Source of the DNA: Candidatus Omnitrophota bacterium
GTDB lineage: Bacteria; Omnitrophota; Gorgyraeia; Gygaellales; Profunditerraquicolaceae
NCBI GenBank assembly: GCA_028716245.1
Contig: JAQUQW010000002.1
Location: forward strand, 229,346-293,345
Direction of reading: 5' to 3'
DNA: 64,000 nucleotides
Shown here: positions 1-64,000 of the stretch, in pieces
Layout: each line of letters begins with the position of its first letter
Position numbering within the stretch: position 1 is the first letter of the stretch
Made by a program: the position numbers and the translations under genes
Notes under the pieces: model-generated
What the model was told of the DNA's origin: nothing
What the model saw: only the letters and a program-made list of their open reading frames with translations
The model's database searches: none

Positions 1-1
1 A

Positions 2-220
2 TACCTCAATAAGGGTGCTATTGTTATAAGCAAAGAAGCTGATGTTAAATTTGAGCCGATTACAGGTGCAACAACGTATTTTAAGCTGACCGAAGGCAGC
101 AAAGTTGAGATATTAGAGAGAGCTGATAGCTGGTATAAGATAAAACGGCCCGATGGGAAGATAGGCTGGGTAGATAAAACGAATTTGGAATCACTTTTTG
201 GAAGGCCTGGTTATAGATAA
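2..220 (+). CDS. 3' end of an SH3b-domain protein (partial, continues upstream of window)
   Basis: Open frame from window edge to TAA at 218-220; translation ...ADSWYKIKRPDGKIGWVDKTNLESLFGRPGYR matches bacterial SH3 (SH3_3) W-Y-K-V...G-W-V signature. Confidence 0.5.
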   Translation, partial: YLNKGAIVISKEADVKFEPITGATTYFKLTEGSKVEILERADSWYKIKRPDGKIGWVDKTNLESLFGRPGYR

Positions 221-316
221 AGGCATCGCGGTAAAAGATAAATAATCCAAAAATCGTACTAATTACGTTAGTTACTGTTATCATAGATTACGCGCGTAAA
301 TATCTTTATCTCTTAA

Positions 317-1165
317 ATGAAAGAATTAGTTAGTTGGTGGGGTCATATCCCCGAGCATATTAACCCTATTTTCCTAAAGGTAGGCATTATCCAGGTGCAT
401 TATTACGGGTTGATGTATCTGTTGGCTTTTCTCACCGTATATTTGCTGGTTCTCTATAGGCTCAAAACGGAAAATATAGGATTCAAGAAAGAAGTTATAG
501 TCAATTATTTTACTTGGTTAATTTTAGCAGTTTTAATCGGTGGTAGATTAGGTTATGTTCTGTTTTATAATTTATTTTATTACCTTAAACATCCTTTAGA
601 GATATTTTTACCGTTTGATATTAATAACGGTTTTCAATATACCGGCCTTTATGGGATGAGTTATCATGGCGCGCTCATAGCAATAGTTATCGCATCAGTA
701 ATTTTTTGTCGCAACTATAAACTTAATTTCTGGTTACTTTCGGATTTATTAGCTCCTGCTGTTCCTTTGGGATATACCTTTGGCAGGTTAGGGAATTTTA
801 TTAATGGCGAACTTTACGGCCGCATTACTACAGTGCCGTGGGGTATGTATTTCCCTTTAGACTCAATGCATCGGTTACGGCATCCCTCTCAGCTTTATGA
901 AGCGTTGTTTGAAGGGATATTTCTTTTTATTATCCTGTGGAGCCTGCGTAAGAGGATCCGGCCTTCGGGAGCGCTTTTCTCTTTGTATCTTATCGGCTAT
1001 GGGACGATAAGGTTATTTTTAGAGTTTTTTCGTCAACCGGATGTTCAATTAGGATTTGTTTTGGGTATATTTACCATGGGGCAAATCCTTTGTTTTACGA
1101 TGATTATATCGGGAGTAATTATTTTTTTAATAAGAATATCAAAAAATAAAAAAGCAGTGTATTAG
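317..1165 (+). CDS. lgt: prolipoprotein diacylglyceryl transferase
   Basis: 282 aa polytopic membrane protein; Lgt signature FGRLGNFINGELYGRITTVPWGMYFP. Confidence 0.9.
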   Translation: MKELVSWWGHIPEHINPIFLKVGIIQVHYYGLMYLLAFLTVYLLVLYRLKTENIGFKKEVIVNYFTWLILAVLIGGRLGYVLFYNLFYYLKHPLEIFLPFDINNGFQYTGLYGMSYHGALIAIVIASVIFCRNYKLNFWLLSDLLAPAVPLGYTFGRLGNFINGELYGRITTVPWGMYFPLDSMHRLRHPSQLYEALFEGIFLFIILWSLRKRIRPSGALFSLYLIGYGTIRLFLEFFRQPDVQLGFVLGIFTMGQILCFTMIISGVIIFLIRISKNKKAVY

Positions 1166-1184
1166 TCTATGGGGTGCCTTAATT

Positions 1185-3605
1185 ATGGATTTAAAAATTA
1201 AAAGTACCTCCGATTATAAAACAATTTCTTTAGAAGAGGTCTTTAAATTTCTAGAAACAACCTCAGACGGCCTCTCCGCTTCGCAAGCCGGGAATCGCCT
1301 TGCCATATTTGGAGCTAACGAAATAGCAGAAAAGAAACCGAATCCTTTCTTGGAGTTTGTTTCGCGTTACTGGGGCCCCATGCCATGGCTGTTGGAACTG
1401 GCGATAGCGCTTTCGTTAGTATTGCGGCATTATCTGGAAGGAATAATTATTTTTGTGCTGCTTACATTGAACGTCATCATCGGTCATATGCACGCACGCG
1501 GTTCGCAGAAGGCAATCCAACTCCTTAAACAAAAGCTGGCCATTAAAGCAAAAGTATTACGAGATGGAGAATGGGTAATGCAAGCGGCAGAAGAGATTGT
1601 GCCCGGAGATATCCTTGTAGTTAAGCTTGGAGATATAGTGCCTGCTGATGCCAAGATTGTAAGCGGCGATTTATCGGTTGATGAATCAGCCTTAACCGGA
1701 GAATCCTTCCCTAAAGATGCACATCCGTTAGACGTTATTTATTCAGGATCTGTAGTGAAGCGGGGGCAAGCCAGGTGCGCCGTGGTAAATACCGGGGCAA
1801 ATACCTACTTTGGTAAAACAGCCGAACTAGTCAAAATAGCAAAACCCAAGTCGCATCAAGAGGAAGTTATGATGGCCGTAGTTAAATACATGATGTACCT
1901 GGGCATTGCCGCGTCAATCCTTGTTGCAATATACGCCTTATTCCTTCACTTAAGCGTCTTTTTGATACTAACCTTTGTTGTGATTTTTCTTATGGGGGCA
2001 GTCCCTGTGGCGCTTCCAGCAGTAATGACAATTGTTCAATCGGTAGGTGCGATGGAACTTAGTAAGAAGGGGGTGTTGGTAACCAGGCTTGATTCGATTG
2101 AAGATGCCGCTTCTATAGATGTGCTTTGTTTTGATAAGACAGGCACGGTAACGCAGAACAGATTATCAGTTATAGATAGCATAGTGTTTTCAGGATATCA
2201 AAAAGAGAATGTTATCAGATTAGCTGCTTTGGCATCCCGAGCAGAGGGGATGGACGTAATCGACCTTGCGGTTATTGAATATGCTAAAGACGCGCGGGTA
2301 GATTTAAATGCGTTTAAACAGATTTCGTACGCGCCTTTTAATCCGTCGCTCAAGAGAACAGAAGCGATTATCGAAAATAATGGAGCGCGTTTTAAGGCCA
2401 TTAAGGGTGCCTCTCAGGCTGTCCTAGCTTTGTGCCGCGGAATTGGTCAAGAAACGATAGCTGGGGCTAATAAAACAATAAAGGAGTTTTCTCAAAAAGG
2501 ATACAGGACGATTGCAGTTGCGCAGTCGCGCGGGGATGATCTAGAAAACTTTCAACTTGCAGGGCTGCTGGCATTAGCTGATCCTCTTCGGCCGGATTCA
2601 AAGAGCATGATCGAGGAAGCAAAAAAGCTGGGGATAAAGCCCATTATGCTGACCGGAGATAATATTGCCATAGCTCAAGAGATAGCCCGGCAGGTTGGCA
2701 TTGGCAGTAAAATTATCAGGTTTTCTGATATTGCGGGCTTAAGTGAAGATACGCAGATAAGGTCTATTGAAGAAAGCGATGGGTTTGCCGAGATATATCC
2801 TGAGGATAAGTATAAAATAGTAAAATTGCTGCAATCAAGAAATCATATGGTAGGGATGACCGGAGACGGGGTGAATGATGCGCCGGCGCTAAAGCAGGCG
2901 GAGATGGGAATAGCGGTAAGAAGATCAACTGATGTGGCCAAAGCATCAGCAAGCGTAGTCTTAACTGAACCGGGAATAAGCGTAATAATTAATGCGATAG
3001 AGATAAGTAGAGAGATATACCAACGGATGCTGACATGGGTTATAAATAAAGTTACTAAGGTTATAGAATTTGTAGGGTTATTAACCGTAGGTTTCTTTTG
3101 GCTGCATAATATTGTGCTTTCACTTTTGGGAATGTCGCTACTTGTATTTGCCAATGATTTTGTAACCATGTCTCTGGCAACCGACAATGTAAAGTCCACA
3201 GATAATCCTAACAAGTGGAATGTAAAAAATATTACTGTGTTATCCATCATTCCGGGTATACTCTTAGTGGTGGAAGGCTTAATTATAATTCTGGTAGGGC
3301 TGAGATATTTTCATTTGGAATGGGAGAAGCTGCGTACTTTGGTAATGCTGAACCTTATATTTAATAGCCAATTTCGAGTATTGATTGTTAGGGAAAGGAG
3401 GCACTTTTGGGCATCTGTTCCCGGTAAAGCGTTGCTCATCTTCAGCCTATCGACCATAATAATATTCTTTCTGTTAGGTATTTACGGTATTTTTATTCCA
3501 GCTCTTACCGTAAAACAAATTCTTATTGTTCTGGGATTCTCGGCGTTATTCACTCTGGGTATTGATTTTCCTAAATACTATTTATTTAGGAGATTTGGGT
3601 TATAA
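1185..3605 (+). CDS. cation-transporting P-type ATPase (type IIIA/H+- or Mg2+-ATPase-like)
   Basis: 806 aa; phosphorylation motif CFDKTGTVT, hinge MTGDGVNDAPALK, TGES motif, 8-10 predicted TM segments. Confidence 0.85.
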   Translation: MDLKIKSTSDYKTISLEEVFKFLETTSDGLSASQAGNRLAIFGANEIAEKKPNPFLEFVSRYWGPMPWLLELAIALSLVLRHYLEGIIIFVLLTLNVIIGHMHARGSQKAIQLLKQKLAIKAKVLRDGEWVMQAAEEIVPGDILVVKLGDIVPADAKIVSGDLSVDESALTGESFPKDAHPLDVIYSGSVVKRGQARCAVVNTGANTYFGKTAELVKIAKPKSHQEEVMMAVVKYMMYLGIAASILVAIYALFLHLSVFLILTFVVIFLMGAVPVALPAVMTIVQSVGAMELSKKGVLVTRLDSIEDAASIDVLCFDKTGTVTQNRLSVIDSIVFSGYQKENVIRLAALASRAEGMDVIDLAVIEYAKDARVDLNAFKQISYAPFNPSLKRTEAIIENNGARFKAIKGASQAVLALCRGIGQETIAGANKTIKEFSQKGYRTIAVAQSRGDDLENFQLAGLLALADPLRPDSKSMIEEAKKLGIKPIMLTGDNIAIAQEIARQVGIGSKIIRFSDIAGLSEDTQIRSIEESDGFAEIYPEDKYKIVKLLQSRNHMVGMTGDGVNDAPALKQAEMGIAVRRSTDVAKASASVVLTEPGISVIINAIEISREIYQRMLTWVINKVTKVIEFVGLLTVGFFWLHNIVLSLLGMSLLVFANDFVTMSLATDNVKSTDNPNKWNVKNITVLSIIPGILLVVEGLIIILVGLRYFHLEWEKLRTLVMLNLIFNSQFRVLIVRERRHFWASVPGKALLIFSLSTIIIFFLLGIYGIFIPALTVKQILIVLGFSALFTLGIDFPKYYLFRRFGL

Positions 3606-3640
3606 TTACATATATAAGGAACAGAAGGAAAGAGCCGTAA

Positions 3641-4690
3641 ATGCCAAAGACTAAAATAATCTGCACTTTAGGGCCGGCTTCAAGCAAAGAAAATGTTTTG
3701 ATCAAGATGATGGGCGCCGGTATGGCAGTGGCAAGGTTAAATTTCTCTCACTCTACCTCAAAGGTTCATTTAGCCCGGATACGGCTGATAAGGAAACTAA
3801 ATAAAAAATATCGCCTAAATATCAAGATATTGGGGGATTTGGAGGGTTACCGCATAAGGGTGGGTAGATTAGAAGGAGGTCAGGCGATCAAGGTAAATAA
3901 AGGGCAGGTCGTTTGGTTGACACAAGAAAATACTTTAGGAAAAGGCAGCCTGATACCATTTGATTACAAAGGCCCTTTAAGCAAGATCTGCAAAGGCCAA
4001 TACATTTATATTGATGATGGTAATATCGCCCTTATAGTTTTAGGGGGCCGGATAAATAGATTAAAGGCTAAAGTGGTTATTCCCGGGTTGATTAAAGAGC
4101 GCAAAGGCATAAATATGCCCGGAGTAAAAATGAGCTTTAAAGGATTGACAGCCAAAGACAAGGAGGATATCCGTTTTTGTTTAGAAAATAAAGTTGATTA
4201 TCTAGCCCAGTCTTTTGTAAGGAGTAAGGACGATATCCTCGTTATTAGGGAATATCTTAAGGATTGTGCGTATAAATGCAAGATCATTGCAAAAATTGAG
4301 AACCGGGAAGGTATTAAAAATATTGCTGAAATAATCAAAGTCTGCGATGGAATTATGGTCGCCAGAGGCGATCTGGGCGTCTCCATTCCTATATATGAGG
4401 TGCCGATAGTGCAAAAAGAAATAATCAAAAAATGTAACCGGGCAAAAGAATTTGTCATTACCGCTACCCAGATGCTGGAGAGCATGACTGAAAACCGTAT
4501 CCCTGAAAGGGCGGAGGTTTCAGACGTGGCTAACGCCATATTGGACGGTTCGGATTACCTGATGCTTTCCGCGGAGACTGCGGTTGGTTTATATCCTGCG
4601 GAATGCGTTGATATGATGAATAAAATAATTAAGTTTACGGAGAAGAACACCCCTGGCGATCTCCGTCTTACGAGACCGGGCAAGAGATAA
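3641..4690 (+). CDS. pyk: pyruvate kinase (short form, lacks C-terminal allosteric domain)
   Basis: N-term [12 protein letters not shown]...LNFSHS and [12 protein letters not shown] motifs; only 349 aa. Confidence 0.8.
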
Positions 4691-4729
4691 TATTTTATTC
4701 CTCGAAGAGTGGCCGTTGTTAAATTTTAG

Positions 4730-4757
4730 TTGACAAACCGCAAAAATAGTGTATACT
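4730..4757 (+). promoter_or_regulatory. sigma70-type promoter for csp (TTGACA-16-TATACT), followed by ~95 nt leader
   Basis: TTGACA at ~4730-4735, TATACT at ~4752-4757; long 5'UTR typical of cold-shock mRNAs. Confidence 0.5.
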
Positions 4758-4854
4758 TTTTGGCGTAGTGAGCAAGGGAGTAGAAGTCTTGAACCGTAAG
4801 GAGAAAGAATGACACACCTTACGGTTTTTTTATGGAAAGGAGGAAACAGAGAAA

Positions 4855-5055
4855 ATGGCAAAGGGTAAAGTAAAGTGGTTTTCCAATCAAAAGGGATATG
4901 GTTTTATTACTCCTGAGAATGGCGCTGATGTATTCGTGCATCACACCGCGATCCAGGGTGAAGGCTATAAAACCTTAGAGGAGGGCCAGGATGTCGAATT
5001 CGAGATCGAAAAAGGTCCTAAAGGTGAACAAGCTACTAAAGTAGTGAAGTTATAA
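4855..5055 (+). CDS. cspA: cold-shock protein, CspA family
   Basis: 66 aa; [33 protein letters not shown]1/RNP2 motifs. Confidence 0.9.
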
Positions 5056-5075
5056 CCTAATCAGGAAAACAAAAA

Positions 5076-5108
5076 AGGCCCGGCACAAAATGCTGGGCCT
5101 TTTTTGTT
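5076..5108 (+). terminator. rho-independent terminator after csp
   Basis: GGCCCGGCA-loop-TGCTGGGCC stem followed by TTTTTTGTTT. Confidence 0.7.
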
Positions 5109-5132
5109 TAAAATCGTGGTAGAATAAAAGAG

Positions 5133-6218
5133 ATGAAAAAATTTGCAGCGGTAGCCATGAGCGGCGGCGTGGATTCTTCGGTAGCCGCGGCTTTATTAAA
5201 AGAGCAAGGGTATGAGGTAGTCGGCCTGACGATGTGTTTTAACCTGGCGGAAAAGGACGGCAAGAAGCCCAGTTGCTGCGGTTTAACCGGAATTGAGGAT
5301 GCCCGGCGGGTTTGTCAAAAGCTGGGAATCCGGCATTATGTTATCAATTTGGATAAAGATTTTTCCCGGGATGTAATCCAGAATTTTCACCAGGAATATT
5401 TAAACGGCAGGACCCCCAATCCCTGCGTTAGATGCAATCAGTTTATAAAATTCGGTATTTTACTTAAAAAGGCGCTTGGCCTGGGGGCCAAATTTTTAGC
5501 CACCGGACATTATGCCGGGATCGTAAAGTCAAAACAGGGATATCTGCTTAAAAAGGCCAGGGACATTAGAAAAGATCAATCCTATTTTTTATACCGCTTA
5601 AACCAGAAACAACTAAAACACATAATTTTCCCGTTGGGTAATTTTACCAAATCTAAAGTCAGGGAGCTGGCCAGGGATTTTGGACTAAAGGTAGCGGAAA
5701 AACAGGATAGCCAGGAGATTTGTTTTCTGCCGGACGGCAAACACGGGGATTTGATCAAGGCCAAAGGTTTAAACCGCGTTCAGCCGGGTGAATTGGCGGA
5801 TAAAGAAGGCAATATCCTTGGGGTGCATCAAGGAATACCATTTTATACTATCGGCCAGCGCCATGGATTGGGAGTTGCCAAGGGATACCCGTTGTATGTA
5901 ACGCGGATTAATGCCAGAGCCAACCGGATTACCGTAGGAAAACGGCAGGAGGCTTATAAAAGCGGATGCATTATAAAAGAAGTGAATTTTCTGGGTGAGC
6001 CTTTTAAAAAGAAGGTTGAGATAAAGGTAAGGATACGCTATAATCATAAAGAAATGCCGGCAGTTGTTTATCCGGATGCAAAAGCATTGAAGGTAATTTT
6101 TAAAGAGCCGCAGTTTGCGATAACACCCGGCCAATCCGCGGTCTTTTACGATAAAGATATAGTTTTAGGCGGAGGAATAATCCAAAAGGTTATTGATGAG
6201 AATGATCAAGGAAGATAA
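5133..6218 (+). CDS. mnmA: tRNA-specific 2-thiouridylase
   Basis: AVAMSGGVDSSVAA PP-loop, conserved Cys, 361 aa. Confidence 0.9.
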   Translation: MKKFAAVAMSGGVDSSVAAALLKEQGYEVVGLTMCFNLAEKDGKKPSCCGLTGIEDARRVCQKLGIRHYVINLDKDFSRDVIQNFHQEYLNGRTPNPCVRCNQFIKFGILLKKALGLGAKFLATGHYAGIVKSKQGYLLKKARDIRKDQSYFLYRLNQKQLKHIIFPLGNFTKSKVRELARDFGLKVAEKQDSQEICFLPDGKHGDLIKAKGLNRVQPGELADKEGNILGVHQGIPFYTIGQRHGLGVAKGYPLYVTRINARANRITVGKRQEAYKSGCIIKEVNFLGEPFKKKVEIKVRIRYNHKEMPAVVYPDAKALKVIFKEPQFAITPGQSAVFYDKDIVLGGGIIQKVIDENDQGR

Positions 6219-7119
6219 AGAATTAGTTGCCAAGATTAAAGAGTTAAAGAAAAAACGCAATGCCATAATCCTGGCGCATAACTACCAGTTGCCGGAAGTC
6301 CAGGATATCGCGGATTTCCGCGGGGATTCCCTTGAGCTTTCGCGGATGGCCGCCAAAACCGAAGCAAAAGTAATTGTTTTCTGCGGAGTTTATTTTATGG
6401 CCGAAACCGCTTCGATTCTTTCTCCGGATAAATTAGTAATTATGCCGGATGTATCCGCCGGATGCCCCATGGCCAATATGATGACTGCCGCTGACCTAAG
6501 GAAGCTAAAAGCCGAGCATCCCCGGGCAGTCGCCGTAGGTTACGTGAATACCTCGGCGCAGGTGAAAGCGGAACTGGATTATTGCTGCACTTCGACTAAC
6601 GCGGTTGCGGTAATCAACTTTTTAAAGAATGAGAAAGAAATAATTTTTATCCCGGATAAATACCTGGCCGATTATGTTTCCAAAAAGAGCGGCAGAAAAT
6701 TGATCACCTGGCACGGTTTTTGCCCGACGCATGTTAAGATATTGCCGGAGGATTTAAAAAGAGAGAAAAAATTTCACCCTAAGGCCAAGAGAATGGTGCA
6801 TCCGGAGTGCCTGCCTTCCGTAGTTGCGCTGGCGGACGCGGTATTATCTACCAGCCAGATGGCTAAATATGCCAAGGAAAATCCGGCCAAAGAGTTTATC
6901 GTCGGTACGGAGGCCGGGTTAGTTTACCGCCTAAAGCAGGATAATCCGGATAAAGAGTTTTATTTAGCCAGCGAACGCGCGATGTGCCCGAACATGAAAC
7001 GGACCACGCTGGAAAAAGTGCTCTGGGCTCTGGAGGATCTTAAAGAAGAGGTTAAGGTGCCGGAAAATATCAGGGCAAAAGCGTACCTGGCTATTGAACG
7101 TATGTTAAAGATTATTTAA
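6193..7119 (+). CDS. nadA: quinolinate synthase A
   Basis: 308 aa; N-term IKELKKKRNAIILAHNYQ and triple-Cys NadA architecture; start overlaps mnmA end. Confidence 0.9.
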   Translation: MMRMIKEDKELVAKIKELKKKRNAIILAHNYQLPEVQDIADFRGDSLELSRMAAKTEAKVIVFCGVYFMAETASILSPDKLVIMPDVSAGCPMANMMTAADLRKLKAEHPRAVAVGYVNTSAQVKAELDYCCTSTNAVAVINFLKNEKEIIFIPDKYLADYVSKKSGRKLITWHGFCPTHVKILPEDLKREKKFHPKAKRMVHPECLPSVVALADAVLSTSQMAKYAKENPAKEFIVGTEAGLVYRLKQDNPDKEFYLASERAMCPNMKRTTLEKVLWALEDLKEEVKVPENIRAKAYLAIERMLKII

Positions 7120-7742
7120 TGAATATCCCGATCGTCTTTGAAGATGATTGGCTACTGGTGGTTAATAAGCCTGCCGGCCTATTGAGTGTCCCAACACCTA
7201 AAAACGAATCGCGTACTTTGACCAGCATTTTAAACCAAGATGCCCAGGATCGAGGATTAAAGTATCGGCTTTATCCCTGCCACCGCCTTGATCGGGAAAC
7301 CTCGGGGCTGCTGATTTATGCTAAAACCAAGGGCATTGAGTCAAAAATGGCGGATGCTTTCAGGAGCAGGCAGGTAAGTAAAAAATATATCGCTTTTGTG
7401 CATGGAAAATTGGCGCATCCGCAAGGCACTATCGCTTCGGCTATCGAGGCAAAGAGCGCGGTTACAAACTACGAGGTTATGCAGGAAAAAAATAATTACA
7501 GCGTAGTTGAGGTTTCTCCGGTTACCGGCAGGACTAATCAGGTCCGGATCCACTTCAAGCGTATCCAGCATCCCTTAGTCGGTGAAGATAAATTTATTTT
7601 TCGCAAGGATTTTGCTTTGCGGGCAAAGCGGGTTTGCTTGCATGCCGAATATTTAGAGTTCAAGCATCCTGTGACCGGTAAAACTGTGGCGGTCCAGGCG
7701 CCTCTGGCCGCAGATATGCAAAAGTTTTTGGAAGATCACTAA
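7119..7742 (+). CDS. RluA-family pseudouridine synthase (short)
   Basis: HRLDRETSGLLIYAKT catalytic Asp motif; 207 aa. Confidence 0.8.
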   Translation: MNIPIVFEDDWLLVVNKPAGLLSVPTPKNESRTLTSILNQDAQDRGLKYRLYPCHRLDRETSGLLIYAKTKGIESKMADAFRSRQVSKKYIAFVHGKLAHPQGTIASAIEAKSAVTNYEVMQEKNNYSVVEVSPVTGRTNQVRIHFKRIQHPLVGEDKFIFRKDFALRAKRVCLHAEYLEFKHPVTGKTVAVQAPLAADMQKFLEDH

Positions 7743-7757
7743 TCTTAGGAGAACCCG

Positions 7758-8528
7758 ATGCACATAGTGTCTGTTTTGATCTTTGGTATTGTCGAGGGGA
7801 TTACGGAGTTCCTGCCTGTTTCTTCGACCGGCCACTTAATGCTAACCGCAAAACTTCTTCAGATCAGCCAATCGGAATTTATCAAAAGTTTTGAAATCTC
7901 TATCCAACTGGGTGCAATACTGGCAGTGGTTGTTTTGTATTGGGACAGGTTGATCAAGGGCTGGGAGATCTGGAAACGCTTATTGGTTGCTTTTTTGCCC
8001 GCGGCCCTGATTGGGGCCCTGTTTTATAAAATGATCAAAAGATATCTTTTGGGCAATAATGAAGTGGTGCTTTGGTCCTTGTTTATCGGCGGGTTATTTT
8101 TGATTGTCTTTGAATTGCTGCACCGCGAAAAAAAAGGCGCGGTTGAGGAATTGTCCGCTGTTTCTTATCCGCAGGCATTGGTTATTGGTTTGTTCCAATC
8201 GGTAGCGATGATTCCGGGAGTTTCCCGGGCCGCGGCTACGATTATCGGGGGCTTGGTGGTGGGGTTAAAAAGAAAAACTATCGTGGAGTTTTCATTCCTC
8301 CTGGCGGTTCCCACTATGCTGGCGGCAACGGCTTTGGATCTTTTTAAAAGCGCCCAGGTCTTTAAATCGGGCCAGTTTGTTTCTTTGGGGACAGGTTTTA
8401 TTGTTTCATTTTTTGTGGCTCTTGCTGCGATTAAGTTTTTGCTCAGCTTTATCAAGCGCCACAGTTTTATTGCTTTCGGGGTATACCGCGTAATTATTGT
8501 TTTGGTGTTTTGGTTAATAGTGAAGTAA
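7758..8528 (+). CDS. uppP: undecaprenyl-diphosphatase
   Basis: GITEFLPVSSTGHL and PGVSRAAATI motifs of BacA/UppP. Confidence 0.9.
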   Translation: MHIVSVLIFGIVEGITEFLPVSSTGHLMLTAKLLQISQSEFIKSFEISIQLGAILAVVVLYWDRLIKGWEIWKRLLVAFLPAALIGALFYKMIKRYLLGNNEVVLWSLFIGGLFLIVFELLHREKKGAVEELSAVSYPQALVIGLFQSVAMIPGVSRAAATIIGGLVVGLKRKTIVEFSFLLAVPTMLAATALDLFKSAQVFKSGQFVSLGTGFIVSFFVALAAIKFLLSFIKRHSFIAFGVYRVIIVLVFWLIVK

Positions 8529-9460
8529 ACGGAGGAACTGATATGAGTATTATAGTGTTGGGCACAGTGGCATTAGACAGCGTAAAAACTCCTTTTGGCA
8601 GGCGTAAAGAATTACTCGGAGGATCAGCGGCACATTTTTCCATGGCTGCCCGGCTTTTTACCAAAGTTAACCTGATCGCCATTGTGGGAAGTGATTTTCC
8701 AAAGGAACACATCGCTTTTTTAAGAAGCAAGGGGATTAATCTTAGTTCTTTGATCATGGAGGGCGGTAAAACCTTCAGGTGGGAAGGCGAATATAAAGGG
8801 GATTTAAATTCAGCCCTTACCATTAACACCGAGTTGGGCGTGCTTTCGGTATTTAAACCGCAGGTTTCTGAAGAGCAGCGTAAAATAGAAAACATATTCT
8901 TAGCCAACGTTGACCCGGATATTCAGGAGCACCTTTTGCGTAAGATGCATTCTCCGAAATTAGTCGGTTTAGACAGCATGAACTATTGGATTAATACTAA
9001 GCGCAGAGAACTGATCAAACTGCTTAAGCTTATAGATATTTACGTGGCTAATGACCAGGAGGCCAGGGATTTATCAGGAGAGAGTAATTTAATTAAGGCA
9101 GCCAAACGCCTCTCCTCTTTTGGTCCTAAAATGGTGCTGATTAAAAAAGGGGAGCATGGAGTTTTATTTTACAGCCGGTCTTTGCATGCTGCAAACGGGT
9201 TGGTTTTTTCTCTTCCGGCATATCCGGTTGAGAAGGTAATCGATCCTACGGGAGCAGGGGATACTTTTGCCGGAGGGTTCATGGGTTATCTGGCAAAGAG
9301 TGGTAAGATAAACTCTTCAGCAATAAAGAAGGCATTGGCTTACGGGACTGTGGCCGCTTCTTTTAACGTGGAAGATTTTGGTCTGTATCGGACAAGCAAA
9401 CTGGTCCCGCAAGACCTACAAAGACGTCTAGTTAAATTTAAGAGCTGTTTTTTATTTTAA
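8510..9460 (+). CDS. PfkB-family carbohydrate kinase (ribokinase-like); true start possibly ATG ~8543
   Basis: DPTGAGDTFAGGFMGYL PfkB C-terminal signature; N-terminal GG motif region. Confidence 0.7.
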   Translation: MVNSEVNGGTDMSIIVLGTVALDSVKTPFGRRKELLGGSAAHFSMAARLFTKVNLIAIVGSDFPKEHIAFLRSKGINLSSLIMEGGKTFRWEGEYKGDLNSALTINTELGVLSVFKPQVSEEQRKIENIFLANVDPDIQEHLLRKMHSPKLVGLDSMNYWINTKRRELIKLLKLIDIYVANDQEARDLSGESNLIKAAKRLSSFGPKMVLIKKGEHGVLFYSRSLHAANGLVFSLPAYPVEKVIDPTGAGDTFAGGFMGYLAKSGKINSSAIKKALAYGTVAASFNVEDFGLYRTSKLVPQDLQRRLVKFKSCFLF

Positions 9461-9464
9461 TTTT

Positions 9465-9559
9465 ACACCCCGCGCTTAGAGGAGTTGCGCGGGTGTGCCT
9501 TTGTGGGCAACACGCCGCGTTTATGAGGAATTACGCGGGTGTGGCCTTCTGGCCAAGGA
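9465..9559 (+). repeat. two tandem copies (A1 ~9465-9510, A2 ~9510-9559) of the conserved two-hairpin + AAGGAG leader module, immediately 5' of mscL
   Basis: ACACCCCGCGC-TTAGAGGAGTT-GCGCGGGTGT GCC-TTTGT-GGGC then ACACGCCGCG-TTTATGAGGAATT-ACGCGGGTGT GGCC-TTCT-GGCC AAGGAG; see findings. Confidence 0.8.
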
Positions 9560-9563
9560 GACA

Positions 9564-9875
9564 ATGATGAAAGAGATCCGCGAAGAATTTTTGAGGTTTA
9601 TCAAGTCCTACGGAGTGATCGGCGTGGCTATCGGTATTGTTATGGGCCAGGCGGTAGCCAAGGTTATTACGGTTATCGTCGAAGGCCTGGTTATGCCGGT
9701 CTTAGAAGTATTACTTCCCGGGAACAAATGGCAGGAAGCGGTTTTACATCTCTGGAGGATAAATATCAAGATTGGCTTGATTATCGCCGGGCTGATCGAT
9801 TTTTTTATTATCTCGGTGGTAGTTTTCTTTTTGGTTAAATATATATTAAAGATCGAACCTGGTCATAAACATTAA
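9564..9875 (+). CDS. mscL: large-conductance mechanosensitive channel
   Basis: MMKEIREEFLRFIKSYGVIGVAIGIVMGQA... two TM helices, ~104 aa; the ORF-track start at 9495 reads through the repeat and is rejected. Confidence 0.85.
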   Translation: MMKEIREEFLRFIKSYGVIGVAIGIVMGQAVAKVITVIVEGLVMPVLEVLLPGNKWQEAVLHLWRINIKIGLIIAGLIDFFIISVVVFFLVKYILKIEPGHKH

Positions 9876-9884
9876 CACCCCGCG

Positions 9885-9930
9885 TTTATAAGGAATTACG
9901 CGGGTGTGCCCGTGTGGGCAAGGAGGACAA
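9885..9930 (+). repeat. leader module copy B, 5' of yqeY-like gene
   Basis: ACACCCCGCG-TTTATAAGGAATT-ACGCGGGTGT GCCC-GTGT-GGGC AAGGAGG, ATG at 9933. Confidence 0.8.
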
Positions 9931-9932
9931 TT

Positions 9933-10385
9933 ATGTTGGCAGAAAAGATTTTCAACGATTATAAGGAGGCAATGAAAGCCCGCGACACTCTGAAGAGTTC
10001 GGTTTTAAGTTTTTTACGGGCAGATATGCTTAATTTGGCAACCGCCAAGAAAAAAGATAAGCTCGATGACGCCGAAATTATTACCGTAATCAAGAAACAA
10101 ATAAAGCAGCGCCAGGATTCGATTGAACAGTTTACCAAGGGCGCAAGGCCGGAAGCTGCGGAAAAAGAGAAAAAAGAATCAGAGATTCTCAAAGGTTATT
10201 TACCCGCCCAGATGCCGGTTGAGGAAATTAAACGTTTGATTGAAGAAGCGGTTGCGGCAACCGGAGCAAGCGGCGCCAAAGATATGGGCCGGCTGATGAA
10301 GGAGCTGTCTGTAAAGATCGCCGGAGGGGCTGACGGGAAACTGGTCAGTGATTTGGTAAGGCAAAGGTTAAGTCCTCCTTCCTAA
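9933..10385 (+). CDS. GatB/YqeY-domain protein
   Basis: ~150 aa; MLAEKIFNDYKEAMKARD... typical YqeY family N-terminus. Confidence 0.8.
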   Translation: MLAEKIFNDYKEAMKARDTLKSSVLSFLRADMLNLATAKKKDKLDDAEIITVIKKQIKQRQDSIEQFTKGARPEAAEKEKKESEILKGYLPAQMPVEEIKRLIEEAVAATGASGAKDMGRLMKELSVKIAGGADGKLVSDLVRQRLSPPS

Positions 10386-10400
10386 AAAGAAAGTTCAAAT

Positions 10401-11594
10401 ATGTTTTCTTCGTTACAGGTTAAATATTTTCGCATCTATTGGCTGGGCATGTTTGTGTCTTTGATCGGTACCTGGATACAAACCGTAGCTCAGAGCTGGC
10501 TGGTGTTTGAGTTAACCAACTCCGCGTTTCTTTTAGGGGTGGTTGGTTTCTTAAGTTCAATACCTATATTTGTGCTTTCTTTATTTGGAGGCGTGTTGGC
10601 TGACAGGGTAAATAAAAGAAATATACTGATTTTTACCCAAGTAACTTTTATGTTCCTGGCTTTTTTACTGGCAATCCTGACCCAATTCAAACTGATCACC
10701 CCTTTACAGATTATGTTCATTGCTTTGTTTAACGGGATCGTGATGGCTTTTGACGCTCCGGCCCGGCAGTCGATAGTGGTGGAGCTGGTCGGTAAAAAAC
10801 ATCTTTTTAACGCCATCGCCTTAAACTCGGTAGCTTTCAATTCTTCGCGGATTATCGGGCCGGCAATCGCCGGTGTATTGGTTTCGGTGATCGGGATGAG
10901 CGGGTGTTTTTATTTAAACGGAGTCAGCTTCCTGGCAGTCATTATCGCCCTCTTTTACATTAGATTGGGAACAGGCAAAGCGCGGAATAATAATTCAGCG
11001 ATAAAAGATCTTAAAGAAGGTTTGATCTTTATCAGCCGCCACCCGCTTATTTTAGCTTTAGTGAGCATGGTGGGGGCGATGAGCCTTTTTGGTATTTCCT
11101 ATGTTATCCTGATGCCGGTTTTTGTCAACCATGTGCTGGCCGCCGGAGTAAAGGGCTTGGGTATACTGATGTCCAGCACCGGACTTGGGGCCTTGATTGG
11201 AGCTTTAATTCTGGCCCGGTTGGGAGATTTTAAATATAAGGGAAGGCTGCTAATCGGCTCGGCGTTCTTATTTTCCTTGTCGCTGATCATTTTTTCATTA
11301 TCTAAAAATTACGCTTTGGCCGTTTTCTCTTTGATCCTTATAGGATGCACAAGCGTTATTCCAATTGCCCTGATCAATACTTTATTGCAAATTAACGTGC
11401 CGGATGAATTTCGCGGCAGGGTAATGAGCCTTTTTATGATTACTTTCGCCGGGATTATGCCTTTTGGAAATTTGATTTCCGGAGGCCTGGCGCAAACATT
11501 GGGGGTATCGGCGGCTCTTTTTTTCTGCGGCCTGACTTGTCTGGCATTATTTACGTTGATTAACTTTGTATTTTCAGGATTAAGAGATTTATAG
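10401..11594 (+). CDS. MFS transporter
   Basis: 397 aa, ~12 TM segments, MFS loop motif GVLADRVNKR. Confidence 0.75.
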   Translation: MFSSLQVKYFRIYWLGMFVSLIGTWIQTVAQSWLVFELTNSAFLLGVVGFLSSIPIFVLSLFGGVLADRVNKRNILIFTQVTFMFLAFLLAILTQFKLITPLQIMFIALFNGIVMAFDAPARQSIVVELVGKKHLFNAIALNSVAFNSSRIIGPAIAGVLVSVIGMSGCFYLNGVSFLAVIIALFYIRLGTGKARNNNSAIKDLKEGLIFISRHPLILALVSMVGAMSLFGISYVILMPVFVNHVLAAGVKGLGILMSSTGLGALIGALILARLGDFKYKGRLLIGSAFLFSLSLIIFSLSKNYALAVFSLILIGCTSVIPIALINTLLQINVPDEFRGRVMSLFMITFAGIMPFGNLISGGLAQTLGVSAALFFCGLTCLALFTLINFVFSGLRDL

Positions 11595-11617
11595 TAGTTT
11601 TGCGCCTTAAAATAAAG

Positions 11618-11670
11618 GGACCGTTTCTATTTTTTCTTTGTTCCTATTTTTAAAAAATAAAAACGGTTCC
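11618..11670 (+). terminator. long AU-rich hairpin after MFS gene (terminator-like)
   Basis: GGGACCGTTTCTATTTTTT ... AAAAAATAAAAACGGTTCC, ~19 bp stem with 2 mismatches. Confidence 0.4.
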
Positions 11671-11732
11671 TGGTTTCACTCAAATTTCAGTTGATTTATT
11701 TATATATTTTGTTAAAATTAGTGTTGGTAACA

Positions 11733-11780
11733 ACCCGCGCTTAAAGGTATTGCGCGGGTGTGCCCTTGTGGGCAAGGAGG
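11733..11780 (+). repeat. leader module copy C (orphan: ~80 nt upstream of next start codon)
   Basis: CAACCCGCGC-TTAAAGGTATT-GCGCGGGTGT GCCC-TTGT-GGGC AAGGAGG. Confidence 0.8.
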
Positions 11781-11859
11781 TGAATTAAATTCCCGCAATT
11801 TGATAATAATAAAACGTCATAATAACAAATTTTAATAAATTATAGAGAGGAGAGTAAGT

Positions 11860-12309
11860 ATGAAGAGGTTATTAAGTTTAGGGGTAGTGGTTTTGATGTT
11901 GGCGGGATTATCCGGTTGCGGTAAGAAACAAGAAGCAGAGGAGTTGCAGCCCATTACCATGGAGTCCCTGAGTACGCCCAGCAGCCCGGCCGCGGCTATG
12001 CCGGACATAAAGGCCCAAGAGTCCAAAATTTTAACTGCTCCGGCAGTTACCCAAGCCAAAGAAGTTGTACCTGTACCGCCGCAGGGGCCTTATAAGCCTA
12101 CGGGCATCGAAATCCAGACTGCTTTAAAGAACGCCGGTTTCTACACCGGCAATATCGACGGAAAAATCGGCCCGAAGAGCAAGAAGGCGATCGAAGATTT
12201 TCAAACCGCAAATGGCCTCAAAGCTGATGGCAAGGTGGGCACCAAGACCTGGGAAGCCCTGAGTAAGCATCTGAGCGCTGAAGCCGCTCCGGTTAAGCAT
12301 AAGCGGTAA
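11860..12309 (+). CDS. peptidoglycan-binding (PG_binding_1) lipoprotein
   Basis: Signal peptide with lipobox LAGLSGC; C-terminal LKNAGFYTGNIDGKIGPKSKKAIEDFQTANGLKADGKVGTKTWEAL matches PG-binding domain. Confidence 0.7.
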   Translation: MKRLLSLGVVVLMLAGLSGCGKKQEAEELQPITMESLSTPSSPAAAMPDIKAQESKILTAPAVTQAKEVVPVPPQGPYKPTGIEIQTALKNAGFYTGNIDGKIGPKSKKAIEDFQTANGLKADGKVGTKTWEALSKHLSAEAAPVKHKR

Positions 12310-12395
12310 CGGAAATTTTTAAATTTGTTTCAAAAGAAGATCCCAATGTAAAATATTGGGATTTTCTTTTTTACAGTGGTATAATGTAAACCTAT

Positions 12396-13613
12396 ATGAA
12401 GAAATTTCCGCAAAATTTCCTTTGGGGCGCCGCAACTTCAGCGCATCAGGTTGAAGGCCAAAACATTCATAATGATTGGTGGCTGGCTGAGCAGAGCCTC
12501 TGCTTAAAAGAAGCTTCGGGCAGCGCCTGCCGGCATTATGAACTTTACGCGCAGGATTTCGACATCGCCAGAGAGCTTAACCATAATTGCCATCGTTTTT
12601 CCATAGAGTGGAGCCGCATTGAGCCGCAGGAAGGAAAATTTGACTCCTCGGAAATCGAACATTACCGTAAAGTTATTTCCGAATTAAAGAGCCGGGGAAT
12701 TGAACCGGTGGTTACCCTGCATCATTTTACCAACCCGATCTGGTTTAGCCAAAAAGGCGGCTGGACCAAAGCTGGCCTCCAGAAATATTTTTTGCGTTTT
12801 GTCGATAAAATAGTCAAAGAGTTTGCCGGCCAGGTAAAATTTTGGATAACCATAAATGAACCTCTGATTTATTCATCGCATTCCTATCTATTGGGTGTCT
12901 GGCCTCCCAAGGAGTGTTCGCTGTTTAAGGCTGCCAAAGTAACCTTTAATATGGCCGGCGCCCATATAAAAGCTTACCGTCTTATCCATAAAATTTACCG
13001 GGAAAAGTCTTTAGCCAGGCCCATGGTGAGTATCGCGGCTAATTTGCAGGCATTTGAGATTTGCCAGCCGACATTAAAAAATAAATTGGCCCTGTATTTA
13101 CGGCATAAATTATATAACTTGTATTTCATCGAGAAGCTTTTACGTAAAAAGGCCTTAGATTTTATCGGGATAAATTATTACGGCAGGAACCTGGCGGATG
13201 TGCGTAACTGGAAAATAAGGAGTTTATTGCTGGATACCTGCAGTTATAACCATCATCCTTTGCGTAAAAATTCTTTAGGTTGGGATATTTACCCGCAGGG
13301 GCTCTACAAGCTTTTAATGGCCCTGAAGAGGTATAATCTTCCAATTATGATTACCGAAAACGGCATCTGTACTGAAGATGATGATTTGAGATGGGACTAT
13401 ATCCGGGAGCATCTGGAGCAGATACATCAGGCTATTGATCAGGGGGCCAAGGTTTTAGGTTATATTTACTGGTCACTGATCGACAATTTTGAATGGGATA
13501 AAGGGTTTAGCCCGCGTTTTGGCTTGGTAGCTGTGGATTATCAAAATCAAAAACGCACAATTAAGACAAGCGCCAGAAAACTTGCGCAGGTGGCCCAAAG
13601 CAATGAAATTTAA
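12396..13613 (+). CDS. glycoside hydrolase family 1 (beta-glucosidase-like)
   Basis: FLWGAATSAHQVEG N-terminal signature, TINEP acid/base, ITENG nucleophile; 405 aa. Confidence 0.85.
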   Translation: MKKFPQNFLWGAATSAHQVEGQNIHNDWWLAEQSLCLKEASGSACRHYELYAQDFDIARELNHNCHRFSIEWSRIEPQEGKFDSSEIEHYRKVISELKSRGIEPVVTLHHFTNPIWFSQKGGWTKAGLQKYFLRFVDKIVKEFAGQVKFWITINEPLIYSSHSYLLGVWPPKECSLFKAAKVTFNMAGAHIKAYRLIHKIYREKSLARPMVSIAANLQAFEICQPTLKNKLALYLRHKLYNLYFIEKLLRKKALDFIGINYYGRNLADVRNWKIRSLLLDTCSYNHHPLRKNSLGWDIYPQGLYKLLMALKRYNLPIMITENGICTEDDDLRWDYIREHLEQIHQAIDQGAKVLGYIYWSLIDNFEWDKGFSPRFGLVAVDYQNQKRTIKTSARKLAQVAQSNEI

Positions 13614-15617
13614 ATGGAACCCAAAGACAAAGAATTTATCATAAAAGAATTGCCGTTTTTTGCCGGCCTGAGCAAGGCGGAACTGGCGATAATTTACGCC
13701 AAGAGCCGGATTGTTGAATACCGCAAAGGCCAGATTATTTATGAAGAGGGTTCGGCTCCGAGCGCTTTTTATTGCATTATCTGCGGCCGGGTGCAGATTT
13801 ATGCCAAAGATAAAGACGGGAAACAATCGATCTTGGAGTATTTGCACCGCGGTAAATATTTCGGCATTATTTCCCTGCTGACCAACGAAACGCATTCGGT
13901 GACCAGTGCTGCCATCAATGATTGCTCGATATTGGTAATCAATAAAGACGATTTTAATTCTGTGTTAGAGGGTATTCCGCGCCTGGCTATTGACCTAAGC
14001 CGCACATTAAGCCGCCGCCTTAAGCGCAAAGATATCCATCAGAAAAAAATCTTTGAGAGCACGGTTATTTCGGTTTTTAGTTCCTACGCGCAGGCAGGCA
14101 AAACTATCTACGCTTTAAATCTTGGTTTAAGCCTTAACCGTGAAACCCATAAGTCTGTAATCATTTTAGACATTTTATCTAAAGAAAAGATCCACACTTT
14201 ACCGGACAAGCTGGAAATCCAGCAGCCGCCTATTTTTGACCTATCTTCCAGCGAAGAAATTTATACCCTGCCAAAAGATTTTGTTTTAAAAAGCAGCTTT
14301 GGCATCGACTTGTTTTGTTTCTACTACCAGGAAGATAATGAAGCCTGCCTTAAGCGGTTGATTGAGATATTAAGTATTTTGGTTAATGATTATCATTATA
14401 TTCTTTTAGACCTGCCTGCGGCGATGGACCGTTCGATTATCAGTATGCTGAACCAATCGGACTTAATCCACATCTTAAGCAGCCCGGACCCGGTGGATTT
14501 AAAGCGTACCAATAATCTCATCAGCCGGCTTAAGACAGATTTTAATTTTGATCCGCAGAAGATCAAGACCATTGTTAATGAATATAAATTAGCCCGGATC
14601 CATTATAGCGATCAGCTGGAAATCCTGGGGCAGGATATTTTTGCTACCATTCCTAAAATAGAATTTGATTCCCCGGCCCGCCTGATTATCGATGAGCCTG
14701 ATTGTGAATATTCCAAGGCAGTCAGGCGGATTGCCCGCCATTTGGGAGATTGTCTTGTGGGCTTGGTCCTGGGGGTAGGGGTGGGGTATGGTTTTTGCCA
14801 TGTAGGAGTATTAAAGGTCCTTGAAGAAGAGAAGATCCCAATTGATGTGATTGCCGGTTCCAGTATCGGCGCCCTTATCGCCAGCCTTTGGGCCATCGGA
14901 AACAATAGCCGGGAGATCCTGGAGATTACCCGTGAGTTCAGAGAGCCCAAACATATCTGGGGATTAGTCGATATAACTTTTCCGCGGCTGGGCTTTCTCA
15001 AAGGCAATAAATTATACCGTTTCCTGAAGAAACATCTGGGGGATAAAACTTTTTATGATGTGAAACTCCCTTTAAAAGTAATCGCCAGCGATGTTCACCG
15101 GAAGGAGCCCAAAATTTTAGACAAAGGGCCGCTGGTTGATGCTATAATGGCAAGTTGTTCGATGCCCGGGGTATTTACCCCTTTTAAATTCAGGGAAGAA
15201 ATACTTTTTGACGGCGGAGTGACCTATCCTTTGCCTACCGAGCCGCTGATGCAGATGGGGGTAAAAAAGATTATTGCGGTAAACGTTACTCCGTCGCGGG
15301 AGGATATTTTAAAACAGCTAAAAAAGCTAAAGGAAGAGGTTGCCTCCGGTAATGCCGTTGAAAATAAGCGGCCGGGTTTTCTTGCCCGGCTCAAGCGCTT
15401 CTTTAGCCTGAATATCGTGGATATTATTTTTAGCAGTGTTGAGGTGTTGCAGTCTGAGGTAGCCCGGCGCGAAGGGGAGCTGGCGGATATCGTTTTGCAT
15501 CCGGATACCGCGGGTTTATTCTGGCTGGAATTGCATCGAGCCGATGAATTCGCCAAACGCGGAGAGGAAGAGGCGCGTAAGCATTTGAATGAAATCCGGC
15601 AATTGATCAATGAATAA
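13614..15617 (+). CDS. cyclic-nucleotide-binding domain + patatin-like phospholipase (NTE-like)
   Basis: N-term CAP_ED-like domain (FYCIICGRVQIY...GKYFGIISLL); C-term LVLGVGVGYGFCHVGVLKVLEE Gly-rich loop, GSSIG serine hydrolase motif, FDGGV Asp motif. Confidence 0.8.
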   Translation: MEPKDKEFIIKELPFFAGLSKAELAIIYAKSRIVEYRKGQIIYEEGSAPSAFYCIICGRVQIYAKDKDGKQSILEYLHRGKYFGIISLLTNETHSVTSAAINDCSILVINKDDFNSVLEGIPRLAIDLSRTLSRRLKRKDIHQKKIFESTVISVFSSYAQAGKTIYALNLGLSLNRETHKSVIILDILSKEKIHTLPDKLEIQQPPIFDLSSSEEIYTLPKDFVLKSSFGIDLFCFYYQEDNEACLKRLIEILSILVNDYHYILLDLPAAMDRSIISMLNQSDLIHILSSPDPVDLKRTNNLISRLKTDFNFDPQKIKTIVNEYKLARIHYSDQLEILGQDIFATIPKIEFDSPARLIIDEPDCEYSKAVRRIARHLGDCLVGLVLGVGVGYGFCHVGVLKVLEEEKIPIDVIAGSSIGALIASLWAIGNNSREILEITREFREPKHIWGLVDITFPRLGFLKGNKLYRFLKKHLGDKTFYDVKLPLKVIASDVHRKEPKILDKGPLVDAIMASCSMPGVFTPFKFREEILFDGGVTYPLPTEPLMQMGVKKIIAVNVTPSREDILKQLKKLKEEVASGNAVENKRPGFLARLKRFFSLNIVDIIFSSVEVLQSEVARREGELADIVLHPDTAGLFWLELHRADEFAKRGEEEARKHLNEIRQLINE

Positions 15618-15631
15618 TTGGGGGAGGAACA

Positions 15632-16123
15632 ATGAAAAGTAATGCGCGATTTATTTTAGCTATTTCAGGCTGCCTGTTATCCACTGTTTTGTTAGGGTGC
15701 GCGACGATCAAAGAAATGGGCAAAGGCTTTGCCGGCGTATCTACCCAGGTTCTCGAGGATAAACGCAAGGATGCTTTGAAAAAATCTTTTGCCCTGGACT
15801 ACAATGGCTGCTACGCCAAGGTCAAGGATATCTTAAGCCAGAAAGATAGAGCGTCCTATATATACGCAGAGGATCCCAAGAAGAAGATGATTGCTATTTA
15901 TGTTTCTGCGCAAGATACTACTCCTGTAGGGATATTTTTTACCGAGGAAACAGGAACCGGCACTTTGATTGAAATATCCAGCCCGAGCACTTATGCTAAC
16001 GAGGAAATCGCAAGCAGAATATTTACCGGTATTGATACGTTACTTAATCCTAAGCCCAAGCCTAATACGCAAAACCAAATGGAGAAGAAAGCCGATGTTA
16101 AAGAAAAAGTTATCAATCAATGA
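15632..16123 (+). CDS. hypothetical lipoprotein
   Basis: Signal peptide with lipobox LLGCAT; no recognisable domain. Confidence 0.55.
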   Translation: MKSNARFILAISGCLLSTVLLGCATIKEMGKGFAGVSTQVLEDKRKDALKKSFALDYNGCYAKVKDILSQKDRASYIYAEDPKKKMIAIYVSAQDTTPVGIFFTEETGTGTLIEISSPSTYANEEIASRIFTGIDTLLNPKPKPNTQNQMEKKADVKEKVINQ

Positions 16124-16403
16124 TTTGATTAAGGAGTGCCACCGCGTTGCTAAAAGCAAGGGTTGGTGGGATGATCTGCGTAATGACGGTGAGTTGATTG
16201 CGCTGATGCATTCTGAACTATCCGAGGCTCTAGAGGCAATGCGCGGCCATGATAAAGAAAATAATTTGGCGGAGGAGTTAGCGGACTGCTGTATCCGCAT
16301 ATTTGATTATTGCGGCTCGCGGAAAATAGATTTGGAAAAAGCGTTATTAAAGAAGATCGAATATAATAAAACCCGTCCTTACCGGCACGGAAAGAAATTC
16401 TAA
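16095..16403 (+). CDS. small MazG-like nucleotide pyrophosphohydrolase
   Basis: ~102 aa all-alpha; EELADCCIRIFDYC...KIEYNKTRPYRHGKKF resembles MazG-like NTP-PPase; track ORF 15969 is an N-extension, ATG 16095 with GGAG SD preferred. Confidence 0.55.
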   Translation: MLKKKLSINDLIKECHRVAKSKGWWDDLRNDGELIALMHSELSEALEAMRGHDKENNLAEELADCCIRIFDYCGSRKIDLEKALLKKIEYNKTRPYRHGKKF

Positions 16404-16406
16404 GCA

Positions 16407-16460
16407 ACACCCCGCGCTTATAAGGAATTGCGCGGGTGTGCCCTTGTGGGCAAGGAGGAA
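16407..16460 (+). repeat. leader module copy D
   Basis: ACACCCCGCGC-TTATAAGGAATT-GCGCGGGTGT GCCC-TTGT-GGGC AAGGAGG aacaATG. Confidence 0.8.
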
Positions 16461-16462
16461 CA

Positions 16463-16696
16463 ATGCCATACGATAGCAGTTTGGACGCGCAGGTTTTTAC
16501 GCGTTTTTGGGAGAATGATTCCGGAAAAGTGGTGGTCAGTGTTTTTTCTTATAACAATGGCCCTAAAAAGATCCAGCTTGTCAGAGAGATAAAAGATAAA
16601 AACGGCGAATATGCTTTTGCCAAACTCGGCCGCTTGACCAAAGAAGAGGCGCAAGGCATATTACCTTTGATTCAGGAAGCGCTTAAAAATATGTAA
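16463..16696 (+). CDS. small hypothetical protein (78 aa), possibly PC4/YdbC-like
   Basis: ATG directly after repeat SD; KIQLVREIKDKNGEYAFAKLGRL weakly resembles PC4-like ssDNA-binding fold (uncertain). Confidence 0.45.
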   Translation: MPYDSSLDAQVFTRFWENDSGKVVVSVFSYNNGPKKIQLVREIKDKNGEYAFAKLGRLTKEEAQGILPLIQEALKNM

Positions 16697-16701
16697 GGAT
16701 T

Positions 16702-18255
16702 ATGGCCCAAATTAAGAAGCGGGACAGTTGGGGATCGCGCCTGGGAATTATTATGGCCGTGGCTGGTTCAGCTATCGGCCTGGGTAATTTCTTGCGTTTT
16801 CCGGCTAAAGCGGCGGCAAATGGCGGCGGAGCTTTTATGATCCCCTATTTTATTTCCCTGCTTCTTTTAGGAATCCCGCTGATGTGGATTGAATGGACCC
16901 TGGGCCGTTACGGCGGGGGTTTTGAACACGGCACTGCCCCTGGAATATTCCACAGCCTTTGGCAGAAAAACCGTTTTATTAAATATTTTGGAGTGATCGG
17001 AATATTCGGCCCGCTGGTTATTTTTATCTACTATGTCTTTATTGAATCCTGGACGCTGGCTTACAGTTTTTTTGCTTTAGCCGGCAAATACACCGCGTTG
17101 ACGGATCAGCAGTCACTGCGCCATTTTTTAACCGGTTTTCAGGGTTTGGAGAAAAATCAGTATTTTAACGGCATCGGAACCGCCTACCTGTTTTTCTTAG
17201 TTACTTTCTTATTGAATATTTGGGTAATTTATTATGGGATAAAAGGGGGAATAGAGAAGCTTTGCAAATGGGCAATGCCGCTGCTATTTGTTTTTGGTTT
17301 GGTGCTGATGTCCAGAGTTTTGACATTGGGTGCCCCGGATTTAAGCCGGCCAGCTTGGAATGTGTCAGGAGGTTTTGGTTTCTTATGGAACCCGGATTTT
17401 TCCGCGCTTAAATCCGCCAAGGTTTGGCTTGAAGCAGCAGGACAAATATTTTTTACTTTAAGCGTGGGGATAGGTGTGATCCTTACCTACGCCAGTTACT
17501 TAAAGAAAGCCGATGATGTTGTGCTTTCCGGGACAACCGCGGCGATGACCAATGAATTTGCCGAGGTTATTCTAGGCGGAAGTATTATTATTCCGGCGGC
17601 TTTTGTGTTTTTTGGGCCGGTGGATATTAAATCCATCGCCCAGTCAGGGGTATTTAATCTAGGTTTTGTAACTATGCCGTTGGTTTTGAATAAGCTGCCG
17701 CTTGCCGGATTCTTCGGATTCTGCTGGTTCTTTTTATTATTTTTAGCCGGGATAACTTCTTCGATTTCGCTGGCCCAGCCGGCAGTGGCATTTCTGGAAG
17801 ATGAGTTCAATATTAACCGTAAGCGGGCGGTTTCCATATTTGCCGCAGTTTCATTCATCTTATGCCAGCCGGCGATATTTTTCCTGGGCCGGGGAGTGGT
17901 TGATGAATTGGATTTTTGGGGCGGCACATTTTTTCTGGTAGTTTTTGCGACAATTGAGACAATATTATTTGCCTGGGTATTTGGTATGGAGCGGGCTTGG
18001 GAGGAAATACATCAGGGCGCGGATATGATTATACCTAAAATCTATAAATTTATCATAAAGTATATCACGCCTTTATTTTTATTTATTATATTGGGAATGT
18101 GGTTTGCCCAGGAATGGCTGCCGATAATAATGATGAAAAATGTATCCGGGGCAGATAAGCCATTTATTTTTTGCACGCGCTTAGGTTTATTGTTCGTATT
18201 TATAATTTTGGCGGTTTTAGTAAAGATTGCCTGGAAGCGTAGAAAGCTAAAATAA
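16702..18255 (+). CDS. sodium-dependent NSS-family transporter (LeuT/MetP-like)
   Basis: GSAIGLGNFLRFP NSS signature in TM1; 517 aa, ~11-12 TM. Confidence 0.85.
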   Translation: MAQIKKRDSWGSRLGIIMAVAGSAIGLGNFLRFPAKAAANGGGAFMIPYFISLLLLGIPLMWIEWTLGRYGGGFEHGTAPGIFHSLWQKNRFIKYFGVIGIFGPLVIFIYYVFIESWTLAYSFFALAGKYTALTDQQSLRHFLTGFQGLEKNQYFNGIGTAYLFFLVTFLLNIWVIYYGIKGGIEKLCKWAMPLLFVFGLVLMSRVLTLGAPDLSRPAWNVSGGFGFLWNPDFSALKSAKVWLEAAGQIFFTLSVGIGVILTYASYLKKADDVVLSGTTAAMTNEFAEVILGGSIIIPAAFVFFGPVDIKSIAQSGVFNLGFVTMPLVLNKLPLAGFFGFCWFFLLFLAGITSSISLAQPAVAFLEDEFNINRKRAVSIFAAVSFILCQPAIFFLGRGVVDELDFWGGTFFLVVFATIETILFAWVFGMERAWEEIHQGADMIIPKIYKFIIKYITPLFLFIILGMWFAQEWLPIIMMKNVSGADKPFIFCTRLGLLFVFIILAVLVKIAWKRRKLK

Positions 18256-18270
18256 GGGAGGATAATAGAG

Positions 18271-18378
18271 GTGAAATTAGGAGGATGGATTTTTTTAATT
18301 TTTTCCTGGGGGCTGATTATTGGTTTGACAGTTTTTTGTTTTTTAAAAGTTTTTTCAAAAAACACTCCGCGCTTATAA
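18271..18378 (+). CDS. candidate 35-aa single-TM micro-protein (MetS-like NSS partner?)
   Basis: GTG start 9 nt after GGGAGG; VKLGGWIFLIFSWGLIIGLTVFCFLKVFSKNTPRL; not in ORF track (<60 aa); 3' end runs into repeat copy E. Confidence 0.3.
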   Translation: MKLGGWIFLIFSWGLIIGLTVFCFLKVFSKNTPRL

Positions 18379-18412
18379 GGTATTGCGCGGGTATGCCCTT
18401 GTGGGCAAGGAG
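18361..18412 (+). repeat. leader module copy E
   Basis: AACACTCCGCGC-TTATAAGGTATT-GCGCGGGTAT GCCC-TTGT-GGGC AAGGAG ctaagATG. Confidence 0.8.
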
Positions 18413-18417
18413 CTAAG

Positions 18418-18801
18418 ATGAAAAAGTTTTTATCGTTAGGTTTGGCATTAACTCTGCTGGTATCAATTTGCGGATGCGCGCCCCTGATTATCGGAGCAGC
18501 CGCAGGCAGCCTGGGCGCATACGCGGTAAGCAAGGATACTGTGCAGGGAGATACGGATAAGAATTATGATGCGCTTTGGAGTTCAGCTCTTAGTGTTGCC
18601 GGCTCTTATGGCATAATCCAGCAGGAAAATGCCGGTACCGGTTATATTGAATTAGGGGCACAGTCCACTAAAGTTTGGATAAAATTAGTCCGCCTGACTC
18701 AGGCGACAACCCGGCTTCGGGTTTCTGCGCGTAAATACCATTTCCCAAACATGGAGCTGGCCCAGGATATTTTTGTTAAGATTATCACGAGTGTAAGATA
18801 A
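18418..18801 (+). CDS. hypothetical lipoprotein
   Basis: Lipobox LVSICGCA; 127 aa. Confidence 0.55.
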   Translation: MKKFLSLGLALTLLVSICGCAPLIIGAAAGSLGAYAVSKDTVQGDTDKNYDALWSSALSVAGSYGIIQQENAGTGYIELGAQSTKVWIKLVRLTQATTRLRVSARKYHFPNMELAQDIFVKIITSVR

Positions 18802-18876
18802 GCGGTTTTTCATATTTTTCCCTTTTCTTTTTGGGGAATTTGTGTACAATATAACAAAAGCTCAAAACAATATTTA

Positions 18877-18949
18877 GCCGAGATAGCTCAGTGGTAGAGC
18901 GCGGCCCTGAAAAGGCCGGCGTGGGGGGTCCGATTCCCTCTCTCGGCAT
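18877..18949 (+). tRNA. tRNA-Phe (anticodon GAA)
   Basis: GCCGAGATAGCTCAGTGGTAGAGC...anticodon loop CTGAAAA...acceptor TCTCGGCA; cloverleaf folds by hand. Confidence 0.9.
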
Positions 18950-18963
18950 TTTTTAGTTTGTAA

Positions 18964-19000
18964 GGCGAACTTTATTTAAAGTTTGCCTTATTTTTTGGCT
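18964..19000 (+). terminator. terminator after tRNA-Phe
   Basis: TAAGGCGAACTTTATTTAAAGTTTGCCTTA stem-loop followed by TTTTTTGG. Confidence 0.5.
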
Positions 19001-19071
19001 ATAAAAAGATTAAATTTTCGCACGGCAGCGGTATAATATATTAACGTCAAAAGGATGCGTTTGGGGGTTAT

Positions 19072-19356
19072 GTGAACATCAAGAAAACCATAGCCAGGGA
19101 AGGGTTAATTTTGTTGGGAATCGCGGCCTTGGGACTGGCTGTTTATTTTATAAGCAGGCATTTAAATGGTATCTATTTAAGTGAACACTGGGAATCCAGG
19201 TTTAAAGTTATACAAAATATGAAATATTCCCTGGTAGGTTATACCCCATATATAAGAATGATGTCTTTTGGTTTAAATATAGCTATATTTGGTTATCCGG
19301 TTGTTGCCTTTATCCGCTTTATCCTCTGGGCGGTAAGGACATTGAGAGCGAAATGA
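19072..19356 (+). CDS. hypothetical small membrane protein (GTG start)
   Basis: 94 aa, two hydrophobic segments; GGGGG SD 7 nt upstream. Confidence 0.45.
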   Translation: MNIKKTIAREGLILLGIAALGLAVYFISRHLNGIYLSEHWESRFKVIQNMKYSLVGYTPYIRMMSFGLNIAIFGYPVVAFIRFILWAVRTLRAK

Positions 19357-19658
19357 AGAAGAAACTAAACTGTTGGGAATATAAAAAATGCGGGCGCCAG
19401 CCAGGCGGAGTTAATGTCGCTGAATCTGGCGTATGCCCCGCGGCAGCAGAGAAGAAAGCCAACGGGTTTAATGGCGGGAAGAACGCCGGACGCATCTGTT
19501 GGGCGATAGCCTATACGCTATGTGATGAAAAAATTAACAGGACAACTACCGGAAGGTTTAGTAATTGCATGGAGTGTGATTTTTTTAAATTGGTTAGTAA
19601 GGAAGAGGGACTTGCTTTCAAAAGCATCCGGGATTTTCTTCCTAAGCTTAAAAAATAA
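19353..19658 (+). CDS. Cys-rich small protein with two C-W motifs (possible metal-binding)
   Basis: 101 aa with 7 Cys: NCWEYKKCG, GVCP, RICWAIAYTLCD, NCMECD; overlaps stop of upstream gene (coupled). Confidence 0.5.
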   Translation: MKKKLNCWEYKKCGRQPGGVNVAESGVCPAAAEKKANGFNGGKNAGRICWAIAYTLCDEKINRTTTGRFSNCMECDFFKLVSKEEGLAFKSIRDFLPKLKK

Positions 19659-19693
19659 AAAAGCCAATTCTATTTTTTAGAATTGGCTTTTTC
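19656..19693. terminator. bidirectional rho-independent terminator between the Cys-rich ORF (+) and csp (-)
   Basis: AAAAAAGCCAATTC-TATTTTTTA-GAATTGGCTTTTTC, A-tract 5' and T-tract 3'. Confidence 0.7.
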
Positions 19694-19705
19694 TATGTGT
19701 AAAAC

Positions 19706-19906
19706 TTATATCTTTTTTACGTTAGTTGCCTGGTCGCCTTTGGGCCCTTGAGTAACCTCAAATTCAACTTCATCGCCTTCTGCCAAAGATTTATATCCAT
19801 CTCCAACGATAGCGCTGAAGTGAATGAATACATCCTTGCCGTCTTCAGAAGTAACAAAGCCGTAACCTTTCTGATTACTGAACCACTTTACCTTGCCTTT
19901 TGCCAT
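19706..19906 (-). CDS. cold-shock protein, CspA family (second copy)
   Basis: [33 protein letters not shown]...; long 5' leader on minus strand with TTGACA-16-TAAATT around 20030-20060. Confidence 0.9.
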
Positions 19907-20128
19907 TTCTGTTTCTCACCTCCTCCAAGAGTAAAAAAAATCCGCAAAGCAGGGTTAATTTTTGTTCTGCCTTACGGTTTGTCGATAAAACTAATCAATT
20001 TCTTTGTTTCTCCTCTTAAAATCTACCTGGTTTTTAATTTACCATGATTTATCAATTTGTCAATCATTTTCTAGTCTTAAGTGAGTGATTGACTATTAGT
20101 TAGGAATTGATATAATATTGGACAAATT

Positions 20129-20201
20129 GCCGATGTAGCTCAGTTGGTAGAGCAGGACTTTCGTAAAGTCAAGGTCGGTGGTTCGATTCCACTCATCGGC
20201 T
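20129..20201 (+). tRNA. tRNA-Thr (anticodon CGT)
   Basis: GCCGATGTAGCTCAGTTGGTAGAGC...loop TTCGTAA...GGTTCGATTCC...CATCGGCT. Confidence 0.85.
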
Positions 20202-20211
20202 TAATTTCTTT

Positions 20212-21465
20212 ATGGCTAAATTCCGTGAAGTTTTAAAAAATCGTAACTTTTTTTTATTATGGCTTGGGCAGATTATCTCCCAGATGGGGGATAGGCTGGG
20301 GCAAATGGCTTTGATTGGGTTTGTTTACCTGCGTTCGCCCGGCTCAACACTGCAGATTGCCAAAATCCTGTCTTTTACCATCATTCCGGTATTCCTTATC
20401 GGGCCTTTAGCCGGGGTTTATGTGGATCGTTGGGACAGGCGCAAGACAATGTATATCTGCGACTTCCTGCGCAGCCTGTTGGTTTTAGCCATCCCCTTGT
20501 TCTTATTTTACGCTAAGAACTTAACCTTGATTTACCTGCTTATTTTTATCGCTTTTTCTATCGGCAGATTTTTTGTACCGGCGAAACTCTCCATTATTCC
20601 GGATTTAGTGGATAATAAAGACTTGTTGGTTGCTAACACTCTGATTAACACTTCCGGGATGATTGCGGCGGTCTTGGGGTTTGGAATAAGCGGGGTGCTG
20701 GTAGAGAAACTTGGGGCCAAAAGCGGTTTTTATCTGAACTCCCTGACTTTTCTGGTTTCGGCGGCATTTATTTTTCTGATCTCCAAGAAATTTACCGCGG
20801 CGCCAAGCTTTGAGGAGGTAGGCAAAGAGATCGTTGAGGTAATCAGGAAATCCGTTTTTCAGGAGATCAAAGAGGGCATTCTTTATTTTATCCATACCAA
20901 GGATATCCGTTTTACCGCCGCGATTATCTTTGCGCTTTGGTCGGCATTAGGCTCGGTTTATGTAGTGATCATTGTTTTTGTGCAAAAGACTTTGCATTCG
21001 GCAACCAAGGACCTGGGGCTCTTGGTGATGTTTTTGGGGATCGGTTTATTCCTGGGTTCTTTGGTTTATGGAAAATTCGGACAGCGTATTTCGCATTACA
21101 AAATAATTTTTGTTTCCCTGGTCCTCAGTGGTATAATGTTAACCATCTTTGCCCTGGGAATACATTATTTTCCTAATTTTCTCCTGGCCGCGCTTCTGGC
21201 TTTAGGCTTGGGATTAATTGTTTCTCCGATAATGATCGCCTCTAATACCATTATCCATAATGTCAGTGACAATGAAATGCTGGGCAAGATTTTCAGTTCT
21301 CTTGAGATAGTCATGCACCTGGGTTTTATTTTATTCATGTTTATCAGCAGTATCCTTGCCGAAAAGTTTTCGCCCTTATTAATCCTGGTTATTGTCGGTT
21401 CCCTGCTAAGCTTACTGGGTTTAGTAAGCTTATTTTTTAATCGAAAGGTGGCATGGTTAGATTAG
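20212..21465 (+). CDS. MFS transporter
   Basis: 417 aa, 12 TM, GVYVDRWDRRK loop motif. Confidence 0.75.
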   Translation: MAKFREVLKNRNFFLLWLGQIISQMGDRLGQMALIGFVYLRSPGSTLQIAKILSFTIIPVFLIGPLAGVYVDRWDRRKTMYICDFLRSLLVLAIPLFLFYAKNLTLIYLLIFIAFSIGRFFVPAKLSIIPDLVDNKDLLVANTLINTSGMIAAVLGFGISGVLVEKLGAKSGFYLNSLTFLVSAAFIFLISKKFTAAPSFEEVGKEIVEVIRKSVFQEIKEGILYFIHTKDIRFTAAIIFALWSALGSVYVVIIVFVQKTLHSATKDLGLLVMFLGIGLFLGSLVYGKFGQRISHYKIIFVSLVLSGIMLTIFALGIHYFPNFLLAALLALGLGLIVSPIMIASNTIIHNVSDNEMLGKIFSSLEIVMHLGFILFMFISSILAEKFSPLLILVIVGSLLSLLGLVSLFFNRKVAWLD

Positions 21466-22721
21466 CGGAAAACAAACATTATTCAGAAAATAAGGCAATT
21501 GAAAAATTGCCGCTTCCTCAAAAGGTATACCTTCCTTTAATCCAGCATCTGGGAAAAATCTGTAATCCTGAAGTAAAAGCCGGTGATACGGTTAGCCTTG
21601 GGCAGAGAATTGCCAGTGTCGCAGCCCATGTCTATGCGCCGATCCATGCTTCGCTATCCGGAAAGGTGATCGCTATACAGGATTGGCCGCACCCTGTTTT
21701 GGGCCGGGCTAAGGCAGTGGTTATCGAAGGGGATGGCCGGGATGATCAATCGCTATTTGGCCTAAAAGGGCAGCAAGAGGTAGATAAGCTTGCTCCGCAA
21801 GATATTCGCAAAATTGTTTTAGATGCCGGGATCGTGGGCATGGGCGGGGCAAGCTTTCCTACGCATATAAAACTTAATCCCCCGCAGCCGGTAGATACCC
21901 TGATTATTAATGGCGCGGAGTGCGAGCCGTATTTAACCGCGGATGCCCGGTTAATGGTTGAGAAGACCGCGGAAATATCCTTAGGCATTAATTTGGCCGC
22001 CAAGTGTTTGGGGGTGCAAAAAATTTATATTGGAATAGAGGCAAATAAACCTGAAGCTATAGAGGCTTTCTCCAAAATCTCAGGGATTAAGATTAAGGTC
22101 CTCAAGCCGGAGTATCCTCAAGGCGGAGAGAAACAATTAATTCAGAATATATTAGGCAAGGAGATTCCCCGCGGCAAGCTGCCTTTTGATATCGGGGTTG
22201 TGGTTCAAAATGTAGCTACGGTTTACGCGATTTATGAGGCGGTTTATCAAGGCAAGCCTTTGATTGAACGGATCGTCACGGTTACGGGAAGCTGTGTGCA
22301 AAACCCCAAGAACCTGCTGGTGCGTTTAGGCACACCGATAAAGAATTTGATTGAATTTTGCGGTCCGCTAAAAAAGGAGCCGGCAAAAATTATTATCGGC
22401 GGGCCGATGATGGGTATTGCCCAGTATACGGATGAGGTGCCCATAATCAAATCCAGCGGCGGCTTATTGCTGATGAATAAAAAAGAGGCCAAAGTTTTAG
22501 AGGAGGATCCTTGTATCCGCTGCGCGGCCTGCGTTCGCGGCTGCCCGGTGGGATTAATGCCTTGCCAGATTAATCTGGCTTCCGAGAAAACACTTTGGAA
22601 TTTAGCTAAAGAGTATGGAGCCCTTGATTGCATCGAATGCGGCATCTGTAATTTTGTCTGCCCTTCCAACCGCAGGTTATTGCAGACGATTAAAAGGGCA
22701 AAGTTAGAGGTAATCAAATAA
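21453..22721 (+). CDS. rnfC: Rnf electron-transport complex subunit C
   Basis: GMGGASFPTHIKL NADH/FMN site; two 4Fe-4S motifs CIRCAACVRGCP and CIECGICNFVCP. Confidence 0.9.
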   Translation: MVRLAENKHYSENKAIEKLPLPQKVYLPLIQHLGKICNPEVKAGDTVSLGQRIASVAAHVYAPIHASLSGKVIAIQDWPHPVLGRAKAVVIEGDGRDDQSLFGLKGQQEVDKLAPQDIRKIVLDAGIVGMGGASFPTHIKLNPPQPVDTLIINGAECEPYLTADARLMVEKTAEISLGINLAAKCLGVQKIYIGIEANKPEAIEAFSKISGIKIKVLKPEYPQGGEKQLIQNILGKEIPRGKLPFDIGVVVQNVATVYAIYEAVYQGKPLIERIVTVTGSCVQNPKNLLVRLGTPIKNLIEFCGPLKKEPAKIIIGGPMMGIAQYTDEVPIIKSSGGLLLMNKKEAKVLEEDPCIRCAACVRGCPVGLMPCQINLASEKTLWNLAKEYGALDCIECGICNFVCPSNRRLLQTIKRAKLEVIK

Positions 22722-22722
22722 G

Positions 22723-23253
22723 ATGAAAGAAATGGCCCGTTACGGTTTTATTCTGGCGCTTATTTGTACAATTGCCGCGGGGTTATTAGCCGCAGCTAAC
22801 GCCCTTACTCGGCCTAAGATCCTTGCTCAAGCCATATTAGAAGAACAGTCAGCGCTTAAAGAGGTGATGCCGGCTGCAGCCAGGTTTACGGCAGTTAAGC
22901 CTGATGTGGAGAAGCAAACTTTGTATTATAAGGCATTCGATAGCCAGGATAAGCTGATCGGTTTTGTTTTTAAGGCCAGTGGAAAAGGTTATTCCAGTGT
23001 TGTTGAGACCTTGGCCGGAATTTTTCTGGATGATAAAATCAGCGCTATAAAAGTCATTTCGCAAAATGAGACTCCGGGCTTAGGGGTGCGGGTAACTGAA
23101 AATAAATTTACCGGCCAATTTAATAACCGCAATAGCCTGGATTTATCCGGGGTGCAGGCAATTACCGGAGCAACGGTTTCCAGCCGCGCGATAATGGATT
23201 CAGTGATGAAAAAGGCGCGGGAAATAAAAGAGTTGATAAAAAATGAAAGATAA
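22723..23253 (+). CDS. rnfG: Rnf complex subunit G (FMN-binding)
   Basis: N-terminal TM anchor, ETPGLG and ITGATVSSRAI FMN-attachment motif. Confidence 0.85.
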   Translation: MKEMARYGFILALICTIAAGLLAAANALTRPKILAQAILEEQSALKEVMPAAARFTAVKPDVEKQTLYYKAFDSQDKLIGFVFKASGKGYSSVVETLAGIFLDDKISAIKVISQNETPGLGVRVTENKFTGQFNNRNSLDLSGVQAITGATVSSRAIMDSVMKKAREIKELIKNER

Positions 23254-24184
23254 ACTTATAGTTTCAGGCTCTCCACATATCCATAAGGAAGAATCCATCT
23301 CCCGGATTATGTGGACAGTGGTGGCTAGTGTTATCCCTGCCGGAATCGCGGGTATAATTATATTTGGATTAGATGCTTTATGGGTAACCTTAGTCGCGGT
23401 TGCCACCGCAATATTAACCGAATTGGCATTTGAGATATGGACCAAGAGGAAGATTACGATTTTTGACGGTTCGGCTGTAATTACCGGAATACTCTTAGCC
23501 TACAATCTTCCGCCGAATGTACCCTTGTGGCTGCCGATAGTCGGGGCGGTATTTTCAATCGCCATTGGTAAACAGGTCTTTGGCGGTATCGGCCAGAATA
23601 TTTTTAACCCGGCATTAGTGGGCAGGGTTTTTCTGATGGCCTCCTGGCCAAAATATATGACCACTTTTGCCAAACCGTTTAGCTGCGATGCCGTAACCGG
23701 CGCTACTCCTTTGGCGTTGCTTAAAGAAGGTAAGCTGTTGGAACATATCTCATATCTGGATTTGTTTCTGGGCAAGCGCGGCGGATGTATCGGTGAAGTT
23801 TGTATTTTGGCGCTGTTGATTGGCGCCGCATTTCTTTTCATCCGGGGTTATATTACCTGGCATATACCGGCAACTTATATTTTTACTACCGCCGCCTTTA
23901 CCTATATTTTTGGAGCCCCGCAGCTTTTTCACGGCGACTGGCTATTCCATATATTAAGCGGCGGATTGATCCTGGGAGCGTTTTTTATGGCTACCGATTA
24001 TGTGGCTACTCCGTTGACTGCCAGAGGTCAGCTGATTTTTGGCGTGGGGTGCGGCTTGCTTACGGCGATTATCCGGCTTTGGGGCGGGTATCCTGAAGGG
24101 GCTTCATATGCCATATTGATGATGAACGCGGCAACGCCCTTTATTGACCGTTATACCAGAAACAGGATTTACGGGACAAGATGA
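23243..24184 (+). CDS. rnfD: Rnf complex subunit D
   Basis: SGSPHIH N-terminal motif, NqrB/RnfD polytopic architecture, 313 aa. Confidence 0.9.
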   Translation: MKDKLIVSGSPHIHKEESISRIMWTVVASVIPAGIAGIIIFGLDALWVTLVAVATAILTELAFEIWTKRKITIFDGSAVITGILLAYNLPPNVPLWLPIVGAVFSIAIGKQVFGGIGQNIFNPALVGRVFLMASWPKYMTTFAKPFSCDAVTGATPLALLKEGKLLEHISYLDLFLGKRGGCIGEVCILALLIGAAFLFIRGYITWHIPATYIFTTAAFTYIFGAPQLFHGDWLFHILSGGLILGAFFMATDYVATPLTARGQLIFGVGCGLLTAIIRLWGGYPEGASYAILMMNAATPFIDRYTRNRIYGTR

Positions 24185-24774
24185 AAAATTTCATTAAAGA
24201 TTTTACTAAAGGCATCATCCGGGAGAATCCCACCTTTGTCCTGGTCTTAGGGTTATGCCCGACGCTGGCAGTATCCGTATCCGTAGCTAACGGTATTGGC
24301 ATGGGGATTGCCGCGACCTTTGTGCTTCTGGGTTCAAGTTTAATTGTTTCATTAGTCAGGGATTTTATTCCCGACAAGATCCGGATACCCTGTTATATCG
24401 TCATCATTGCCACCTTTGTTACGATTGCCGAATTATGTATGAAGGCTTACAGCCCGGTATTGGACCGGGCTTTAGGTATTTATGTCCCGCTGATCGTGGT
24501 TAACTGTATAGTTTTAGGCCGCGCGGAAGCATTTGCCTGCAAGAACAATTTCAGAAGTTCATTCTGCGACGGTTTAGGAATGGGGGTAGGTTTTACTTTG
24601 GCGCTCCTTCTCATTTCAGCGATCCGGGAATTTTTGGGTTCAGGCCAGATATTAGGCCATACCCTGATTAAAGGATTTGAACCGGTATTTGTTTTTGGCA
24701 TGCCTTCAGGGGCTCTTTTAGTCATTGGTTTATTGCTGGGATTCTTTAATTTTTTAAAAAATAGGAAAACATGA
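24181..24774 (+). CDS. rnfE: Rnf complex subunit E
   Basis: GLCPTLAVS and VPLIVVNCIVLGRAEAFA motifs (NqrD/RnfE). Confidence 0.9.
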   Translation: MKNFIKDFTKGIIRENPTFVLVLGLCPTLAVSVSVANGIGMGIAATFVLLGSSLIVSLVRDFIPDKIRIPCYIVIIATFVTIAELCMKAYSPVLDRALGIYVPLIVVNCIVLGRAEAFACKNNFRSSFCDGLGMGVGFTLALLLISAIREFLGSGQILGHTLIKGFEPVFVFGMPSGALLVIGLLLGFFNFLKNRKT

Positions 24775-25379
24775 ACCTTCAGGAATTTCTGACCATCTTT
24801 ATTTCCGCGGTATTTATTTATAACGTTATCCTTTCCCGTTTCTTAGGGCTGTGTTCTTTTATCGCTATTTCTAAAGAGACTAAGCCGGCGCTGGCAATGA
24901 GTTCGGCGGTAATGTTTGTGATTGTGATGTCCTCTGCGATTACCTGGTTTGTTTACCGTTTCCTGCTTTTGCCGCTTAATCTTAGTTATTTACGCACTAT
25001 TTCATTTATTTTAGTTATTGCTGCTTTTGTCCAGTTTGTGGAAATGGTGGTGAAAAAGGCCAGCCCGCAGCTTTATCGGGCATTCGGAATTTATCTGCCG
25101 TTGATTACCGTCAACTGCGCGGTTTTAGGCGTGGCAGTATTAAATATCGACATGTTTTTTGTAAATGGCAAGGCAGTTGCGGGGAGTTTTTATTATTCTG
25201 TTTTCCAGGGAGTATGTGTGGGCTTAGGCTATACTTTAGCCATGCTGTTAATGTCCGGGATAAGGGAGAGGCTGGAGCTTTGCAATATTCCAAAATCCCT
25301 AAAGGATTTCCCCCTGGCTTTTATCATTGCTTCAATTTTAAGTTTAAGTTTTATGGGTTTTAGCGGGTTTAAATTTTAA
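24771..25379 (+). CDS. rnfA: Rnf complex subunit A
   Basis: LPLITVNCAVLGV motif (NqrE/RnfA), 6 TM. Confidence 0.9.
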   Translation: MNLQEFLTIFISAVFIYNVILSRFLGLCSFIAISKETKPALAMSSAVMFVIVMSSAITWFVYRFLLLPLNLSYLRTISFILVIAAFVQFVEMVVKKASPQLYRAFGIYLPLITVNCAVLGVAVLNIDMFFVNGKAVAGSFYYSVFQGVCVGLGYTLAMLLMSGIRERLELCNIPKSLKDFPLAFIIASILSLSFMGFSGFKF

Positions 25380-25383
25380 TACG

Positions 25384-26172
25384 ATGGAAATCTTAATTGC
25401 GATTTTAGTTTTAGGTTCTCTGGGGTTATTGTTTGGCATCGGCCTAGCGATTGCCTCAAAGAAATTAGCAGTCCAGGTAAACCCGAAACTGGAAGAAGTC
25501 AGCCACCTGTTACCCGGAGCAAATTGCGGGGCTTGCGGAAATCCCGGATGTTTTGGTTTTGCCGAAAGCCTGCTGGCAGGCAAGACTACTTTAGAAAGCT
25601 GCCGGGTTTGCAATGAAGAGGTAAAAGAAAAGATTGCCAAGATCCTGGGACTTGCACTTGAAAAACAAACTAAAAAGATTGCTACTTTACATTGTAACGG
25701 CGGTATAAGAGTTAAAGATAAATATTTGTATAATGGCGTTGATGATTGTATTGCCGCAAACCTGGTTTTAGGCGGGCAGAAGTCATGCGTTTATGCTTGT
25801 CTTGGTTTTGGCACCTGCGTAAAGGCCTGTCCGTTTGGGGCCATCACGATGTCAGCTGAAAAATTACCGGTAGTGGATAAAGTTAAATGCCGCTCTTGTA
25901 ATAAATGCGTACTGGTTTGCCCAAAGAAATTATTTTCACTGGTATCGGTAACCTATGCTGTTTATGTTGCCTGTAGTTCGCATGATTTAGGCAGGGATGT
26001 TAAAAGCGTCTGTCCTGTGGGTTGTATCGCCTGTAAATTATGCGAGAAGACCTGCAGGTTTGATGCTATCCATGTCATCGATAACCTGGCGGTCATCGAT
26101 TACCATAAATGCACTTCCTGTAAAGAGTGTGTTCCAGTTTGCCCCACTAAAACAATAAGGATAAGAGAATGA
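25384..26172 (+). CDS. rnfB: Rnf complex subunit B (polyferredoxin)
   Basis: N-terminal TM helix, CGACGNPGC motif and multiple CxxCxxCxxxCP ferredoxin motifs. Confidence 0.85.
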   Translation: MEILIAILVLGSLGLLFGIGLAIASKKLAVQVNPKLEEVSHLLPGANCGACGNPGCFGFAESLLAGKTTLESCRVCNEEVKEKIAKILGLALEKQTKKIATLHCNGGIRVKDKYLYNGVDDCIAANLVLGGQKSCVYACLGFGTCVKACPFGAITMSAEKLPVVDKVKCRSCNKCVLVCPKKLFSLVSVTYAVYVACSSHDLGRDVKSVCPVGCIACKLCEKTCRFDAIHVIDNLAVIDYHKCTSCKECVPVCPTKTIRIRE

Positions 26173-26765
26173 GCAAGTCCGGGGTAAATTTAGCGATATT
26201 CGCTTCCGGTTTCGGGAGTAATTTTTCGGCAATTATTAAAGCGGTAAAGCAGAATGAGATTAAGGCGAAGTTGGTAATTTTGGTTTGTGATCAACCTGAG
26301 GCTTTGGTGATTAAGCGGGCGCAAAAAGCTAAAGTCCGGATAGTTCTGATCAGGCGCGAAGATTTTACCAGCCGCGCTGATTTTGAAGAAGCGATAATCC
26401 AAAGATTAAGAAACTACAAGATAGATTTAATTGCCTTGGCCGGGTTTATGCGCATACTTAGCGCCTCTTTTGTAAAGCTTTACCATAACCGCATCATGAA
26501 TATCCACCCGTCGTTGCTTCCTGATTTTAAGGGGGCTTGTGCGATAAAAGATGCTTTTAACCATAAAGCGGCCTCAACCGGGGTTACGGTGCATTTTGTT
26601 GACGAGGAAGTGGATAACGGGCCGATTATCCTGCAGCAGGAAGTAGCCATAACCAAGAATGATACCTTGGTTTCGCTTGAGAAGAAAATCCATTCCGTGG
26701 AGCACAAGCTTTATCCCGAGGCAATCAGGTTATTTATCAGCGGTAAAATAAAGCCTATTCCTTAG
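26169..26765 (+). CDS. purN: phosphoribosylglycinamide formyltransferase
   Basis: IFASGFGSNFSAI N-term and HPSLLPDFKG motif; 198 aa. Confidence 0.85.
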   Translation: MSKSGVNLAIFASGFGSNFSAIIKAVKQNEIKAKLVILVCDQPEALVIKRAQKAKVRIVLIRREDFTSRADFEEAIIQRLRNYKIDLIALAGFMRILSASFVKLYHNRIMNIHPSLLPDFKGACAIKDAFNHKAASTGVTVHFVDEEVDNGPIILQQEVAITKNDTLVSLEKKIHSVEHKLYPEAIRLFISGKIKPIP

Positions 26766-27642
26766 AATCGGCAAATACCGCTTTTTGGTTAAGGATGGCC
26801 CTTGTTCCGGTTGCCAAATTCGTCATTTCCGCAAGGATAAAATCCTTAAATCCATAGGTATTCAAAGTATAGGCAGCTATCTTCAAGACTTCTTTATCAA
26901 TATCCGCGTTTTTTTCAACTTCCGGTTTTTGAAATTTTAATTTTATCCGGCCCTGAATCTGATTAGCGATGAATTCTTCCAAAGTTATCTCCCGGTAATC
27001 CAGGTGGTTACCCTCTTTATCGCCGATAATTTGCGCTGAAATTGCCGTATCCTGGACAATGCGGTGCTGGTATTCGCTCTGGGAAATCAGCCCGTAGGAT
27101 AGTTTTTTCAAATCCATTAAATAAAAAACCTGTTTTATCTCCAAGCCGTTTTTGATATCCGCGGTAACAATGCAGAAAAATAAAGGCTTGTCCTTTTTTG
27201 AGTTATCCATGCTAAAAAGCACCCTGCGGATAACCTGCAGCACATCAAAGATTTTTTCATTAACGGATTTATCTATTGCTATCTCCTGTTGTTTTTCCTT
27301 CTCCGCGGTGGGCTTAATAAGATAATTTACTTTTAAAATTTTTTCATTAAGAGAGTTCTTTTGGTCTTCTAATAAGAACCTTTCGATGTACTTCTCCGGT
27401 TTGGCGGGTTTAGAGACCATATCTTCAAGCGGCAGATATACCCAAAGAGTGTTGCCGGCCAGCCGGGTTGAGAGATCAAGTTTGTATTCTTTTTTGCAGA
27501 TATCTTTAACTGCCTGAGTTATGTCTTCTTTTAAAAATGAGGGGCTGACTGAGGAGTTACAGGCGGATAAGAATAAGACAAAAGGAAGGATCTTAAGGCC
27601 GGCTTTTACCAAACTCTTTGAAAATAGCTTCGATTTCATCAT
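26755..27642 (-). CDS. hypothetical lipoprotein
   Basis: Signal peptide with lipobox FLSACNS; 295 aa, no recognised domain. Confidence 0.5.
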   Translation of the reverse strand: MMKSKLFSKSLVKAGLKILPFVLFLSACNSSVSPSFLKEDITQAVKDICKKEYKLDLSTRLAGNTLWVYLPLEDMVSKPAKPEKYIERFLLEDQKNSLNEKILKVNYLIKPTAEKEKQQEIAIDKSVNEKIFDVLQVIRRVLFSMDNSKKDKPLFFCIVTADIKNGLEIKQVFYLMDLKKLSYGLISQSEYQHRIVQDTAISAQIIGDKEGNHLDYREITLEEFIANQIQGRIKLKFQKPEVEKNADIDKEVLKIAAYTLNTYGFKDFILAEMTNLATGTRAILNQKAVFADSKE

Positions 27643-29242
27643 AGTTAAGTTCGCCTTTTGCCACCAGTTCCTTGGCCAGCCGGTCCATGAGGGGTTCTTC
27701 TTTTTTAAGCAGTTTGGTTACTTCTTCAAGGCAGGTATTTAATATATCTTGGACATCAGCATCAAGCTTGGCTTTAATATCTTCAGATATTTTATCAACA
27801 ATCTCCCAGTTGCCCAGGAACCCGCTTTTGCCCATACCGCAAACCCAGACCATATTGTGGGCATGGTGCATGGCGCTGGAGAAGTCTCCATATACGCCGC
27901 TGGTTGTCGCGTTATATTTAATTTTTTCAGCAGCGTAGGAACCCACGCTGATTTTTATTTTAGCCAGCAGGTCATTGGAATCTTCGATGAAAATATCTTC
28001 TCTTTCCGGGATCCAGGTTGCCCCGCCGGTTGGCCCGCGCGGAGTAATGGTAATTTTAAAGACATCTTTAGAAGGAGCGAGTATATAGGTGACGATGGCA
28101 TGTCCTGCTTCATGATAGGCGGTTTGCCATTTTTCCTTTTCGCTTAACCTAACCCGGCGTTTTATACCTAGGGCGATCCTTTCCCGCGCTTCGTCGATTT
28201 CTTTCATCGAAACCAATGGATTTTGATTGCGCACGGTAATTAAGGCTGCTTCGTGCACGATGTTGGCGATATCTGCCGGGCTCTGGCCCACAGTAATCCG
28301 CGCCAGCCGGTCAATTTTTACATCCTGGGCGTTATATTTTATGTTCCTCAGGTAATAGGCAAAAAGTTTAGCGCGGTCCTCAAGGTTTGGTTTATCCACG
28401 ATGATCTTGCGGTCAAACCTTCCCGGCCTAAGCAGCGCCGGGTCAAGGTAGGTTTCCAGGGCGTTGGTAGCGCCGATTAAAATAATATTATAATCTTTAT
28501 CTTTTAGGCCATCCATTTCCACCAGCAGTTGGTTTAAAGTAGTATTATGTTCGGTAGTCCCGCCAAACCCGCGGTCCATAGAGCGCTGCGCGCCGATGGC
28601 ATCGATTTCATCGATAAAAATGATACAGCCGCCTTCAAGCTCGGCCAGCTGCTGGGCCCTTTTAAAAAGAGAACGCACGCGGCCGGCGCCTACGCCGACA
28701 AACATTTCCACAAATTCCGAACCGGACATGGAAATAAAAGGAAGCTTTGTTTCCGTGGCGATTGCCTTGGCCAGGTAAGTTTTTCCGCAGCCCGGGGGCC
28801 CCAGCATAAGGATGCCTTTTAGGATTTTTCCTCCGATACGCTGGAGGCTGACGCGGTCGGTAATCAGCTTAACCACTTCCAGGGCTTCTTGTTTGGCTTC
28901 ATCCATTCCGATAACATCATTCCAGGTAATGCCGATATTGGCTCCGGCAACGGATTTTTTGCTGGTTTGGGAAAATGAAGAAGCCCCGCGTTTAAAATAG
29001 AGCCAATACATTAAATACGTGTAAACAAAGCCGAAGATCAGGGCCATGATAATTTGCAAGTATAACTGCAGCGGGATCATCGCTAGCTGTGATTGCCTCA
29101 GGTAGGATTCGGATTCATTCCAGGCGCGCAGCCCGATAACCACAAGGCTAACCAAAGATATGGTTAGGGCGGCCAGGAAACCAAAAAGTACGGCTTTTAA
29201 CCAATGCAGCTTTACGTAAAATCTAAGTTTTTTCCAATTCAT
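27593..29242 (-). CDS. ftsH: FtsH-like AAA+ zinc metalloprotease (short, lacks large periplasmic domain)
   Basis: Walker A GPPGCGKTYLAKAIA, Walker B IIFIDEIDAIG, HEAGHAIV HEXXH zinc site. Confidence 0.85.
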   Translation of the reverse strand: MNWKKLRFYVKLHWLKAVLFGFLAALTISLVSLVVIGLRAWNESESYLRQSQLAMIPLQLYLQIIMALIFGFVYTYLMYWLYFKRGASSFSQTSKKSVAGANIGITWNDVIGMDEAKQEALEVVKLITDRVSLQRIGGKILKGILMLGPPGCGKTYLAKAIATETKLPFISMSGSEFVEMFVGVGAGRVRSLFKRAQQLAELEGGCIIFIDEIDAIGAQRSMDRGFGGTTEHNTTLNQLLVEMDGLKDKDYNIILIGATNALETYLDPALLRPGRFDRKIIVDKPNLEDRAKLFAYYLRNIKYNAQDVKIDRLARITVGQSPADIANIVHEAALITVRNQNPLVSMKEIDEARERIALGIKRRVRLSEKEKWQTAYHEAGHAIVTYILAPSKDVFKITITPRGPTGGATWIPEREDIFIEDSNDLLAKIKISVGSYAAEKIKYNATTSGVYGDFSSAMHHAHNMVWVCGMGKSGFLGNWEIVDKISEDIKAKLDADVQDILNTCLEEVTKLLKKEEPLMDRLAKELVAKGELNYDEIEAIFKEFGKSRP

Positions 29243-29292
29243 AATCGCTCCATTTTTTGATACGAGTACTTAAAAAATAACATATCCGCTAC

Positions 29293-29320
29293 CTTAAGTC
29301 AAACCTTTTCTTGACTTAAG
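29293..29320. promoter_or_regulatory. perfect 10-bp inverted repeat CTTAAGTCAA-N8-TTGACTTAAG overlapping the eno -35 box (candidate operator)
   Basis: Read directly from sequence in the ftsH/eno divergent intergenic region. Confidence 0.5.
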
Positions 29321-29338
29321 AATTTTTGAAGGTATAAT
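29311..29338 (+). promoter_or_regulatory. consensus sigma70 promoter for eno (TTGACT-16-TATAAT)
   Basis: TTGACT ~29311-29316, TATAAT ~29333-29338, 48 nt upstream of the eno ATG. Confidence 0.6.
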
Positions 29339-29386
29339 TATTGAGTTGTTAAATTTTCTAAAACTTATTGTTAAGGAGAAACTAGC

Positions 29387-30652
29387 ATGGCAAAGATCAA
29401 AAAAGTTCTGGCACGGCAAATCCTGGATTCGCGCGGTAATCCCACGGTTGAGGTAGATTGCCTTCTGACAAACGGTATTTTAGGCCGCGCCGCGGTTCCC
29501 TCCGGAGCTTCTACCGGAGATAATGAGGCTTTGGAATTAAGGGATAATGATAAGACCAGGTATTTAGGTAAGGGGGTATTAAAAGCAGTTGCTAATGTGA
29601 ATACCATAATCAATCCCGCGATCAAAGGCCAGACAGCGGATTTTGCCAAGATCGATAAGCTTTTGATTAAACTGGATGGTACGGAATTTAAATCCAAACT
29701 CGGAGCAAATGCCATTCTAGGGGTTTCTATGGCAGTGGCTAAGGCCGCCGCGCTTGCTAAGAAGCAGCCTCTTTATAGATTTTTAGGCAAAGATAAGGCA
29801 AAAATCTTACCGATCCCGTTAATGAACATTTTAAACGGCGGTATGCACGCTGATAACAACCTGGATATCCAGGAGTTCATGATTATGCCCCAAGGCGCTC
29901 CCACTTTTTCCGATGCCCTGCGCCTGGCAACCGAGGTTTTTCATAATCTAAAATCAATCCTTAAATCTAAAAAACTTTCCACATCCGTCGGAGATGAGGG
30001 CGGTTTTGCTCCCAGCCTTAATTCCAATGAAGAGGCGTTAAGCTTAATCATCGAGGCGATAAAAAAAGCCGGGTATGTCCCCGGCCGCGATATTTCTTTA
30101 GCCTTGGATTGCGCTGCCAGTTCTTTCTGCAAAGACGGCAAATATACCTTTGAAGGCTCGGTGAAAACTTCCGCGGATTTAATCGCTATTTATGAAGGAT
30201 GGCTTTTGAAATACCCTATTTTGTCTATCGAAGACGGGCTCTCCGAGCATGATTGGAGCGGCTGGCAGGAGATGACCAAAAGAATCGGCGCTAAAGTACA
30301 GCTGGTGGGGGATGATATTTTTGTGACTAATCCCAAGATATTCAAAAAAGGGATTGCGGAAAATATAGGCAATGCTATACTGATTAAGGTTAATCAGATT
30401 GGCACGCTTTCGGAAACGCTTGAGACAATCGCGATTGCCAAAAAGAATAAATATAACGCTATAATTTCGCATCGTTCCGGCGAGACCGAAGACACAACTA
30501 TCGCCCAGCTGGCGGTAGCCACCGGCGTGGGCCAGATAAAAACCGGTTCTTTGTCCCGCACCGACAGGATCTGTAAATATAACGAGCTCTTAAGGATTGA
30601 AGAGGAGCTGGGTAAAAAAGCAATTTACGCGGGGAAGACTTGGAAGAGATAA
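29387..30652 (+). CDS. eno: enolase
   Basis: 421 aa; full-length match to enolase incl. SHRSGETED and IKVNQIGT motifs. Confidence 0.95.
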
Positions 30653-30934
30653 ATGCTCTCCACGCTGAGAAGGTCATTTTGGCTTTTTGGGTTCGCAGTT
30701 TTGCTGCTGGTTTTATTCCTGCCGGGTTATACAAAGCTGCAGGAATCAAGGATTAAGAATCGCAAGCTGGAAGAGAATTTCCGCAAGATGGCAGTTGAAA
30801 ACTACCTTTTGCAGGAAGAGCTCAAGCGGATTGAAAATGATCCGGTTTATCAGGAAAAGATCGCCCGGGATAAGATGGGCGTGGTAAGAAAAGGGGAGAT
30901 CCCGATTAAGATCTTCTCCGAGAAGAAAAGATAA
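30653..30934 (+). CDS. ftsB: cell division protein FtsB/DivIC (septum formation initiator)
   Basis: 93 aa, N-terminal TM + coiled-coil LQEELKRIENDPVYQEKIARDKMGVVRKGE. Confidence 0.7.
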   Translation: MLSTLRRSFWLFGFAVLLLVLFLPGYTKLQESRIKNRKLEENFRKMAVENYLLQEELKRIENDPVYQEKIARDKMGVVRKGEIPIKIFSEKKR

Positions 30935-30990
30935 AGTCTCGCTTTTTTAAAGCGATCAATGGTATAATATAGTTGTTCTTTAAAAAGTTT

Positions 30991-31287
30991 CGCGGGGTGG
31001 AGCAGCCTGGTAGCTCGCAAGGCTCAATTTTGGGCTCTTCAGCCGGTAACGGTTGAAGGATAACCTGTCAAATTCGGTGAAGCCTTAATTTGCAAAGGTA
31101 ATACCGAGCCAAGTTCGCCAATATTTGTGGTGAAAAGGTGTAGAGACTAAACGGCAGGGGCCCGCCATAGGATTTTGGCGGGTCAAGATATAGTCCAGAC
31201 TACGAATCCACTATTTGTGGAGCAGCGTAAGCTGAAGTAGCAAGCATAACCTTGAGGTCGTCCGTTCAAATCGGGCCCCCGCAACCA
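30991..31287 (+). tRNA. initiator-type tRNA-Met (anticodon CAU) interrupted by a group I intron in the anticodon loop; exons ~30991-31024 and ~31245-31287 (77 nt incl. CCA)
   Basis: Exons spliced in silico give CGCGGGGTGGAGCAGCCTGGTAGCTCGCAAGGCT|CATAACCTTGAGGTCGTCCGTTCAAATCGGGCCCCCGCAACCA, near-identical to canonical bacterial tRNA-fMet (C1:A72 mismatch, A11:U24). Confidence 0.85.
31025..31244 (+). ncRNA. group I self-splicing intron (IC3-like, Azoarcus/Anabaena tRNA-intron type)
   Basis: Contains GUGUAGAGACUAAACGGCAGGGG (P7 5'/J7-3/P3) and CAAGAUAUAGUCCAGAC (P7 3') core elements and GUCAAAUUCGG...CCGAGCCAAG segments matching the Azoarcus tRNA-Ile intron; terminal G before exon 2; P1 with U.G wobble can be drawn. 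Confidence 0.8.
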
Positions 31288-31290
31288 ACT

Positions 31291-31320
31291 AAACCCGCTT
31301 TAAAGAGCGGGTTTTTTTGT
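31291..31320 (+). terminator. rho-independent terminator after tRNA-fMet
   Basis: AAACCCGCTTTAAAGAGCGGGTTTTTTTGT. Confidence 0.75.
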
Positions 31321-31357
31321 TATTATTTTTTAAATGAAGATGGTATAATTAAAACCT

Positions 31358-32215
31358 ATGAGCCCGCAGAGAATCTTAAAAACAAAAATCGGAGAGATGT
31401 TAATCGAGCGCGGTTTGATATCCAAAGAACAGCTGTCTACGGCATTAGCGCAGCAGAGAGAAAAAGGCGGCTACCTCAGTCAGCATCTTATAGCGTTAGG
31501 TTTTGTAAGCGAGGTACATATAGCTGAGTGCCTTGCCAGCCAATATGGTTTTGCGTATCTGCCCTTAGACAGGTATCAGATTTCCCCCCAAACGTTAAAA
31601 ATTATACCATTTAAATTAATTAATATTTATTCACTCCTTCCGATAGAGAAAGCAGGGAATTCTTTAGATGTAGTTATGGCTGACCCGTTGAATGAAGGTG
31701 TTATCGATATGCTTAAACATATCAGCGGCTGCGATATCGAAGTTTTTATCAGCACATACAGCCAGATAAGGCAGGCAATAGATACTTATTTTCATGCTGA
31801 AATGCAAGATACCAGCCTGGGCAGGCTTGATGCGGTGGAATTGATCAAGGAGGATATGCTTGAGTCATTCATCCAGGTTAAAGATTACGGCAGTGGCAGG
31901 GAAAAGAGGAGATATAAGAGGAAGGATGTAGACCTGGATATGGTCTATTTCTTGCAAAACAAAAGTTATAAAGCAAAAATAAAAAATATCAGCTACGGCG
32001 GGCTTTTGTTTACCTGCGAATTATTTATACCTATAGAAAAAAATATCTACACAAATATTGTCTGTAGGATCCTTACGCAGAATGTGGATATCAGCGCCGT
32101 AGTCCAGGTGATCAGGGTGGAAAAAACAGGGGAAACCCAGTATAGCATCGCAGGTTTTTTTAATTTCATCACCGATGACGACAGGATGAAACTTACATTA
32201 TTGCTGCAGCAGTAA
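31358..32215 (+). CDS. c-di-GMP receptor candidate: MshEN/T2SSE_N-like N-domain + C-terminal PilZ domain
   Basis: Two 24-res MshEN-type motifs (KIGEMLIERGLISKEQLSTALAQQ; LSQHLIALGFVSEVHIAECLASQ); C-term RRYKRK...KIKNISYGGLLF matches PilZ RxxxR...D/NxSxxG. Confidence 0.65.
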   Translation: MSPQRILKTKIGEMLIERGLISKEQLSTALAQQREKGGYLSQHLIALGFVSEVHIAECLASQYGFAYLPLDRYQISPQTLKIIPFKLINIYSLLPIEKAGNSLDVVMADPLNEGVIDMLKHISGCDIEVFISTYSQIRQAIDTYFHAEMQDTSLGRLDAVELIKEDMLESFIQVKDYGSGREKRRYKRKDVDLDMVYFLQNKSYKAKIKNISYGGLLFTCELFIPIEKNIYTNIVCRILTQNVDISAVVQVIRVEKTGETQYSIAGFFNFITDDDRMKLTLLLQQ

Positions 32216-32317
32216 ATAAACATTCCTTTACTGCCTTTTAATATTAGTGATATAATTTGGTTAAAGTTATCCGGGCTTTTTTATGGAATTAACAGGAGGC
32301 CTGACAGGCTTTTTGAA

Positions 32318-32731
32318 ATGATTAATAGAAGGAATTATGTACGTTATATTATGGAGGTAAAGGTATCTGTTAAGAGTGAAGGAGACGCTTCCAAAACCAT
32401 GGTCGGAGAGGTATTGGATCTTAGCTCTATAGGATGGGGGGCCATTTTTAAAGAAAGTATTGCCATAAATACCATTATTCAGTTTGATTTAACCTCAAAT
32501 TTTTTAGATGAGCATCTGGAAGGCAAGGCTAAAATCGTCCACGTGAGCCAGCAGAGAGAATCCGGCGGTAAAGGTTTCAGGATAGGCGTGGAGTTTATCC
32601 AAGTCGATAAAGGGATTGTTTCCAGATTTATCAGCGAGAAACAAAGAATAGCCCGGCAGGAGCAAATAAGGGTACTGGAGGTAGAAAGAAAAAAGCAGCA
32701 ATCGCAAGGTTCAGATATCGGGCCTTTCTAG
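32318..32731 (+). CDS. PilZ-domain protein
   Basis: RRNYVRY (RxxxR) and VLDLSSIGWGAIF (DxSxxG) motifs; 137 aa. Confidence 0.7.
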   Translation: MINRRNYVRYIMEVKVSVKSEGDASKTMVGEVLDLSSIGWGAIFKESIAINTIIQFDLTSNFLDEHLEGKAKIVHVSQQRESGGKGFRIGVEFIQVDKGIVSRFISEKQRIARQEQIRVLEVERKKQQSQGSDIGPF

Positions 32732-32778
32732 CTGCGGGTAGCATATAAATAAAAGAATCGCTTAGCAGGGAGAGAAGG

Positions 32779-33081
32779 ATGAGAAAAGCCCTTGTTTTAT
32801 TGTGTTTAGGATTAATCGGATGCGCAACATCTGCAAAGGAAACGCCGGTAGTTCCGGTATTTAGTGAAATGGAGATGGATAAGATTATTTCCACTTTTAG
32901 CGAAACAATAAAAAACAATCCCAACTATACCGGGGCTTATTACAACAGAGCAATGGCTTATTTTCATAAAAATAACTATGCGCAATGCTGGCAGGATGTC
33001 CACAAAGCAGAATCATTGGGTTTGAAATTTAGCGCTAATTTTCTAGCATCATTGAGAAAATCTTCGGGAAGGCAAGAGTAA
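32779..33081 (+). CDS. small TPR-like lipoprotein
   Basis: Lipobox LIGCAT; YYNRAMAYFHKNNYAQCWQDVHKAESLG TPR-like helix pair. Confidence 0.5.
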   Translation: MRKALVLLCLGLIGCATSAKETPVVPVFSEMEMDKIISTFSETIKNNPNYTGAYYNRAMAYFHKNNYAQCWQDVHKAESLGLKFSANFLASLRKSSGRQE

Positions 33082-33090
33082 ATCCCTCCG

Positions 33091-35784
33091 ATGGACGTAG
33101 ACAAGCCGAAAGAAGCAATGAGAAAGAATAATTTATATATATTTACGGATGAAGCGGGTAGTTTTAAGTCATTCTCCGCGGATAAGCTAAAAAGCCTGTA
33201 TTTGCCGCTTTGTAACCAAGTTTTAATGTCATCCATTTCTCCGGATTTACACGGAGATATAAAAAGCGGCCAGAACAGCTTTCTGCTTGAACCGGTTTCT
33301 CGGATCAACCTTTCTCTCTCCAGGGCCTCAAGGAATTTTTGGGTCTATATCAATCAAGATAAAATCTGGTCGGCTACCGGTGTTTCTAAAAACCAAAAGC
33401 AGCTCCAGCAGGATAAATTTTGGCTGGAGGCCGGCCAGCTTTGGCAGCGGATCAGCCGGGAAAATAAAAATATCGGATTAAAATCCTCAATTTTGTCTTT
33501 TGTACCCGCAGGCCCTGATGCGCTGGAGGTAATGCAGGTTACCCTTACCAATATCAGCAAAAAAAAGATCAGCTTTATTCCTTACGCGGCGATACCTTTA
33601 TACTGCCGCAGTGCCGATAATTTACGGGATCACCGGCATGTAACTTCGCTGCTTACCAGAATTAAAGAAGAGAAGTATGGGATTAAAGTCAAGCCAACAT
33701 TGCTTTTTGATGAATCCGGCCATAAGCCGAATCATACGGTTTATTTTGCGGCCGCTTGCGATAATCAGGAAAGACCGCCGCGGTATATTTACCCTACTCA
33801 GGAGAGCTTCTGCGGCGAGTCCGGGGACCTGGAAGCTCCGGAAGCTGTTTTTAAAAACAAGCTTCCTCGGAAAATATCGATTCAAGGTAGAGAGCCGATG
33901 GCCGCACTGCGTTTTACCGAAGTCACTTTGTCTCCCGGAGCCCAGGCAACTTACATTATTGTTATGGGGCTCAGCCAGAAGGACTCTAATCTAAGCTCCC
34001 TGATAAAAAAATTTGGCCAAAGCGCCAAAGTAGCCGCGCATTTTGAAAAAACTAAAAATTTCTGGCAGGGGCAGTCCAAGCTCCTGGATATTTCCAGCGG
34101 CAATAAACATTTCGACAATTGGTTGCGCTGGGTAAATATTCAGCCGGTGTTGCGAAAAATATTCGGCTGTTCATTTTTGCCGGATTTTGATTATGGAAAA
34201 GGCGGCCGGGGATGGCGCGACCTCTGGCAGGATTGCCTGGGGCTTATTTTAAATAACCCGCAGTCAGTGCGGCAGCTTTTAATCGATAATTTTTACGGGG
34301 TCAAGATCGATGGCTCTAACGCCACGATTATCGGCAAAAAACCGGGTGAGTTCATCGCCGACCGTAATAATATCAGCCGGGTGTGGATGGACCACGGAGT
34401 CTGGCCTTTGCTCACCCTGGATCTGTACATTCAGGAAACCGGGGACCTGGGAATCCTATTCGAATACGCGGCTTATTTCAGGAACCATCAAATAAACCGC
34501 GGCCGGGATATCGATTACCAATGGAACGCCTCCTATGGTCAACAACTAAAGACAAAATCCGGGAAAATTTATCAGGGTACTATTTTAGAGCATTTGCTGG
34601 TGCAGAACCTGGCGCAGTTTTATAATGTCGGCGCGCACAACCATGTCCGGTTGGAAGGCGCGGATTGGAATGACGGCCTGGATATGGCCAAAGAGAACGG
34701 AGAAAGCGCGGTCTTTTCTTCGATGTACGCGCAGAATCTTTCGACTTTAGCGCGACTGGCGCTTAAATGCGGCGCAAAAAGCCTGGAGGTTGCCGAAGAG
34801 TTAAAAATTTTATTTACTGATTTTGATTATCAAAACATAGCGCAGAAACACAAGATACTGGAAAAATATTTTTCTAAAACTAAAGAAAATATTTCCGGCA
34901 AAAAAATCCGCCTGGAGGCGGTTGTATTGAGCCGCCTCTTAAACAAAAAATCCCTTTGGATGAGGAAACATATTCAGAAGAGCGAGTGGTTGAAAGAAGG
35001 GTTTTTTAACGGATATTACGATAATTGTAAAAGGAAGGTGGATGGTAAAAGAGGAAATCTCTTGCGGATGACTTTGACCTCCCAGGTGTTCCCGATTATG
35101 AGCGGCGTAGCCAGCCCCGGGCAGATCAAGAAAATTTTAGCCAATGTTTACCGGTATTTATATGATGAACCTGTTGGGGGAATTCGTTTGAATACCGATT
35201 TTAAGAAAGAGCAGCATGATTTAGGCCGGGCATTTTCTTTTGCTTACGGAGATAAGGAAAATGGCGCGGTGTTTAGCCATATGGTAGTGATGTTTGCCTA
35301 TGCCTTATATAAACAGAGTTATTCTCAAGAAGGATGGAGGGTTTTAAGTTCGCTATATAAAATGGCAGCCAATACCGCACGCAGCAAGATCTATCCCTGT
35401 CTGCCGGAATATTTTGACCTTAGCGGCCGGGGGATGTACAGCTATCTTACCGGTTCAGCCAGTTGGTTTATGCTTACTTTACTTACCCAGTCATTTGGAA
35501 TCAGGGGGTTTGATGGGGATCTGCTTATTGAACCAAAGCTTTCCGCTGAACAATTTAAATCCGTTGATAAATTAAGCATCAGCCGTGTTTTTGCCGCAAG
35601 AAAGCTAAAAATAGTTTTCCTGAATCCTAAACGCCTGGGAGCGGGGAAATACCGCATCAAGCGTTTCCTGCTCAACGCGGAACAGTTACCGATCGAAGAA
35701 ACCAGCCGGATAGTTGTGTCCAGAGAAGTTATTACCAGCTTACCGAAAGAAAAGCTTAATATAATTCAAGTACATCTAGGTTAA
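33091..35784 (+). CDS. large (alpha/alpha)6-barrel glycoside hydrolase/phosphorylase-like protein (GH94/GH15-related?)
   Basis: 897 aa; general similarity to six-hairpin glycosidase superfamily; family assignment uncertain without search. Confidence 0.45.
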   Translation: MDVDKPKEAMRKNNLYIFTDEAGSFKSFSADKLKSLYLPLCNQVLMSSISPDLHGDIKSGQNSFLLEPVSRINLSLSRASRNFWVYINQDKIWSATGVSKNQKQLQQDKFWLEAGQLWQRISRENKNIGLKSSILSFVPAGPDALEVMQVTLTNISKKKISFIPYAAIPLYCRSADNLRDHRHVTSLLTRIKEEKYGIKVKPTLLFDESGHKPNHTVYFAAACDNQERPPRYIYPTQESFCGESGDLEAPEAVFKNKLPRKISIQGREPMAALRFTEVTLSPGAQATYIIVMGLSQKDSNLSSLIKKFGQSAKVAAHFEKTKNFWQGQSKLLDISSGNKHFDNWLRWVNIQPVLRKIFGCSFLPDFDYGKGGRGWRDLWQDCLGLILNNPQSVRQLLIDNFYGVKIDGSNATIIGKKPGEFIADRNNISRVWMDHGVWPLLTLDLYIQETGDLGILFEYAAYFRNHQINRGRDIDYQWNASYGQQLKTKSGKIYQGTILEHLLVQNLAQFYNVGAHNHVRLEGADWNDGLDMAKENGESAVFSSMYAQNLSTLARLALKCGAKSLEVAEELKILFTDFDYQNIAQKHKILEKYFSKTKENISGKKIRLEAVVLSRLLNKKSLWMRKHIQKSEWLKEGFFNGYYDNCKRKVDGKRGNLLRMTLTSQVFPIMSGVASPGQIKKILANVYRYLYDEPVGGIRLNTDFKKEQHDLGRAFSFAYGDKENGAVFSHMVVMFAYALYKQSYSQEGWRVLSSLYKMAANTARSKIYPCLPEYFDLSGRGMYSYLTGSASWFMLTLLTQSFGIRGFDGDLLIEPKLSAEQFKSVDKLSISRVFAARKLKIVFLNPKRLGAGKYRIKRFLLNAEQLPIEETSRIVVSREVITSLPKEKLNIIQVHLG

Positions 35785-35791
35785 TATGTAC

Positions 35792-35858
35792 GCGGGTCCT
35801 GCCGATGACTGTTTTTCGGCCACCTGAAGTGGCCGCAAATCCAGTCATCGTCACCCGC
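35792..35858 (+). repeat. ~67-nt nested stem-loop element (unexplained)
   Basis: GCGGGTCCTGCCGATGACTG-TTTTT-CGGCCAC-CTGAA-GTGGCCG-CAAATC-CAGTCATCGTCACCCGC; three stacked helices totalling ~21 bp, no U-tract. Confidence 0.5.
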
Positions 35859-35886
35859 TAATGGTATCCTGATACAATATTTTTGC

Positions 35887-35915
35887 TTTACAAGATATGC
35901 TAATGCCGTTATAAT
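35887..35915 (+). promoter_or_regulatory. putative sigma70 promoter for hisG (TTTACA-17-TATAAT)
   Basis: TTTACA ~35887-35892; TATAAT ~35910-35915. Confidence 0.5.
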
Positions 35916-35950
35916 GTTTTCCGTTATCAATTTATTAAAAAGGAAAATAG

Positions 35951-36835
35951 ATGAAAAATAAAGTCTTAAAATTGGGTTTACCTAAGGGCAGCCTTCAGGA
36001 ATCTACTTTTAGGATGCTCAAGAAGGCCGGATTTAACGTCAACCTTCCCAGTTCGCGTTCTTATATCCCGTCGATAGATGATGTCGAAATCCAGGCAACT
36101 TTACTGCGGGCACAGGAGATGTCGCGCTATGTCCAGGACGGAGCTCTTGATTGCGGGATTACCGGCAACGACTGGATTCTTGAGAATAAATCCGATGTCG
36201 TCAGGATCGCGGATTTAACTTATTCCAAACAGAGCTTAAATAAAGTCCGGTGGGTTTTAGCCGTGCCGCAGGATTCCGGGATAAAAAAAGTCAAAGATTT
36301 AAACGGAAAGCGGGTGGCAACCGAATTGGTCAATGTCGCCAAAGATTATTTCCGGAAAAATAAAGTTAAAGTAGAGGTGGAGTTTAGCTGGGGGGCAACG
36401 GAGGTCAAGGTCAGCGCGGGTTTAGTTGATGCCATCGTTGAACTTACCGAAACCGGCAGTTCCCTGAGAGCCAATAAATTAATCGAGATTGCCACCCTTT
36501 GCGAATCGATCACCCAGTTTATCGCCAATAAGAGCGCTTACCAGGACAGTTGGAAGAAGGCCAAAATGGAACAGATTGCCCTGCTTTTAAAAGGGGCAAT
36601 TGCCGCTGAAGAAAAAGTCGGCTTAAAGATGAATGTAAAAAAAGAAAATCTTAAAGCAGTCTTAGCCAGGCTTCCGGCATTAAAAAAACCCACAATTTCC
36701 GGCTTAAGTGATGACGGTTGGTTTGCCATCGAGACAATTATCGACGAGAAAGTTGTCCGGGTGCTTATTCCCGCGTTAAAAGCGGCGGGTGCCTGCGGGA
36801 TCATTGAATATCCGTTGAATAAGGTTATTTACTAA
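35951..36835 (+). CDS. hisG: ATP phosphoribosyltransferase (long form)
   Basis: 294 aa; [24 protein letters not shown]-term and C-terminal regulatory domain. Confidence 0.85.
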
Positions 36836-36853
36836 TCATAAGGAGATGTAGTT

Positions 36854-36964
36854 ATGCCTTGCGGAAAGAAAAGAAAGAGACAGAAGATCAAAACCCATAA
36901 GCGTAAGAAATTACGCCGTCGTCTTCGTCACTTGAAGAAAAGAGCTTGGGGTGGTAAAGGTTAA
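36854..36964 (+). CDS. 36-aa ultrabasic protein, candidate ribosomal protein bS22-like
   Basis: ATG 8 nt after AAGGAG; MPCGKKRKRQKIKTHKRKKLRRRLRHLKKRAWGGKG (~60% K/R); resembles mycobacterial/Bacteroidetes bS22 (…[20 protein letters not shown]…); absent from ORF track (<60 aa). Confidence 0.4.
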   Translation: MPCGKKRKRQKIKTHKRKKLRRRLRHLKKRAWGGKG

Positions 36965-37931
36965 ATATCTTATCAGTGTAATCTGCCTTTGTCTTGCATT
37001 GGCCCTAACGGCATATCCTGTAGGCGCCTCAAATACAGATAGCGATGAAGCCAGGAGTTTAAGCCACTATATCCTGGGGGTTTATTATGACGACCTGGGA
37101 GATTTAGACAAGGCGATCCAAGAATATAAGAAAGCCCTTGCAGCCGACCCCAACAGCGCTTTATTACATTTAAATCTGGCATCAGTTTTCATTAAGAAGG
37201 ACAAGACGGCTCTGGCAATTGAGCAGCTTAAGCAGTCTATCGGGCTTGCTCCCGAAGCCATTGAGCCGCATGTGATATTGGCGCTGGTTTACGCGGCGCA
37301 AAATAAAGCGGATCTGGCTACCCAGGAATATACGCTGGCGCTTAAAAACGCCGCTAGACTCCAACCCAAGAACATTGAAATTTACAAAAGCTTAGGCGTA
37401 ATTTACCTGCAGCAAAAGAAATTAAAGGAAGCGGAAGGGATTTTTAAATTGATTGCGGGTATGGATCCGGCGGACCCGCAGGCGCATTTTTATTTAGGCA
37501 GTATTTATTTTGATTTAAAGGACAATCCTTCCGCAGAAAAAGAGCTTAATACCGCGTTAAAATTAAAGCCGGATTATCATGAAGCCCTGAATTTCCTGGG
37601 TTATTTTTATCTGGAACAGGATAAAAATATTAACCGGGCAGGCCAGCTGATCAGGAAGGCTTTGGTTTCTGAGCCGGAGAACGGCGCTTATATTGACAGC
37701 CTGGGATGGTTTTATTTCAAAAAAGGCAAGTTTAAAGACGCGCTGCGTGAATTGGAAAAAGCAGCTTCCTTGTTAAGCGACCCGACGATCTATGATCATC
37801 TGGGGGATACTTACCTTAAGCTCGGTGACCGCAACAACGCAAAATTAAACTGGGAGAAATCCCTGAAATTAGATTCTACGCAGGAAAATATAAAATCAAA
37901 ACTGCTTAAGCTCACCAATAATGGCAAATAA
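36951..37931 (+). CDS. TPR-repeat protein (secreted)
   Basis: Signal peptide; multiple 34-aa TPR repeats (AIQEYKKALAADPNSALLHLNLASVF...). Confidence 0.7.
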   Translation: MVKVKYLISVICLCLALALTAYPVGASNTDSDEARSLSHYILGVYYDDLGDLDKAIQEYKKALAADPNSALLHLNLASVFIKKDKTALAIEQLKQSIGLAPEAIEPHVILALVYAAQNKADLATQEYTLALKNAARLQPKNIEIYKSLGVIYLQQKKLKEAEGIFKLIAGMDPADPQAHFYLGSIYFDLKDNPSAEKELNTALKLKPDYHEALNFLGYFYLEQDKNINRAGQLIRKALVSEPENGAYIDSLGWFYFKKGKFKDALRELEKAASLLSDPTIYDHLGDTYLKLGDRNNAKLNWEKSLKLDSTQENIKSKLLKLTNNGK

Positions 37932-38742
37932 ACAATTAACCATCGAGGAGTTAGAAGCCAAAGCCAAAGTAACCCGGCGTTTAATTATTCAAATGCTGGC
38001 CAAGGCCGGCTCAGGGCATCCCGGAGGCAGCCTCTCAGCCGTGGATTTGATTACCGCGCTATATTTTAATGTTTTACGTTTTAATCCCCGCGATCCGCAA
38101 TGGCCGGACCGCGACCGTTTCCATATGTCTAAAGGCCACTGCTGCCCGCTTTGGTATGCGGTATTGGCCCAAGCCGGTTACTTTGCGGAAGAAAAATTAT
38201 TTACTTTGCGGCAATTAGGTTCAATTCTTCAGGGGCATCCTGATCGTAAAACACCGGGTGTTGAATCGGCATCCGGTTCTCTTGGCCAGGGGCTTTCGAT
38301 TGCTTTAGGGATGAGCCTGGCCGCAAAAATAGATAAAAAAGATTACCGGGTTTATGTTTTATTGGGCGACGGAGAAATTCAGGAGGGCAATATCTGGGAG
38401 GCAGCGATGGCTTGCGGGCATTTTGGCTGCAGCAATATTTGCGCTATCCTGGATGCCAACGGCTGCCAGATCGACGGAAGATGCGAGGATATCATGGGCC
38501 TGGAGCCTTTGGCGGCTAAATGGCAGGCATTCGGCTGGCATGTCCTGGAGATCAACGGCCATGATATGCGCCAGATTTTAGCGGCTTATGAAGAGGCCAA
38601 AACAATCAAAGATAAACCGACAATAATTATTGCCCGCACGGTTAAAGGTAAAGGTGTATCTTTTATGGAAGGGGTAATTGGTTTTCATGGCCGGGCGCCT
38701 ACTCCGGAAGAGGCCCAGAGGGCCTTAAAGGAATTAGCATAA
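37921..38742 (+). CDS. transketolase, N-terminal (TPP-binding) subunit
   Basis: GHPGGSLS, GDGEIQEGNIWEA TPP motifs; 273 aa split form. Confidence 0.9.
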   Translation: MANKQLTIEELEAKAKVTRRLIIQMLAKAGSGHPGGSLSAVDLITALYFNVLRFNPRDPQWPDRDRFHMSKGHCCPLWYAVLAQAGYFAEEKLFTLRQLGSILQGHPDRKTPGVESASGSLGQGLSIALGMSLAAKIDKKDYRVYVLLGDGEIQEGNIWEAAMACGHFGCSNICAILDANGCQIDGRCEDIMGLEPLAAKWQAFGWHVLEINGHDMRQILAAYEEAKTIKDKPTIIIARTVKGKGVSFMEGVIGFHGRAPTPEEAQRALKELA

Positions 38743-39668
38743 TGTCAGAGCAACTTTATCAGCGGGATATTTACGGCCAGATCCTAGTTAAGCTGGGTTC
38801 ATTGAATAAAGATATTGTGGTTTTGGATGCCGATCTCTCCAGTTCTACCCGCACCAATCTTTTTGCCAAGCAATTTCCGGATAGATTTTTTAATCTTGGA
38901 GTAGCTGAACAGAATATGATGGCAACCGCGGCGGGATTAGCCAGCTGCGGCAAGACGGTTTTTGTTTCCACCTTTGCCGTATTTGCTTCCGGCCGCGCCT
39001 GGGATCAGGTAAGATTAGCCATAAGTTACAATAATTTTAATGTTAAGATTGTCGCCACCCACGCCGGCATTACCGTTGGACCGGATGGGGCCAGCCATCA
39101 GGCTTTAGAGGATATCGCTTTAATGCGCGCCCTGCCGAACATGAATATTATCGTCCCCTGCGACGGGCCCCAGACATCTGACGCGGTGGAGACCGCGGCA
39201 AATCATCCTGGGCCTTTTTATGTCCGTTTAGGCAGGTCCAAAGTTGCCACCATCGAGAATAAGGGTGAATTTAAATTTGGCCAAGCCCAGCTAATTTCTG
39301 AGGGCAATGATGTGGCTATCATTGCCTGCGGGATTATGGTTTCGGAGGCGTCTTTGGCGGTAAAGAATTTAGCTCAGAAAGGCATAAAAGCGCGCCTGAT
39401 CAATATGCATTCCATCCGGCCCCTGGATAATGAAGTTATCCTTAAAGCGGCAAAAGAAACCAAGCTGATTATTGCTTGTGAAGAGCATAATATTATTGGA
39501 AGTTTGGCTTCTAGCATAGATGAGGTCGTGGCTGAGAATTTTCCGGTGAAGGTGATCCGCGTAGGCATACGTAATCGTTTTGGCCAATCGGGTGAGCCGC
39601 AAGAACTTCTAAAAGAATATAACTTGAGCAGTTCGGATATTGAGAAAGCGGTCCTGGCTAATATATAA
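38742..39668 (+). CDS. transketolase, C-terminal subunit
   Basis: Pyrimidine-binding and C-terminal domains; 308 aa; start overlaps stop of N-subunit. Confidence 0.9.
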   Translation: MSEQLYQRDIYGQILVKLGSLNKDIVVLDADLSSSTRTNLFAKQFPDRFFNLGVAEQNMMATAAGLASCGKTVFVSTFAVFASGRAWDQVRLAISYNNFNVKIVATHAGITVGPDGASHQALEDIALMRALPNMNIIVPCDGPQTSDAVETAANHPGPFYVRLGRSKVATIENKGEFKFGQAQLISEGNDVAIIACGIMVSEASLAVKNLAQKGIKARLINMHSIRPLDNEVILKAAKETKLIIACEEHNIIGSLASSIDEVVAENFPVKVIRVGIRNRFGQSGEPQELLKEYNLSSSDIEKAVLANI

Positions 39669-39723
39669 AAACATAGGCGGCGGAAAAACAGAACCGTCCC
39701 CTAGTTTTAAATGAGCACTCTTA

Positions 39724-40596
39724 TTGCCGTTGGTTATTAAATCCTTCGCTAAGTTAAATCTTTATCTGCAAATCCTGAATAAACGCAAGGATAATTTCCA
39801 TAATTTAAATACTTTATTTTGCCGGATTGATTTAGCCGACACGCTGATCTTTAAAAAGCGCCAAGACGACTTAATTAAAATCAGGTGTAAGAATCCGGGT
39901 GTGCCTTCTGATAAAACCAATCTTTGCTGGCGCGCCGCTGAATTACTAAAGCGGGAATTAGATGTAGATTTTGGAATAGATATTGAGATTAGAAAGCGAA
40001 TACCGGTTGGCGCGGGTTTAGGCGGGGGTTCTTCCAATGCTGCCGGTGTCCTTTTGGGGTTAAACCGGTATTGGAACCTGAATTTACCCAAGGCAAGGCT
40101 GGTAAAATTAGGGGCTAAAATAGGCAGCGATGTTCCGTTCTTTCTCTATGATACAAAGTTTGCTTTAGGAAGCCGGCGCGGAGATAAAATTAAACCGCTA
40201 ACTTCTTTAGGTAAACTCAAGCTTTGGTTTATACTGGTTTATCCCAAAATCAAGGTTTCTACGCCTTGGATTTATCAGAAATTTGATGCTTTTTCTGGAT
40301 TGACAAGGAGGCGGTGTAATGTTAAAATGTTGACTTCTGAGTTGCGGCAAAAAGGCAAGGGGATGAATGCCCAATGCCTTGTCAACGACTTAGAGATTGT
40401 TACCGCTAGCCTTTATCCTGTAGTTAACCAGGTTAAAAAAGCGTTTTCCGGCATAGGGTTAGAAAAAATAATGATGTCCGGAAGCGGGCCGGCAGTATTC
40501 GCGCTCTGTAATGGCCGCAAACAGGCTGGAGATTTATGCAGGAAATTAGCTAAAGCGCATAAATCCTGGCAAGTTTTTGTAAGTTCTACGGTTTAA
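39724..40596 (+). CDS. ispE: 4-diphosphocytidyl-2-C-methyl-D-erythritol kinase (TTG start likely)
   Basis: AKLNLYLQI N-term, PVGAGLGGGSSNAAGVL GHMP kinase ATP loop. Confidence 0.85.
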   Translation: MPLVIKSFAKLNLYLQILNKRKDNFHNLNTLFCRIDLADTLIFKKRQDDLIKIRCKNPGVPSDKTNLCWRAAELLKRELDVDFGIDIEIRKRIPVGAGLGGGSSNAAGVLLGLNRYWNLNLPKARLVKLGAKIGSDVPFFLYDTKFALGSRRGDKIKPLTSLGKLKLWFILVYPKIKVSTPWIYQKFDAFSGLTRRRCNVKMLTSELRQKGKGMNAQCLVNDLEIVTASLYPVVNQVKKAFSGIGLEKIMMSGSGPAVFALCNGRKQAGDLCRKLAKAHKSWQVFVSSTV

Positions 40597-40613
40597 CAAT
40601 CAGGAGGTAGGCG

Positions 40614-41018
40614 ATGGAGGCCACTGAAATCAGGGTGATATTAAAGGATTCTCCGGATAAGAAATTGAAAGCGTATGCCACGGTTACTTTTGATAATGTT
40701 TTTGTGGTCAGGGATATTAAGGTGATCGAGGGCAGCGCGGGTTTATTTATTGCCATGCCTTCCCGTAAAGTAAAGCACTCTTGTCCTAAATGCGCCTTTA
40801 AAAATGAATTACGCAGTAAATATTGTAACCAGTGCGCCGCTCCTTTGCCGGTTGAAACCAACCTGCAACGCGGTGAAGAGATACCCAGCAGCCAGGCCGA
40901 GCATAAAGATATCGCCCATCCGATAACGCAGTCGTTTCGGGAAAATTTGCAGAAAAAAGTTTTAGAGGCTTATGTTCAAGAGAAAGACAAGGTGCATTCC
41001 GGTTCTGCCTTGGAGTAA
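40614..41018 (+). CDS. spoVG: SpoVG-family protein with inserted Zn-ribbon
   Basis: MEATEIRVILKD...FVVRDIKVIEGSAGLFIAMPSRK ... DIAHPITQSFRENLQKKVLEAY matches SpoVG; 45-aa insert HSCPKCAFKNELRSKYCNQCAAPLP (CxxC-x12-CxxC). Confidence 0.85.
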   Translation: MEATEIRVILKDSPDKKLKAYATVTFDNVFVVRDIKVIEGSAGLFIAMPSRKVKHSCPKCAFKNELRSKYCNQCAAPLPVETNLQRGEEIPSSQAEHKDIAHPITQSFRENLQKKVLEAYVQEKDKVHSGSALE

Positions 41019-41021
41019 TTT

Positions 41022-41092
41022 TGGGACGTCGTCCAATGGTAGGACATCAGAATTTGGGTCTGACTATCATGGTTCGAATCCATGCGTCCCAG
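41022..41092 (+). tRNA. tRNA-Gln (anticodon TTG)
   Basis: TGGGACGTCGTCCAATGGTAGGACATCAGAATTTGGGTCTGACTATCATGGTTCGAATCCATGCGTCCCAG; hand-folded cloverleaf, loop ATTTGGG. Confidence 0.85.
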
Positions 41093-41102
41093 TGATAATA
41101 TT

Positions 41103-41209
41103 AGGGGGACGTCCTCTGTGGGGACACCCCTTGCAGGAGGAAGATTTAATTTAGTTAGTAATATAATGGTTACGGTGTGATAGGGTGTCCCCTTGAGGGA
41201 CGTCCCCCT
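41103..41209. promoter_or_regulatory. ~28-nt inverted repeat pair, each containing the palindrome GGGACGTCC(C), flanking the glmU promoter (-10 TATAAT ~41162-41167)
   Basis: AGGGGGACGTCCTCTGTGGGGACACCCC (41103-41130) vs reverse complement of AGGGTGTCCCCTTGAGGGACGTCCCCCT (41183-41209). Confidence 0.6.
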
Positions 41210-42471
41210 TGAATATGAAAAAAGAGATTGCGGTAATAATTTTAGCGGCAGGCAAAAGCACGCGGATGAAATCCGAACTGCCCAAGGTATTGCACCCGCT
41301 TTGCGGCAGGCCGATGCTGGGTTATGTTTTGGATTTAGTCGCCGGCTTAAAACCAAAACAGGTGGTCGCGGTTTTAGGGTATAAGCATGATCTGGTGCGC
41401 AAAATTATCCCTAAAGGGATTAAAATCGCTATCCAGAAGAAACTTAGCGGAACAGCCGACGCGGTCAAAGCGGGGCTGTCGGCTTTAAAAGGTTTTAAAG
41501 GCACCGTACTTGTCCTTTACGGAGACAGTCCTCTCCTAAAAAAGGAGACGTTGAAGAAACTCCTGGATTACCATTTAGAGAATGATGTCGATGCCACCTT
41601 ATTAACCGCAAAACTCAAAAAGCCCTTTGGGTACGGCCGGATTATGCGCGATAAATATTCCAGCATCTGCGGCATCGTCGAAGAAAAAGACGCCGATGAA
41701 GTGCAGAAAGATATTAAAGAAATCAATACCGGTATTATGGTTTTTAAAAAAGACAGCTTAGCCGGCAATTTAAAATACATCCGGCCGAATAACCGCAAAA
41801 AAGAATATTATTTAACCGACATAATCGAAATTTTAGCTAAAAAAGATTGTCTGGTTGACGGGGTAAGGGCCGAAGACGCCCAGGAAGCTTTGGGGATCAA
41901 TACCCGCGCGGAATTGACTAAGGCCAATTCCCTTATGCAAAAAACCATTAATGATAAATTAATGCACAGCGGCGTGACTATTTTGGATCCGGCGTCCACC
42001 TTTATCAATTTCGGCACTAAAATCGGCATGGATACGGTGATTTATCCCTTTACAGTAATTGAAAGGGGTGTTAAAATTGGGAAGCGTTGTTCAGTAGGCC
42101 CTTTCGCGCACCTGCGTGAAGATGTCTCTCTTGGTGATAATGTGAGAGTCGGCAATTTTATTGAAGTGGTGCGTGCCAAAATCGGCGCTAAAACATTCGT
42201 TAAACACTTTTCTTATATCGGAGACAGTTCTGTCGGCTCCAGCGTTAATATCGGAGCAGGGACGGTTACGGCTAACTTTGACGGCCTCAAGAAAAATTAC
42301 ACGGTTATTGAGGATAATGTTAGTATTGGTTCAGATACCGTGATTGTTGCTCCGGTAAAAATCGGTAAATTCGCCATTACCGGCGCCGGCTCGGTAATTA
42401 CTAAGAATATCCCGCAGAGGTCTGTTGCGGTAGGGGTTCCGGCCAGAATTTTAAAGAAACGGGGGAGGTAG
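41209..42471 (+). CDS. glmU: bifunctional UDP-GlcNAc pyrophosphorylase / GlcN-1-P acetyltransferase
   Basis: LAAGKSTRMKSELPKVLHP nucleotidyltransferase N-term; C-terminal left-handed beta-helix hexapeptide repeats; TTG 41209 or ATG 41215 start. Confidence 0.9.
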   Translation: MNMKKEIAVIILAAGKSTRMKSELPKVLHPLCGRPMLGYVLDLVAGLKPKQVVAVLGYKHDLVRKIIPKGIKIAIQKKLSGTADAVKAGLSALKGFKGTVLVLYGDSPLLKKETLKKLLDYHLENDVDATLLTAKLKKPFGYGRIMRDKYSSICGIVEEKDADEVQKDIKEINTGIMVFKKDSLAGNLKYIRPNNRKKEYYLTDIIEILAKKDCLVDGVRAEDAQEALGINTRAELTKANSLMQKTINDKLMHSGVTILDPASTFINFGTKIGMDTVIYPFTVIERGVKIGKRCSVGPFAHLREDVSLGDNVRVGNFIEVVRAKIGAKTFVKHFSYIGDSSVGSSVNIGAGTVTANFDGLKKNYTVIEDNVSIGSDTVIVAPVKIGKFAITGAGSVITKNIPQRSVAVGVPARILKKRGR

Positions 42472-42473
42472 GG

Positions 42474-43412
42474 ATGGATAAGCTGGCAATTTTTAGCGGT
42501 AACGCAAACCCGGAGTTAGCCTGCGCTATCTGTAAAAATTTAAGGGTAAAATTACAGGATGCTTTAGTTGGCCGCTTCAGCGAAGGCGAAATACGGGTAA
42601 AGATCAATGAAAATGTGCGCGGCAAAGACGTTTTTATCGTGCAGCCGACCTGTCCGCCGTCAAATGATAACCTGATGGAATTATTAATTATGATTGATGC
42701 TTTGCGCAGGGCAAGCGCCAATAGGATTACCGCGGTCATTCCGTATTTTGGTTATGCCCGCCAGGACCGCAAGGATCAGCCGCGCGTGCCGATTACCGCC
42801 AAATTAGTGGCTAATCTTTTGACTACCGCCGGGGCAAACCGGATCCTGACCATGGATTTACATGCCGGCCAGATCCAGGGTTTTTTCGATATCCCCGTAG
42901 ACCATCTTTTTTCCGTGAATGTATTCGTAGATTATTTTTCCAAAATGAATATCAAAGATTTGGTTGCCGTTTCTCCCGATGTGGGAAGTATTAAGATGGC
43001 CAGGGCTTACGCCAAAAGAGTCAGCGCGGACCTTGCGATTATTGATAAGCGCCGGGTCTCGCCCGAGAAAGCTGAAGCAATGCATATCATGGGTGAAGTC
43101 GAAGGCAAGAATGTGATTATTGTCGATGATTTAATTGCCACAGGCAGTTCGTTGGTGGAGGCGGTAGGGGCTTTAAAAAAAGCCGGAGCCAAAACTATTT
43201 ATGCCGCAATTGCCCACGGTATTTTATCGGGGCCGGCAATTCAGCGTATTGACCAATGTGACGGCCTGGAAAAGCTGCTGATCTCCGACAGCATTCCTCA
43301 GTCCCCGGAAAAGAGCAACCCAAAAATTCAAGTACTTTCAGTGGCCAATCTATTGGCCGAAGCGATAAAAAGAATACACAACGAGGAGTCAGTTAGCTGC
43401 CTATTTGATTAG
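42474..43412 (+). CDS. prs: ribose-phosphate pyrophosphokinase
   Basis: DLHAGQIQGFFDIPVDHL and VIIVDDLIATGSSL PRPP-binding motif. Confidence 0.95.
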   Translation: MDKLAIFSGNANPELACAICKNLRVKLQDALVGRFSEGEIRVKINENVRGKDVFIVQPTCPPSNDNLMELLIMIDALRRASANRITAVIPYFGYARQDRKDQPRVPITAKLVANLLTTAGANRILTMDLHAGQIQGFFDIPVDHLFSVNVFVDYFSKMNIKDLVAVSPDVGSIKMARAYAKRVSADLAIIDKRRVSPEKAEAMHIMGEVEGKNVIIVDDLIATGSSLVEAVGALKKAGAKTIYAAIAHGILSGPAIQRIDQCDGLEKLLISDSIPQSPEKSNPKIQVLSVANLLAEAIKRIHNEESVSCLFD

Positions 43413-43427
43413 GAGAGAAAGGTTGAA

Positions 43428-44129
43428 ATGGAAGAGATAGTTTTAGAAGCAGAGTTAAGAGAGGGCAAGGGAAGAGCCAACACTAAAGATTTAAGGGAAA
43501 GCGGTTATCTGCCCGCGGTAATTTATTCCCGCGCTAAGGATGCCTTATCCATAAAAATTTCCAGGGGCGCACTTTTAAAATTGGTCCATCAGTATCATTT
43601 AGAAAACACGATTATTAATCTAAAGATCAAGGATGATAAGAAGGCCAAAGGCCGCTCCTGCCTGGTCAAAGAAATTCAGTATGGCCCGGTTAGCGAAGAT
43701 ATCATCCATGTGGATTTTAATGAGATCTCCCTGACCGAGGCGATCAAAGTCAATGTGCCTGTTGAAACTAAAGGCGAACCTGTCGGCGTGAAACAGGAGG
43801 GCGGGTCTTTAGAGCACCTGCTTTGGGAAATCGAAATAGAATGTTTACCCACCAGTATCCCTAAGAATATAGAGGTAGACATTAGCGCCCTTAAGCTGGG
43901 GGAAGCAATCCATGTTAAGGATCTAGTTTTTGCAGCGGGAATTAAGCCTTTAAGCGACCCGGCGGCAATTGTTTTACATATCATCGCTCCGATGAAGGAA
44001 GAAGCGCCGGCGGAAGCAGTTGAAGGAGAAGCCAAAGAGGAGCCTGAAGTAATTAAAGAGAAGAAGGAAATTCCCGGTGAAGGCGCTCCTGCTGAAGCGG
44101 CCAAAGAAAAAGAGAAAGAGAAGAAGTGA
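43428..44129 (+). CDS. rplY: 50S ribosomal protein L25 / general stress protein Ctc
   Basis: N-terminal L25 beta-barrel; acidic/Lys-rich C-terminal tail; 233 aa. Confidence 0.85.
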   Translation: MEEIVLEAELREGKGRANTKDLRESGYLPAVIYSRAKDALSIKISRGALLKLVHQYHLENTIINLKIKDDKKAKGRSCLVKEIQYGPVSEDIIHVDFNEISLTEAIKVNVPVETKGEPVGVKQEGGSLEHLLWEIEIECLPTSIPKNIEVDISALKLGEAIHVKDLVFAAGIKPLSDPAAIVLHIIAPMKEEAPAEAVEGEAKEEPEVIKEKKEIPGEGAPAEAAKEKEKEKK

Positions 44130-44704
44130 AGATAATTGCGGGCCTGGGAAATCCCGGTTTGATCTACGCGGGCTCCCGGCACAACATAGGCTGCGCGATT
44201 TTAAAATCTTTAGCCCGTTCTTTAAAAGTTTCGCTTAAAAGAGACAATTCGGTTCTTGCTTTAATAGGCACGGCTAAATTGGGCTCGCATAATGTGATCT
44301 TGGCCCTGCCGCAGACTTTTATGAATTTAAGCGGTAAAGCCGTCAGCGCTTTGCTTAAGAAATTTAAAGGCGCTCCGTCCGATCTTTTGGTGGTTTGCGA
44401 TGATTTGGATTTGGAGTTGGGCAGGATGAAGATTCGCCCCAGCGGCTCAAGCGGCGGGCACCGGGGGTTACTTTCGATCATTGAACATTTGGGAACACAA
44501 AATTTTAGCCGCCTGCGTATCGGGATCGGCCGGCCAAAAAATTCAAACGATGCCGCGGATTATGTGCTGGCGGGTTTTTTACGCGGCCAGAAAATGCTGG
44601 TCCAGGAAGTAAAAGAGGATGCCGTCAACTGCTGCCTAAGCTGGGCGGAAAAAGGCGTAGTTGAAACCATGAATCTGTTTAACACAAAGACACCCCGCGC
44701 TTAA
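44126..44704 (+). CDS. pth: peptidyl-tRNA hydrolase
   Basis: IIAGLGNPG...RHNIG N-term, HRGLLSIIEHLG; C-terminal codons ...TPRA* lie inside repeat copy F. Confidence 0.9.
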   Translation: MKIIAGLGNPGLIYAGSRHNIGCAILKSLARSLKVSLKRDNSVLALIGTAKLGSHNVILALPQTFMNLSGKAVSALLKKFKGAPSDLLVVCDDLDLELGRMKIRPSGSSGGHRGLLSIIEHLGTQNFSRLRIGIGRPKNSNDAADYVLAGFLRGQKMLVQEVKEDAVNCCLSWAEKGVVETMNLFNTKTPRA

Positions 44705-44745
44705 AGGAATTGCGCGGGTGTTGTCTACGTAGACAAGGAGCAGAA
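44690..44745 (+). repeat. leader module copy F (second hairpin replaced by TGTCTAC/GTAGACA covarying stem)
   Basis: ACACCCCGCGC-TTAAAGGAATT-GCGCGGGTGT TGTCT-ACGT-AGACA AGGAG cagaaATG. Confidence 0.8.
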
Positions 44746-45036
44746 ATGAATAAGTATGAAGCAATGGTAATTGTTAGGCCTGACTTATCTGACGAAAATA
44801 AAAAAACGTTATTTAAGCAGATCGATGACGCGGTGGCTAAGAATAACGGCCAGATCTCCAGCTCAGGAGTTTGGGCGGAAAGGCGTAAATTTTATTTCCC
44901 GATCAATAAATTTATGGAAGGGATTTATTACCTGGTAGCGTTCAGCGCTCCGTCGGCAGCAATCAAAGAGATGCGTAATATTTATAAACTTAATGAGAAT
45001 ATCCTAAGAGTCCTGTTTACGCGTATGGATGCCTAA
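44746..45036 (+). CDS. rpsF: 30S ribosomal protein S6
   Basis: MNKYEAMVIVRPDLSDE... canonical S6 N-term; track ORF 44710 start reads through the repeat and is rejected. Confidence 0.9.
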   Translation: MNKYEAMVIVRPDLSDENKKTLFKQIDDAVAKNNGQISSSGVWAERRKFYFPINKFMEGIYYLVAFSAPSAAIKEMRNIYKLNENILRVLFTRMDA

Positions 45037-45075
45037 TCCGGATTTTTCTGGAAAAAGTATTTTAGGAGGATTTAT

Positions 45076-45537
45076 ATGGCCAGCTATAATAAAGTTTTAT
45101 TGATGGGCAATCTTACTAAAGATCCTGAGTTGCGTTATACTCCGCAGGGCACAGCCGTAGCTAACCTGCGCCTGGCGGTAAACCGCAAATATCGCACCAA
45201 AGACCAGGAGTTAAAAGAAGAGGTTTGTTTTATAACCGCGGTAGTCTGGAATAAGCAGGCCGAAACATGCAACCAGTATTTACATAAAGGAAGCAGTGTT
45301 TTTGTCGAAGGCAGGCTGCAGTCGCGCAGCTGGGAGGATAATACCGGGGCAAAGCGATCAGTAATCGAAGTCAGGGCAGAGCGCGTTCAATTTATGGGTG
45401 CTCCGGGCGGGGCGGCTAAGGCGCAGGAACAAGTGAGCCCGATACATACTCAGGCCGTGCCTGAGGCATTAGCTGAGGAGCCCACTAGTGAATCAACATG
45501 GTTAGCAGAAAGCGAGGATGAAGCGCATGAAGGTTAA
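45076..45537 (+). CDS. ssb: single-stranded DNA-binding protein
   Basis: MASYNKVLLMGNLTKDPELRYTPQGTAVANLRLAV OB-fold; acidic C-terminal tail. Confidence 0.9.
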   Translation: MASYNKVLLMGNLTKDPELRYTPQGTAVANLRLAVNRKYRTKDQELKEEVCFITAVVWNKQAETCNQYLHKGSSVFVEGRLQSRSWEDNTGAKRSVIEVRAERVQFMGAPGGAAKAQEQVSPIHTQAVPEALAEEPTSESTWLAESEDEAHEG

Positions 45538-45805
45538 GACCAGGGGTTTTGACAAAGATAAAAAGAAGCTGTTGAAGAAAAAGAAAGACGCGCTTGGCCC
45601 GGTGAGAAAAAGATTTTGCCGGTTTTGCGCGGATAAATTAGGCAGTATTGATTATAAGGATATAAAAAGACTGGAAGTCTTTATTACCGAAAAAGGCAAG
45701 ATCAATTCCAGCCGTTTTTCCGGTAATTGCGCCAGGCACCAAAGAAGAATTAGGGAGTTAATTAATAAGGCCAGGTTCCTGTCTTTACTTCCCTATACAC
45801 GGTAA
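45518..45805 (+). CDS. rpsR: 30S ribosomal protein S18
   Basis: RFCRFCADKLGSIDYKDIKRLEVFITEKGKI...ARHQRRIRELINKARFLSLLPY. Confidence 0.9.
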   Translation: MKRMKVKTRGFDKDKKKLLKKKKDALGPVRKRFCRFCADKLGSIDYKDIKRLEVFITEKGKINSSRFSGNCARHQRRIRELINKARFLSLLPYTR

Positions 45806-45811
45806 ATCAAG

Positions 45812-46264
45812 ATGGAAGTAATTTTAAATAAGGATGTAGAAAAAATCGGCAAGGCAGGGGCGGTGGTCCAGGTTAAAGAGGGGTTTGCCCGGAATTTTCT
45901 CTTCCCGCATAATTTAGCCAAGCCGGCTACCGCCGGCAGCCTTAAGAAATTAGAACAAGAGAAACAGGCAAGGAACGCCCAATCCGCTAAAGCCAAAGAA
46001 GAATTGCTTGTGGTCAAGGATCGCTTGGTCGAACTTTCTTTAACTATTTCCGCGCTGGCTCAGGATGACCAAAATTTATACGGCAGCATCAGCGCCCAGG
46101 ATATCTCTGAGGCCTTAAAAGCAGAAGGTTTTTCTATCGATAAGAACATTATCGATTTGGCTGAGCCGATAAAATCTTTAGGGATTTATGAAATTCAGGT
46201 AAAACTGCATCCGGAAATAACCGCTAAACTTAAATTATGGGTAGTCAAAACAAGCACCATATAG
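45812..46264 (+). CDS. rplI: 50S ribosomal protein L9
   Basis: MEVILNKDVEKIGKAGAVVQVKEGFARNFLFPHNLA. Confidence 0.9.
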   Translation: MEVILNKDVEKIGKAGAVVQVKEGFARNFLFPHNLAKPATAGSLKKLEQEKQARNAQSAKAKEELLVVKDRLVELSLTISALAQDDQNLYGSISAQDISEALKAEGFSIDKNIIDLAEPIKSLGIYEIQVKLHPEITAKLKLWVVKTSTI

Positions 46265-46340
46265 TTTTTATCTAGCGCAGTCCCTGTGAGCGTCAGCGAA
46301 CAGGGATTAAGTATCTTATAAACTTTAAAAAGGTTGTTAC

Positions 46341-47681
46341 ATGCTAAAAGAATTAGTTTTAGACAAGCTGCCTCCGCAGAACCTGGAAGCTGAGATGGCG
46401 GTATTGGGATCCATGCTTCTGGATGAAGAGGCGGTATCTTCGGCGGCCGAAAAATTAGACGCCGGGTGTTTTTATAAAGATACGCATAAGAAAATCTTCC
46501 AGGCAATAATGGATCTTTATAACGCCAATAAAGCCGTAGACTTGATCACCCTGACCGATGCCTTAAAGAAGGATGGGGCACTCGATGAAACAGGCGGGGC
46601 AAGCTATCTTACCTCTTTAGCCAATGCTGTTCCGACTGCCGCCAATATCAACCATTATGCCGGCATCGTGCGTGAAAAATATATCTTAAGGACCTTAATT
46701 AATAATTCCACCAGGATTATTACTGTCTGCCATGAAAGCCAGGGGAATATCGCTGAGGTCGTGGATACCGCCGAGAAGCTTATTTTTGAAGTCAGCGACC
46801 GGAAAAATCAGGGCACCTATCTGCACCTTAAAGAAATTATCAAGGATAGCATTGAAACAATTGACAGGCTTTATCAGAATAAAGCGCACGTTACCGGAGT
46901 ACCCACCGGTTATGTGGATTTTGATATTAAGACCGCCGGGTTGCAGCCGTCGGATTTAGTGATTATTGCCGGCCGGCCTTCAATGGGAAAAAGCGCTTTT
47001 GCCCTGGGAATCGCCGAATATGCCGGAGTGATTGAAAAGATACCCACCGCGATTTTTAGCTTAGAGATGTCCAAAGAGCAGCTGGTGCAAAGGATGCTTT
47101 GTTCGCACGCCCGGGTGGATGCGCATAAAGTGAGGACCGGATATCTGGCGACCAGCGATTGGCCGCGCCTGACCGCGGCTGCCGGAAAGCTTTCGGAAGC
47201 CCCCATTTTTATTGACGATACTCCGGCAATCTCGGTCATGGAGCTGCGCGCCCGCGCCCGAAGGCTGAAATCCCATCACGATATAAAATTAATTATTTTA
47301 GATTACATGCAGTTAATGCGCGGCTCGGCGATGAATATGGAAAGCCGGCAGCAGGAGATCTCGGAAATTTCGCGTTCGCTTAAAGCTTTGGCCAGGGAAT
47401 TAAATGTCCCGGTGATTGCCATCAGCCAGCTGTCCCGGGCGGTTGAATCGCGCACGGACCACCGCCCGCAGCTTTCGGATTTAAGGGAGTCCGGAGCAAT
47501 CGAGCAGGATGCCGATGTAGTCGTGCTGATCTTAAGGGAAGAGTATTATAATCCTTCTCCCGATAACCAGGGAATCGCCGAAGCGATTATTGCCAAGCAG
47601 CGTAACGGCCCGGTGGGGTCTTTGAAGTTAGCTTTTATCAAGGAATTCACCAGGTTCGATAATTTGTCCAGGATTGAATAA
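46341..47681 (+). CDS. dnaB: replicative DNA helicase
   Basis: Walker A GRPSMGKSAFAL, ISQLSRAVESR, RecA-like fold; 446 aa. Confidence 0.9.
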   Translation: MLKELVLDKLPPQNLEAEMAVLGSMLLDEEAVSSAAEKLDAGCFYKDTHKKIFQAIMDLYNANKAVDLITLTDALKKDGALDETGGASYLTSLANAVPTAANINHYAGIVREKYILRTLINNSTRIITVCHESQGNIAEVVDTAEKLIFEVSDRKNQGTYLHLKEIIKDSIETIDRLYQNKAHVTGVPTGYVDFDIKTAGLQPSDLVIIAGRPSMGKSAFALGIAEYAGVIEKIPTAIFSLEMSKEQLVQRMLCSHARVDAHKVRTGYLATSDWPRLTAAAGKLSEAPIFIDDTPAISVMELRARARRLKSHHDIKLIILDYMQLMRGSAMNMESRQQEISEISRSLKALARELNVPVIAISQLSRAVESRTDHRPQLSDLRESGAIEQDADVVVLILREEYYNPSPDNQGIAEAIIAKQRNGPVGSLKLAFIKEFTRFDNLSRIE

Positions 47682-47743
47682 TTATTTGATTAAAGCCGTC
47701 CATTCTTATATAATAAACAATAAGTTTTAATCTAGGAGAATCC

Positions 47744-50128
47744 TTGCGTAAATTAATCCCGGTACTTTTAGCACCTCTACTTATCTTTAGCACAATATCC
47801 ATAGTTTTGGCTGAAGAAAAACCTGTCTCCGCACCCGCAGTCCCTCCCGCGGCCGCCCCGGTAACTGTCAAAAATGTCACTGCCATGGAAGTTGTCGGCA
47901 ATAAATCGATCAGTACCAATGTGATTATCTCTAAGATGAAGACGCGCATCGGCAGCGCCTATCAGGAAAATATTATCAGTGATGATTTGAAGAGGCTTTA
48001 CCTGCTGGGGTTTTTTAGCGATATTAAAATCGACACGCAGGATTATAAAGACGGCCTGAAGGTTATTATCAGCGTTGTCGAAAGGCCGATTATCGAGAAG
48101 ATCAGTTTTTCCGGAATCAGCCGCATTACCATGAAGGATGATAAAATAAAGCAGCAGCTTAAATCCCGCGAAACACAATATTTAGATTATCCCAGCCTTA
48201 CCGAAGATGTCCATATATTGAAAAAGATGTATGAAAAAATGGGTTATAGCCAGGCCGAGATTACTTATAAAGTTGACGTCGATGCCCAGAAGGATAAAGC
48301 GAAGATAGTATTTACTGTTGTCGAAGGCAGGAAGGTGCGCATTAAAGATATTATTATCCAGGGGAATAAAACTTTTTCCAGCGGCCGCATCCTGAAACTG
48401 CTGAAGACCAAGCGCGCCTGGTTTTTTAATGCCGGAGTTTTAAAAGATGAAGTGCTGACGGAAGATATCGCGCGGGTCAAGTCTTTTTATCAACGCGAAG
48501 GTTTTACCGATGTCGCGGTAGATTACGGAGTTAAATCCGATGCCAAAAAAACATACCTGCTTTTTATTACCATCAAGATTAATGAAGGAAAAAAATACCT
48601 GGTAGGCTCGGTTATGGTAAAAGGCAATAAGGAGATTACCGAAAAAGAGATCTTAAGCCGCTTAAGCGACTGTATTCCCGGAAAAGTTTTCAGCCAGGAG
48701 GCGATGAAGAAGGATATTAGCAATGTTCAGGGCCTGTATTTTGACCGGGGATATATTTCCGCGGTTGTCCAGGAGTCCACGGTAGTCAATGCCGACAGCG
48801 GCAGGGTGGACATAACTTACGCGATTACTGAAAATCAAATTGTTTATGTTGATAAGATTAAAATCCGGGGTAACATTAAAACCAAGGACCTGGTTATCCG
48901 CAGGGAATTGAGGATCCATCCCGGAGAAAAATTTGACGGAGAGAAACTGCGGCGCAGCAAGGAGAGGCTGACAAATTTAGGATATTTTGATGAAGTAAGC
49001 TATGATACCGAGGAGAGTTCTGAACCGGATAAAAAGAACCTGCTGGTAGATGTAAAAGAGACCAAGACCGGCTCATTCAGCTTCGGCGGCGGTTACAGCA
49101 CGGTTGATCAGTTCATCGGTTTTGTGGAGGTCGAGCAGAAAAACTTCGACTGGAGGAATTGGCCTTATTTTACCGGCGCCGGGCAGAATTTAAAGGTGCG
49201 CGCCTCTATCGGCAATTTGAGTAATGGCGCGGAGTTAAGTTTTACCGAACCCTGGATGTTCGATTATCCGGTTTCTTTCGGCTTCGATGCGTACCGGCGC
49301 GACCATAAGCGGGATACCGATGTAGGATATGGTTATGATGAGAAGGTAACCGGCGGGGATTTGCGTTTAGGCAAGGAGATCTCTGAGTATCTGCGTACAG
49401 ATATCACCTATCGTTTGGATCAGATACAAATCTCAAATATTAATACCCCCGCCTCAGATGCTCTTTTAAATGAGGAGGGCACGAATGTAATCAGCAGTAT
49501 TACTCCTTCTTTGACCTATGATAGCCGGGATAATGTTTTTGATACCCGAAAAGGTAATTATCTTACCGGGGCAATGGAATTTGCCGGAGGCCCGCTTGCC
49601 GGCGACAAGAATTACTGGAAGTTCTCCGGGCAGGCTTCGCATTTTATGCCTATGCCGTATAACGCGGTGCTGGAATTTAGAGGCAGGGTAGGTTTGGCAG
49701 ATCCATTCAGTAATTCCAGCAGCCTTCCTATTTATGAAAGATTCTTTGCCGGAGGCGCGTACAGTTTAAGAGGTTATGAAGAAAGAAAAGTGGGCCCCGT
49801 TGATTCCAAATCAAATGATCCTTTAGGCGGCAATTCTATGTTGGTGGGAAATATCGAATATACTTATCCATTATTTGCTTTTTTAAAAGTAGCGGCATTC
49901 TATGATGTAGGTAACGTTTGGGAAAAACTAGGCGATATTGGTTCTTCTAAAAATGCCAACGGAGTTATCAACAGCGGAGGATTTAAATCTGACGTGGGTT
50001 TAGGCCTAAGAATTAAAACCCCGATTGGCCCGATAATGCTGGATTATGGTTTTCCCATGAATAAGGCATCCGGCGAAGACAGAAAGAAAAGCGGCAGATT
50101 TAACTTCAGCGCCAGCCACGGGTTTTAA
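47744..50128 (+). CDS. bamA: outer membrane protein assembly factor BamA (TTG start)
   Basis: 794 aa; POTRA repeats and C-terminal 16-strand barrel ending ...FNFSASHGF. Confidence 0.9.
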   Translation: MRKLIPVLLAPLLIFSTISIVLAEEKPVSAPAVPPAAAPVTVKNVTAMEVVGNKSISTNVIISKMKTRIGSAYQENIISDDLKRLYLLGFFSDIKIDTQDYKDGLKVIISVVERPIIEKISFSGISRITMKDDKIKQQLKSRETQYLDYPSLTEDVHILKKMYEKMGYSQAEITYKVDVDAQKDKAKIVFTVVEGRKVRIKDIIIQGNKTFSSGRILKLLKTKRAWFFNAGVLKDEVLTEDIARVKSFYQREGFTDVAVDYGVKSDAKKTYLLFITIKINEGKKYLVGSVMVKGNKEITEKEILSRLSDCIPGKVFSQEAMKKDISNVQGLYFDRGYISAVVQESTVVNADSGRVDITYAITENQIVYVDKIKIRGNIKTKDLVIRRELRIHPGEKFDGEKLRRSKERLTNLGYFDEVSYDTEESSEPDKKNLLVDVKETKTGSFSFGGGYSTVDQFIGFVEVEQKNFDWRNWPYFTGAGQNLKVRASIGNLSNGAELSFTEPWMFDYPVSFGFDAYRRDHKRDTDVGYGYDEKVTGGDLRLGKEISEYLRTDITYRLDQIQISNINTPASDALLNEEGTNVISSITPSLTYDSRDNVFDTRKGNYLTGAMEFAGGPLAGDKNYWKFSGQASHFMPMPYNAVLEFRGRVGLADPFSNSSSLPIYERFFAGGAYSLRGYEERKVGPVDSKSNDPLGGNSMLVGNIEYTYPLFAFLKVAAFYDVGNVWEKLGDIGSSKNANGVINSGGFKSDVGLGLRIKTPIGPIMLDYGFPMNKASGEDRKKSGRFNFSASHGF

Positions 50129-50163
50129 TAAATAAAAAATTATTAATCAAAACGGGAGGAAAG

Positions 50164-50664
50164 ATGAAAAAGGCAGCAGTAGTTTTGTGGGGGGCAATCT
50201 TTGGTTTGGTCTTATTTGCCGCAAGCGCTCAGGCCGCGGATAAGCTCGGTTATATCGATCTAAGCCGCACCTTCAGTGAATATAGCAAGACCAAAGGATA
50301 TGATAAAACTTTAACCGATAAAGAAAAGGCTTATACCGAAGAACGTGACAAAAAAGTGGCCGACCTTAAGGCCTTTCAAGATAAATTGAATTTACTTAAT
50401 GACAAAGAAAGAGAAGCAAAAAAAGATGACCTTCAAAATAAGGTGAAAGCCTTTCAGGATTATGACCGCCAGAAGCAGACTGAACTGCGTAAAGAGCAGG
50501 ATGAAAGAATGAAGGAGATCCTTAAAGATATCGAGGAAGCGGTTAAGAAATATTCCGAAAAAGAAGGGTACACCTTTGTTTTTAATGACCGGGTGTTGGT
50601 TTATCAAAATAAAACTCTGGACATTACCAGCCAGATTATTGATATTTTGAATAAAGGAAAGTAA
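50164..50664 (+). CDS. skp: periplasmic chaperone Skp (OmpH)
   Basis: Signal peptide, coiled-coil rich 166 aa, position between bamA and lpxD. Confidence 0.8.
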   Translation: MKKAAVVLWGAIFGLVLFAASAQAADKLGYIDLSRTFSEYSKTKGYDKTLTDKEKAYTEERDKKVADLKAFQDKLNLLNDKEREAKKDDLQNKVKAFQDYDRQKQTELRKEQDERMKEILKDIEEAVKKYSEKEGYTFVFNDRVLVYQNKTLDITSQIIDILNKGK

Positions 50665-50670
50665 TAGGCA

Positions 50671-51702
50671 GTGCAGAAAACACTTAAGGAAATAGCCAAA
50701 CTTATCGGCGGACAAGTTATCGGCGACGGCGATATCCTGATTACCGGGGCCTCAGGAATTAAAGAGGCGGCTGAAGGGGAGATTACTTTCCTGGCCAATC
50801 CCAAATACAACTCGCTTATGGATAAGACCCGGGCCGCGGCGATTGTTACCTCAGCTGAGGCGCAGAAAACTACCAAGCCGGTAATCTTAATTGAAAATCC
50901 TTCTCTGGCTTTTACCAAGATTATTTCTATGTTCATGCCTGATGAAGTAGGGCATCCCAAGAACATAGATTATACCGTAGTCCTGGGCAAGGATGTTTTT
51001 TTAGGCAAAGACGTGGCTATCGGGCCTTATACGGTTATCGGCGATAATGTTGTAATAGGAGATAACGCCATAATTTACGCCGGCTGTTATATCGGCCACC
51101 ATACAAAAATAGGCGACAATACTTTAATTTATCCGCATGTTTCCATACGCGAACGCATCAGTATTGGCAGAAGCGTAATTATTCATTCCGGCACAGTCAT
51201 CGGTTCGGATGGGTTTGGATTCGCTACGATTAAGGGGCTGCACCATAAGATCCCTCAGGTGGGGACAGTTGAGATCGGCGATGATGTTGAGATCGGCGCC
51301 AATGTTACCATTGACCGGGCGCGTTTTGATAAGACGGTTATCGGCCGGGGAACTAAAATCGATAACCTTGTCCAAATTGCCCATAATGTAGTTATCGGTG
51401 AAAATTCTCTTATCGTCGCCCAGGTAGGTATATCCGGCAGCACGATTATCGGTAATAATGTGACTTTAGGCGGCCAAGCCGGTTTGGTCGGCCACATCAA
51501 TATCGGTAATAACGCCATTGTAACCGCCCAATCCGGAGTAGCAAAATCCGTTCCACCGGATACGATGGTCTCAGGCTATCCGGCCCGGCCTTTTATGACT
51601 ACGCAGAGAGCAAACGCCAGCCTTCAGAACTTACCTAAGCTATTTGATCTGGTTAAGGAATTAAAGAAAAAGATTGAAGAGCTGGAAGCTAAATTAAAAT
51701 AA
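50671..51702 (+). CDS. lpxD: UDP-3-O-acylglucosamine N-acyltransferase
   Basis: Hexapeptide-repeat left-handed beta-helix, 343 aa, C-terminal coiled-coil. Confidence 0.9.
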
Positions 51703-51762
51703 ATCAATCCCTTAATTTTGTCAGGATTGATACTAGAGCGGCGATAGCCGCGAAAGTATAAA

Positions 51763-53055
51763 ATGGAAAAACAAAGGACAATCGCCAAAGAAATTCAGCT
51801 TAAAGGTATTGGCATCCATACGGGCAATAAGGTTAATCTTACCCTTAAGCCGGCAGAGGCAGATAGCGGCGTAACTTTTATCCGCACAGATATTCCCGCG
51901 GCTCCCAGGATAAAGGCCAATGTGGAATTTTTGCTGGCGCAGAAATTGAGCCGGCGCTCCTCCATCGGAAATGGCCAGGTAGAGGTGCAGACTGTCGAGC
52001 ACCTTATGGCGGCATTATCCTGCTTAGGAATTGATAATATTGATATCCAGATAGATAATAATGAGCTCCCTGGCTTAGACGGCAGCGCCAGCGGTTTTGT
52101 CGAGGCCCTGGAAAAGGCCGGGATAGCTCAACAGGAAAAACAAAAATATATTTATACGGTTAAGGCGCCCATAAGCATCCAGGAAGGCCCAAGTTCCGTT
52201 ACTATCTTGCCGTCTAAAGAGTTTAAGGTTTCCTACACCTTAAACTATGACCATCCTCTGCTTGAGTCGCAGTTTTTAGAGGTGGCGGTTAACCCGGAGT
52301 CTTTTAAGAAAGAGATTGCTCCGGCGCGGACTTTCTGCATGGAGAGCGAAGCCCGGCAATTACAAAATCAGGGCTTAGGCCTGGGGGCCAATTATGAAAA
52401 TACCCTGGTCGTCGGCACCGCGGGGGTAATTAAAAATAAGCTTAGGTTCAAGGATGAATTTGTCAGGCATAAGATCCTGGATTTAATCGGCGATCTCTAT
52501 TTAGCCGGTTGTCCGATTTACGGCCACGTGATCGCCATAAAAAGCGGGCATTCTTTGAATCTCAAGATCGCCCAGAAAATCCATGAGCAAAGAATAAAAA
52601 CACAAGGAGCTGCGGATATGAAAGAGGTCTTGGATGTTAACGAGATTATGAAGATTTTACCGCACCGCCAACCGTTCCTGTTTGTTGACCGGGTTACCCA
52701 TTTGGAAAAGGGCAAGCGGGCAGTCGGGATTAAAAACGTAACCATAAATGATTATTTTTTCAAAGGCCATTTTCCGGGCCGTCCGGTTATGCCGGGGGTG
52801 CTTATTTTAGAGGCGATGGCCCAGGTTGGCGGGGTAATGATGCTGGCCAGCGAGGAGAACCGGGGGAAGCTGGCGTTTTTTATGGCCATTGATAACGCCA
52901 AGTTCAGAAAAACAGTTGTTCCCGGGGACCAATTGGTTTTTGAAGTAGAGGCCGGAAAGATGCGCTCAAAGATCGGCTTGGTGCATGGCAAGGCATTGGT
53001 AGACGGCAAAGTGGTCGCCGAAGCCGATTTAATGTTCGCCTTGGTAGAGGATTAA
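51763..53055 (+). CDS. lpxC-fabZ: fused UDP-3-O-acyl-GlcNAc deacetylase / 3-hydroxyacyl-ACP dehydratase
   Basis: N-terminal LpxC domain (HxxxD zinc region, HSLNLK) continuous with C-terminal FabZ hot-dog ([26 protein letters not shown]). Confidence 0.85.
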
Positions 53056-53057
53056 TT

Positions 53058-53837
53058 ATGCAGATACACCCTTCAGCAATAGTTTCTCCGAAAGCAAAAT
53101 TAGCATCAGGGGTAACGGTCGGCCCCTTTAGCATAATCAGCGATAATGTCAGTATCGGCGCCGATACCAAAGTCGGCGCGCATTGCGTAATCGAAGGAAA
53201 CACCGCTATCGGCCGCGGCTGTGAAATATTTACCGGAAGCGTCATCGGCAGCCGGCCGCAAGACCTTAAATTCAAAGGTGAAAAAGTATTCTTAGAAATA
53301 GGCAACAATAATATTATCCGCGAGTATTGCACGCTTAATCCGGGGACAAAAGAAGGGGCAAAAACAATTATCGGTGACAATAATTTACTGATGGCTTATT
53401 CGCATGTCGCCCACGATTGCCAGGTTGGCAGCGGGTGTGTTTTGGCCAATAACTGCACCCTGGCCGGCCATGTCACCATTGAAGACTCCGCGGTTATCGG
53501 CGGGATAGTGGCCATACATCAGTTTGTGCGCATTGGCAGGCTTTCAATTATCGGAGGATGCTCTAAAGTCGTCCAGGATATTCCCCCGTTTTCTACCTGC
53601 GATGGGCATCCGGCGCGCGTCTACGGTTTGAATCTTATCGGTTTAAGGCGTAAAGGCATTTCCAACGCGTCCATCAAACAGCTTGATCAAGCGTTTAAAA
53701 TGATCTTTAATTCCGGATTATCCGTAAAGCACGCCGTTGAAAGAGTAGAAAAAGAACTGGAGAAAAGCCAAGAGATAACTTATCTGGTTAATTTCACTAA
53801 AAACTCTGAGCGCGGTTTAACCCGCTCCTGTCGCTAA
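53058..53837 (+). CDS. lpxA: acyl-ACP--UDP-GlcNAc O-acyltransferase
   Basis: MQIHPSAIVSPKAKL; hexapeptide repeats; 259 aa. Confidence 0.9.
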   Translation: MQIHPSAIVSPKAKLASGVTVGPFSIISDNVSIGADTKVGAHCVIEGNTAIGRGCEIFTGSVIGSRPQDLKFKGEKVFLEIGNNNIIREYCTLNPGTKEGAKTIIGDNNLLMAYSHVAHDCQVGSGCVLANNCTLAGHVTIEDSAVIGGIVAIHQFVRIGRLSIIGGCSKVVQDIPPFSTCDGHPARVYGLNLIGLRRKGISNASIKQLDQAFKMIFNSGLSVKHAVERVEKELEKSQEITYLVNFTKNSERGLTRSCR

Positions 53838-53841
53838 ATTA

Positions 53842-54645
53842 ATGCCAAAGATCGGTTTGATTGCCGGAAACAGAAAATTCCCCCTGCTTTTTGCCGCCGC
53901 GGCCCGCAAAAAAGACTGTTCAATTGTCGCTATTGCCATTAAAGGCGATACCTCGCCCAAACTAAAGAAACTGGTTGATAAAATATACTGGATCGGCCTG
54001 CCTGAATTTCAGAAAATCTTTGAGATATTTAAATCCGAAGCAGTAGAGGGCGTGGTCATGGCCGGACAAATCAGCCCGCACAGATTATTCAGTAAAGAGA
54101 TTAATAAAAGCCCGGAATTAAAACAGATTTTAGAGAGCCTAAAAGACAAAAAGACGGATACATTATTCGGGGCGGTGGCGCAAAAATTGGAAGAAGCCGG
54201 TTTATCTCTTTTAGACTCAACGACATTTATCGAAGAGTATCTGCCTAAAAAAGGCACGCTGACCAAACATCAGCCGGATTTTAATACCTGGGAAGATGTC
54301 TATTTCGGTTTAAGTTTGGCTAAGGCGGTGGCCAGTTTAGATATCGGCCAGACGGTGGCGGTAAAAAGCAAGACCATAGTTGCCGTTGAGGCTTTTGAAG
54401 GGACGGATAATTTGATTCGCCGGGCAGGCAAAATCAGCCGCGGCAGGATGGTAATCGTTAAGGTAAGTAAACCCAAGCAGGACATGCGCTTTGATATTCC
54501 GGTTATCGGCTTAAATACGATAAAAAATCTGACCAAGGCCAAAGCCAGGTGCCTGGCGTTTGAAGCCGGCAAAACACTTTTTATCGACCAAGAAGAAAGC
54601 ATCCGGCTGGCGGATAAAAAGGGTATCTCCATTGTCGCGGTATAA
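53842..54645 (+). CDS. lpxI: LpxI-family (DUF1009) UDP-2,3-diacylglucosamine hydrolase candidate
   Basis: MPKIGLIAGNRKFPLL N-terminus typical of LpxI; position immediately after lpxA; 267 aa. Confidence 0.55.
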   Translation: MPKIGLIAGNRKFPLLFAAAARKKDCSIVAIAIKGDTSPKLKKLVDKIYWIGLPEFQKIFEIFKSEAVEGVVMAGQISPHRLFSKEINKSPELKQILESLKDKKTDTLFGAVAQKLEEAGLSLLDSTTFIEEYLPKKGTLTKHQPDFNTWEDVYFGLSLAKAVASLDIGQTVAVKSKTIVAVEAFEGTDNLIRRAGKISRGRMVIVKVSKPKQDMRFDIPVIGLNTIKNLTKAKARCLAFEAGKTLFIDQEESIRLADKKGISIVAV

Positions 54646-54703
54646 AATTTCTTGACAGAGGCTCTTTGTAGTGCAAGAATGATATAACAAAAAGGAGGGA
54701 AAC

Positions 54704-54979
54704 ATGCCACGGACAGCTGAAACAAAACCAACGGAGTTTAAGTTATATGCCCCTGGGGCCAAAAAGGTTATGGTTGCCGGAAGTTTCAATAAATGGGATA
54801 CCAAGAAATTATCTGCCAAGAAAGACAGCAAGGGTAATTGGTTGGCAAAGGTAGCCCTTAAGCCGGGCAGGTATGAGTATAAATTTGTCGTTGATGAAAA
54901 TTGGACAAATGACCCCCGTTGCACCTCTTGCGTAGCCAATTCGCTGGGTTCGCATAACTCTGTAGTTGAGGTTAAATAA
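54704..54979 (+). CDS. stand-alone CBM48/AMPK-beta-like glycogen-binding module
   Basis: FKLYAPGAKKVMVAGSFNKWDTKKL...GRYEYKFVVDENWTNDP matches CBM48 core. Confidence 0.6.
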   Translation: MPRTAETKPTEFKLYAPGAKKVMVAGSFNKWDTKKLSAKKDSKGNWLAKVALKPGRYEYKFVVDENWTNDPRCTSCVANSLGSHNSVVEVK

Positions 54980-54991
54980 GTTAACCTTTTC
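54971..54991 (+). terminator. terminator hairpin spanning CBM48 stop codon
   Basis: GGTTAA-ATAAG-TTAACC followed by TTTTC. Confidence 0.5.
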
Positions 54992-55144
54992 ATCATTAAT
55001 TATCAAGCTAATCATTCCCTGCCATTCATAGCGGGAATGATTACTTTAGGGCGCTGCTTATTAAGTAGCGCCCTCTTACTTGTTCGCCGACGCTCACAAG
55101 TATTTCGCTAGATTAAAACTTATGGTGCTCAAACTTATCCAACT

Positions 55145-55864
55145 ATGAAATATATCTACGGCCCGATAAAATCGCGCAGGCTGGGGCTTTCCTTAGGTTT
55201 AAGCCTAAGCCCTAATAAAATATGCAATCTGGATTGTATTTATTGCCAATGGGGCTCTGTCGGCAAAACTGTTGCTGAAAGAAAAGAATACGCCAGCCCA
55301 GCTGAAATTATCTCTGAGTTAAAATCCTGGATCCAAAATAATCCCCAAGAATTTAAAGAGCTAAAATTCGTCACTCTTTCCGGTTTAGGCGAGCCGACGC
55401 TAAATACCTGCATCGGGGAACTGATCGATCAGGTAAAGGCGATTACCGGCGCAAGCATCGCTGTAATTACCAATTCTGCGCTTCTGGGGGATCCTTTGGT
55501 GCGTAAGGGGATTTTGAAAGCGGATTTAATTGTTCCTTCTCTGGATGCGGTTGACCCGCAAATCTTTAAACAGATCGACCGGCCGGATACGGCTATAAAA
55601 TTAAATGAAATTATCGACGGCTTAATTGCTTTAAAAAAAGAATTCCGCGGTAAGATCTGGCTTGAGATCATGCTGGTTGCCGGGGTCAATGATGATTTTG
55701 GCCATATCGAGGAATTAAAAAAGATAATCCAGCGCATCAATCCGGATAAAATCCAGCTTAATTCTCCGGTGCGCTCAACCGCCGAGAAAAACGTTCTTCC
55801 CGTCGAGAGGGCAAAATTAGAGAAGATAAAAGAGTTCTTAGGGGATAAGGCGGAGATTGTTTAG
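55145..55864 (+). CDS. radical SAM domain protein (COG0731-like)
   Basis: CNLDCIYCQWG CxxxCxxC cluster motif after GPIKSRRLGLSLG N-term; 239 aa. Confidence 0.7.
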   Translation: MKYIYGPIKSRRLGLSLGLSLSPNKICNLDCIYCQWGSVGKTVAERKEYASPAEIISELKSWIQNNPQEFKELKFVTLSGLGEPTLNTCIGELIDQVKAITGASIAVITNSALLGDPLVRKGILKADLIVPSLDAVDPQIFKQIDRPDTAIKLNEIIDGLIALKKEFRGKIWLEIMLVAGVNDDFGHIEELKKIIQRINPDKIQLNSPVRSTAEKNVLPVERAKLEKIKEFLGDKAEIV

Positions 55865-55887
55865 GAATTTGCGCCAGCCTATATTGC

Positions 55888-55961
55888 GCGCCTGTAGCTC
55901 AACTGGATAGAGCATCAGTCTTCGGAACTGATTGTTGCTGGTTCGACCCCAGCCAGGCGCA
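55888..55961 (+). tRNA. tRNA-Arg (anticodon TCG)
   Basis: GCGCCTGTAGCTCAACTGGATAGAGCATCAGTCTTCGGAACTGATTGTTGCTGGTTCGACCCCAGCCAGGCGCA; loop CTTCGGA. Confidence 0.85.
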
Positions 55962-55969
55962 TAAAGCCT

Positions 55970-55998
55970 TTGACTATCTTAGACGGGGGCGTATAATA
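55970..55998 (+). promoter_or_regulatory. consensus sigma70 promoter (TTGACT-17-TATAAT) driving the lipoprotein cluster
   Basis: TTGACT ~55970-55975, TATAAT ~55993-55998; AAGGAG SD at ~56013 and GTG start 56026. Confidence 0.55.
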
Positions 55999-56025
55999 AA
56001 TCATATTTAAAATCAAGGAGATACA

Positions 56026-57474
56026 GTGATAATATGGGATTATCAGAATAAGGGCAGCTTATTGATTTATTTAGGGGTAATTTGCCTATCTCTTTTAGTT
56101 TCGGGTTGCGCTTCAACAAGCACTTTCAATTCGTATTCCTCCCAGCTTAATCCCATGATAAATGATATGCGAAACAGTAAGCCAATTGATCTTACAAGGC
56201 AGTTTAACGGTAGAATAAATTCTAGCGATAAAATTCTTTATTTAACGGAAATGGGACGCATTGCACAAATTCAAGGTGATTTTGTTAGAAGTAAGAAGAG
56301 TTTTGAATCCGCGATCCAAGCAATTAAAGAATCTGACCAGAAGGCCGTCATGAGTGCTTCCGGTGCCGTAGCGCAAGCATCAAGTGTTATCGTAAACGAT
56401 AATACTATCCCTTATAAGGGAGATGGGTATGAGCGTGTAATGCTGCATCATTTTCAGGCCTTAAACTATCTTGCGCAGAATGATGTCGAAAATGCCGGTG
56501 TTGAGATACGCCTTGCAAACGCAGAGCAAGAGAATGCTCTCAAATTACATGAGCAGGAAATTGAGCGCGCGCAGGAATCGGCTAGAAAACAGAACATATC
56601 TGGCCAAGAACCAGGTGCGGTAGTTAATGCTTACGCGCAAATGGATGCTGCCATAGGCGGCATTAAAAGTTCTTTTCAGAATGCTGCCACTTTTTATTTA
56701 TCAGGAGTTATATATGAGGCCTTAAGTCAGGCCAACGATGCCTATATCGATTATAAAAAAGCGCTGGAAATCTTTCCTAACAATATATATCTCCAAAAGG
56801 ACGCTATACGTCTGGCAAGGCAACTTAATATGGGCTCAGACTTAAATAAATTCAAGTCTCTTTATCCAGCAGCCTTTGAAATTAAACAATCTGTTCCTAA
56901 AAATAGCGGAGAATTGATTGTTTTATTCGATGATGATTTCGTAGCCCAAAAACAACAAATAAAAATTCCTATTCCAATTTCACTCCAAACGATTAATTTT
57001 ATTGCCGTGGCTTTTCCCATATATAATATAAGACCGTTTAATCCTGCTGGATTATATATTCAAGAGTTTGGCAATATGCTTGGAGAGACCCAGCCGATTT
57101 GCAATCTTAATGCGCTAGCCCTCAAATCATTAAAGGAAAAAGTTCCTGTTGTCACTATTCGTCAGTTAATCCGGGCCGGGGCAAAGGCTTCAATGGCAAA
57201 AGTTGCTGAAAAACAAGGCGGATGGCTAGGTTCTTTAGCTGCTAGTGTTTACAATGTTTTTAGCGAGAATGCCGATTTGCGCAGTTGGGTTACGCTCCCT
57301 GCTGATGTACAGATTATGCGTTTAAATCTTTCTCCAGGGGAACACCAGTTTAATATCTTCCATAAAGAATCCGATGCTAATACCGCATTAAATGTTAATA
57401 TAAAGGAAAAAACCAAAACAATCGTTTATATAATTCGTGCTGGAAATAAGTTATATTCTAAGGTAATGTTATAG
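56026..57474 (+). CDS. TPR-containing lipoprotein (Cj0089/COG3014-like?)
   Basis: Lipobox LLVSGCAST; 482 aa; TPR-like helical region; first gene of operon ending in LpoB-like gene. Confidence 0.55.
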   Translation: MIIWDYQNKGSLLIYLGVICLSLLVSGCASTSTFNSYSSQLNPMINDMRNSKPIDLTRQFNGRINSSDKILYLTEMGRIAQIQGDFVRSKKSFESAIQAIKESDQKAVMSASGAVAQASSVIVNDNTIPYKGDGYERVMLHHFQALNYLAQNDVENAGVEIRLANAEQENALKLHEQEIERAQESARKQNISGQEPGAVVNAYAQMDAAIGGIKSSFQNAATFYLSGVIYEALSQANDAYIDYKKALEIFPNNIYLQKDAIRLARQLNMGSDLNKFKSLYPAAFEIKQSVPKNSGELIVLFDDDFVAQKQQIKIPIPISLQTINFIAVAFPIYNIRPFNPAGLYIQEFGNMLGETQPICNLNALALKSLKEKVPVVTIRQLIRAGAKASMAKVAEKQGGWLGSLAASVYNVFSENADLRSWVTLPADVQIMRLNLSPGEHQFNIFHKESDANTALNVNIKEKTKTIVYIIRAGNKLYSKVML

Positions 57475-57487
57475 GGTATAGAGTTAT

Positions 57488-58492
57488 ATGGAGGCTGAGA
57501 TGATGAAAAAATACACTTTAGCTGCGCTTTTAATGGCCGCATTTTTATTTACATCGGTTTTTGCTGCTGAGCCTGATCAGAAAGAATTGGGTTCTAAGAT
57601 TAAAGTTGCTATCTTTGTTCAAAATCGAGCGGATTCATTTTTACTGAAAAAGTTAGGCACCTTTAATGATTTAATCACCAGCCGTCTTACGCAAAAAGGG
57701 CTTACTGTTATAGACAAAAATGATGTATTGGCTAAATTTAGAGAATCGCGTGTAGCTGAGCCCGGTCTCTCTAATACGATTAAGATGCTCACGGATATCG
57801 TTAAAGCCATAAAAACAGAAGCTCCAGTTGAGACGATTAGTGATGGCAGCGCGCTACGAATATCTCAAATGATCGGAGCAGACTATTTACTTTTTGTTTC
57901 CATTGTTTCTTTCGGTGAAGAGCATAAGAAATTTAAAGGAGAAGGCACTATCTATGGCACTAATACAGAAGCCGCAGATTACATTCTGCGTCTTTCTATT
58001 AAAGTTTTAGATGGATCTCAGGGGGGAAGCATATTTGCCGATATCGCTACAGTTTCTGAACGCATGGCGTATCTGCCAAGCCTTGAGATTCAATCGAGTG
58101 AGATTATTAATAAGCTGCTAGATGCAGGCTCATTAAAGTTGGCGGACAGCATATCCACGAAGATTGGCGACATTCGTAAAGCCGAACCCCAAAAGTTACC
58201 ACCTGTAAATTTTACTATTAAAAGTAATGTTGACGGAGCAACAGTTGAATTAGATGGTGCGGCTATTGGTTCGACTTCAGGTAATTTCAAGGCTAGCCCA
58301 GGATTGCATCAGATACGTATTTCAAAAGAGCGCTTTGCTACCTGGGAGAAAACTGTAAATATTTATGCGGGTCAGGCCCTCAATGTAAAGTTAGAGTTGT
58401 CTAGCGAGGGTCTTGAAAGAGCGAAAGAACAAAAAGATATAGATAGCCTGCTGTATCGGGTTACAAAAGATAAGAAGGGAGATGACAAATGA
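57488..58492 (+). CDS. secreted protein: LpoB/CsgG-fold N-domain + C-terminal PEGA-like domain
   Basis: Signal peptide; KIKVAIFVQNRADS...ADYLLFVSIVSF...ILRLSIKVLDGSQGG pattern shared with LpoB/CsgG family; C-term NFTIKSNVDGATVELDG...GLHQIRISKERFATWEKTVNI resembles PEGA. Confidence 0.45.
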   Translation: MEAEMMKKYTLAALLMAAFLFTSVFAAEPDQKELGSKIKVAIFVQNRADSFLLKKLGTFNDLITSRLTQKGLTVIDKNDVLAKFRESRVAEPGLSNTIKMLTDIVKAIKTEAPVETISDGSALRISQMIGADYLLFVSIVSFGEEHKKFKGEGTIYGTNTEAADYILRLSIKVLDGSQGGSIFADIATVSERMAYLPSLEIQSSEIINKLLDAGSLKLADSISTKIGDIRKAEPQKLPPVNFTIKSNVDGATVELDGAAIGSTSGNFKASPGLHQIRISKERFATWEKTVNIYAGQALNVKLELSSEGLERAKEQKDIDSLLYRVTKDKKGDDK

Positions 58493-59478
58493 AATTTCTA
58501 AAAGAAAAGTTGTTCCTTGCAGTAATATTCATGGGCTCATCTTTATTAGTTAGTATTCCTTTGGTATCGGCGGAAGAACATGGTCAGGAAGGGAAAGACA
58601 CGATTTTAATTGGCCGCATTCAGATTCAACCTTCAGTTCAGGAAATGGCGCAGGCCAAGGGTTATAATTTGCAGTTGAAACGCGTTGCAGAGTCTATTGA
58701 GTCACAACTTATAAATACTTTAGGCGCTTCAGAATTATTTCTTATGGTAGAACGTAAACGCAAAAGCGATATAGAATTGGAACAAGCTTTCGCTGCGGTA
58801 GCAACTAATCCTGGGGATAAAAATGCGGCACAGGTTTTGAAAATGACAGGAGCTAAGTATATATTTCTTCCCCAAATTGATGGTTTTGAAGATATCGTTG
58901 AAACTCAAGAACATGCTGCTATAGGCAGGGTATCTAGAGAGAGAAAGTTATATCTTTCAGTTGTTGTGCAGATCGTAGACGCAACGACTGCAGAAATGTT
59001 GCCTGCTATTGCGAGCATTCAGATTGAGAAAAGATTAGATGCGGAAATGGTACGCCTGGGAACAGAGATGTCTAGCGAGAAAGGTTTGGTTGAACTTTCT
59101 AAGGAAATGGCAGAGAAACTCACCCAAAGCGTAGTTTGTGCTTTACGTCCTCCAACGATTTTAACAGTTACAGGACAACAGGTATTGATTAACCGAGGCC
59201 AAGATGCGGGTTTTAAAAATGGCGATGAAATTGAGATTTTTGCGACTCAACACATAAAGGATGCAGAAAATAACCGGTTTATAAAAAACGAGGCTCTAGT
59301 CGGTAAAGCTATTATTTTTCGCTCTGAACGCTCAAATAGTTCTGCTAATCTTACAGGGGAAAATTTGGGTGTCACAGGTGGCTGTATAGTTAAACCGGCT
59401 ATGAATAATTCTCAACCAACAGGGCAAAATGTTCTTACGCCAGGTTCAAGTGAAAAGCCTTTAAAATGGACTCAATAA
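58489..59478 (+). CDS. secreted protein with LpoB/CsgG-fold N-domain (paralog)
   Basis: Signal peptide; DTILIGRIQIQPS...AKYIFLPQIDGF...LYLSVVVQIVDATTAE same spacing pattern as neighbours. Confidence 0.4.
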   Translation: MKFLKEKLFLAVIFMGSSLLVSIPLVSAEEHGQEGKDTILIGRIQIQPSVQEMAQAKGYNLQLKRVAESIESQLINTLGASELFLMVERKRKSDIELEQAFAAVATNPGDKNAAQVLKMTGAKYIFLPQIDGFEDIVETQEHAAIGRVSRERKLYLSVVVQIVDATTAEMLPAIASIQIEKRLDAEMVRLGTEMSSEKGLVELSKEMAEKLTQSVVCALRPPTILTVTGQQVLINRGQDAGFKNGDEIEIFATQHIKDAENNRFIKNEALVGKAIIFRSERSNSSANLTGENLGVTGGCIVKPAMNNSQPTGQNVLTPGSSEKPLKWTQ

Positions 59479-59490
59479 AAGGGGGATTGT

Positions 59491-59946
59491 ATGGGATATA
59501 CTACAAAAAACAAAAATTACAATATTTTTAAGTTCCTTGGATTATTTGTGCTGATTTTTGCTTTAGCAGAAGTTTTGAATGGATGTGGAACTGCGGGTAT
59601 GGCAGGTTCGGCTAATGTAGTAGAAGGTCCTAATGGATATATGCAAGAAAGTAGAGTTGTGGTGTATAATAACTGGCTTGCCCATTATATTAAGATTACA
59701 GACTTAAAAAGCTTTTTTGTCGGGGATTTATTAAAGGCGAACGTCACAGTATTTTCAAAAGCATTAAGTACTCTAAATTTACAATATAAATTTAGGTGGT
59801 ATAATTCTCAGAGTTCAGAGGTAGAATCTGAGTCTTCGCCATGGCAACCACTAATCTTGTATGGAAAAGAGACCAAGAGCGTGCAAGCTGTAGCACCTAA
59901 TCCCAGCGTAAAAGAATTTAAAATCGAAATAAGATTTAGAGAATAA
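59491..59946 (+). CDS. small lipoprotein (YcfL/Cj0090-like position)
   Basis: Lipobox VLNGCGTAG; 151 aa; immediately upstream of LpoB-like gene as ycfL is in E. coli. Confidence 0.35.
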   Translation: MGYTTKNKNYNIFKFLGLFVLIFALAEVLNGCGTAGMAGSANVVEGPNGYMQESRVVVYNNWLAHYIKITDLKSFFVGDLLKANVTVFSKALSTLNLQYKFRWYNSQSSEVESESSPWQPLILYGKETKSVQAVAPNPSVKEFKIEIRFRE

Positions 59947-59962
59947 GAAGGAGTGAGCAGAT

Positions 59963-60571
59963 ATGAAAAAGAATAAATATTTATTAATCAGCAGTCTTGG
60001 GCTAAGTTTATTTATTTTTCCAGGATGTGCAACAGCACCTGTTGTCCAATATGGCGATGCACAAGCTTTACAGCAAATTTCCACTGATTTTAGTTCTTCC
60101 GACCTTCAGCAGATTGCTGCGTCCATGGTAGATTCCCTGTTGACTTTTCCGCCCATAGTTGAAGTTACGAATCAAAGGCGGCCTGTTATTACCGTAGATA
60201 AGATTAAGAATAAAACAATGCAGCACATTGATACAGAATCCGTTACTGATTCTATACGGGCAAAATTGGTTAAATCTGGAAAGTTTCGTTTTATTGATCG
60301 CAGCACCGATGAAGCAACTACCGATGAGGTTAAAACACAACAGGATAGCGGCCTAGTAGATAAAAGTACAGCTGTCCAATTTGGTAAACAGATAGGCGCT
60401 GAATATATGTTAACAGGTAATATATCAGAAATTCAGCAACATGGCGGTAGAGTGGAAGATGTATATTATAAGTTTACTCTTAATCTGAAAAATATCTCTA
60501 CAGGAATTTTGGAGTGGACGGACGAAAAGGAAATTAGGAAAGTAAGCAAGCGCCCAGTTTTTGGCACCTAA
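59963..60571 (+). CDS. LpoB-family lipoprotein (penicillin-binding-protein activator-like; COG3417)
   Basis: Lipobox IFPGCATAP; PVITVDKIKNKT...SIRAKLVKSGKFRFIDRS...GAEYMLTGNISEI...YKFTLNLKNISTGILEWTDEKEIRK matches LpoB C-domain pattern. Confidence 0.55.
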   Translation: MKKNKYLLISSLGLSLFIFPGCATAPVVQYGDAQALQQISTDFSSSDLQQIAASMVDSLLTFPPIVEVTNQRRPVITVDKIKNKTMQHIDTESVTDSIRAKLVKSGKFRFIDRSTDEATTDEVKTQQDSGLVDKSTAVQFGKQIGAEYMLTGNISEIQQHGGRVEDVYYKFTLNLKNISTGILEWTDEKEIRKVSKRPVFGT

Positions 60572-60609
60572 GCTGTATAGTAATTTACGTAAAAAGATAT
60601 TTTATTTTA

Positions 60610-60644
60610 CAGATATCCCCACAACTTTTGTGGGGATATCTGTA
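60610..60644 (+). repeat. perfect 15-bp hairpin ACAGATATCCCCACAA-CTTT-TTGTGGGGATATCTGT downstream of lipoprotein operon (terminator-like, no U-tract)
   Basis: Read directly from sequence. Confidence 0.5.
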
Positions 60645-60807
60645 ATAGTATGATAAAATAACCTTTTTAAAGAACAGCAAAATTCCCAGTGCAGTTGATA
60701 TCTTGGCCAAGCGCATAGATACAAGTTGGTCAGGAGAGCCGATTCTAGAAATAGTTGACAAAAAGGCAATTTTGTAATACTTTGATAAAGCGCTAGTTAC
60801 GTTATTT

Positions 60808-60880
60808 GGGCCATTAGCTCAATTGGCAGAGCAGGACACTCTTAATGTCAAGGTCGGTGGTTCGACTCCACCATGGCCCA
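60808..60880 (+). tRNA. tRNA-Lys (anticodon CTT)
   Basis: GGGCCATTAGCTCAATTGGCAGAGC...loop CTCTTAA...GGTTCGACTCCACC ATGGCCCA; preceded by TTGACA ~60753. Confidence 0.85.
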
Positions 60881-60907
60881 TTTTATTCATTCTACTAAAA
60901 AAACCCG

Positions 60908-61324
60908 ATGAAGAATTATGAAGTATTAGAGCATACCGCGGATATCGGCATCAGGGTAAAATCCTCATCTCTGGAAGGCCTGTTTAAGAGCGCCGGCCTG
61001 GCTATAACCGAGTTTTCCGCGAAAAAACAAAAAAATCAATTTCCGGAAAAACATAAATTTGTCATTACGCAAAAAGCAGCTAATGTCGAGGAGCTTTTTG
61101 TCAATTGGCTTAATGAGTTATTGTCCTTATCTTGCGCCGAGGCGCTTATCTTTGAAGATATCAAAATAAATCAGATCAACGAGCAGTTTGTCGACGCCGT
61201 CGCCACAGGAACCGACAACAGGAATTATAAGACAAGCGTCGAGATCAAGGCGGCAACCTACCATCAGCTTAAAGTCCAAAAAATTAACTCTCACTGGCAG
61301 GCAGAAGTAATTTTTGACGTTTAA
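60908..61324 (+). CDS. archease
   Basis: MKNYEVLEHTADIGIRV N-term signature; 138 aa. Confidence 0.85.
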   Translation: MKNYEVLEHTADIGIRVKSSSLEGLFKSAGLAITEFSAKKQKNQFPEKHKFVITQKAANVEELFVNWLNELLSLSCAEALIFEDIKINQINEQFVDAVATGTDNRNYKTSVEIKAATYHQLKVQKINSHWQAEVIFDV

Positions 61325-61332
61325 AAGTCAAA

Positions 61333-62787
61333 ATGCCCGATCATATCCAATTAGAAAAAATTGATGATTACCGCTGGCGTATTCCCAAAAGCTATAAACC
61401 GGGAATGCGGGTGCCCGGATTAATTTATGCCAGCGAAAAGCTGTTAGAGAGTATTTATAAGGATAAGGCGTTAGAGCAGGTGGCCAATGTGGCGTTTTTG
61501 CCCGGAATTGTCAAACATTCCCTGGCTATGCCTGATATTCATTGGGGTTACGGATTCCCAATCGGCGGAGTTGCGGCTACGGATATTGATGAGGGTGGGG
61601 TTATCTCACCCGGGGGAGTTGGTTTTGACATAAATTGCGGGGTAAGATTAGTAAAAACTAATTTAGGGTATGATGATGTTAAAGACAAGCTTGAAGATTT
61701 AACTAACCGTTTGTTTTCCGATGTGCCTGCCGGAGTCGGCTCTGAAGGTAATATCAGAGTAGGGACCAAAGAAGAGAAACAAATATTATTAAAAGGCAGC
61801 CGCTGGGCGGTAGAAAACGGATTTGGCACAGAGGATGACCTTGAATGTACTGAAGAAAACGGCGCAATCCAGGGAGCAGACCCGGAGGCGGTTTCCGAGC
61901 GCGCTTTTCAAAGAGGCAAAGCCCAATCAGGTACCCTGGGTTCGGGAAATCATTTTTTAGAGGTGCAGGTAATCGATCAACTTTATGACCGGGAGGCTTG
62001 CGATACGCTGGGCCTGAATTTAGGCCAGGTAATGGTAATGATCCATTCCGGTTCGCGCGGATTTGGCTACCAGATTTGCGAAGATTACGCGCGCAAGATG
62101 GTCGAAATTTTACCAAAATATAAAATAAATGTTCCCGACAGGCAGCTGGCTTGCGCGCCGGTTAACTCCAATGAAGGTAAGGCTTATTTGGGAGCAATGC
62201 GCTGCGCGGCAAATTATGCCTGGGCAAACCGCCAATGTCTGATGCATTTAACCCGGCAGGCGTTTGAGAAAGTATTTGGTTTGTCCTGGCAAAAACTGGG
62301 AATGTTTCTGATTTATGATGTTGCCCATAATATCGCCAAGATCGAGAAGCATGAGGTTGATGGCGTAAAGAAAAATCTTTGCGTGCACCGTAAAGGCGCC
62401 ACCCGCGCCTTTGGGCCGGGAAATCCGGCCATACCGGAAAGGTATAGAAAAATCGGCCAGCCGGTAATTATCCCCGGAGATATGGGTAGGAATTCATATT
62501 TGTTGGTGGGTACGCAAAAGGCAATGGAGGATACTTTTGGCAGCACTTGTCATGGGGCAGGCCGGCTGATGTCACGCACTGCCTCGGCCAAATCTACCAG
62601 CGCAGATATATTGTTGAAAGAATTAAGATCTAAAGGTATAATAGTGAAAGCTTCCGGCCGTAAAACCGTCGTCGAAGAGGCGCCAATGGCCTATAAAGAT
62701 GTAAATGAAGTGGTCGATGTGGTGGCCAACGCCGGAATCGGAAAACGCGTCTGCCGGATGCGGCCGCTGGGCGTAGTTAAAGGATAA
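61333..62787 (+). CDS. rtcB: RNA 3'-phosphate ligase RtcB
   Basis: 484 aa; [39 protein letters not shown] motifs. Confidence 0.95.
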
Positions 62788-62789
62788 AA

Positions 62790-64000
62790 ATGTTAGATAT
62801 AAAATTTATTAGAGAAAATCAGGAGCTGGTCAAGAATTCGATTAAGAATCGCGCCCTGAAAATTGACATTGATGGCCTTATTAAAATTGATGACCAGCGC
62901 CGTAAGGCGTTGACGGAGTTTGAGGAATTAGCCTCTAAACGCAATAAAGCCAATGATGAGATCGGTGTTCTTTTAAAAGAAAAGAAAGACGCTAAAACTA
63001 AAATCGCTTCAATGAAGGAGATTTCAAAGCGTATCGGTGAGTTGGAAGCCCAGATTAAGGATAAGGAATCTCAGTTAAATAAACTGCTTTTAAATATTCC
63101 TAACGTTGCCCATGCTTCTTTACCGGTTGGCGATGCTTCCCAAAATAAAGTTGTGCGCAGCTGGGGGGAGCCCGGAAAATTAAATTTTAAACCGCTTAGC
63201 CACATCGAGCTTTGCCAGAATTTGGATATTGTGGATTTTAACCGCGCGACTAAAATTACCGGTTCCAATTTCATTCTTTTTAAAGGCTGGGGGGCAAAAC
63301 TTGAACGGGCGCTGATTAATTTTATGCTGGATTTGCATACGGACAAGCACGGTTATACGGAAATTTTTCCGCCATTTTTGGTTAACCGCGCCTCGATGCT
63401 GGGCACCGGGCAGCTGCCGAAATTAGAAGAGGATATGTATAAATTAAAAGATGATGACCTTTTTCTGATCCCCACTGCGGAGGTTCCGGTAACCAATATA
63501 TTCCGCGATGAAATATTGGAAGAAGAAAAACTGCCAATTTATTATACCGCCTATACTGCCTGCTTTAGAAGAGAAGCGGGTTCTTACGGCAAAGATACCC
63601 GGGGCCTGTCCCGCGTGCATGAATTTGATAAAATTGAGATGGTTAAATTTGTTAAGCCCGAAGATTCTTTTGACGAATTAGAAAAACTGGTAGCCAATGC
63701 CGAAAAAGTTTTACAGCTTTTGGAATTACCTTACCGGGTGGCCATGCTTTCCACGCAGGATTTGAGTTTTGCCGCCAGCAAATGCTATGATCTGGAGGTA
63801 TATGCCGCCGGAGCCGATAAGTGGCTTGAGGTATCCAGCTGCAGTAATTTTGAAAGTTTCCAGGCCCGCAGGGCAAATATCAGGTTCCGCCGCAAAGAGG
63901 GGAAAAAAGTCGAATTTGTGCATACCTTGAATGGCTCAGGCGTGGCCCTGGCCCGCACAGTGATAGCGATATTAGAAAATTATCAACAGGAGGATGGCTC
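62790..64000 (+). CDS. serS: seryl-tRNA synthetase (3'-truncated by window end)
   Basis: N-terminal coiled-coil arm then class II core ([27 protein letters not shown]); no stop before 64000. Confidence 0.9.

Follow-up and report, generated by a model that had tools for sequence, protein, structure and literature searches.

Elements of the IS200/IS605 family, together with the palindrome-associated elements derived from them, carry hairpins at their ends, which a Y1 transposase recognises, lie beside a fixed target of 4–5 nt and are not known to duplicate it. Mycobacterial interspersed repetitive units (MIRUs) are intercistronic, oriented with the genes and arranged in direct tandem arrays inside operons; they are not known as hairpin palindromes, and are described as bearing small ORFs whose ends run into the adjacent stop and start codons. 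We know of no description of an MIRU junction at the edge of a Shine–Dalgarno (SD) sequence. REP, BIME and REPIN elements owe their mobility to RAYT transposases of the Y1/HUH kind (Nunvar 2010, PMC2817692; Di Nocera 2013, PMC3733652). One end of a REP bears a GTAG or CGTC tag that stays unpaired (PMC3733652), and in REP systems the cognate RAYT gene is flanked by two copies of the repeat (PMC2817692). Correia elements of Neisseria, ERIC, and BOX/RUP of pneumococcus are small interspersed repeats in transcribed intergenic DNA (PMC3049150). Here we describe a repeat of Candidatus Omnitrophota (GTDB class Koll11) whose features suggest a site-specific mobile element of an unusual sort and not a conserved regulatory switch; it is probably an insertion-polymorphic, REP/MITE-like mobile palindromic DNA element that sits next to the SD in sense orientation.

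The window, the whole 64-kb stretch of DNA analysed here, harbors exactly seven copies of the repeat, all on the + strand and each with two hairpins (Table 1), a density of seven per 64 kb. The pattern CCGCGY-N8-18-RCGCGG gives seven matches against 0.07 expected, and a covariance model run with filters off across the 64 kb recovers the same seven and none besides; both searches confirm the seven modules that an earlier, sequence-only reading had located. Each unit is non-coding, spans about 46–50 nt and comprises a GC-rich hairpin P1 (10–12 bp, one bulged base, loop of 11–12 nt) and, directly 3' of it, a mini-hairpin P2 (5–6 bp, tetraloop), which is followed by (A)AGGAG(G) such that P2 ends 0–1 nt from the SD. 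The element starts with (R)ACACC… and ends with …GGGCAA or …GACAA, and its junction with the SD core is …(C)AA/GGAG… (the slash marks the boundary), with an A/AA ambiguity at the ends of no more than 1–2 nt. In arrays, the copies stand head-to-tail with exact junctions (…GGGCAA/CACC… or …GACAA/GACACC…), and only the last copy touches the SD. Subtype B, represented in the window by copy 7, is bounded by a direct repeat, AGACA…AGACA. Across the 120 listed copies from 61 genomes, 98.4% of the cells are paired, with compensatory changes in both P1 and P2, and the P1 loop is invariant at a single G, at an A and at its 3' UU. The loop had earlier been taken as conserved in the form AUAAGGAAU with a GGA, which does not hold for the family: GGA occurs in 75 of the 120 listed loops (62%) and A(N)GGA in 42 of 120, GGU and UGA variants being common. 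An intrinsic terminator or attenuator between cistrons is scarcely credible. P1 is indeed a GC hairpin of high stability that directly follows many stop codons, but it has no U-tract, as had been rightly remarked before; moreover, the genome has canonical hairpin-plus-U-tract terminators (for example 18960–18991), and an SD and a gene lie immediately downstream with no promoter between.

Table 1. Repeat copies in the window, with their immediate surroundings and covariance-model scores.
Feature	Position	Strand	Structure and surroundings	Score (bits)
Copy 1	9465..9510	+	P1 9465-9496 (loop TTAGAGGAGTT), P2 9497-9508, then AA; distal member of a head-to-tail pair, without its own SD; abuts the PfkB-family gene stop 9458-9460	35.5 (P1 part)
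Copy 2	9511..9556	+	Proximal member of the pair; P1 with compensatory CGCGT/ACGCG; P2 GGCC-TTCT-GGCC, then AA; GGAG 9557-9560, mscL start 9564	65.4
Copy 3	9875..9921	+	Between mscL and yqeY; then GGAGG 9922-9926, yqeY ATG 9933	73.2
Promoter-like site near copy 4	11691-11718		TTGATT-16-TG-TAAAAT	
Copy 4	11730..11775	+	Adjoins AGGAGGTGAA box 11775-11784; AGGAGG box without a start codon; actual gene start 11860 with its own SD	68.8
Copy 5	16407..16453	+	Then GGAGG, ATG 16463 of a 77-aa protein	76.7
Copy 6	18362..18408	+	Then GGAG, ATG 18418 (DUF3568 lipoprotein)	68.5
Copy 7	44690..44736	+	Subtype B: loop 11 nt, extra U linker, P2 TGTCT-ACGT-AGACA; then GGAG, rpsF ATG 44746	77
SD cores flanking copies	9557-9560, 9922-9926, 11776-11780, 16454-16458, 18409-18412, 44737-44740	+	Basis: filled/empty comparisons, AAGGAG census	

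The element is present in at least 59 Candidatus Omnitrophota assemblies, with at least 114 pattern matches. The pattern of this genome scan required CAAGGAG, and SD linkage is thus not demonstrable from the scan alone; the SD-independent sample is smaller and consists of the window, the loci L124–L129 of other genomes and some 26 further copies in flanks. Divergent copies tend to escape the covariance model, as that in L125 (16 bits) illustrates. The 120 listed loci hold 146 copies on both contig strands, of which 122 have GGAG and a start codon 0–11 nt downstream in sense orientation, the rest being mostly upstream members of arrays. All copies are intergenic. The arrays seen are direct and head-to-tail only, with no inverted pair among them, and one locus has two copies in opposite orientations. 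Six of 126 copies are in the negative-GC-skew (lagging-strand) orientation, and there too the orientation tracks the gene. The previous statement that the modules lie on the + strand only is true of the window and uninformative there, given that 64 of its 67 long ORFs are on +, and the statement that each precedes a start codon applies to five copies and fails for copy 1, the upstream tandem member, and for copy 4, with none after its AGGAGG.

AAGGAG is present at only nine of the 66 window genes, and six of the 15 extragenic sense-strand AAGGAG sites in the window are occupied. The genes downstream of the 120 listed copies fall into 139 Pfam families and are enriched for highly expressed functions; they include 17 ribosomal-protein genes (recognised from N-terminal sequences) and, among the Pfam matches, EF-Tu, Hsp70/DnaK and SSB, along with ClpP and ACP, which were recognised from sequence alone. 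The spacer from stop codon to SD is taken up entirely by the element in more than half of the cases. At empty sites this spacer is very short, which accounts for how tightly the element abuts upstream stop codons; coupling to the stop codon was therefore rejected. The sequence 5' of P1 has no information content beyond about −8, which reveals no promoter at a fixed distance; promoter-like sites, where visible, lie 11–40 nt upstream of P1, a distance that also led us to reject P1 as a 5'-terminal stabiliser of primary transcripts. A phage origin was rejected too, the single pattern match on a viral contig being unrecognised by the covariance model. Rfam searches (gathering thresholds on the window; E ≤ 10 on 9400–9960) returned nothing relevant, in agreement with the earlier view that this is not a named Rfam family, and a literature search for an Omnitrophota motif found nothing.

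Comparison of syntenic loci in relatives whose YqeY is 82–95% identical to that of the window showed that copies are gained and lost between close relatives. Within about 10 kb of conserved synteny (covariance model, filters off), the window has six copies, L128 has one copy and an 11-nt remnant, L126 has one copy at another site (pfkB), unoccupied in the window, and no copy occurs in L127 or L129. At the DUF3568 site, the window reads TCAAAAAA, then the 48-nt insert CACTCC…GGGCAA, then GGAGCTAAGATG, whereas L126 reads TCAAAAAAGGAGATAAGATG and is cleanly empty; this site, occupied by copy 6, also holds the element in L128, where a 20-nt palindrome is nested, and lacks it in L127. The site of copy 5 (77-aa gene) is empty in L127 and in L128, the latter with a YqeY 95% identical (TTCTAATCAGGAGGAATAATGCC). 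That of copy 3 (yqeY) is empty in L127 and L129, and L128 retains there an 11-nt remnant, ACACCCCGCGC, fused to AAGGAGG and nothing more. In the PG_binding leader that hosts copy 4, L127 and L128 show …GCAAGGAGGTGAA… without the element, and the box stands free of it in L126, L127 and L128. Finally, the rpsF site of copy 7 is empty in L124 (AACACAAGGAGCAAAAATG) and holds a divergent copy in L125. At any single site, the difference may reflect loss by deletion, not gain.

The empty orthologous sites already carry GGAG or AGGAGG and a start codon, and the indel consists of the two hairpins only. Thus, the SD core GGAG predates the insertion and lies outside the repeat, contrary to the earlier proposal that the repeat unit includes the SD. 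At the filled and empty sites, we found no clear target-site duplication (an A/AA ambiguity of 1–2 nt at most) and no clear terminal inverted repeats; neither end is the inverted repeat of the other, with P1 internal and P2 standing on one side only. Unrelated palindromic inserts occupy the same niche in relatives. Furthermore, the position of copy 4 beside an AGGAGG without a start codon argues for sequence targeting, not selection for a translational role, and the head-to-tail arrays are consistent with repeated insertion at one spot. The sequence-only reading is partly supported as a whole: among the alternatives that it listed, a REP-like dispersed element is closest to the evidence. It had also held that random positions and orientations relative to genes would mark a pure repeat, which does not discriminate here, since the copies are strictly SD-adjacent and in sense orientation, yet insertion-polymorphic.

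Presence and absence at orthologous genes of relatives at 82–95% identity also bear on the regulatory readings. In one of them, CsrA/RsmA, through the loop GGA and the SD GGA, or another factor that recognises the P1 loop would control 30S loading over a large regulon. The loop GGA and the SD GGA are about 33 nt apart, which is within the range for CsrA dimers; the spacing to the SD is fixed, the conserved loop sequence (invariant G, A and UU) sits on a covarying stem, and the tandem arrays resemble multi-site leaders. Such an operator is nevertheless highly improbable, given the frequent GGU and UGA loops (GGA in 75 and A(N)GGA in 42 of the 120 listed), the indel polymorphism, the functional incoherence of the downstream genes and stems without an RNA-type wobble bias. 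Stem intermediates comprise 12 G·U and 12 A·C, with no excess of G·U; this parity, the polymorphism and the 62% frequency of the loop GGA leave the dual-site CsrA/RsmA geometry put forward earlier unsupported. A search for csrA, fliW and hfq in about 1 Mb of Omnitrophota DNA from about 60 genomes (CsrA and FliW by tblastn) gave no match, a weak test on a small sample. A conserved cis-regulatory RNA or riboswitch would be expected to stay at orthologous genes, to serve a coherent gene set and to show far more G·U than A·C; the same polymorphism, the 139 downstream Pfam families, the equal G·U and A·C counts and the lack of an Rfam match speak against one.

Structure prediction suggests that the element hardly alters SD accessibility. 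The predicted accessibility is 0.56 with the element and 0.52 after its deletion in silico, a difference that is not significant, and it falls to 0.49 when the 3' arm of P1 is mutated (p = 4e-4). Compared with control genes bearing GGAG, it is slightly higher (0.54 vs 0.45, p = 0.003); we rejected strong SD insulation, given this small gain over controls and none relative to the in silico deletion. In the mRNA leader, the two self-contained hairpins would thus leave the SD about as accessible as before, and insertions would be tolerated. A half-broken P1 would free a C-rich arm able to mask the SD, so pairing would be maintained. Any benefit to the host, such as a nuclease barrier or SD insulation, would be secondary.

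Many sites are filled in several species with the subtype kept, such as those at ilvC, tuf, a PGM-family gene, type III GS, dnaK and rpsF. Orthologous copies are closer to each other (distance 0.19) than random pairs (0.29), and the identity of the element is 85%, a value inflated by the search pattern, against 52% at third codon positions. The multi-species filling and low divergence point to long retention under constraint, or to homogenisation, and also fit a useful RNA element. At unforced positions, copies within a genome differ by 0.25 and copies between genomes by 0.29 (permutation p = 0.001), and some genomes carry their own signature of the element.

These data bear on a further explanation, which we consider somewhat unlikely, that the repeat is a domesticated, portable expression module whose hairpins in the mRNA aid the downstream cistron and which spread because gains were advantageous. 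It could block exonucleases, direct RNase processing within operons, or present the SD by way of an insulator or stacking platform; mobility is compatible with this reading, in which function is nonetheless the main cause of the distribution. The filling of sites before highly expressed genes across species would accord with it, although this enrichment could stem from the canonical AAGGAG of such genes. The divergence below that of synonymous positions, the covariation in both helices, the 0–1 nt between P2 and the SD and the occupation of the full stop-to-SD spacer in more than half of the cases also favor it, whereas close relatives lack the element at the same genes, one copy stands at an AGGAGG without a start codon, and there is no G·U excess. 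The slightly higher SD accessibility over GGAG controls is to be set against its constancy upon in silico deletion. As for processing, RNase E/G homologues are present in the clade and 104 of the 120 listed copies match the RNase E consensus RN/WUU in the 3' half of the loop, but this match is to a degenerate 5-mer. The distance of 11–40 nt to visible promoters counts against a 5'-terminal role for P1.

For the mobile palindromic element that we prefer, integration would be sequence-targeted to (A)AGGAG, and catalysed by a putative enzyme acting on hairpin DNA or achieved by microhomology-mediated copying. In a sample of about 1 Mb, no transposase or parent element linked to the repeat was found. 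The same sample contains two RAYT-like Y1 genes, with 67 and 55 bits to Y1_Tnp and 74 and 62 bits to NCBIfam REP_Tyr_transpos (cutoff 80); an inverted repeat of another kind flanks one of them, and none flanks the other. No RAYT gene adjoining the present element was found in it. A spread without any transposase, by template switching or gene conversion between ribosome-binding regions, would rely on the ubiquitous AAGGAG for microhomology at one border and on a short A/CA(A) match at the opposite one. The junction ambiguity of 1–2 nt with one flank always AAGGAG, the direct repeat of subtype B, and the L128 remnant ACACCCCGCGC/AAGGAGG, an internal deletion indicating that recombination or slippage acts on the element, are in keeping with it, as is the cognate transposase not found in the 1-Mb sample. 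A microhomology of 5–7 nt is short for efficient conversion, however, the conserved bulge and loop are better explained by recognition by a protein, and the unrelated palindromic inserts in the same niche indicate a permissive or targeted site, not homology with this element; we regard such a spread as improbable.

A bolder proposal, to which we give slightly less than even credence, is that the SD itself, 5'-(C)AA/GGAG-3', is the integration target of mobile DNA and offers it a safe, transcribed landing site before genes, with the self-folding two-hairpin design keeping the ribosome-binding site working. This target-site strategy would be previously undescribed; it may involve a Y1/HUH-type enzyme acting on hairpin DNA, and the element might also serve its hosts as a portable leader cassette that insulates strongly translated genes.

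If confirmed, the family would be a small repeat positioned at nucleotide resolution by the ribosome-binding site, in a manner that differs from the known bacterial interspersed repeats REP, ERIC, Correia and BOX. It would show how a selfish or semi-domesticated element colonises the tiny spacers of streamlined, uncultivated Omnitrophota with translation signals left intact, and filled and empty sites in close relatives are a natural experiment on 5'-leader structure and expression. Such repeats, with covarying stems at a fixed distance from the start codon, may be mistaken for conserved regulatory RNAs in comparative scans. Because they mimic riboregulators, synteny-based checks for filled and empty sites are needed before a motif is called one.

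Compared with known systems, the element resembles REPs as a short, GC-rich, imperfect palindrome with many extragenic copies transcribed within mRNAs, whose presence varies between relatives, with some long-lived loci and genome-specific signatures, and RAYT-like Y1 genes occur in the same clade. It departs from REPs in several defining features: the unpaired GTAG or CGTC tag is missing (the only GTAG is that within the P2 stem in subtype B), and each unit has two distinct hairpins. In the sample of about 1 Mb, no RAYT gene flanked by it was found. REP units often form opposite-orientation pairs (BIME/REPIN) and mostly lie downstream of ORFs in both orientations, whereas this element is arrayed only head-to-tail and lies upstream, touching the SD, in sense. 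It differs from MITEs in having no clear terminal inverted repeats or target-site duplication. Like the IS200/IS605 family, whose transposition is described in PMC6006769, it has a hairpin at either end of the unit, shows no evident duplication of the target and keeps a constant GGAG/AGGAG flank, also at the non-SD AGGAGG box; seen from the antisense strand, its place is 3' of CTCC(TT). Its orientation tracks the gene and not the replication strand (lagging-strand template), however, and at leading-strand genes it is the leading-strand template that would bear the target 5' of the element; its ends are far more compact, and a TnpA-bearing parent was not seen. Correia, ERIC, BOX and RUP are likewise structured, non-autonomous repeats that insert into leaders and operons and may affect mRNA processing and expression, but they show terminal inverted repeats, TA duplications or both, are found in either orientation with an excess between convergent genes, and none is reported to abut the SD. 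With CsrA/RsmA leaders, which can have several sites, it shares a hairpin loop that often has GGA and a GGA in the SD; in the loop of such a leader a GGA, ideally A(N)GGA, would be essentially invariant, whereas here the loop GGA reaches only 62%, in an indel-polymorphic repeat before unrelated genes. MIRUs come close in arrangement, being intercistronic, oriented with the flanking genes and arrayed in direct tandem, and the present element is set apart from them as a hairpin palindrome whose junction falls at the edge of the SD.

All seven copies of the repeat reported in the sequence-only reading were recovered in the window. The pattern CCGCGY-N8-18-RCGCGG gives seven matches there against 0.07 expected, and a covariance model (R1, filters off) returned the same seven copies and no further ones over the whole 64 kb. 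In five copies the start codon lies 5–9 nt past GGAG, the genes being mscL, yqeY, a gene for a 77-aa protein, a DUF3568 lipoprotein gene and rpsF (Pfam). Copy 1 is the upstream partner in a head-to-tail pair, and copy 4 has AGGAGG without a start codon behind it. The + strand has a strong positive GC skew; given that it carries 64 of the 67 long ORFs, the exclusive + orientation of the copies is uninformative alone. Among 120 aligned copies, 98.4% of cells are paired, and double changes occur in three of the five P2 pairs as well as in inner and outer P1 pairs. In divergent copies the top of hairpin P1 is wholly exchanged (CCCGGCGC/GCGCCGGG, CCCAGCGT/ACGCTGGG and CCCAACCC/GGGTTGGG), with the loop and the ACACC/GGUGU base retained. 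Two subtypes of equal total length were distinguished. Rfam searched with the element yielded no match, and a literature search found no paper on it.

Features of the element and of associated loci (L-numbers denote loci retrieved from other genomes)
Feature	Location or sequence	Description
P1	~ACAC(N)CCGCGY / RCGCGG-GTGT	10-12 bp, one bulged base, 11-12-nt loop
P2	0-1 nt after P1	5-6 bp and tetraloop
3' flank of unit	directly after P2	(A)AGGAG(G)
Subtype A		12-nt loop, no linker, GCCC/GGGC
Subtype B		11-nt loop, one U linker, GUCU/AGAC
Unrelated inserts at SD slot	L126 9880-9995, 16490-16560; L129 16600-16690	e.g. CGAAACAGTTTCC…GGAAACTGTTTCG; 43-nt unit repeated twice
Nested palindromic insert	L128 18226-18295; L012 1060-1223; L042 4553-4653	
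RAYT-like Y1 transposase gene	L080 4173-4751, within 4105-4775	own inverted repeats TCTAACCAGGTTAAAAAG…CTTTTTAACCTGGTTAGA, unlike element
Second RAYT-like gene	L084 365-1051	no flanking repeat
Initiator-type tRNA-Met(CAU) gene	window 30993-31290	CGCGGGGTGGAGCAGCC…GGCTCA, intron, TAACCTTGAGG…CCCCCGCAACCA
Group I intron	window 31015-31220	Rfam Intron_gpI, 76 bits
Hairpin and T-run after tRNA-Met(CAU)	window ~31290-31320	

As a separate observation, the window holds a tRNA-Met(CAU) gene whose anticodon loop is split by a group I intron; ARAGORN run on the window did not call this gene.

One genome per species was scanned with an exact pattern that demanded CAAGGAG, which retrieved at least 120 stretches. 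Of the matches listed, at least 114, from about 60 assemblies, belong to MAGs with the label Candidatus Omnitrophota/Omnitrophica or to mislabelled binned contigs; the remaining 6 of the 120 are chance-like and from high-GC bacteria. Carriers include UBA6233, UBA1562 and CG1_02_44_16 in Velamenicoccia (orders Gygaellales and Velamenicoccales) and GWA2_41_15 in Gorgyraia, two proposed classes inside the GTDB class Koll11, of genome size ~1.5–1.7 Mb (PMC10066038 supplement). The YqeY of the window is 100% identical to a protein of an NCBI 'Candidatus Omnitrophica' MAG. A perfect copy was also seen on a 2.2-kb contig labelled as a Bacillota MAG (L088, QLUI01000370.1), most likely a mis-binned Omnitrophota contig, and several 'uncultured Planctomycetales' TPA MAGs carry the element together with Omnitrophota-like genes.

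Scanning the retrieved loci with nhmmer gave 146 copies, which lie on both contig strands. In 122 of them an ORF of ≥40 aa begins 0–11 nt beyond GGAG, and the other 24 are mostly upstream partners in tandem arrays. Upstream neighbours are co-directional 107 times and divergent 10 times, and in about half of the cases an upstream stop codon lies −1 to +10 nt from the first P1 base. A search for a promoter at constant distance upstream of the element found none; visible promoter-like sites lie 11–40 nt upstream. The 120 downstream proteins matched 139 Pfam families, recurrently PGM-family, ketol-acid reductoisomerase (IlvC), type III glutamine synthetase, EF-Tu, Hsp70/DnaK, S6, S13, L7/L12, SSB and PhoU; ClpP, ACP and further ribosomal proteins were recognized by N-terminal sequence, with 17 ribosomal-protein genes in all. 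Of the window's 66 genes, 9 start no more than 22 nt from an AAGGAG, and the element occupies 5 of these 9; of extragenic sense AAGGAG sites it fills 6 out of 15, copy 4 counted. Positive-skew orientation was seen in 120 of 126 copies; the six negative-skew copies, at rpsT, rpmH and other genes, also face their own gene, and one locus holds two oppositely oriented copies. The orientation of the element tracks the gene, not the replication strand. In two species (L114, ~823 onward; L028, downstream of 4202–4257, minus strand) the element precedes Cys-rich ORFs of <40 aa that start with MSCG(R/S)C… and encode uncharacterized small peptides.

This distribution was initially read as that of a conserved leader motif, a reading overturned by syntenic loci selected via proteins instead of the motif. 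The SD-independent sample comprised the window, six protein-anchored loci (~120 kb) and ~26 extra copies in flanks. In the rpsF region, 20 kb of L124 (S6 identity 79%) are free of copies, and its leader is AACACAAGGAGCAAAAATG; the window leader is AACACAA[AGACACC…GTAGACAA]GGAGCAGAAATG (insert in brackets), and L125 holds a divergent copy barely detected by the covariance model (16 bits). Four relatives (L126–L129) match the window in gene order from NadA to DUF3568. With filters off, the yqeY stretch carries six copies in the window versus one in L128 (YqeY 95% identical) and none in L127 (82%) and L129 (85%); L126 (91%) has one copy, at pfkB, a site empty in the window. At the DUF3568 site, the window reads TCAAAAAA[CACTCC…GTGGGCAA]GGAGCTAAGATG versus TCAAAAAAGGAGATAAGATG in L126, and L128 has the same insertion as the window plus a nested 20-nt palindrome. 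L128 reads TTCTAATCAGGAGGAATAATGCC versus TTCTAAGCAA[…]GGAGGAACAATGCC in the window at the 77-aa gene, and GTTGGCAAGGAGGTGAA versus GTTGGTAA[…]GGAGGTGAA at the PG_binding leader; at yqeY it retains a mere ACACCCCGCGC, fused to AAGGAGG. These clean filled/empty alignments show that the SD core and start codon exist without the element and that the indel equals P1 plus P2 (~48 nt), contrary to the earlier suggestion that the SD lies inside the repeat. At the insertion junction, (C)AA↓GGAG, 1–2 nt of A are ambiguous. Separate lineages have gained or lost copies independently, in part later than the divergence of genomes with 95%-identical YqeY; gains were told from losses by parsimony over few taxa. 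The element is probably an insertion-polymorphic, REP/MITE-like hairpin whose insertion targets, or whose occurrence is confined to, the slot directly 5' of the SD core, with a possible secondary role in expression. Separately, mscL, which lies between element copies in the window (9461–9932), is missing between pfkB and yqeY in L126–L129, and in L128 this interval contains an 11-nt element remnant alone, which suggests that mscL gain or loss is tied to the repeats.

Copy 4 adjoins a start-less AGGAGGTGAA box, which argues that the target site is defined by sequence rather than by translation of the downstream gene. The tandem junctions, …GGGCAA↓CACC… and …GACAA↓GACACC…, are consistent with the expected product of repeated insertion at one junction. 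The box belongs to a conserved leader upstream of the PG_binding_1 gene (window 11691–11860 and equivalents in L126, L127 and L128), in which a promoter-like TTGATT-16-TGnTAAAAT precedes it and the real SD and start follow ~80 nt on; it could act as an SD-like stabilizer or serve a tiny leader ORF as its SD, and is missing from L129. At the yqeY, 77-aa and DUF3568 genes of relatives, the slot just 5' of the SD holds unrelated palindromic or tandem repeats, so that in these genomes small structured inserts seem to favour the SD-proximal spacer in general, as a hotspot. Some element copies themselves contain a second, tiny palindromic insert (CCTGCCTGCCGGCAGGCAGG, with longer variants), either in the P1 3' arm or as a P2 expansion, suggesting another mini-repeat family landing in hairpins.

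Transitional intermediates in the stems are symmetric (12 G·U versus 12 A·C), which, at these small counts, is not usually the trace of selection on a sense-strand RNA helix. Memberships among CsrA leaders, riboswitches and terminators were rejected, the element lacking a defining feature of each; the CsrA operator proposed earlier is not supported. Folding prediction gave an SD unpaired probability of 0.54 for element-bearing genes versus 0.45 for control genes with GGAG (p=0.003). Deleting the element in silico changed it from 0.56 to 0.52, which is not significant, and mutating the P1 3' arm lowered it from 0.56 to 0.49 (p=4e-4). The predicted effect on the SD is small, and the insertion may be read as structurally self-contained and roughly neutral. 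Once the element is in place, loss of pairing would be mildly harmful, which could preserve compensatory changes in the absence of any positive function. Orthologous filled sites keep the same subtype across species; at pattern-free positions the distance is 0.19 between orthologous copies, 0.25 within genomes and 0.29 for random pairs from different genomes (within versus between, permutation p=0.001). Orthologous sites share 85% identity over the element, a value inflated by the search pattern, versus 52% at third codon positions. Hence a part of the insertions is old and either under constraint or homogenized, as has been reported of REP/REPIN populations. A benefit to the host is conceivable.

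Searching the ~1 Mb sample by tblastn with Y1 transposases revealed two RAYT-like genes (Pfam Y1_Tnp 67 and 55 bits; NCBIfam REP-associated tyrosine transposase 74 and 62 bits, both below the cutoff of 80). The L080 locus looks like a genuine Omnitrophota REP/TIR-RAYT unit that is separate from the element, and no element copies were found flanking either gene in this sample. Given these two genes, hairpin-processing enzymes exist in the clade, with none in this sample linked to the element. RNase E/G-like fragments are also present, and the 3' half of the loop, G-N-W-U-U in 104 of 120 copies, fits the RNase E consensus RN↓WUU (PMC5222698) as a weak, degenerate match.

The 'REP-like dispersed element', listed as an alternative in the sequence-only reading, comes closest to the evidence, the element being a small, abundant, extragenic and polymorphic palindrome. 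However, REPs are 20–40-bp palindromes that bear an unpaired tag, GTAG or CGTC, often occur in inverted pairs, lie mostly downstream of ORFs and have a RAYT gene between two REPs (PMC3733652, PMC2817692). The element differs in tag, arrangement and position, and no RAYT gene next to it has so far been found in the ~1 Mb sample. Unlike MITEs, it has no terminal inverted repeats or duplications. It resembles IS200/IS605 in its fixed short flank, lack of duplication and hairpin ends, but is without their replication-strand bias, such as the strand preference of IS608. Thus, what sets the element apart among small interspersed palindromic repeats is that it lies, to the nucleotide and in sense orientation, at the SD's 5' edge.

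Follow-up and report, generated by a model that had tools for sequence, protein, structure and literature searches.

The initiator tRNA gene (tRNA-fMet) of an Omnitrophota bacterium is very probably split between U33 and C34 by an Azoarcus-like (IC3) ribozyme, which would be an ORF-less derivative of a mobile intron family. The gene occupies positions 30991-31287 on the forward strand of the window, the 64-kb stretch of DNA analysed here, and is interrupted by a 220-nt group I intron without an ORF (31025-31244, forward strand). The intron was recognised from its match to Rfam RF00028, from covariation among its homologues, and from its presence in the window and absence from the corresponding locus of a relative, L146. 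Judged from its sequence, the intron is real and probably functional. The kind of intron, its site and the phylum are already on record, and the window holds a further example of a known element. What we add are its endonuclease-bearing relatives, the empty site of L146, and the interleaving of occupied and empty sites among related hosts.

Detection of the intron and its splice sites

The initial annotation of this DNA had proposed that a group I intron of about 220 nt splits a tRNA(CAU) gene of the initiator type, and both Rfam and ARAGORN uphold this at 30991-31287 on the forward strand. In the Rfam search that had been suggested as a check, the Intron_gpI model (RF00028) matched 31015-31220 on the forward strand with 76.3 bits against a gathering score of 50 (E = 1.3e-17), and the match spans the whole model (positions 1-253 of 253). 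All four motifs quoted in that annotation, GUGUAGAGACUAAACGGCAGGGG, CAAGAUAUAGUCCAGAC, GUCAAAUUCGG and CCGAGCCAAG, are found in the sequence. Its view that the organisation is of the Azoarcus or IC3 kind is supported by the core model and by a published IC3 homologue. P5abc is absent from the compact core of the intron, P2 and P9 end in GNRA loops, and the P4, P6 and P7 motifs are typical; the IC3 label itself is taken from the published classification of the homologue (Table S5, PMC13011429).

With its intron option, ARAGORN placed a tRNA-Met(cat) gene at 30991-31287 and put its 220-nt intron at exactly 31025-31244. This is the same junction as the one proposed earlier, in which the 5' splice site follows U33 and the intron ends in G. 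Plain ARAGORN found five tRNAs in the window, none of them tRNA-Met, and missed the interrupted gene. The dinucleotide CA is indeed duplicated at both junctions, as had been pointed out, but the uncertainty of 2 nt that was derived from it is settled by the U at position -1 and the final G. The junction is placed at U31024/G31244 because no other choice combines a U at -1 with a G at the end of the intron. The sequence ambiguity is also narrowed by homologues, several of which have introns that start with CG and not CA. The terminal G (omega G) is G31244 on the forward strand, with the 3' splice site directly after it, and it corresponds to the invariant column G236 of alignment A1, which comprises 28 precursors (27 collected homologues and the published Omnitrophota sequence). 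Between the window and intron-less L146 there is a clean presence/absence difference of 220 nt. Since this natural empty site differs by exactly that length, the intron boundaries are confirmed.

The tRNA-fMet gene and its expression signals

The 5' exon (30991-31024, forward strand, from ARAGORN with the intron option) comprises the 5' strand of the acceptor stem, the D arm and the 5' side of the anticodon stem through C32-U33, and the 5' half of the intron-less orthologue L146 has the same sequence. The 3' exon (31245-31287, forward strand, also from ARAGORN) contains the CAU anticodon, the rest of the anticodon arm, the T arm, the 3' strand of the acceptor stem and an encoded CCA, and it, too, is matched in full by the corresponding half of L146. 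Thus the tRNA of L146 equals the joined exons of the window at 77/77 positions, from which we infer that these exons are constrained in the way that a gene without an intron is. The ARAGORN cloverleaf agrees with the 77-nt joined tRNA described in the initial annotation, with C1xA72, A11:U24, the anticodon CAU and the encoded CCA. In this cloverleaf, C1 lies opposite A72, and the mismatch at position 1:72 of initiator tRNAs is therefore present. When compared with annotated tRNA-Met genes of Escherichia coli, the spliced tRNA is 89.6-90.9% identical over its full length, at a median of 4 places per genome. Four places per E. coli genome would fit the initiator genes metZWV and metY.

Three consecutive G-C pairs are not found in the anticodon stem, in which 30:40 and 31:39 are G-C and 29:41 is A-U. 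A stem with two G-C pairs (CAAGG/CCUUG) in place of the canonical three had been noted earlier. The observation is correct, but it is no warning sign, as intron-less orthologues have the same arm. A metagenome scan for intron-less alleles, which accepted the exact anticodon arm only, gave at least 120 loci, and these intron-less tRNA-fMet genes include the orthologous locus of close relatives. Because the intron-less orthologues have it too, the two-G-C stem is a lineage variant and no mark of decay. Initiator features defined from E. coli are not universal.

A probable promoter with the extended -10 motif TGGTATAAT lies at 30960-30968 on the forward strand and precedes the tRNA by about 22 nt. 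A second copy of TGGTATAAT is located in front of the next gene, at about 31343-31351, and a consensus scan gave a weak overlapping promoter site, TTTAAA-16-TATAGT, at 30946-30973. Downstream of the gene, a terminator scan found a terminator-like hairpin of 10 pairs (5 G-C) at 31291-31314; it is followed by a T run, and the element as a whole extends over 31291-31321 on the forward strand. Because of the -10 motif upstream and the terminator-like hairpin downstream, the tRNA-fMet gene looks like its own transcription unit.

Secondary structure and predicted splicing

The P1-P9 model was drawn by hand with the Rfam alignment as a guide and was mapped onto alignment A1. Standard pairs were found in 92.1% of cells, as against 29-43% when the 3' partners were slid by 1-3 columns, and changes on both sides were seen in 38 of the 67 pairs (n = 28 in both cases). 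The covariation score was 0.412, compared with 0.176 after shuffling, and none of 500 shuffles reached the observed values. Compensatory changes occur in P2, P3, P5, P6, P8, P9, P9a and P9b; P7 and the middle of P1 are constant throughout A1. Unconstrained folding gave -93.6 kcal/mol for 31009-31262, with an MFE z-score of -5.27 and none of 200 shuffles as good. P1, P2, P3, P4, P5, P6, P8 and P9a are recovered by the unconstrained MFE fold.

All elements described below are on the forward strand. In P1 (31021-31036), the strand 31021-31026 (GGCU/CA, with the slash at the splice site) pairs with 31031-31036 (UGGGCU) across the loop AUUU; 96.4% of the cells are paired, and the MFE fold contains the helix. 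This is the register that had been drawn in the initial annotation, with the wobble U31024.G31033, and it holds: the U.G pair is invariant in 28/28 homologues, and so are both C-G pairs that flank it (28/28 sequences). The register of P1 in the Rfam alignment has two non-standard pairs and was dropped on the covariation evidence. P2 (31037-31058) is a 9-bp hairpin capped by a GUAA (GNRA) tetraloop at 31046-31049. All 9 pairs change on both sides, and the loop remains GNRA throughout A1.

In the core, the 5' strand of P3 (31064-31069) pairs with its 3' strand (31153-31158) in 100% of cells, with compensatory changes at 3/6 pairs. P4 (31074-31079 with 31102-31107) follows the Rfam alignment and is 100% paired. 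Inside it lies P5 (31083-31086 with 31095-31098), which also follows the Rfam alignment and has compensatory changes at 3/4 pairs. This P4/P5 region (31074-31107) includes the core segments GUCAAAUUCGG and CCGAGCCAAG. P6 (31108-31139) is supported by covariation and consists of 31108-31109 with 31138-31139 and 31114-31120 with 31128-31134; in the distal stem, 7/7 pairs change on both sides, and the two basal pairs are invariant. The 5' strand of P7 (31143-31149), made of G31143, a bulged A31144 and G31145-A31149, pairs with 31191-31196, and 6/6 pairs are invariant in 28/28 sequences. P7 and P3 together form a pseudoknot, and by analogy P7 should hold the guanosine-binding site.

P8 (31160-31183) is a hairpin of 31160-31167 with 31176-31183, which is present in the MFE fold and has compensatory changes at 7/8 pairs; 79% of its cells are paired in the MAFFT alignment of this length-variable region. 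It is followed by J8/7 (CAAGAUA, 31184-31190) and the 3' strand of P7 (UAGUCC, 31191-31196), where the Rfam consensus AAGAUAUAGUC is matched and the positions are invariant or nearly so in A1. The last domain (31200-31240) is closed by P9 (31200-31203 with 31237-31240; 98% paired), which encloses P9a (31207-31211 with 31217-31221; 5/5 pairs compensatory) and P9b (31223-31226 with 31231-31234; 100% paired). P9b carries a GUAA tetraloop at 31227-31230, and this loop, too, remains GNRA throughout A1. GNRA loops on P2 and P9 are expected for the tetraloop contacts of Azoarcus-type introns. A P10 helix, which would pair the 3' exon with the P1 loop, was sought by eye, and no convincing candidate emerged.

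The course of splicing that we infer from the chemistry of known group I introns and from the conservation described above is as follows. The precursor would fold into P1-P9, with the GNRA tetraloops L2 and L9b available for tertiary contacts of the Azoarcus type. A free guanosine nucleotide bound at P7 would attack the bond 3' of U31024, the U of the wobble pair in P1, and the terminal G31244 would next take the same site in P7. The freed 3'-OH of U33 would then attack the bond 3' of G31244, so that the joined exons form a tRNA of 77 nt whose anticodon loop reads CUCAUAA. The ligated junction is predicted as ...AAGGCU/CAUAACCUUG..., that is, GGCU/CAUAACC. Ordinary end-processing would finish the tRNA. 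The idea that GTP-dependent splicing of the initiator tRNA serves regulation was dropped, as none of the observations speaks to it.

Distribution of related introns

A scan of 185,579 species genomes for the Azoarcus-type core pattern, which was built to fit the window and the Azoarcus sequence, gave at least 120 loci. The matches listed come from Betaproteobacteria, Omnitrophota, Patescibacteria, Planctomycetia, Chloroflexi/Anaerolineae, Bdellovibrionales, Rhodothermales, Vibrio, Enterovibrio, Nitrospira and others. They were classified by filtered enumeration of splice-site pairs together with motif searches; unfiltered enumeration was very noisy, and a strict regular expression gave only 10 loci. 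Among the matches listed, 33 loci including the window have the intron at 33/34 of a tRNA(CAU), and 28, mostly from Betaproteobacteria, have it at 36/37 of a tRNA(CAU). The latter class corresponds to the Azoarcus tRNA-Ile type, whose 5' exon has CAU at its end. Another 29 of the matches listed belong to other classes, mostly tRNA-Arg(UCU/CCU) with the intron at 36/37, and 31 are without a resolved class. Besides the window, 26 of the 33/34 loci among the matches listed are of the initiator type, and they are found in Omnitrophota (11), Planctomycetia/Planctomycetales (4), Patescibacteria (7) and Nitrospira (1), with 3 lacking an assignment. A phage source was also considered. The core pattern occurs in 72 IMG/VR contigs; their cores match the window at only about 70%, half have no tRNA assignment, and they lend no support to such a source.

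The initial annotation had stated that tRNA group I introns are known mainly from cyanobacteria and plastids and from a few proteobacteria. This is out of date, since an mSystems survey of 2026 that covered 4,934 complete genomes reported 333 tRNA group I introns in 18 phyla (PMC13011429). Among the well-characterised group I insertion sites is 33/34 in tRNA-fMet (PMC13011429). Thus, the earlier statement that the insertion site of the window's intron differs from the 34/35 site of tRNA-Leu is right, but the site is not unusual, as it is established for tRNA-fMet (PMC13011429). It has also been reported that group I introns hide tRNA-fMet or tRNA-Ile2 genes in 36 genomes, and the introns of Gloeobacter and Synechocystis tRNA-fMet were cited in that context (PMC8450103). 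In our hands, the intron mode of ARAGORN often mis-registered homologues by 3 nt, which leads to false calls of tRNA-Leu(CAA/UAA). Default tRNA finders may make genomes of Omnitrophota and similar bacteria look as if they were without an initiator tRNA.

Comparison with characterised introns

A close precedent is the 252-nt IC3 intron at 33/34 in tRNA-fMet(CAT) of the Omnitrophota genome GCF_004102945.1 (Table S5, PMC13011429). It shares phylum, gene and site with the window's intron, the 34-nt 5' exons are identical, and neither intron has an ORF. Its core segments GUCAAAUUCGGUGAAGCC, CCGAGCCAAG, GGUGUAGAGACUA and AUAGUCC are homologous to those of the window, and its P2 is the same CCGGUAACGG hairpin. 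The two differ in that core identity is about 69% and that the published intron is longer than the 220 nt of the window, mainly because of its longer P6. The tRNA-fMet intron of Synechocystis sp. PCC 6803 likewise has the same host gene and the 33/34 site (PMC13011429). At 655 nt, it is comparable to the 630-648 nt of nine endonuclease-bearing relatives of the window's intron. It encodes I-Ssp6803I in a cyanobacterial host, whereas the window's copy, in an Omnitrophota host, has no endonuclease gene.

In size and architecture, the intron resembles the IC3 intron in tRNA-Ile(CAU) of Azoarcus sp. BH72, which is about 200-220 nt long, lacks P5abc and has GNRA loops on P2 and P9. The P4, P6 and J6/7-P7 motifs of the Azoarcus sequence, to which our search pattern was also fitted, are nearly identical to those of the window. 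With CAU at the end of its 5' exon, the Azoarcus intron lies at 36/37 in a tRNA-Ile2 gene. With that site against 33/34 in an initiator gene, the two introns differ in P1 and the internal guide sequence. The tRNA-Leu(UAA) intron of cyanobacteria and plastids is also a group I intron in the anticodon loop that is spliced at a U.G wobble in P1. The P4 and P6 sequences of the Anabaena tRNA-Leu intron differ from those of the window, so that it would escape our core search pattern, and the tRNA-Leu(UAA) intron is not known to be associated with an endonuclease of the I-Ssp6803I family. In contrast to the 33/34 site of the window, this intron is inserted at 34/35 (PMC13011429).

The homing endonuclease gene and its loss

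The mobile tRNA-fMet intron family was reportedly first described in Synechocystis, by Biniszkiewicz and colleagues in 1994. Among the matches listed, nine tRNA-fMet introns (L111, L067, L033, L012, L090, L082, L076, L099 and L073) are 630-648 nt long. Each of them has an ORF of 145-165 aa that begins at intron nucleotide 3, and they contain about 420 nt more than the intron of the window. The ORF matches PDB entry 2OST (E = 1.3e-43) and Pfam PF11645 (PDDEXK_5; 143-153 bits). PDB itself labels 2OST a "putative endonuclease"; it is I-Ssp6803I, which is consistent with the reference list of a 2012 review. I-Ssp6803I is encoded in the tRNA-fMet intron of Synechocystis (PMC1995217). The 2012 review described it as "generally encoded in cyanobacteria", and in the 2026 survey an endonuclease of the I-Ssp6803I type was found in tRNA-fMet solely in Cyanobacteriota (PMC13011429).

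The ORF, which is of the PD-(D/E)XK homing endonuclease type, takes up the P1 loop and has its end inside P2 or shortly past it, and its last codons double as the 3' strand of P1 and as P2. In L033, for example, the stop codon of the ORF is the UAA of the GUAA loop of P2. Other introns retain parts of the ORF. L112, from Candidatus Omnitrophica bacterium UBA6233, has its first and last parts around an internal deletion of roughly 370-380 nt, and L065 and L009 have its start, ATGGACAC. Alignment of the window's 220-nt intron with these relatives revealed no endonuclease ORF; the part in the P1 loop is completely gone, and what is retained is only the part that doubles as the 3' strand of P1 and P2. 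The intron would thus be an endonuclease-less derivative of the mobile tRNA-fMet family. As a ribozyme it is part of the same lineage, but it lacks the autonomy of a mobile element, because without an endonuclease it is unable to home alone.

Identity and history of the interrupted gene

Upstream of the tRNA gene are enolase (29387-30652) and an FtsB-like gene (30653-30934), and downstream is a gene for a protein with what we take, from our own reading of the translation, to be GspE-N/PilZ-like sequence. L112 is syntenic: its enolase is 83% identical, and there are matches to FtsB, the FtsH-like gene and the 897-aa gene as well. Its tRNA gene is interrupted in the same way, by an intron that shares 86-89% identity with that of the window (86% over the core). 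L065 and L067, both from Omnitrophota, have the same gene arrangement. By this synteny, the window is assigned to an Omnitrophota genome. The closest relative among the matches listed is the metagenomic contig L146, with amino-acid identities of 91% for enolase, 92% for FtsB and 88% for the FtsH-like protein, and its tRNA gene at the same locus is intron-less. At least 12 syntenic Omnitrophota loci are present among the listed intron-less matches.

With the U.G pair, P7, J8/7 and the terminal G all intact and matching invariant columns in 28 homologues, and with an Rfam score well over the threshold across the whole model, it is very unlikely that the intron has lost its splicing activity and persists as a relic in a tRNA pseudogene, in a cell using another initiator tRNA gene. 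An anticodon stem without the G29-C41 pair would suit such a relic, as would the loss of the endonuclease gene, by which the element decays as a mobile unit. However, the exons have stayed identical to those of L146 while the flanking DNA diverged and the neighbouring proteins are at about 88-92% amino-acid identity, and a terminator-like hairpin still follows the gene. ARAGORN, in plain mode and with the intron option, found no second tRNA-Met gene within the 64-kb window; if the rest of the genome held another, uninterrupted copy of tRNA-fMet, efficient splicing would be less necessary. As to the identity of the host gene, the CAU anticodon is common to initiator tRNA, elongator tRNA-Met and lysidine-modified tRNA-Ile2. 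The tFind column of Table S5 labels the Omnitrophota orthologue Ile2 (PMC13011429), and other CAU tRNAs with acceptor stems of the GGGCC/GGCCC type have the same intron family at 33/34. An elongator tRNA-Met or tRNA-Ile2 is nevertheless extremely improbable here, given C1xA72, A11:U24, the G30-C40 and G31-C39 pairs, and 90-91% identity to E. coli tRNA-Met genes that occur in 4 copies per genome. The published study, too, assigns the orthologue to tRNA-fMet through its best intron-less homologue (PMC13011429).

How this gene came to carry its intron can be viewed in two ways: recent gain by homing from an endonuclease-bearing relative with subsequent loss of the ORF, or an intron ancestral to the clade that was lost many times. 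Among the matches listed, the three nearest syntenic relatives of the window (L146, L227 and L225) are all intron-less, and endonuclease-bearing copies exist at the same locus within the phylum, for example L067. In a neighbour-joining tree of enolase, occupied (+) and empty (-) sites interleave, as in the pairs window(+)/L146(-), L112(+)/L162(-) and L032(+)/L127(-). Two gains would be more parsimonious than four or five precise losses. On the other hand, the closest intron, that of L112 with 86% core identity, sits in the closest intron-bearing host among the matches listed. Identities of intron and enolase also correlate moderately across 66 non-independent pairs (Spearman 0.38, Pearson 0.47), as vertical descent predicts, and nothing of the 5' end of the ORF is left in the window's copy, which points to a long ORF-less period. 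Moreover, the sampling behind these comparisons is biased by intron state, as one scan took intron-bearing loci only and the other took intron-less loci with the exact anticodon arm only. Recent gain is thus possible, but we hold it to be somewhat doubtful.

Implications

As an endonuclease-less member of the mobile tRNA-fMet family, the intron would persist because of its splicing, and its precise loss may be possible, to judge from the empty orthologous sites of close relatives. The states seen at the locus are an intact endonuclease (L067), ORF remnants (L112, L065 and L009), an ORF-free intron (the window) and an empty site (L146 and others). The pattern of occupied and empty sites is consistent with a homing cycle in which the intron invades, its endonuclease decays and the intron is then precisely lost. 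General knowledge of group I introns or of tRNA genes is unchanged by the intron of the window. Together with its relatives, however, the window provides a natural series of states at one syntenic locus, which is usable for studying how such introns persist and disappear. We lean slightly towards the view that the enolase-ftsB-tRNA-fMet locus keeps every stage of the homing cycle, and that in Planctomycetia, Patescibacteria and Nitrospira, too, the initiator tRNA genes harbour the same element. If this is true, an element that was thought to be cyanobacterial has moved between distant phyla by targeting the nearly universal anticodon arm of tRNA-fMet.

Endonuclease-bearing introns and empty sites

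Homing endonucleases of the I-Ssp6803I type, belonging to the PD-(D/E)XK group, are encoded in at least nine of the tRNA-fMet introns at position 33/34 among the matches listed, and the intron-encoded endonuclease matches 2OST, which we take to be the PDB entry of I-Ssp6803I, with E = 1.3e-43. These introns are found in the scanned loci L067 (3750-4426), L033 (296-961), L111 (1914-2585), L012 (2571-3243), L090 (3328-3992), L082 (5966-6647), L076 (1852-2516, minus strand), L099 (965-1639), and L073 (1074-1737). Their hosts are Omnitrophota, Planctomycetia, Patescibacteria, and unassigned MAGs; the published placing of this endonuclease type in tRNA-fMet is in cyanobacteria only (survey PMC13011429).

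At syntenic Omnitrophota loci (enolase-ftsB-tRNA-fMet), at least 11 uninterrupted tRNA-fMet genes are present among the matches listed. One is in L146, the closest relative found, where the tRNA lies at about position 845 on the reverse strand of contig Ga0265297_10000399, and further intron-less loci are L227, L225, L153, L162, L135, L177, L207, L238, L234, and L127. In an enolase tree, intron-less Omnitrophota loci are interleaved with intron-bearing relatives. Because empty and occupied loci interleave, the tree topology implies that the intron would have been gained or lost repeatedly among these syntenic loci.

Within the window, an extended -10 element, TGGTATAAT, is located upstream of the tRNA gene (30960-30968), with a second copy at about 31343-31351 upstream of the next gene (31358-32215); this motif may be the local promoter consensus. 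The sole tandem repeat in the window (51268-51306; 2.2 copies of the 18-nt unit GTTGAGATCGGCGACAAT, 85% matches) is probably trivial.

Other tRNA(CAU) genes and viral contigs

The same intron family also occupies 33/34 in a second tRNA(CAU) class with GGGCC/GGCCC-type acceptor stems, probably tRNA-Ile2 or elongator tRNA-Met, in Accumulibacter/Rhodocyclales (L015, L026, L087, L115, L116), Saccharimonas/Saccharimonadales (L028, L097), and other loci (L029, L041, L046, L050, L057, L062, L086, L102). In contrast, the Azoarcus-type insertion is at 36/37 (at least 28 other loci among the matches listed).

The IC3 core pattern is present in 72 IMG/VR viral contigs (L241-L312), none of which carries a close relative of the window's intron (about 70% core identity). 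Approximately 15 of the 72 resolve to tRNA(CAU) genes with the intron at 33/34 or 36/37, and a few to other tRNAs; no tRNA was resolved for the core in 35, which may have protein-coding or other hosts.

Annotation of interrupted initiator genes

With the intron option, ARAGORN often displaces both splice sites by 3 nt at interrupted initiator genes (L018, L032, L053, L112, L118, and others), and these mis-registered genes are labeled tRNA-Leu(CAA) or tRNA-Leu(UAA). Under default settings, the interrupted genes are missed entirely. Such misses and mislabels are an annotation trap, in which genomes seem to lack tRNA-fMet.

Follow-up and report, generated by a model that had tools for sequence, protein, structure and literature searches.

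The junction between pth and rpsF in a 64-kb stretch of Candidatus Omnitrophota DNA (positions 1-64000, hereafter the window) was found to carry one copy of a repeat of about 50 nt. In the best reading of the data, the unit is a sense-oriented, structured repeat that is gained and lost, and that supplies a Shine-Dalgarno (SD) sequence and often the stop codon of the upstream gene. As to its nature, we lean towards the view that the copy at this junction (copy F) belongs to an interspersed Omnitrophota repeat family and acts as a self-propagating or copy-and-paste ribosome-binding-site (RBS) cassette, not as a gene-specific regulator. Omnitrophota are uncultured ultra-small bacteria with compact genomes, and to our knowledge nothing is known about the control of gene expression in them. 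No description of the unit was found in the literature searched, literal sequences included.

Copy F at the pth-rpsF junction

On the + strand of the window, the gene order is prs, ctc (L25), pth, rpsF, ssb, rpsR, rplI and dnaB. Copy F lies at 44690-44742 (+) and scored 74.4 bits against the covariance model described below. From pth to rpsF, the junction reads ACACCCCGCGC-TTAAAGGAATT-GCGCGGGTGT / TTGTCT-ACGT-AGACAA / GGAG-cagaa-ATG. Hairpin 1 (44690-44721, +) consists of the 5' arm ACACCCCGCGC (44690-44700), the 11-nt loop TTAAAGGAATT (44701-44711) and the 3' arm GCGCGGGTGT (44712-44721), with a single bulged C. Hairpin 2 (44721-44736, +) pairs TTGTCT (44721-44726) with AGACAA (44731-44736) across the loop ACGT (44727-44730), and its final A residues are shared with the SD sequence AAGGAG (44735-44740, +), which is followed by a spacer and the rpsF ATG (44746-44748). 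The open reading frame (ORF) of pth (44126-44704) ends in K-T-P-R-A, and its stop codon TAA (44702-44704, +) is located within the loop of hairpin 1. The sequence-only reading had described hairpin 2 of copies F and A2 as UGUCU-ACGU-AGACA and GGCC-UUCU-GGCC, respectively, and both could be read directly in the sequence, that of copy F as UUGUCU-ACGU-AGACAA. All of its statements of fact held; it was also right in placing the last residues and stop codon of pth inside hairpin 1, and the N-T-P-R-L end and stop codon of a micro-ORF (18271-18378) inside copy E.

The same junction was empty in a close relative (L121, STD1_64), whose Pth is 88% identical and whose flanks are near-identical. In L121, the junction reads ...TTTAAC-ACAAGGAGTAGAAATGAATAAG, with an 8-nt overlap of pth and rpsF; the junction in the window is longer by exactly 49 nt. 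In the alignment, the missing 49-nt segment (ACAAAGACACC...CGTAG) corresponded to 44684-44732 (+), with a boundary made ambiguous by the repeated ACAA.

It had further been proposed that the element is constrained at the protein-coding level as well as the RNA level, and this part was not borne out by the comparison of Pth C-termini with relatives such as L121, which are without the element. Across 120 homologous clusters, the conserved Pth core ended at ...TMNxFN and the tails beyond it differed. The last four residues were SRNE (TRSRNE-type) in 31 of the 120 clusters and TPRA in 18, and further tails were of the TSLPAGR type or were read-through tails in proteins of 207-210 aa. Likewise, the micro-ORF encodes a conserved small membrane protein with the core ...TVFCFxKVFSK, but the NTPRL tail was found in the window only, and the relatives end in KSR, SKKEMK or SIRS. 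Since the tails of both proteins vary, the shared T-P-R represents the element's own nucleotides in translation and not a protein constraint. As a separate observation, the tails of some Pth entries of 207-210 aa resemble read-through of inserted repeats, for example P0007 (...KTPRPSQRDGV...).

Structure and covariation of the two hairpins

A covariance model (R1) was built from 48 seed copies, and 140 copies were obtained at E <0.01 in the window and 99 loci. The loci were gathered by a pattern anchored on hairpin 1; thus the variation of hairpin 1 is under-sampled. Hairpin 1 is composed of a CAC/GUG foot, a bulged C on the 5' strand, a GC-rich covarying upper stem of 6-7 bp and a loop of 11-12 nt (YUUAnnGG(A/U)AUU), in which GGA occurred in 87 and GGU in 43 of 130 copies. 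The purine at position -1 is conserved and is able to pair with the U after GGUG. Hairpin 2 has a stem of 4-7 bp of nearly any sequence, a U-A closing pair and the loop NN(G/C)U, and AAGGAG directly follows it on the 3' side in most copies.

In the 140-copy alignment, standard pairs accounted for 98.3% of cells, compared with 83.3% after shuffling. Pairs changed on both sides numbered 14 of 15 (8.6 in the shuffles), and 245 double-change cells were observed, compared with 42. None of the 500 shuffles equalled any observed covariation value, and sliding the partner by 1-3 columns lowered pairing to 31-57%. Double changes were detected at all six pairs of hairpin 2, with 2-5 pair types per pair, and at eight of the nine pairs of hairpin 1, whose upper-stem variants included CGGCGC/GCGCCG, CAACGC/GCGUUG, CGGCC/GGCCG and UGGCGC/GCGCCA. 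Both hairpins were recovered by RNAalifold unprompted, with compensatory changes at 13 of its 14 pairs. On the sense strand, G-U and U-G pairs (38) exceeded A-C and C-A combinations (13), indicating that the sense strand is the folding strand. These results demonstrated that compensatory change on the sense strand maintains the two hairpins, and the statistical weight of the covariation rests on many single variants.

Among 130 copies located by means of hairpin 1 only, 84% showed a hairpin of 5 bp or more that started within 5 nt of the end of the hairpin 1 match, compared with 19% in shuffles and 19% at 30 nt downstream. These 130 copies contained 61 distinct hairpin 2 stems. The sequence-only reading had taken the difference between hairpin 2 of copies F and A2 as compensatory covariation and as direct evidence for selection on RNA structure. 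The selected structure was upheld by the larger alignment, in which supported pairs were found that no shuffle matched. The contrast shown by copy F, by comparison, is a subfamily difference: GCCC-UUGU-GGGC and UUGUCU-NNGU-AGACAA are two widespread hairpin 2 subfamilies, so the difference between copy F and the other window copies does not represent one local compensatory event. Selection on structure was thus supported and chance was excluded. The explanation by independent chance palindromes with no selected structure has only the small size of hairpin 2 in its favor; the hairpin frequency, the shuffles and the slid pairing given above leave it next to no probability.

Other copies in the window and distribution of the unit

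Seven copies were detected in the window, all on the + strand, starting at 9465, 9510, 9876, 11730, 16408, 18363 and 44690, which corresponds to a density of about one per 9 kb. The same seven were obtained by repeat finding, by pattern search and by the covariance model with filters off, which yielded exactly these copies at 38-81 bits. A 32-nt pattern with at most three mismatches gave three matches in the window, compared with zero expected. The window contains 50 ORFs of at least 150 aa on the + strand and three on the - strand; therefore, the uniform orientation of its copies says little by itself. This strand bias of the window (1-64000) is extreme, and the + strand carries 50 of the 53 ORFs of at least 150 aa and five of the five Rfam-called tRNA genes.

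Copy A1 (9465-9509, +) is composed of hairpin 1 (9465-9496) and hairpin 2 (TGCCT-TTGT-GGGCA, 9496-9509, one U-G pair); it is without an SD and is directly followed in tandem by copy A2 (9510-9566, +). In the latter, hairpin 1 (9510-9542) has a U-A pair replacing C-G, hairpin 2 is TGGCC-TTCT-GGCCA (9542-9555, core GGCC-TTCT-GGCC), and AAGGAG (9555-9560) precedes the mscL ATG at 9564. Copy B (9876-9935, +; hairpin 2 TGCCC-GTGT-GGGCA) is located directly 3' of the mscL stop codon (9873-9875) and carries AAGGAGG (9920-9926) in front of the yqeY ATG at 9933. Copy C (11730-11780, +) lies in a 5' UTR, 12 nt past a promoter-like TTGATT-16-TAAAAT, and keeps AAGGAGG(TGA) with the actual start codon 80 nt further downstream. 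This copy is present in the window and in L122 and decayed in L125; since it retains AAGGAGGTGA with the real start so far away, the SD is part of the unit. Copy D (16408-16465, +) lies between the stop of a MazG-like gene (16403) and the ATG (16463) of a 77-aa protein. Copy E (18363-18420, +) carries AAGGAG (18407-18412) in front of a lipoprotein ATG at 18418, and its loop holds the TAA (18376-18378) that ends the micro-ORF. This conserved hydrophobic ORF of 35 aa (18271-18378, +) lies downstream of an SNF transporter gene and takes its last five codons and stop from copy E.

Mechanical ORF calls at 9495-9875, 9906-10385, 16436-16696 and 44710-45036 run upstream through the unit and extend mscL, yqeY, the 77-aa gene and rpsF, with N-termini such as MPLWATRRVYEELRGCGLL..., MPVWARRT... 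and MRGCCLRRQGAE....

To describe the distribution, a pattern of hairpin 1 only was searched in a collection of one genome per species, and at least 120 stretches matched. Among the matches listed, nearly all were Candidatus Omnitrophota metagenome-assembled genomes (MAGs), together with the complete genome of Ca. Velamenicoccus archaeovorus. A few listed matches bear other taxon labels, such as L074, which is a possible but unproven case of mislabelling. The structured repeat is thus almost restricted to Omnitrophota in the sample examined. The hairpin 1 pattern gave no match in 2.9 million viral contigs, and a phage origin or use was rejected on this basis. Membership in any Rfam 15 family was likewise rejected: at gathering thresholds, the whole window gave tRNAs and a group I intron only, and an E-value scan of 9400-10000, which holds three copies, gave only chance snoRNA matches (E >3). 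The group I intron (RF00028, 76 bits, 31015-31220) splits the anticodon loop of an initiator-type tRNA gene at 30993-31289 (+; CGCGGGG...CTCAT / AACC...CCCCGCAACCA, anticodon CAT), for which ARAGORN made no call.

Gain, loss and arrays of the unit

A syntenic 10-kb block from PfkB to DUF3568 was compared among relatives, with identities given for MFS against the window. The block holds six copies in the window, two in L122 (95%), none in L123 (87%) or L124 (85%), and decayed remnants at sites B, C and E in L125 (83%). Empty sites were observed at A, B, D and E in L123, at D and E in L122 and at D in L125. At the pth-rpsF junction, a neighbor-joining tree of the Pth cores of the 120 clusters implied at least ten changes between filled and empty states. 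These results showed that the unit is gained, lost and decayed among close relatives, with clean filled and empty sites. The term leader module, used in the sequence-only reading, is only partly apt, because an element whose copies come and go between close relatives does not constitute a fixed leader of the genes concerned.

The unit at site D is flanked by TAA(G/T)C and AGGAGG, without any duplication, and at sites B and F the insertion took the place of the upstream gene's final codons. No consistent target-site duplication was found in the filled and empty pairs at pth-rpsF, D and B. The only repeats there were ACAA at F and GCAA at D, both within the hairpin 2/SD consensus, and a target-site duplication of AAGG or of the SD was rejected as not consistent across sites. 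The left flank is variable, with A or G at position -1 and AAGG, AAGA or NTAA as the preceding 4-mer. Tandem units were present in the window (A1-A2), L052 and L013. Nested arrays, in which a complete unit sits inside the hairpin 1 loop of another, often with hairpin 2 UUCGCC-NGGU-GGCGAA, reached up to three levels and gave multi-branch folds (L066, L008, L010, L055, L079 and L053). In the nested cases read, the host loop was split between GG and A(A)UU.

The gene mscL occurs in the window, L123 and L125, whereas in L122 and L124 it is missing from the interval between PfkB and YqeY. Copies A1/A2 and B flank mscL (9564-9875) in the window, and a single unit in L122 combines the left-hand flank of A1 with the right-hand flank of B. 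The loss in L122 could be a deletion by recombination between copies; L124 is without both mscL and the unit.

Position of the unit relative to genes

An SD, a start codon and an ORF directly follow 90 of the 140 copies, and the start is ATG in 86. Most copies without a direct SD and start belong to tandem or nested arrays. In 73 of 130 copies, a gap of 0-1 nt separates the end of hairpin 2 from the SD motif. On the upstream side, the stop codon of a same-strand ORF lies 0-9 nt before CACC in 40 of 109 copies and in or just past the hairpin 1 loop in 21; the stop is thus supplied in two ways, as a TAA just before CACC or as the loop TAA. About 4-6 of the 140 copies are antisense to their neighbors, and one adjoins an apparent tRNA gene. 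In L015 and L037, copies of opposite orientation inside one 8-kb locus each face genes on their own strand, indicating that orientation follows transcription and not replication. Promoter-like boxes occur at variable distances upstream of copies that start operons.

The downstream genes, identified from their N-termini, are functionally unrelated and encode ribosomal proteins, chaperones, lipoproteins, biosynthetic enzymes and a tRNA. They include tuf, dnaK, rpsF, rpsP, rplL, rplF, an S11-like gene, ssb, clpC, glnB, aroC, ilvC and lipoprotein genes, and many are highly expressed. The predicted accessibility of the SD was 0.51 for genes behind a unit and 0.44 for other SD-bearing genes of the same loci (p=0.055), and that of the AUG was 0.58 and 0.47, respectively (p=0.009). 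This predicted gain is in the expected direction but small and weak.

Four copies (L065 687-741, L057 4355-4409, L116 5527-5581 and L056 1008-1062) have a start codon 2-15 nt past hairpin 2 and no recognizable SD, as in GGGCAA-ATG of a purD-like gene, which indicates that the SD is not obligatory. In L085 (3181-3235, -), a unit with hairpin 2 CGCGAT-ACGT-ATCGCG adjoins the 5' end of an apparent tRNA gene, and in L002 (2749-2804) and L095 (1471-1526) the unit is followed by an apparent convergent tRNA 3' end.

Discussion

In the explanation that we favor, the unit would spread by some copy mechanism as an RBS cassette. Folding of the two hairpins would draw the stop codon towards the SD, which would stay unpaired beside a stable clamp; being compact in this folded form, the unit would be tolerated, or mildly useful, in tight operon junctions. 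The invariant foot, bulge and loop of hairpin 1 may be the handle by which some factor binds or copies the unit. Against this explanation, no gene for mobilisation was found, terminal inverted repeats were absent apart from the hairpin arms, no target-site duplication was consistent across sites, and the predicted gain in accessibility is small. Also against it stand the near-identity of hairpin 1 throughout the phylum, the conserved loop and bulge and the frequent position before highly expressed genes, features that would also fit a selected RNA function. A more specific form of mobility, possible but doubtful in our judgment, is a non-autonomous mobile element that homes to the RBS, integrates at or over GGAG and swaps the junction for a stop-hairpin-hairpin-SD cassette. 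Hairpin 1 would then serve as the handle recognized either by a copying machinery, possibly one acting on RNA, or by a global translation factor domesticated in Omnitrophota. The recurrent filling of pth-rpsF and the insertion into the SD-like AAGG^AAUU of the unit's own loop would be expressions of target specificity.

A cis-regulatory leader, in which a CsrA-like global RNA-binding protein reads the hairpin 1 loop (AAGGA) and the SD about 27 nt downstream and so sets the translation of a regulon, appears rather unlikely. The conserved loop and bulge, the placement of one GG(A) in a hairpin loop and the second in the SD, the strict sense orientation, the abutment of the unit on the SD and the translation or chaperone functions of many downstream genes would all suit such a leader. 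However, close relatives differ in whether a given housekeeping junction is filled, there are nested and tandem copies, some copies are antisense to their neighbors, and one is beside an apparent tRNA gene. The loop GGU in 43 of 130 copies also weakens a CsrA-like site, and a CsrA-binding leader in the strict sense was rejected because the invariant loop GGA is not kept. By tblastn, neither CsrA nor Hfq was found in 0.98 Mb, a sample too small to count. We also consider it unlikely that the unit is an intercistronic processing or stability module, cut by an endoribonuclease in or between the hairpins, after which hairpin 1 would protect the 3' end of the upstream mRNA and hairpin 2, next to the SD, the 5' end of the downstream mRNA. 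The intercistronic position and the two stable hairpins without a U tract, in genomes that have canonical U-tract terminators elsewhere, are consistent with such processing, as is the copy in L085 that abuts an apparent tRNA 5' end; however, stems of 10-11 bp are short for RNase III, and the gain, loss and decay at the same junctions are at odds with a required processing site.

The unit might instead act at the DNA level, as a REP or IS200/IS605-type element whose single-stranded hairpins are read by an HUH (Y1) transposase or a DNA-binding protein, with the RNA fold incidental. Seamless insertion and absence with no evident target duplication, an imperfect stem with an extrahelical base, a strand-specific wobble bias and nested and tandem copies would agree with this proposal. 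We nevertheless judge it improbable. Units take the orientation of the neighboring gene even where opposite genes are within a few kb of each other; the conserved flank GGAG is on the 3' side of the folding strand, in contrast to the 5' position of IS608-type targets; the two hairpins differ from each other; and neither a REP-like GTAG motif nor inverted REP pairs are present.

Several narrower candidates were rejected. The unit is not an intrinsic terminator: a U tract is missing, with GUGU after hairpin 1 and AAGGAG after hairpin 2, and no terminator-like call was made for any of the six copies in 9300-18600. Real U-tract terminators occur upstream of some copies. For a promoter inside the unit, the TATAAG-like loop was not conserved in the 11-nt loop variants, and real -35/-10 boxes lie upstream at variable distance. 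Pairing between the hairpin 1 loop (AAGG) and hairpin 2 (CCUU) appeared in the minimum free energy structure of copy E only and, by inspection, is impossible in F and B. Templating of hairpin 2 from the target was dismissed, as empty sites are without the 3' arm and share only ACAA at F and CA at D. A MITE did not fit either, with no fixed-length duplication in filled and empty pairs and no inverted repeats other than the hairpin arms. For a riboswitch or ligand aptamer, such as the tandem hairpins of guanidine-II, the downstream genes are unrelated and the hairpin 2 loops are NN(G/C)U, not ACGR.

Among known elements, the unit appears closest in its mode of working to MIRUs, being intercistronic, oriented and overlapping with stop and start signals. 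MIRUs are reportedly intercistronic, in one orientation, with ends that overlap stop and start signals and a copy number that varies between strains, as Supply et al. are said to have described in 1997. Both are short intercistronic repeats with a single orientation to transcription and an overlap with the flanking stop and start; here, 61 of 109 upstream ORFs stop at most 9 nt before or inside the unit, and an SD and start then follow in 90 of 140 copies. In contrast, MIRUs are tandem units of 46-101 bp that are read as small ORFs, and two covarying hairpins are not their defining feature, whereas the present unit is a structured module of two hairpins that brings an SD and nests in its own loop. 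Because the sequences are unrelated, the likeness is one of shared working and not of homology.

In kind, the unit is closest to REP, ERIC and Correia elements, which are co-transcribed structured repeats. REP/BIME and RAYT-mobilised REPIN elements are likewise abundant, GC-rich, imperfect extragenic palindromes that are co-transcribed and lineage-variable, with structure conserved over sequence. However, REPs are found mainly 3' of genes, either in both orientations or paired as inverted copies, with a GTAG-type motif, whereas the present unit is sense-only, lies 5' of start codons, bears an SD and has two unlike hairpins. No GTAG-type motif and no inverted doublets were found in the 140 copies, all arrays being direct or nested. 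IS200/IS605-derived PATE have similar subterminal hairpins at both ends, a fixed target of 4-5 nt on the 5' side of the left end and seamless insertion. In the present unit, insertion was seamless, the hairpins at the two ends were not similar, the left flank was variable, and the conserved flank was on the 3' side. ERIC/IRU and Correia (NEMIS) elements are also small non-autonomous repeats of transcribed intergenic regions that fold in mRNA, and they can change the expression or stability of neighboring cistrons. They differ in their size (100-160 bp), long terminal inverted repeats and occurrence in both orientations, with a TA duplication in Correia, whereas the present unit is 50 nt long, without terminal repeat or duplication, and fixed in position beside the SD. 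Two-site CsrA leaders resemble the unit in that a loop presents one GG(A) and the SD, at a distance of about 27 nt, another, but the unit has GGU in a third of its copies and is gained and lost at housekeeping genes. Engineered insulators of the RiboJ type also place a stable hairpin directly 5' of the SD and thereby keep the RBS context constant; the likeness is functional only, as the unit has no ribozyme core and no Rfam match. Size, two unlike hairpins, a built-in SD, a fixed place by the start codon and nesting in its own loop set the unit apart from all of these.

The unit rewrites operon junctions: it separates formerly overlapping genes, alters C-terminal tails and supplies a stop codon and an SD; it also represents a ready-made natural RBS insulator. 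Its effect on the junctions bears on gene calling, in the form of artificial N-terminal extensions and odd C-termini in protein databases, and public Omnitrophota annotations may carry false N-terminal extensions through the unit. It also bears on strain-level comparison of MAGs and on any translation model for Omnitrophota. If RBS targeting or a phylum-wide binding factor proved true, the unit would constitute a new kind of RNA element, mobile or regulatory.

Other repeats at the same sites

The position immediately 5' of the SD seems to receive structured repeats in general. At pth-rpsF, an insertion of another type was observed in other Omnitrophota, with Pth tails of TSLPAGRQG... in P0010, P0023, P0036, P0052, P0089, P0117 and others. 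A similar palindrome, GCCTGCC...GGCAGGC, adjoins units in L048 and L053 (L053 2150-2180) and may be another hairpin family with the same CACC...GGTG foot. At about 16560-16650 in L124, orthologous to the site of copy E, a different repeat takes up the same position before the SD; it is duplicated in tandem, and its period is about 41 nt (GGCCACTAGGCCGTGGTTTGGCTCCAATAGCCAAAGCCAC...).
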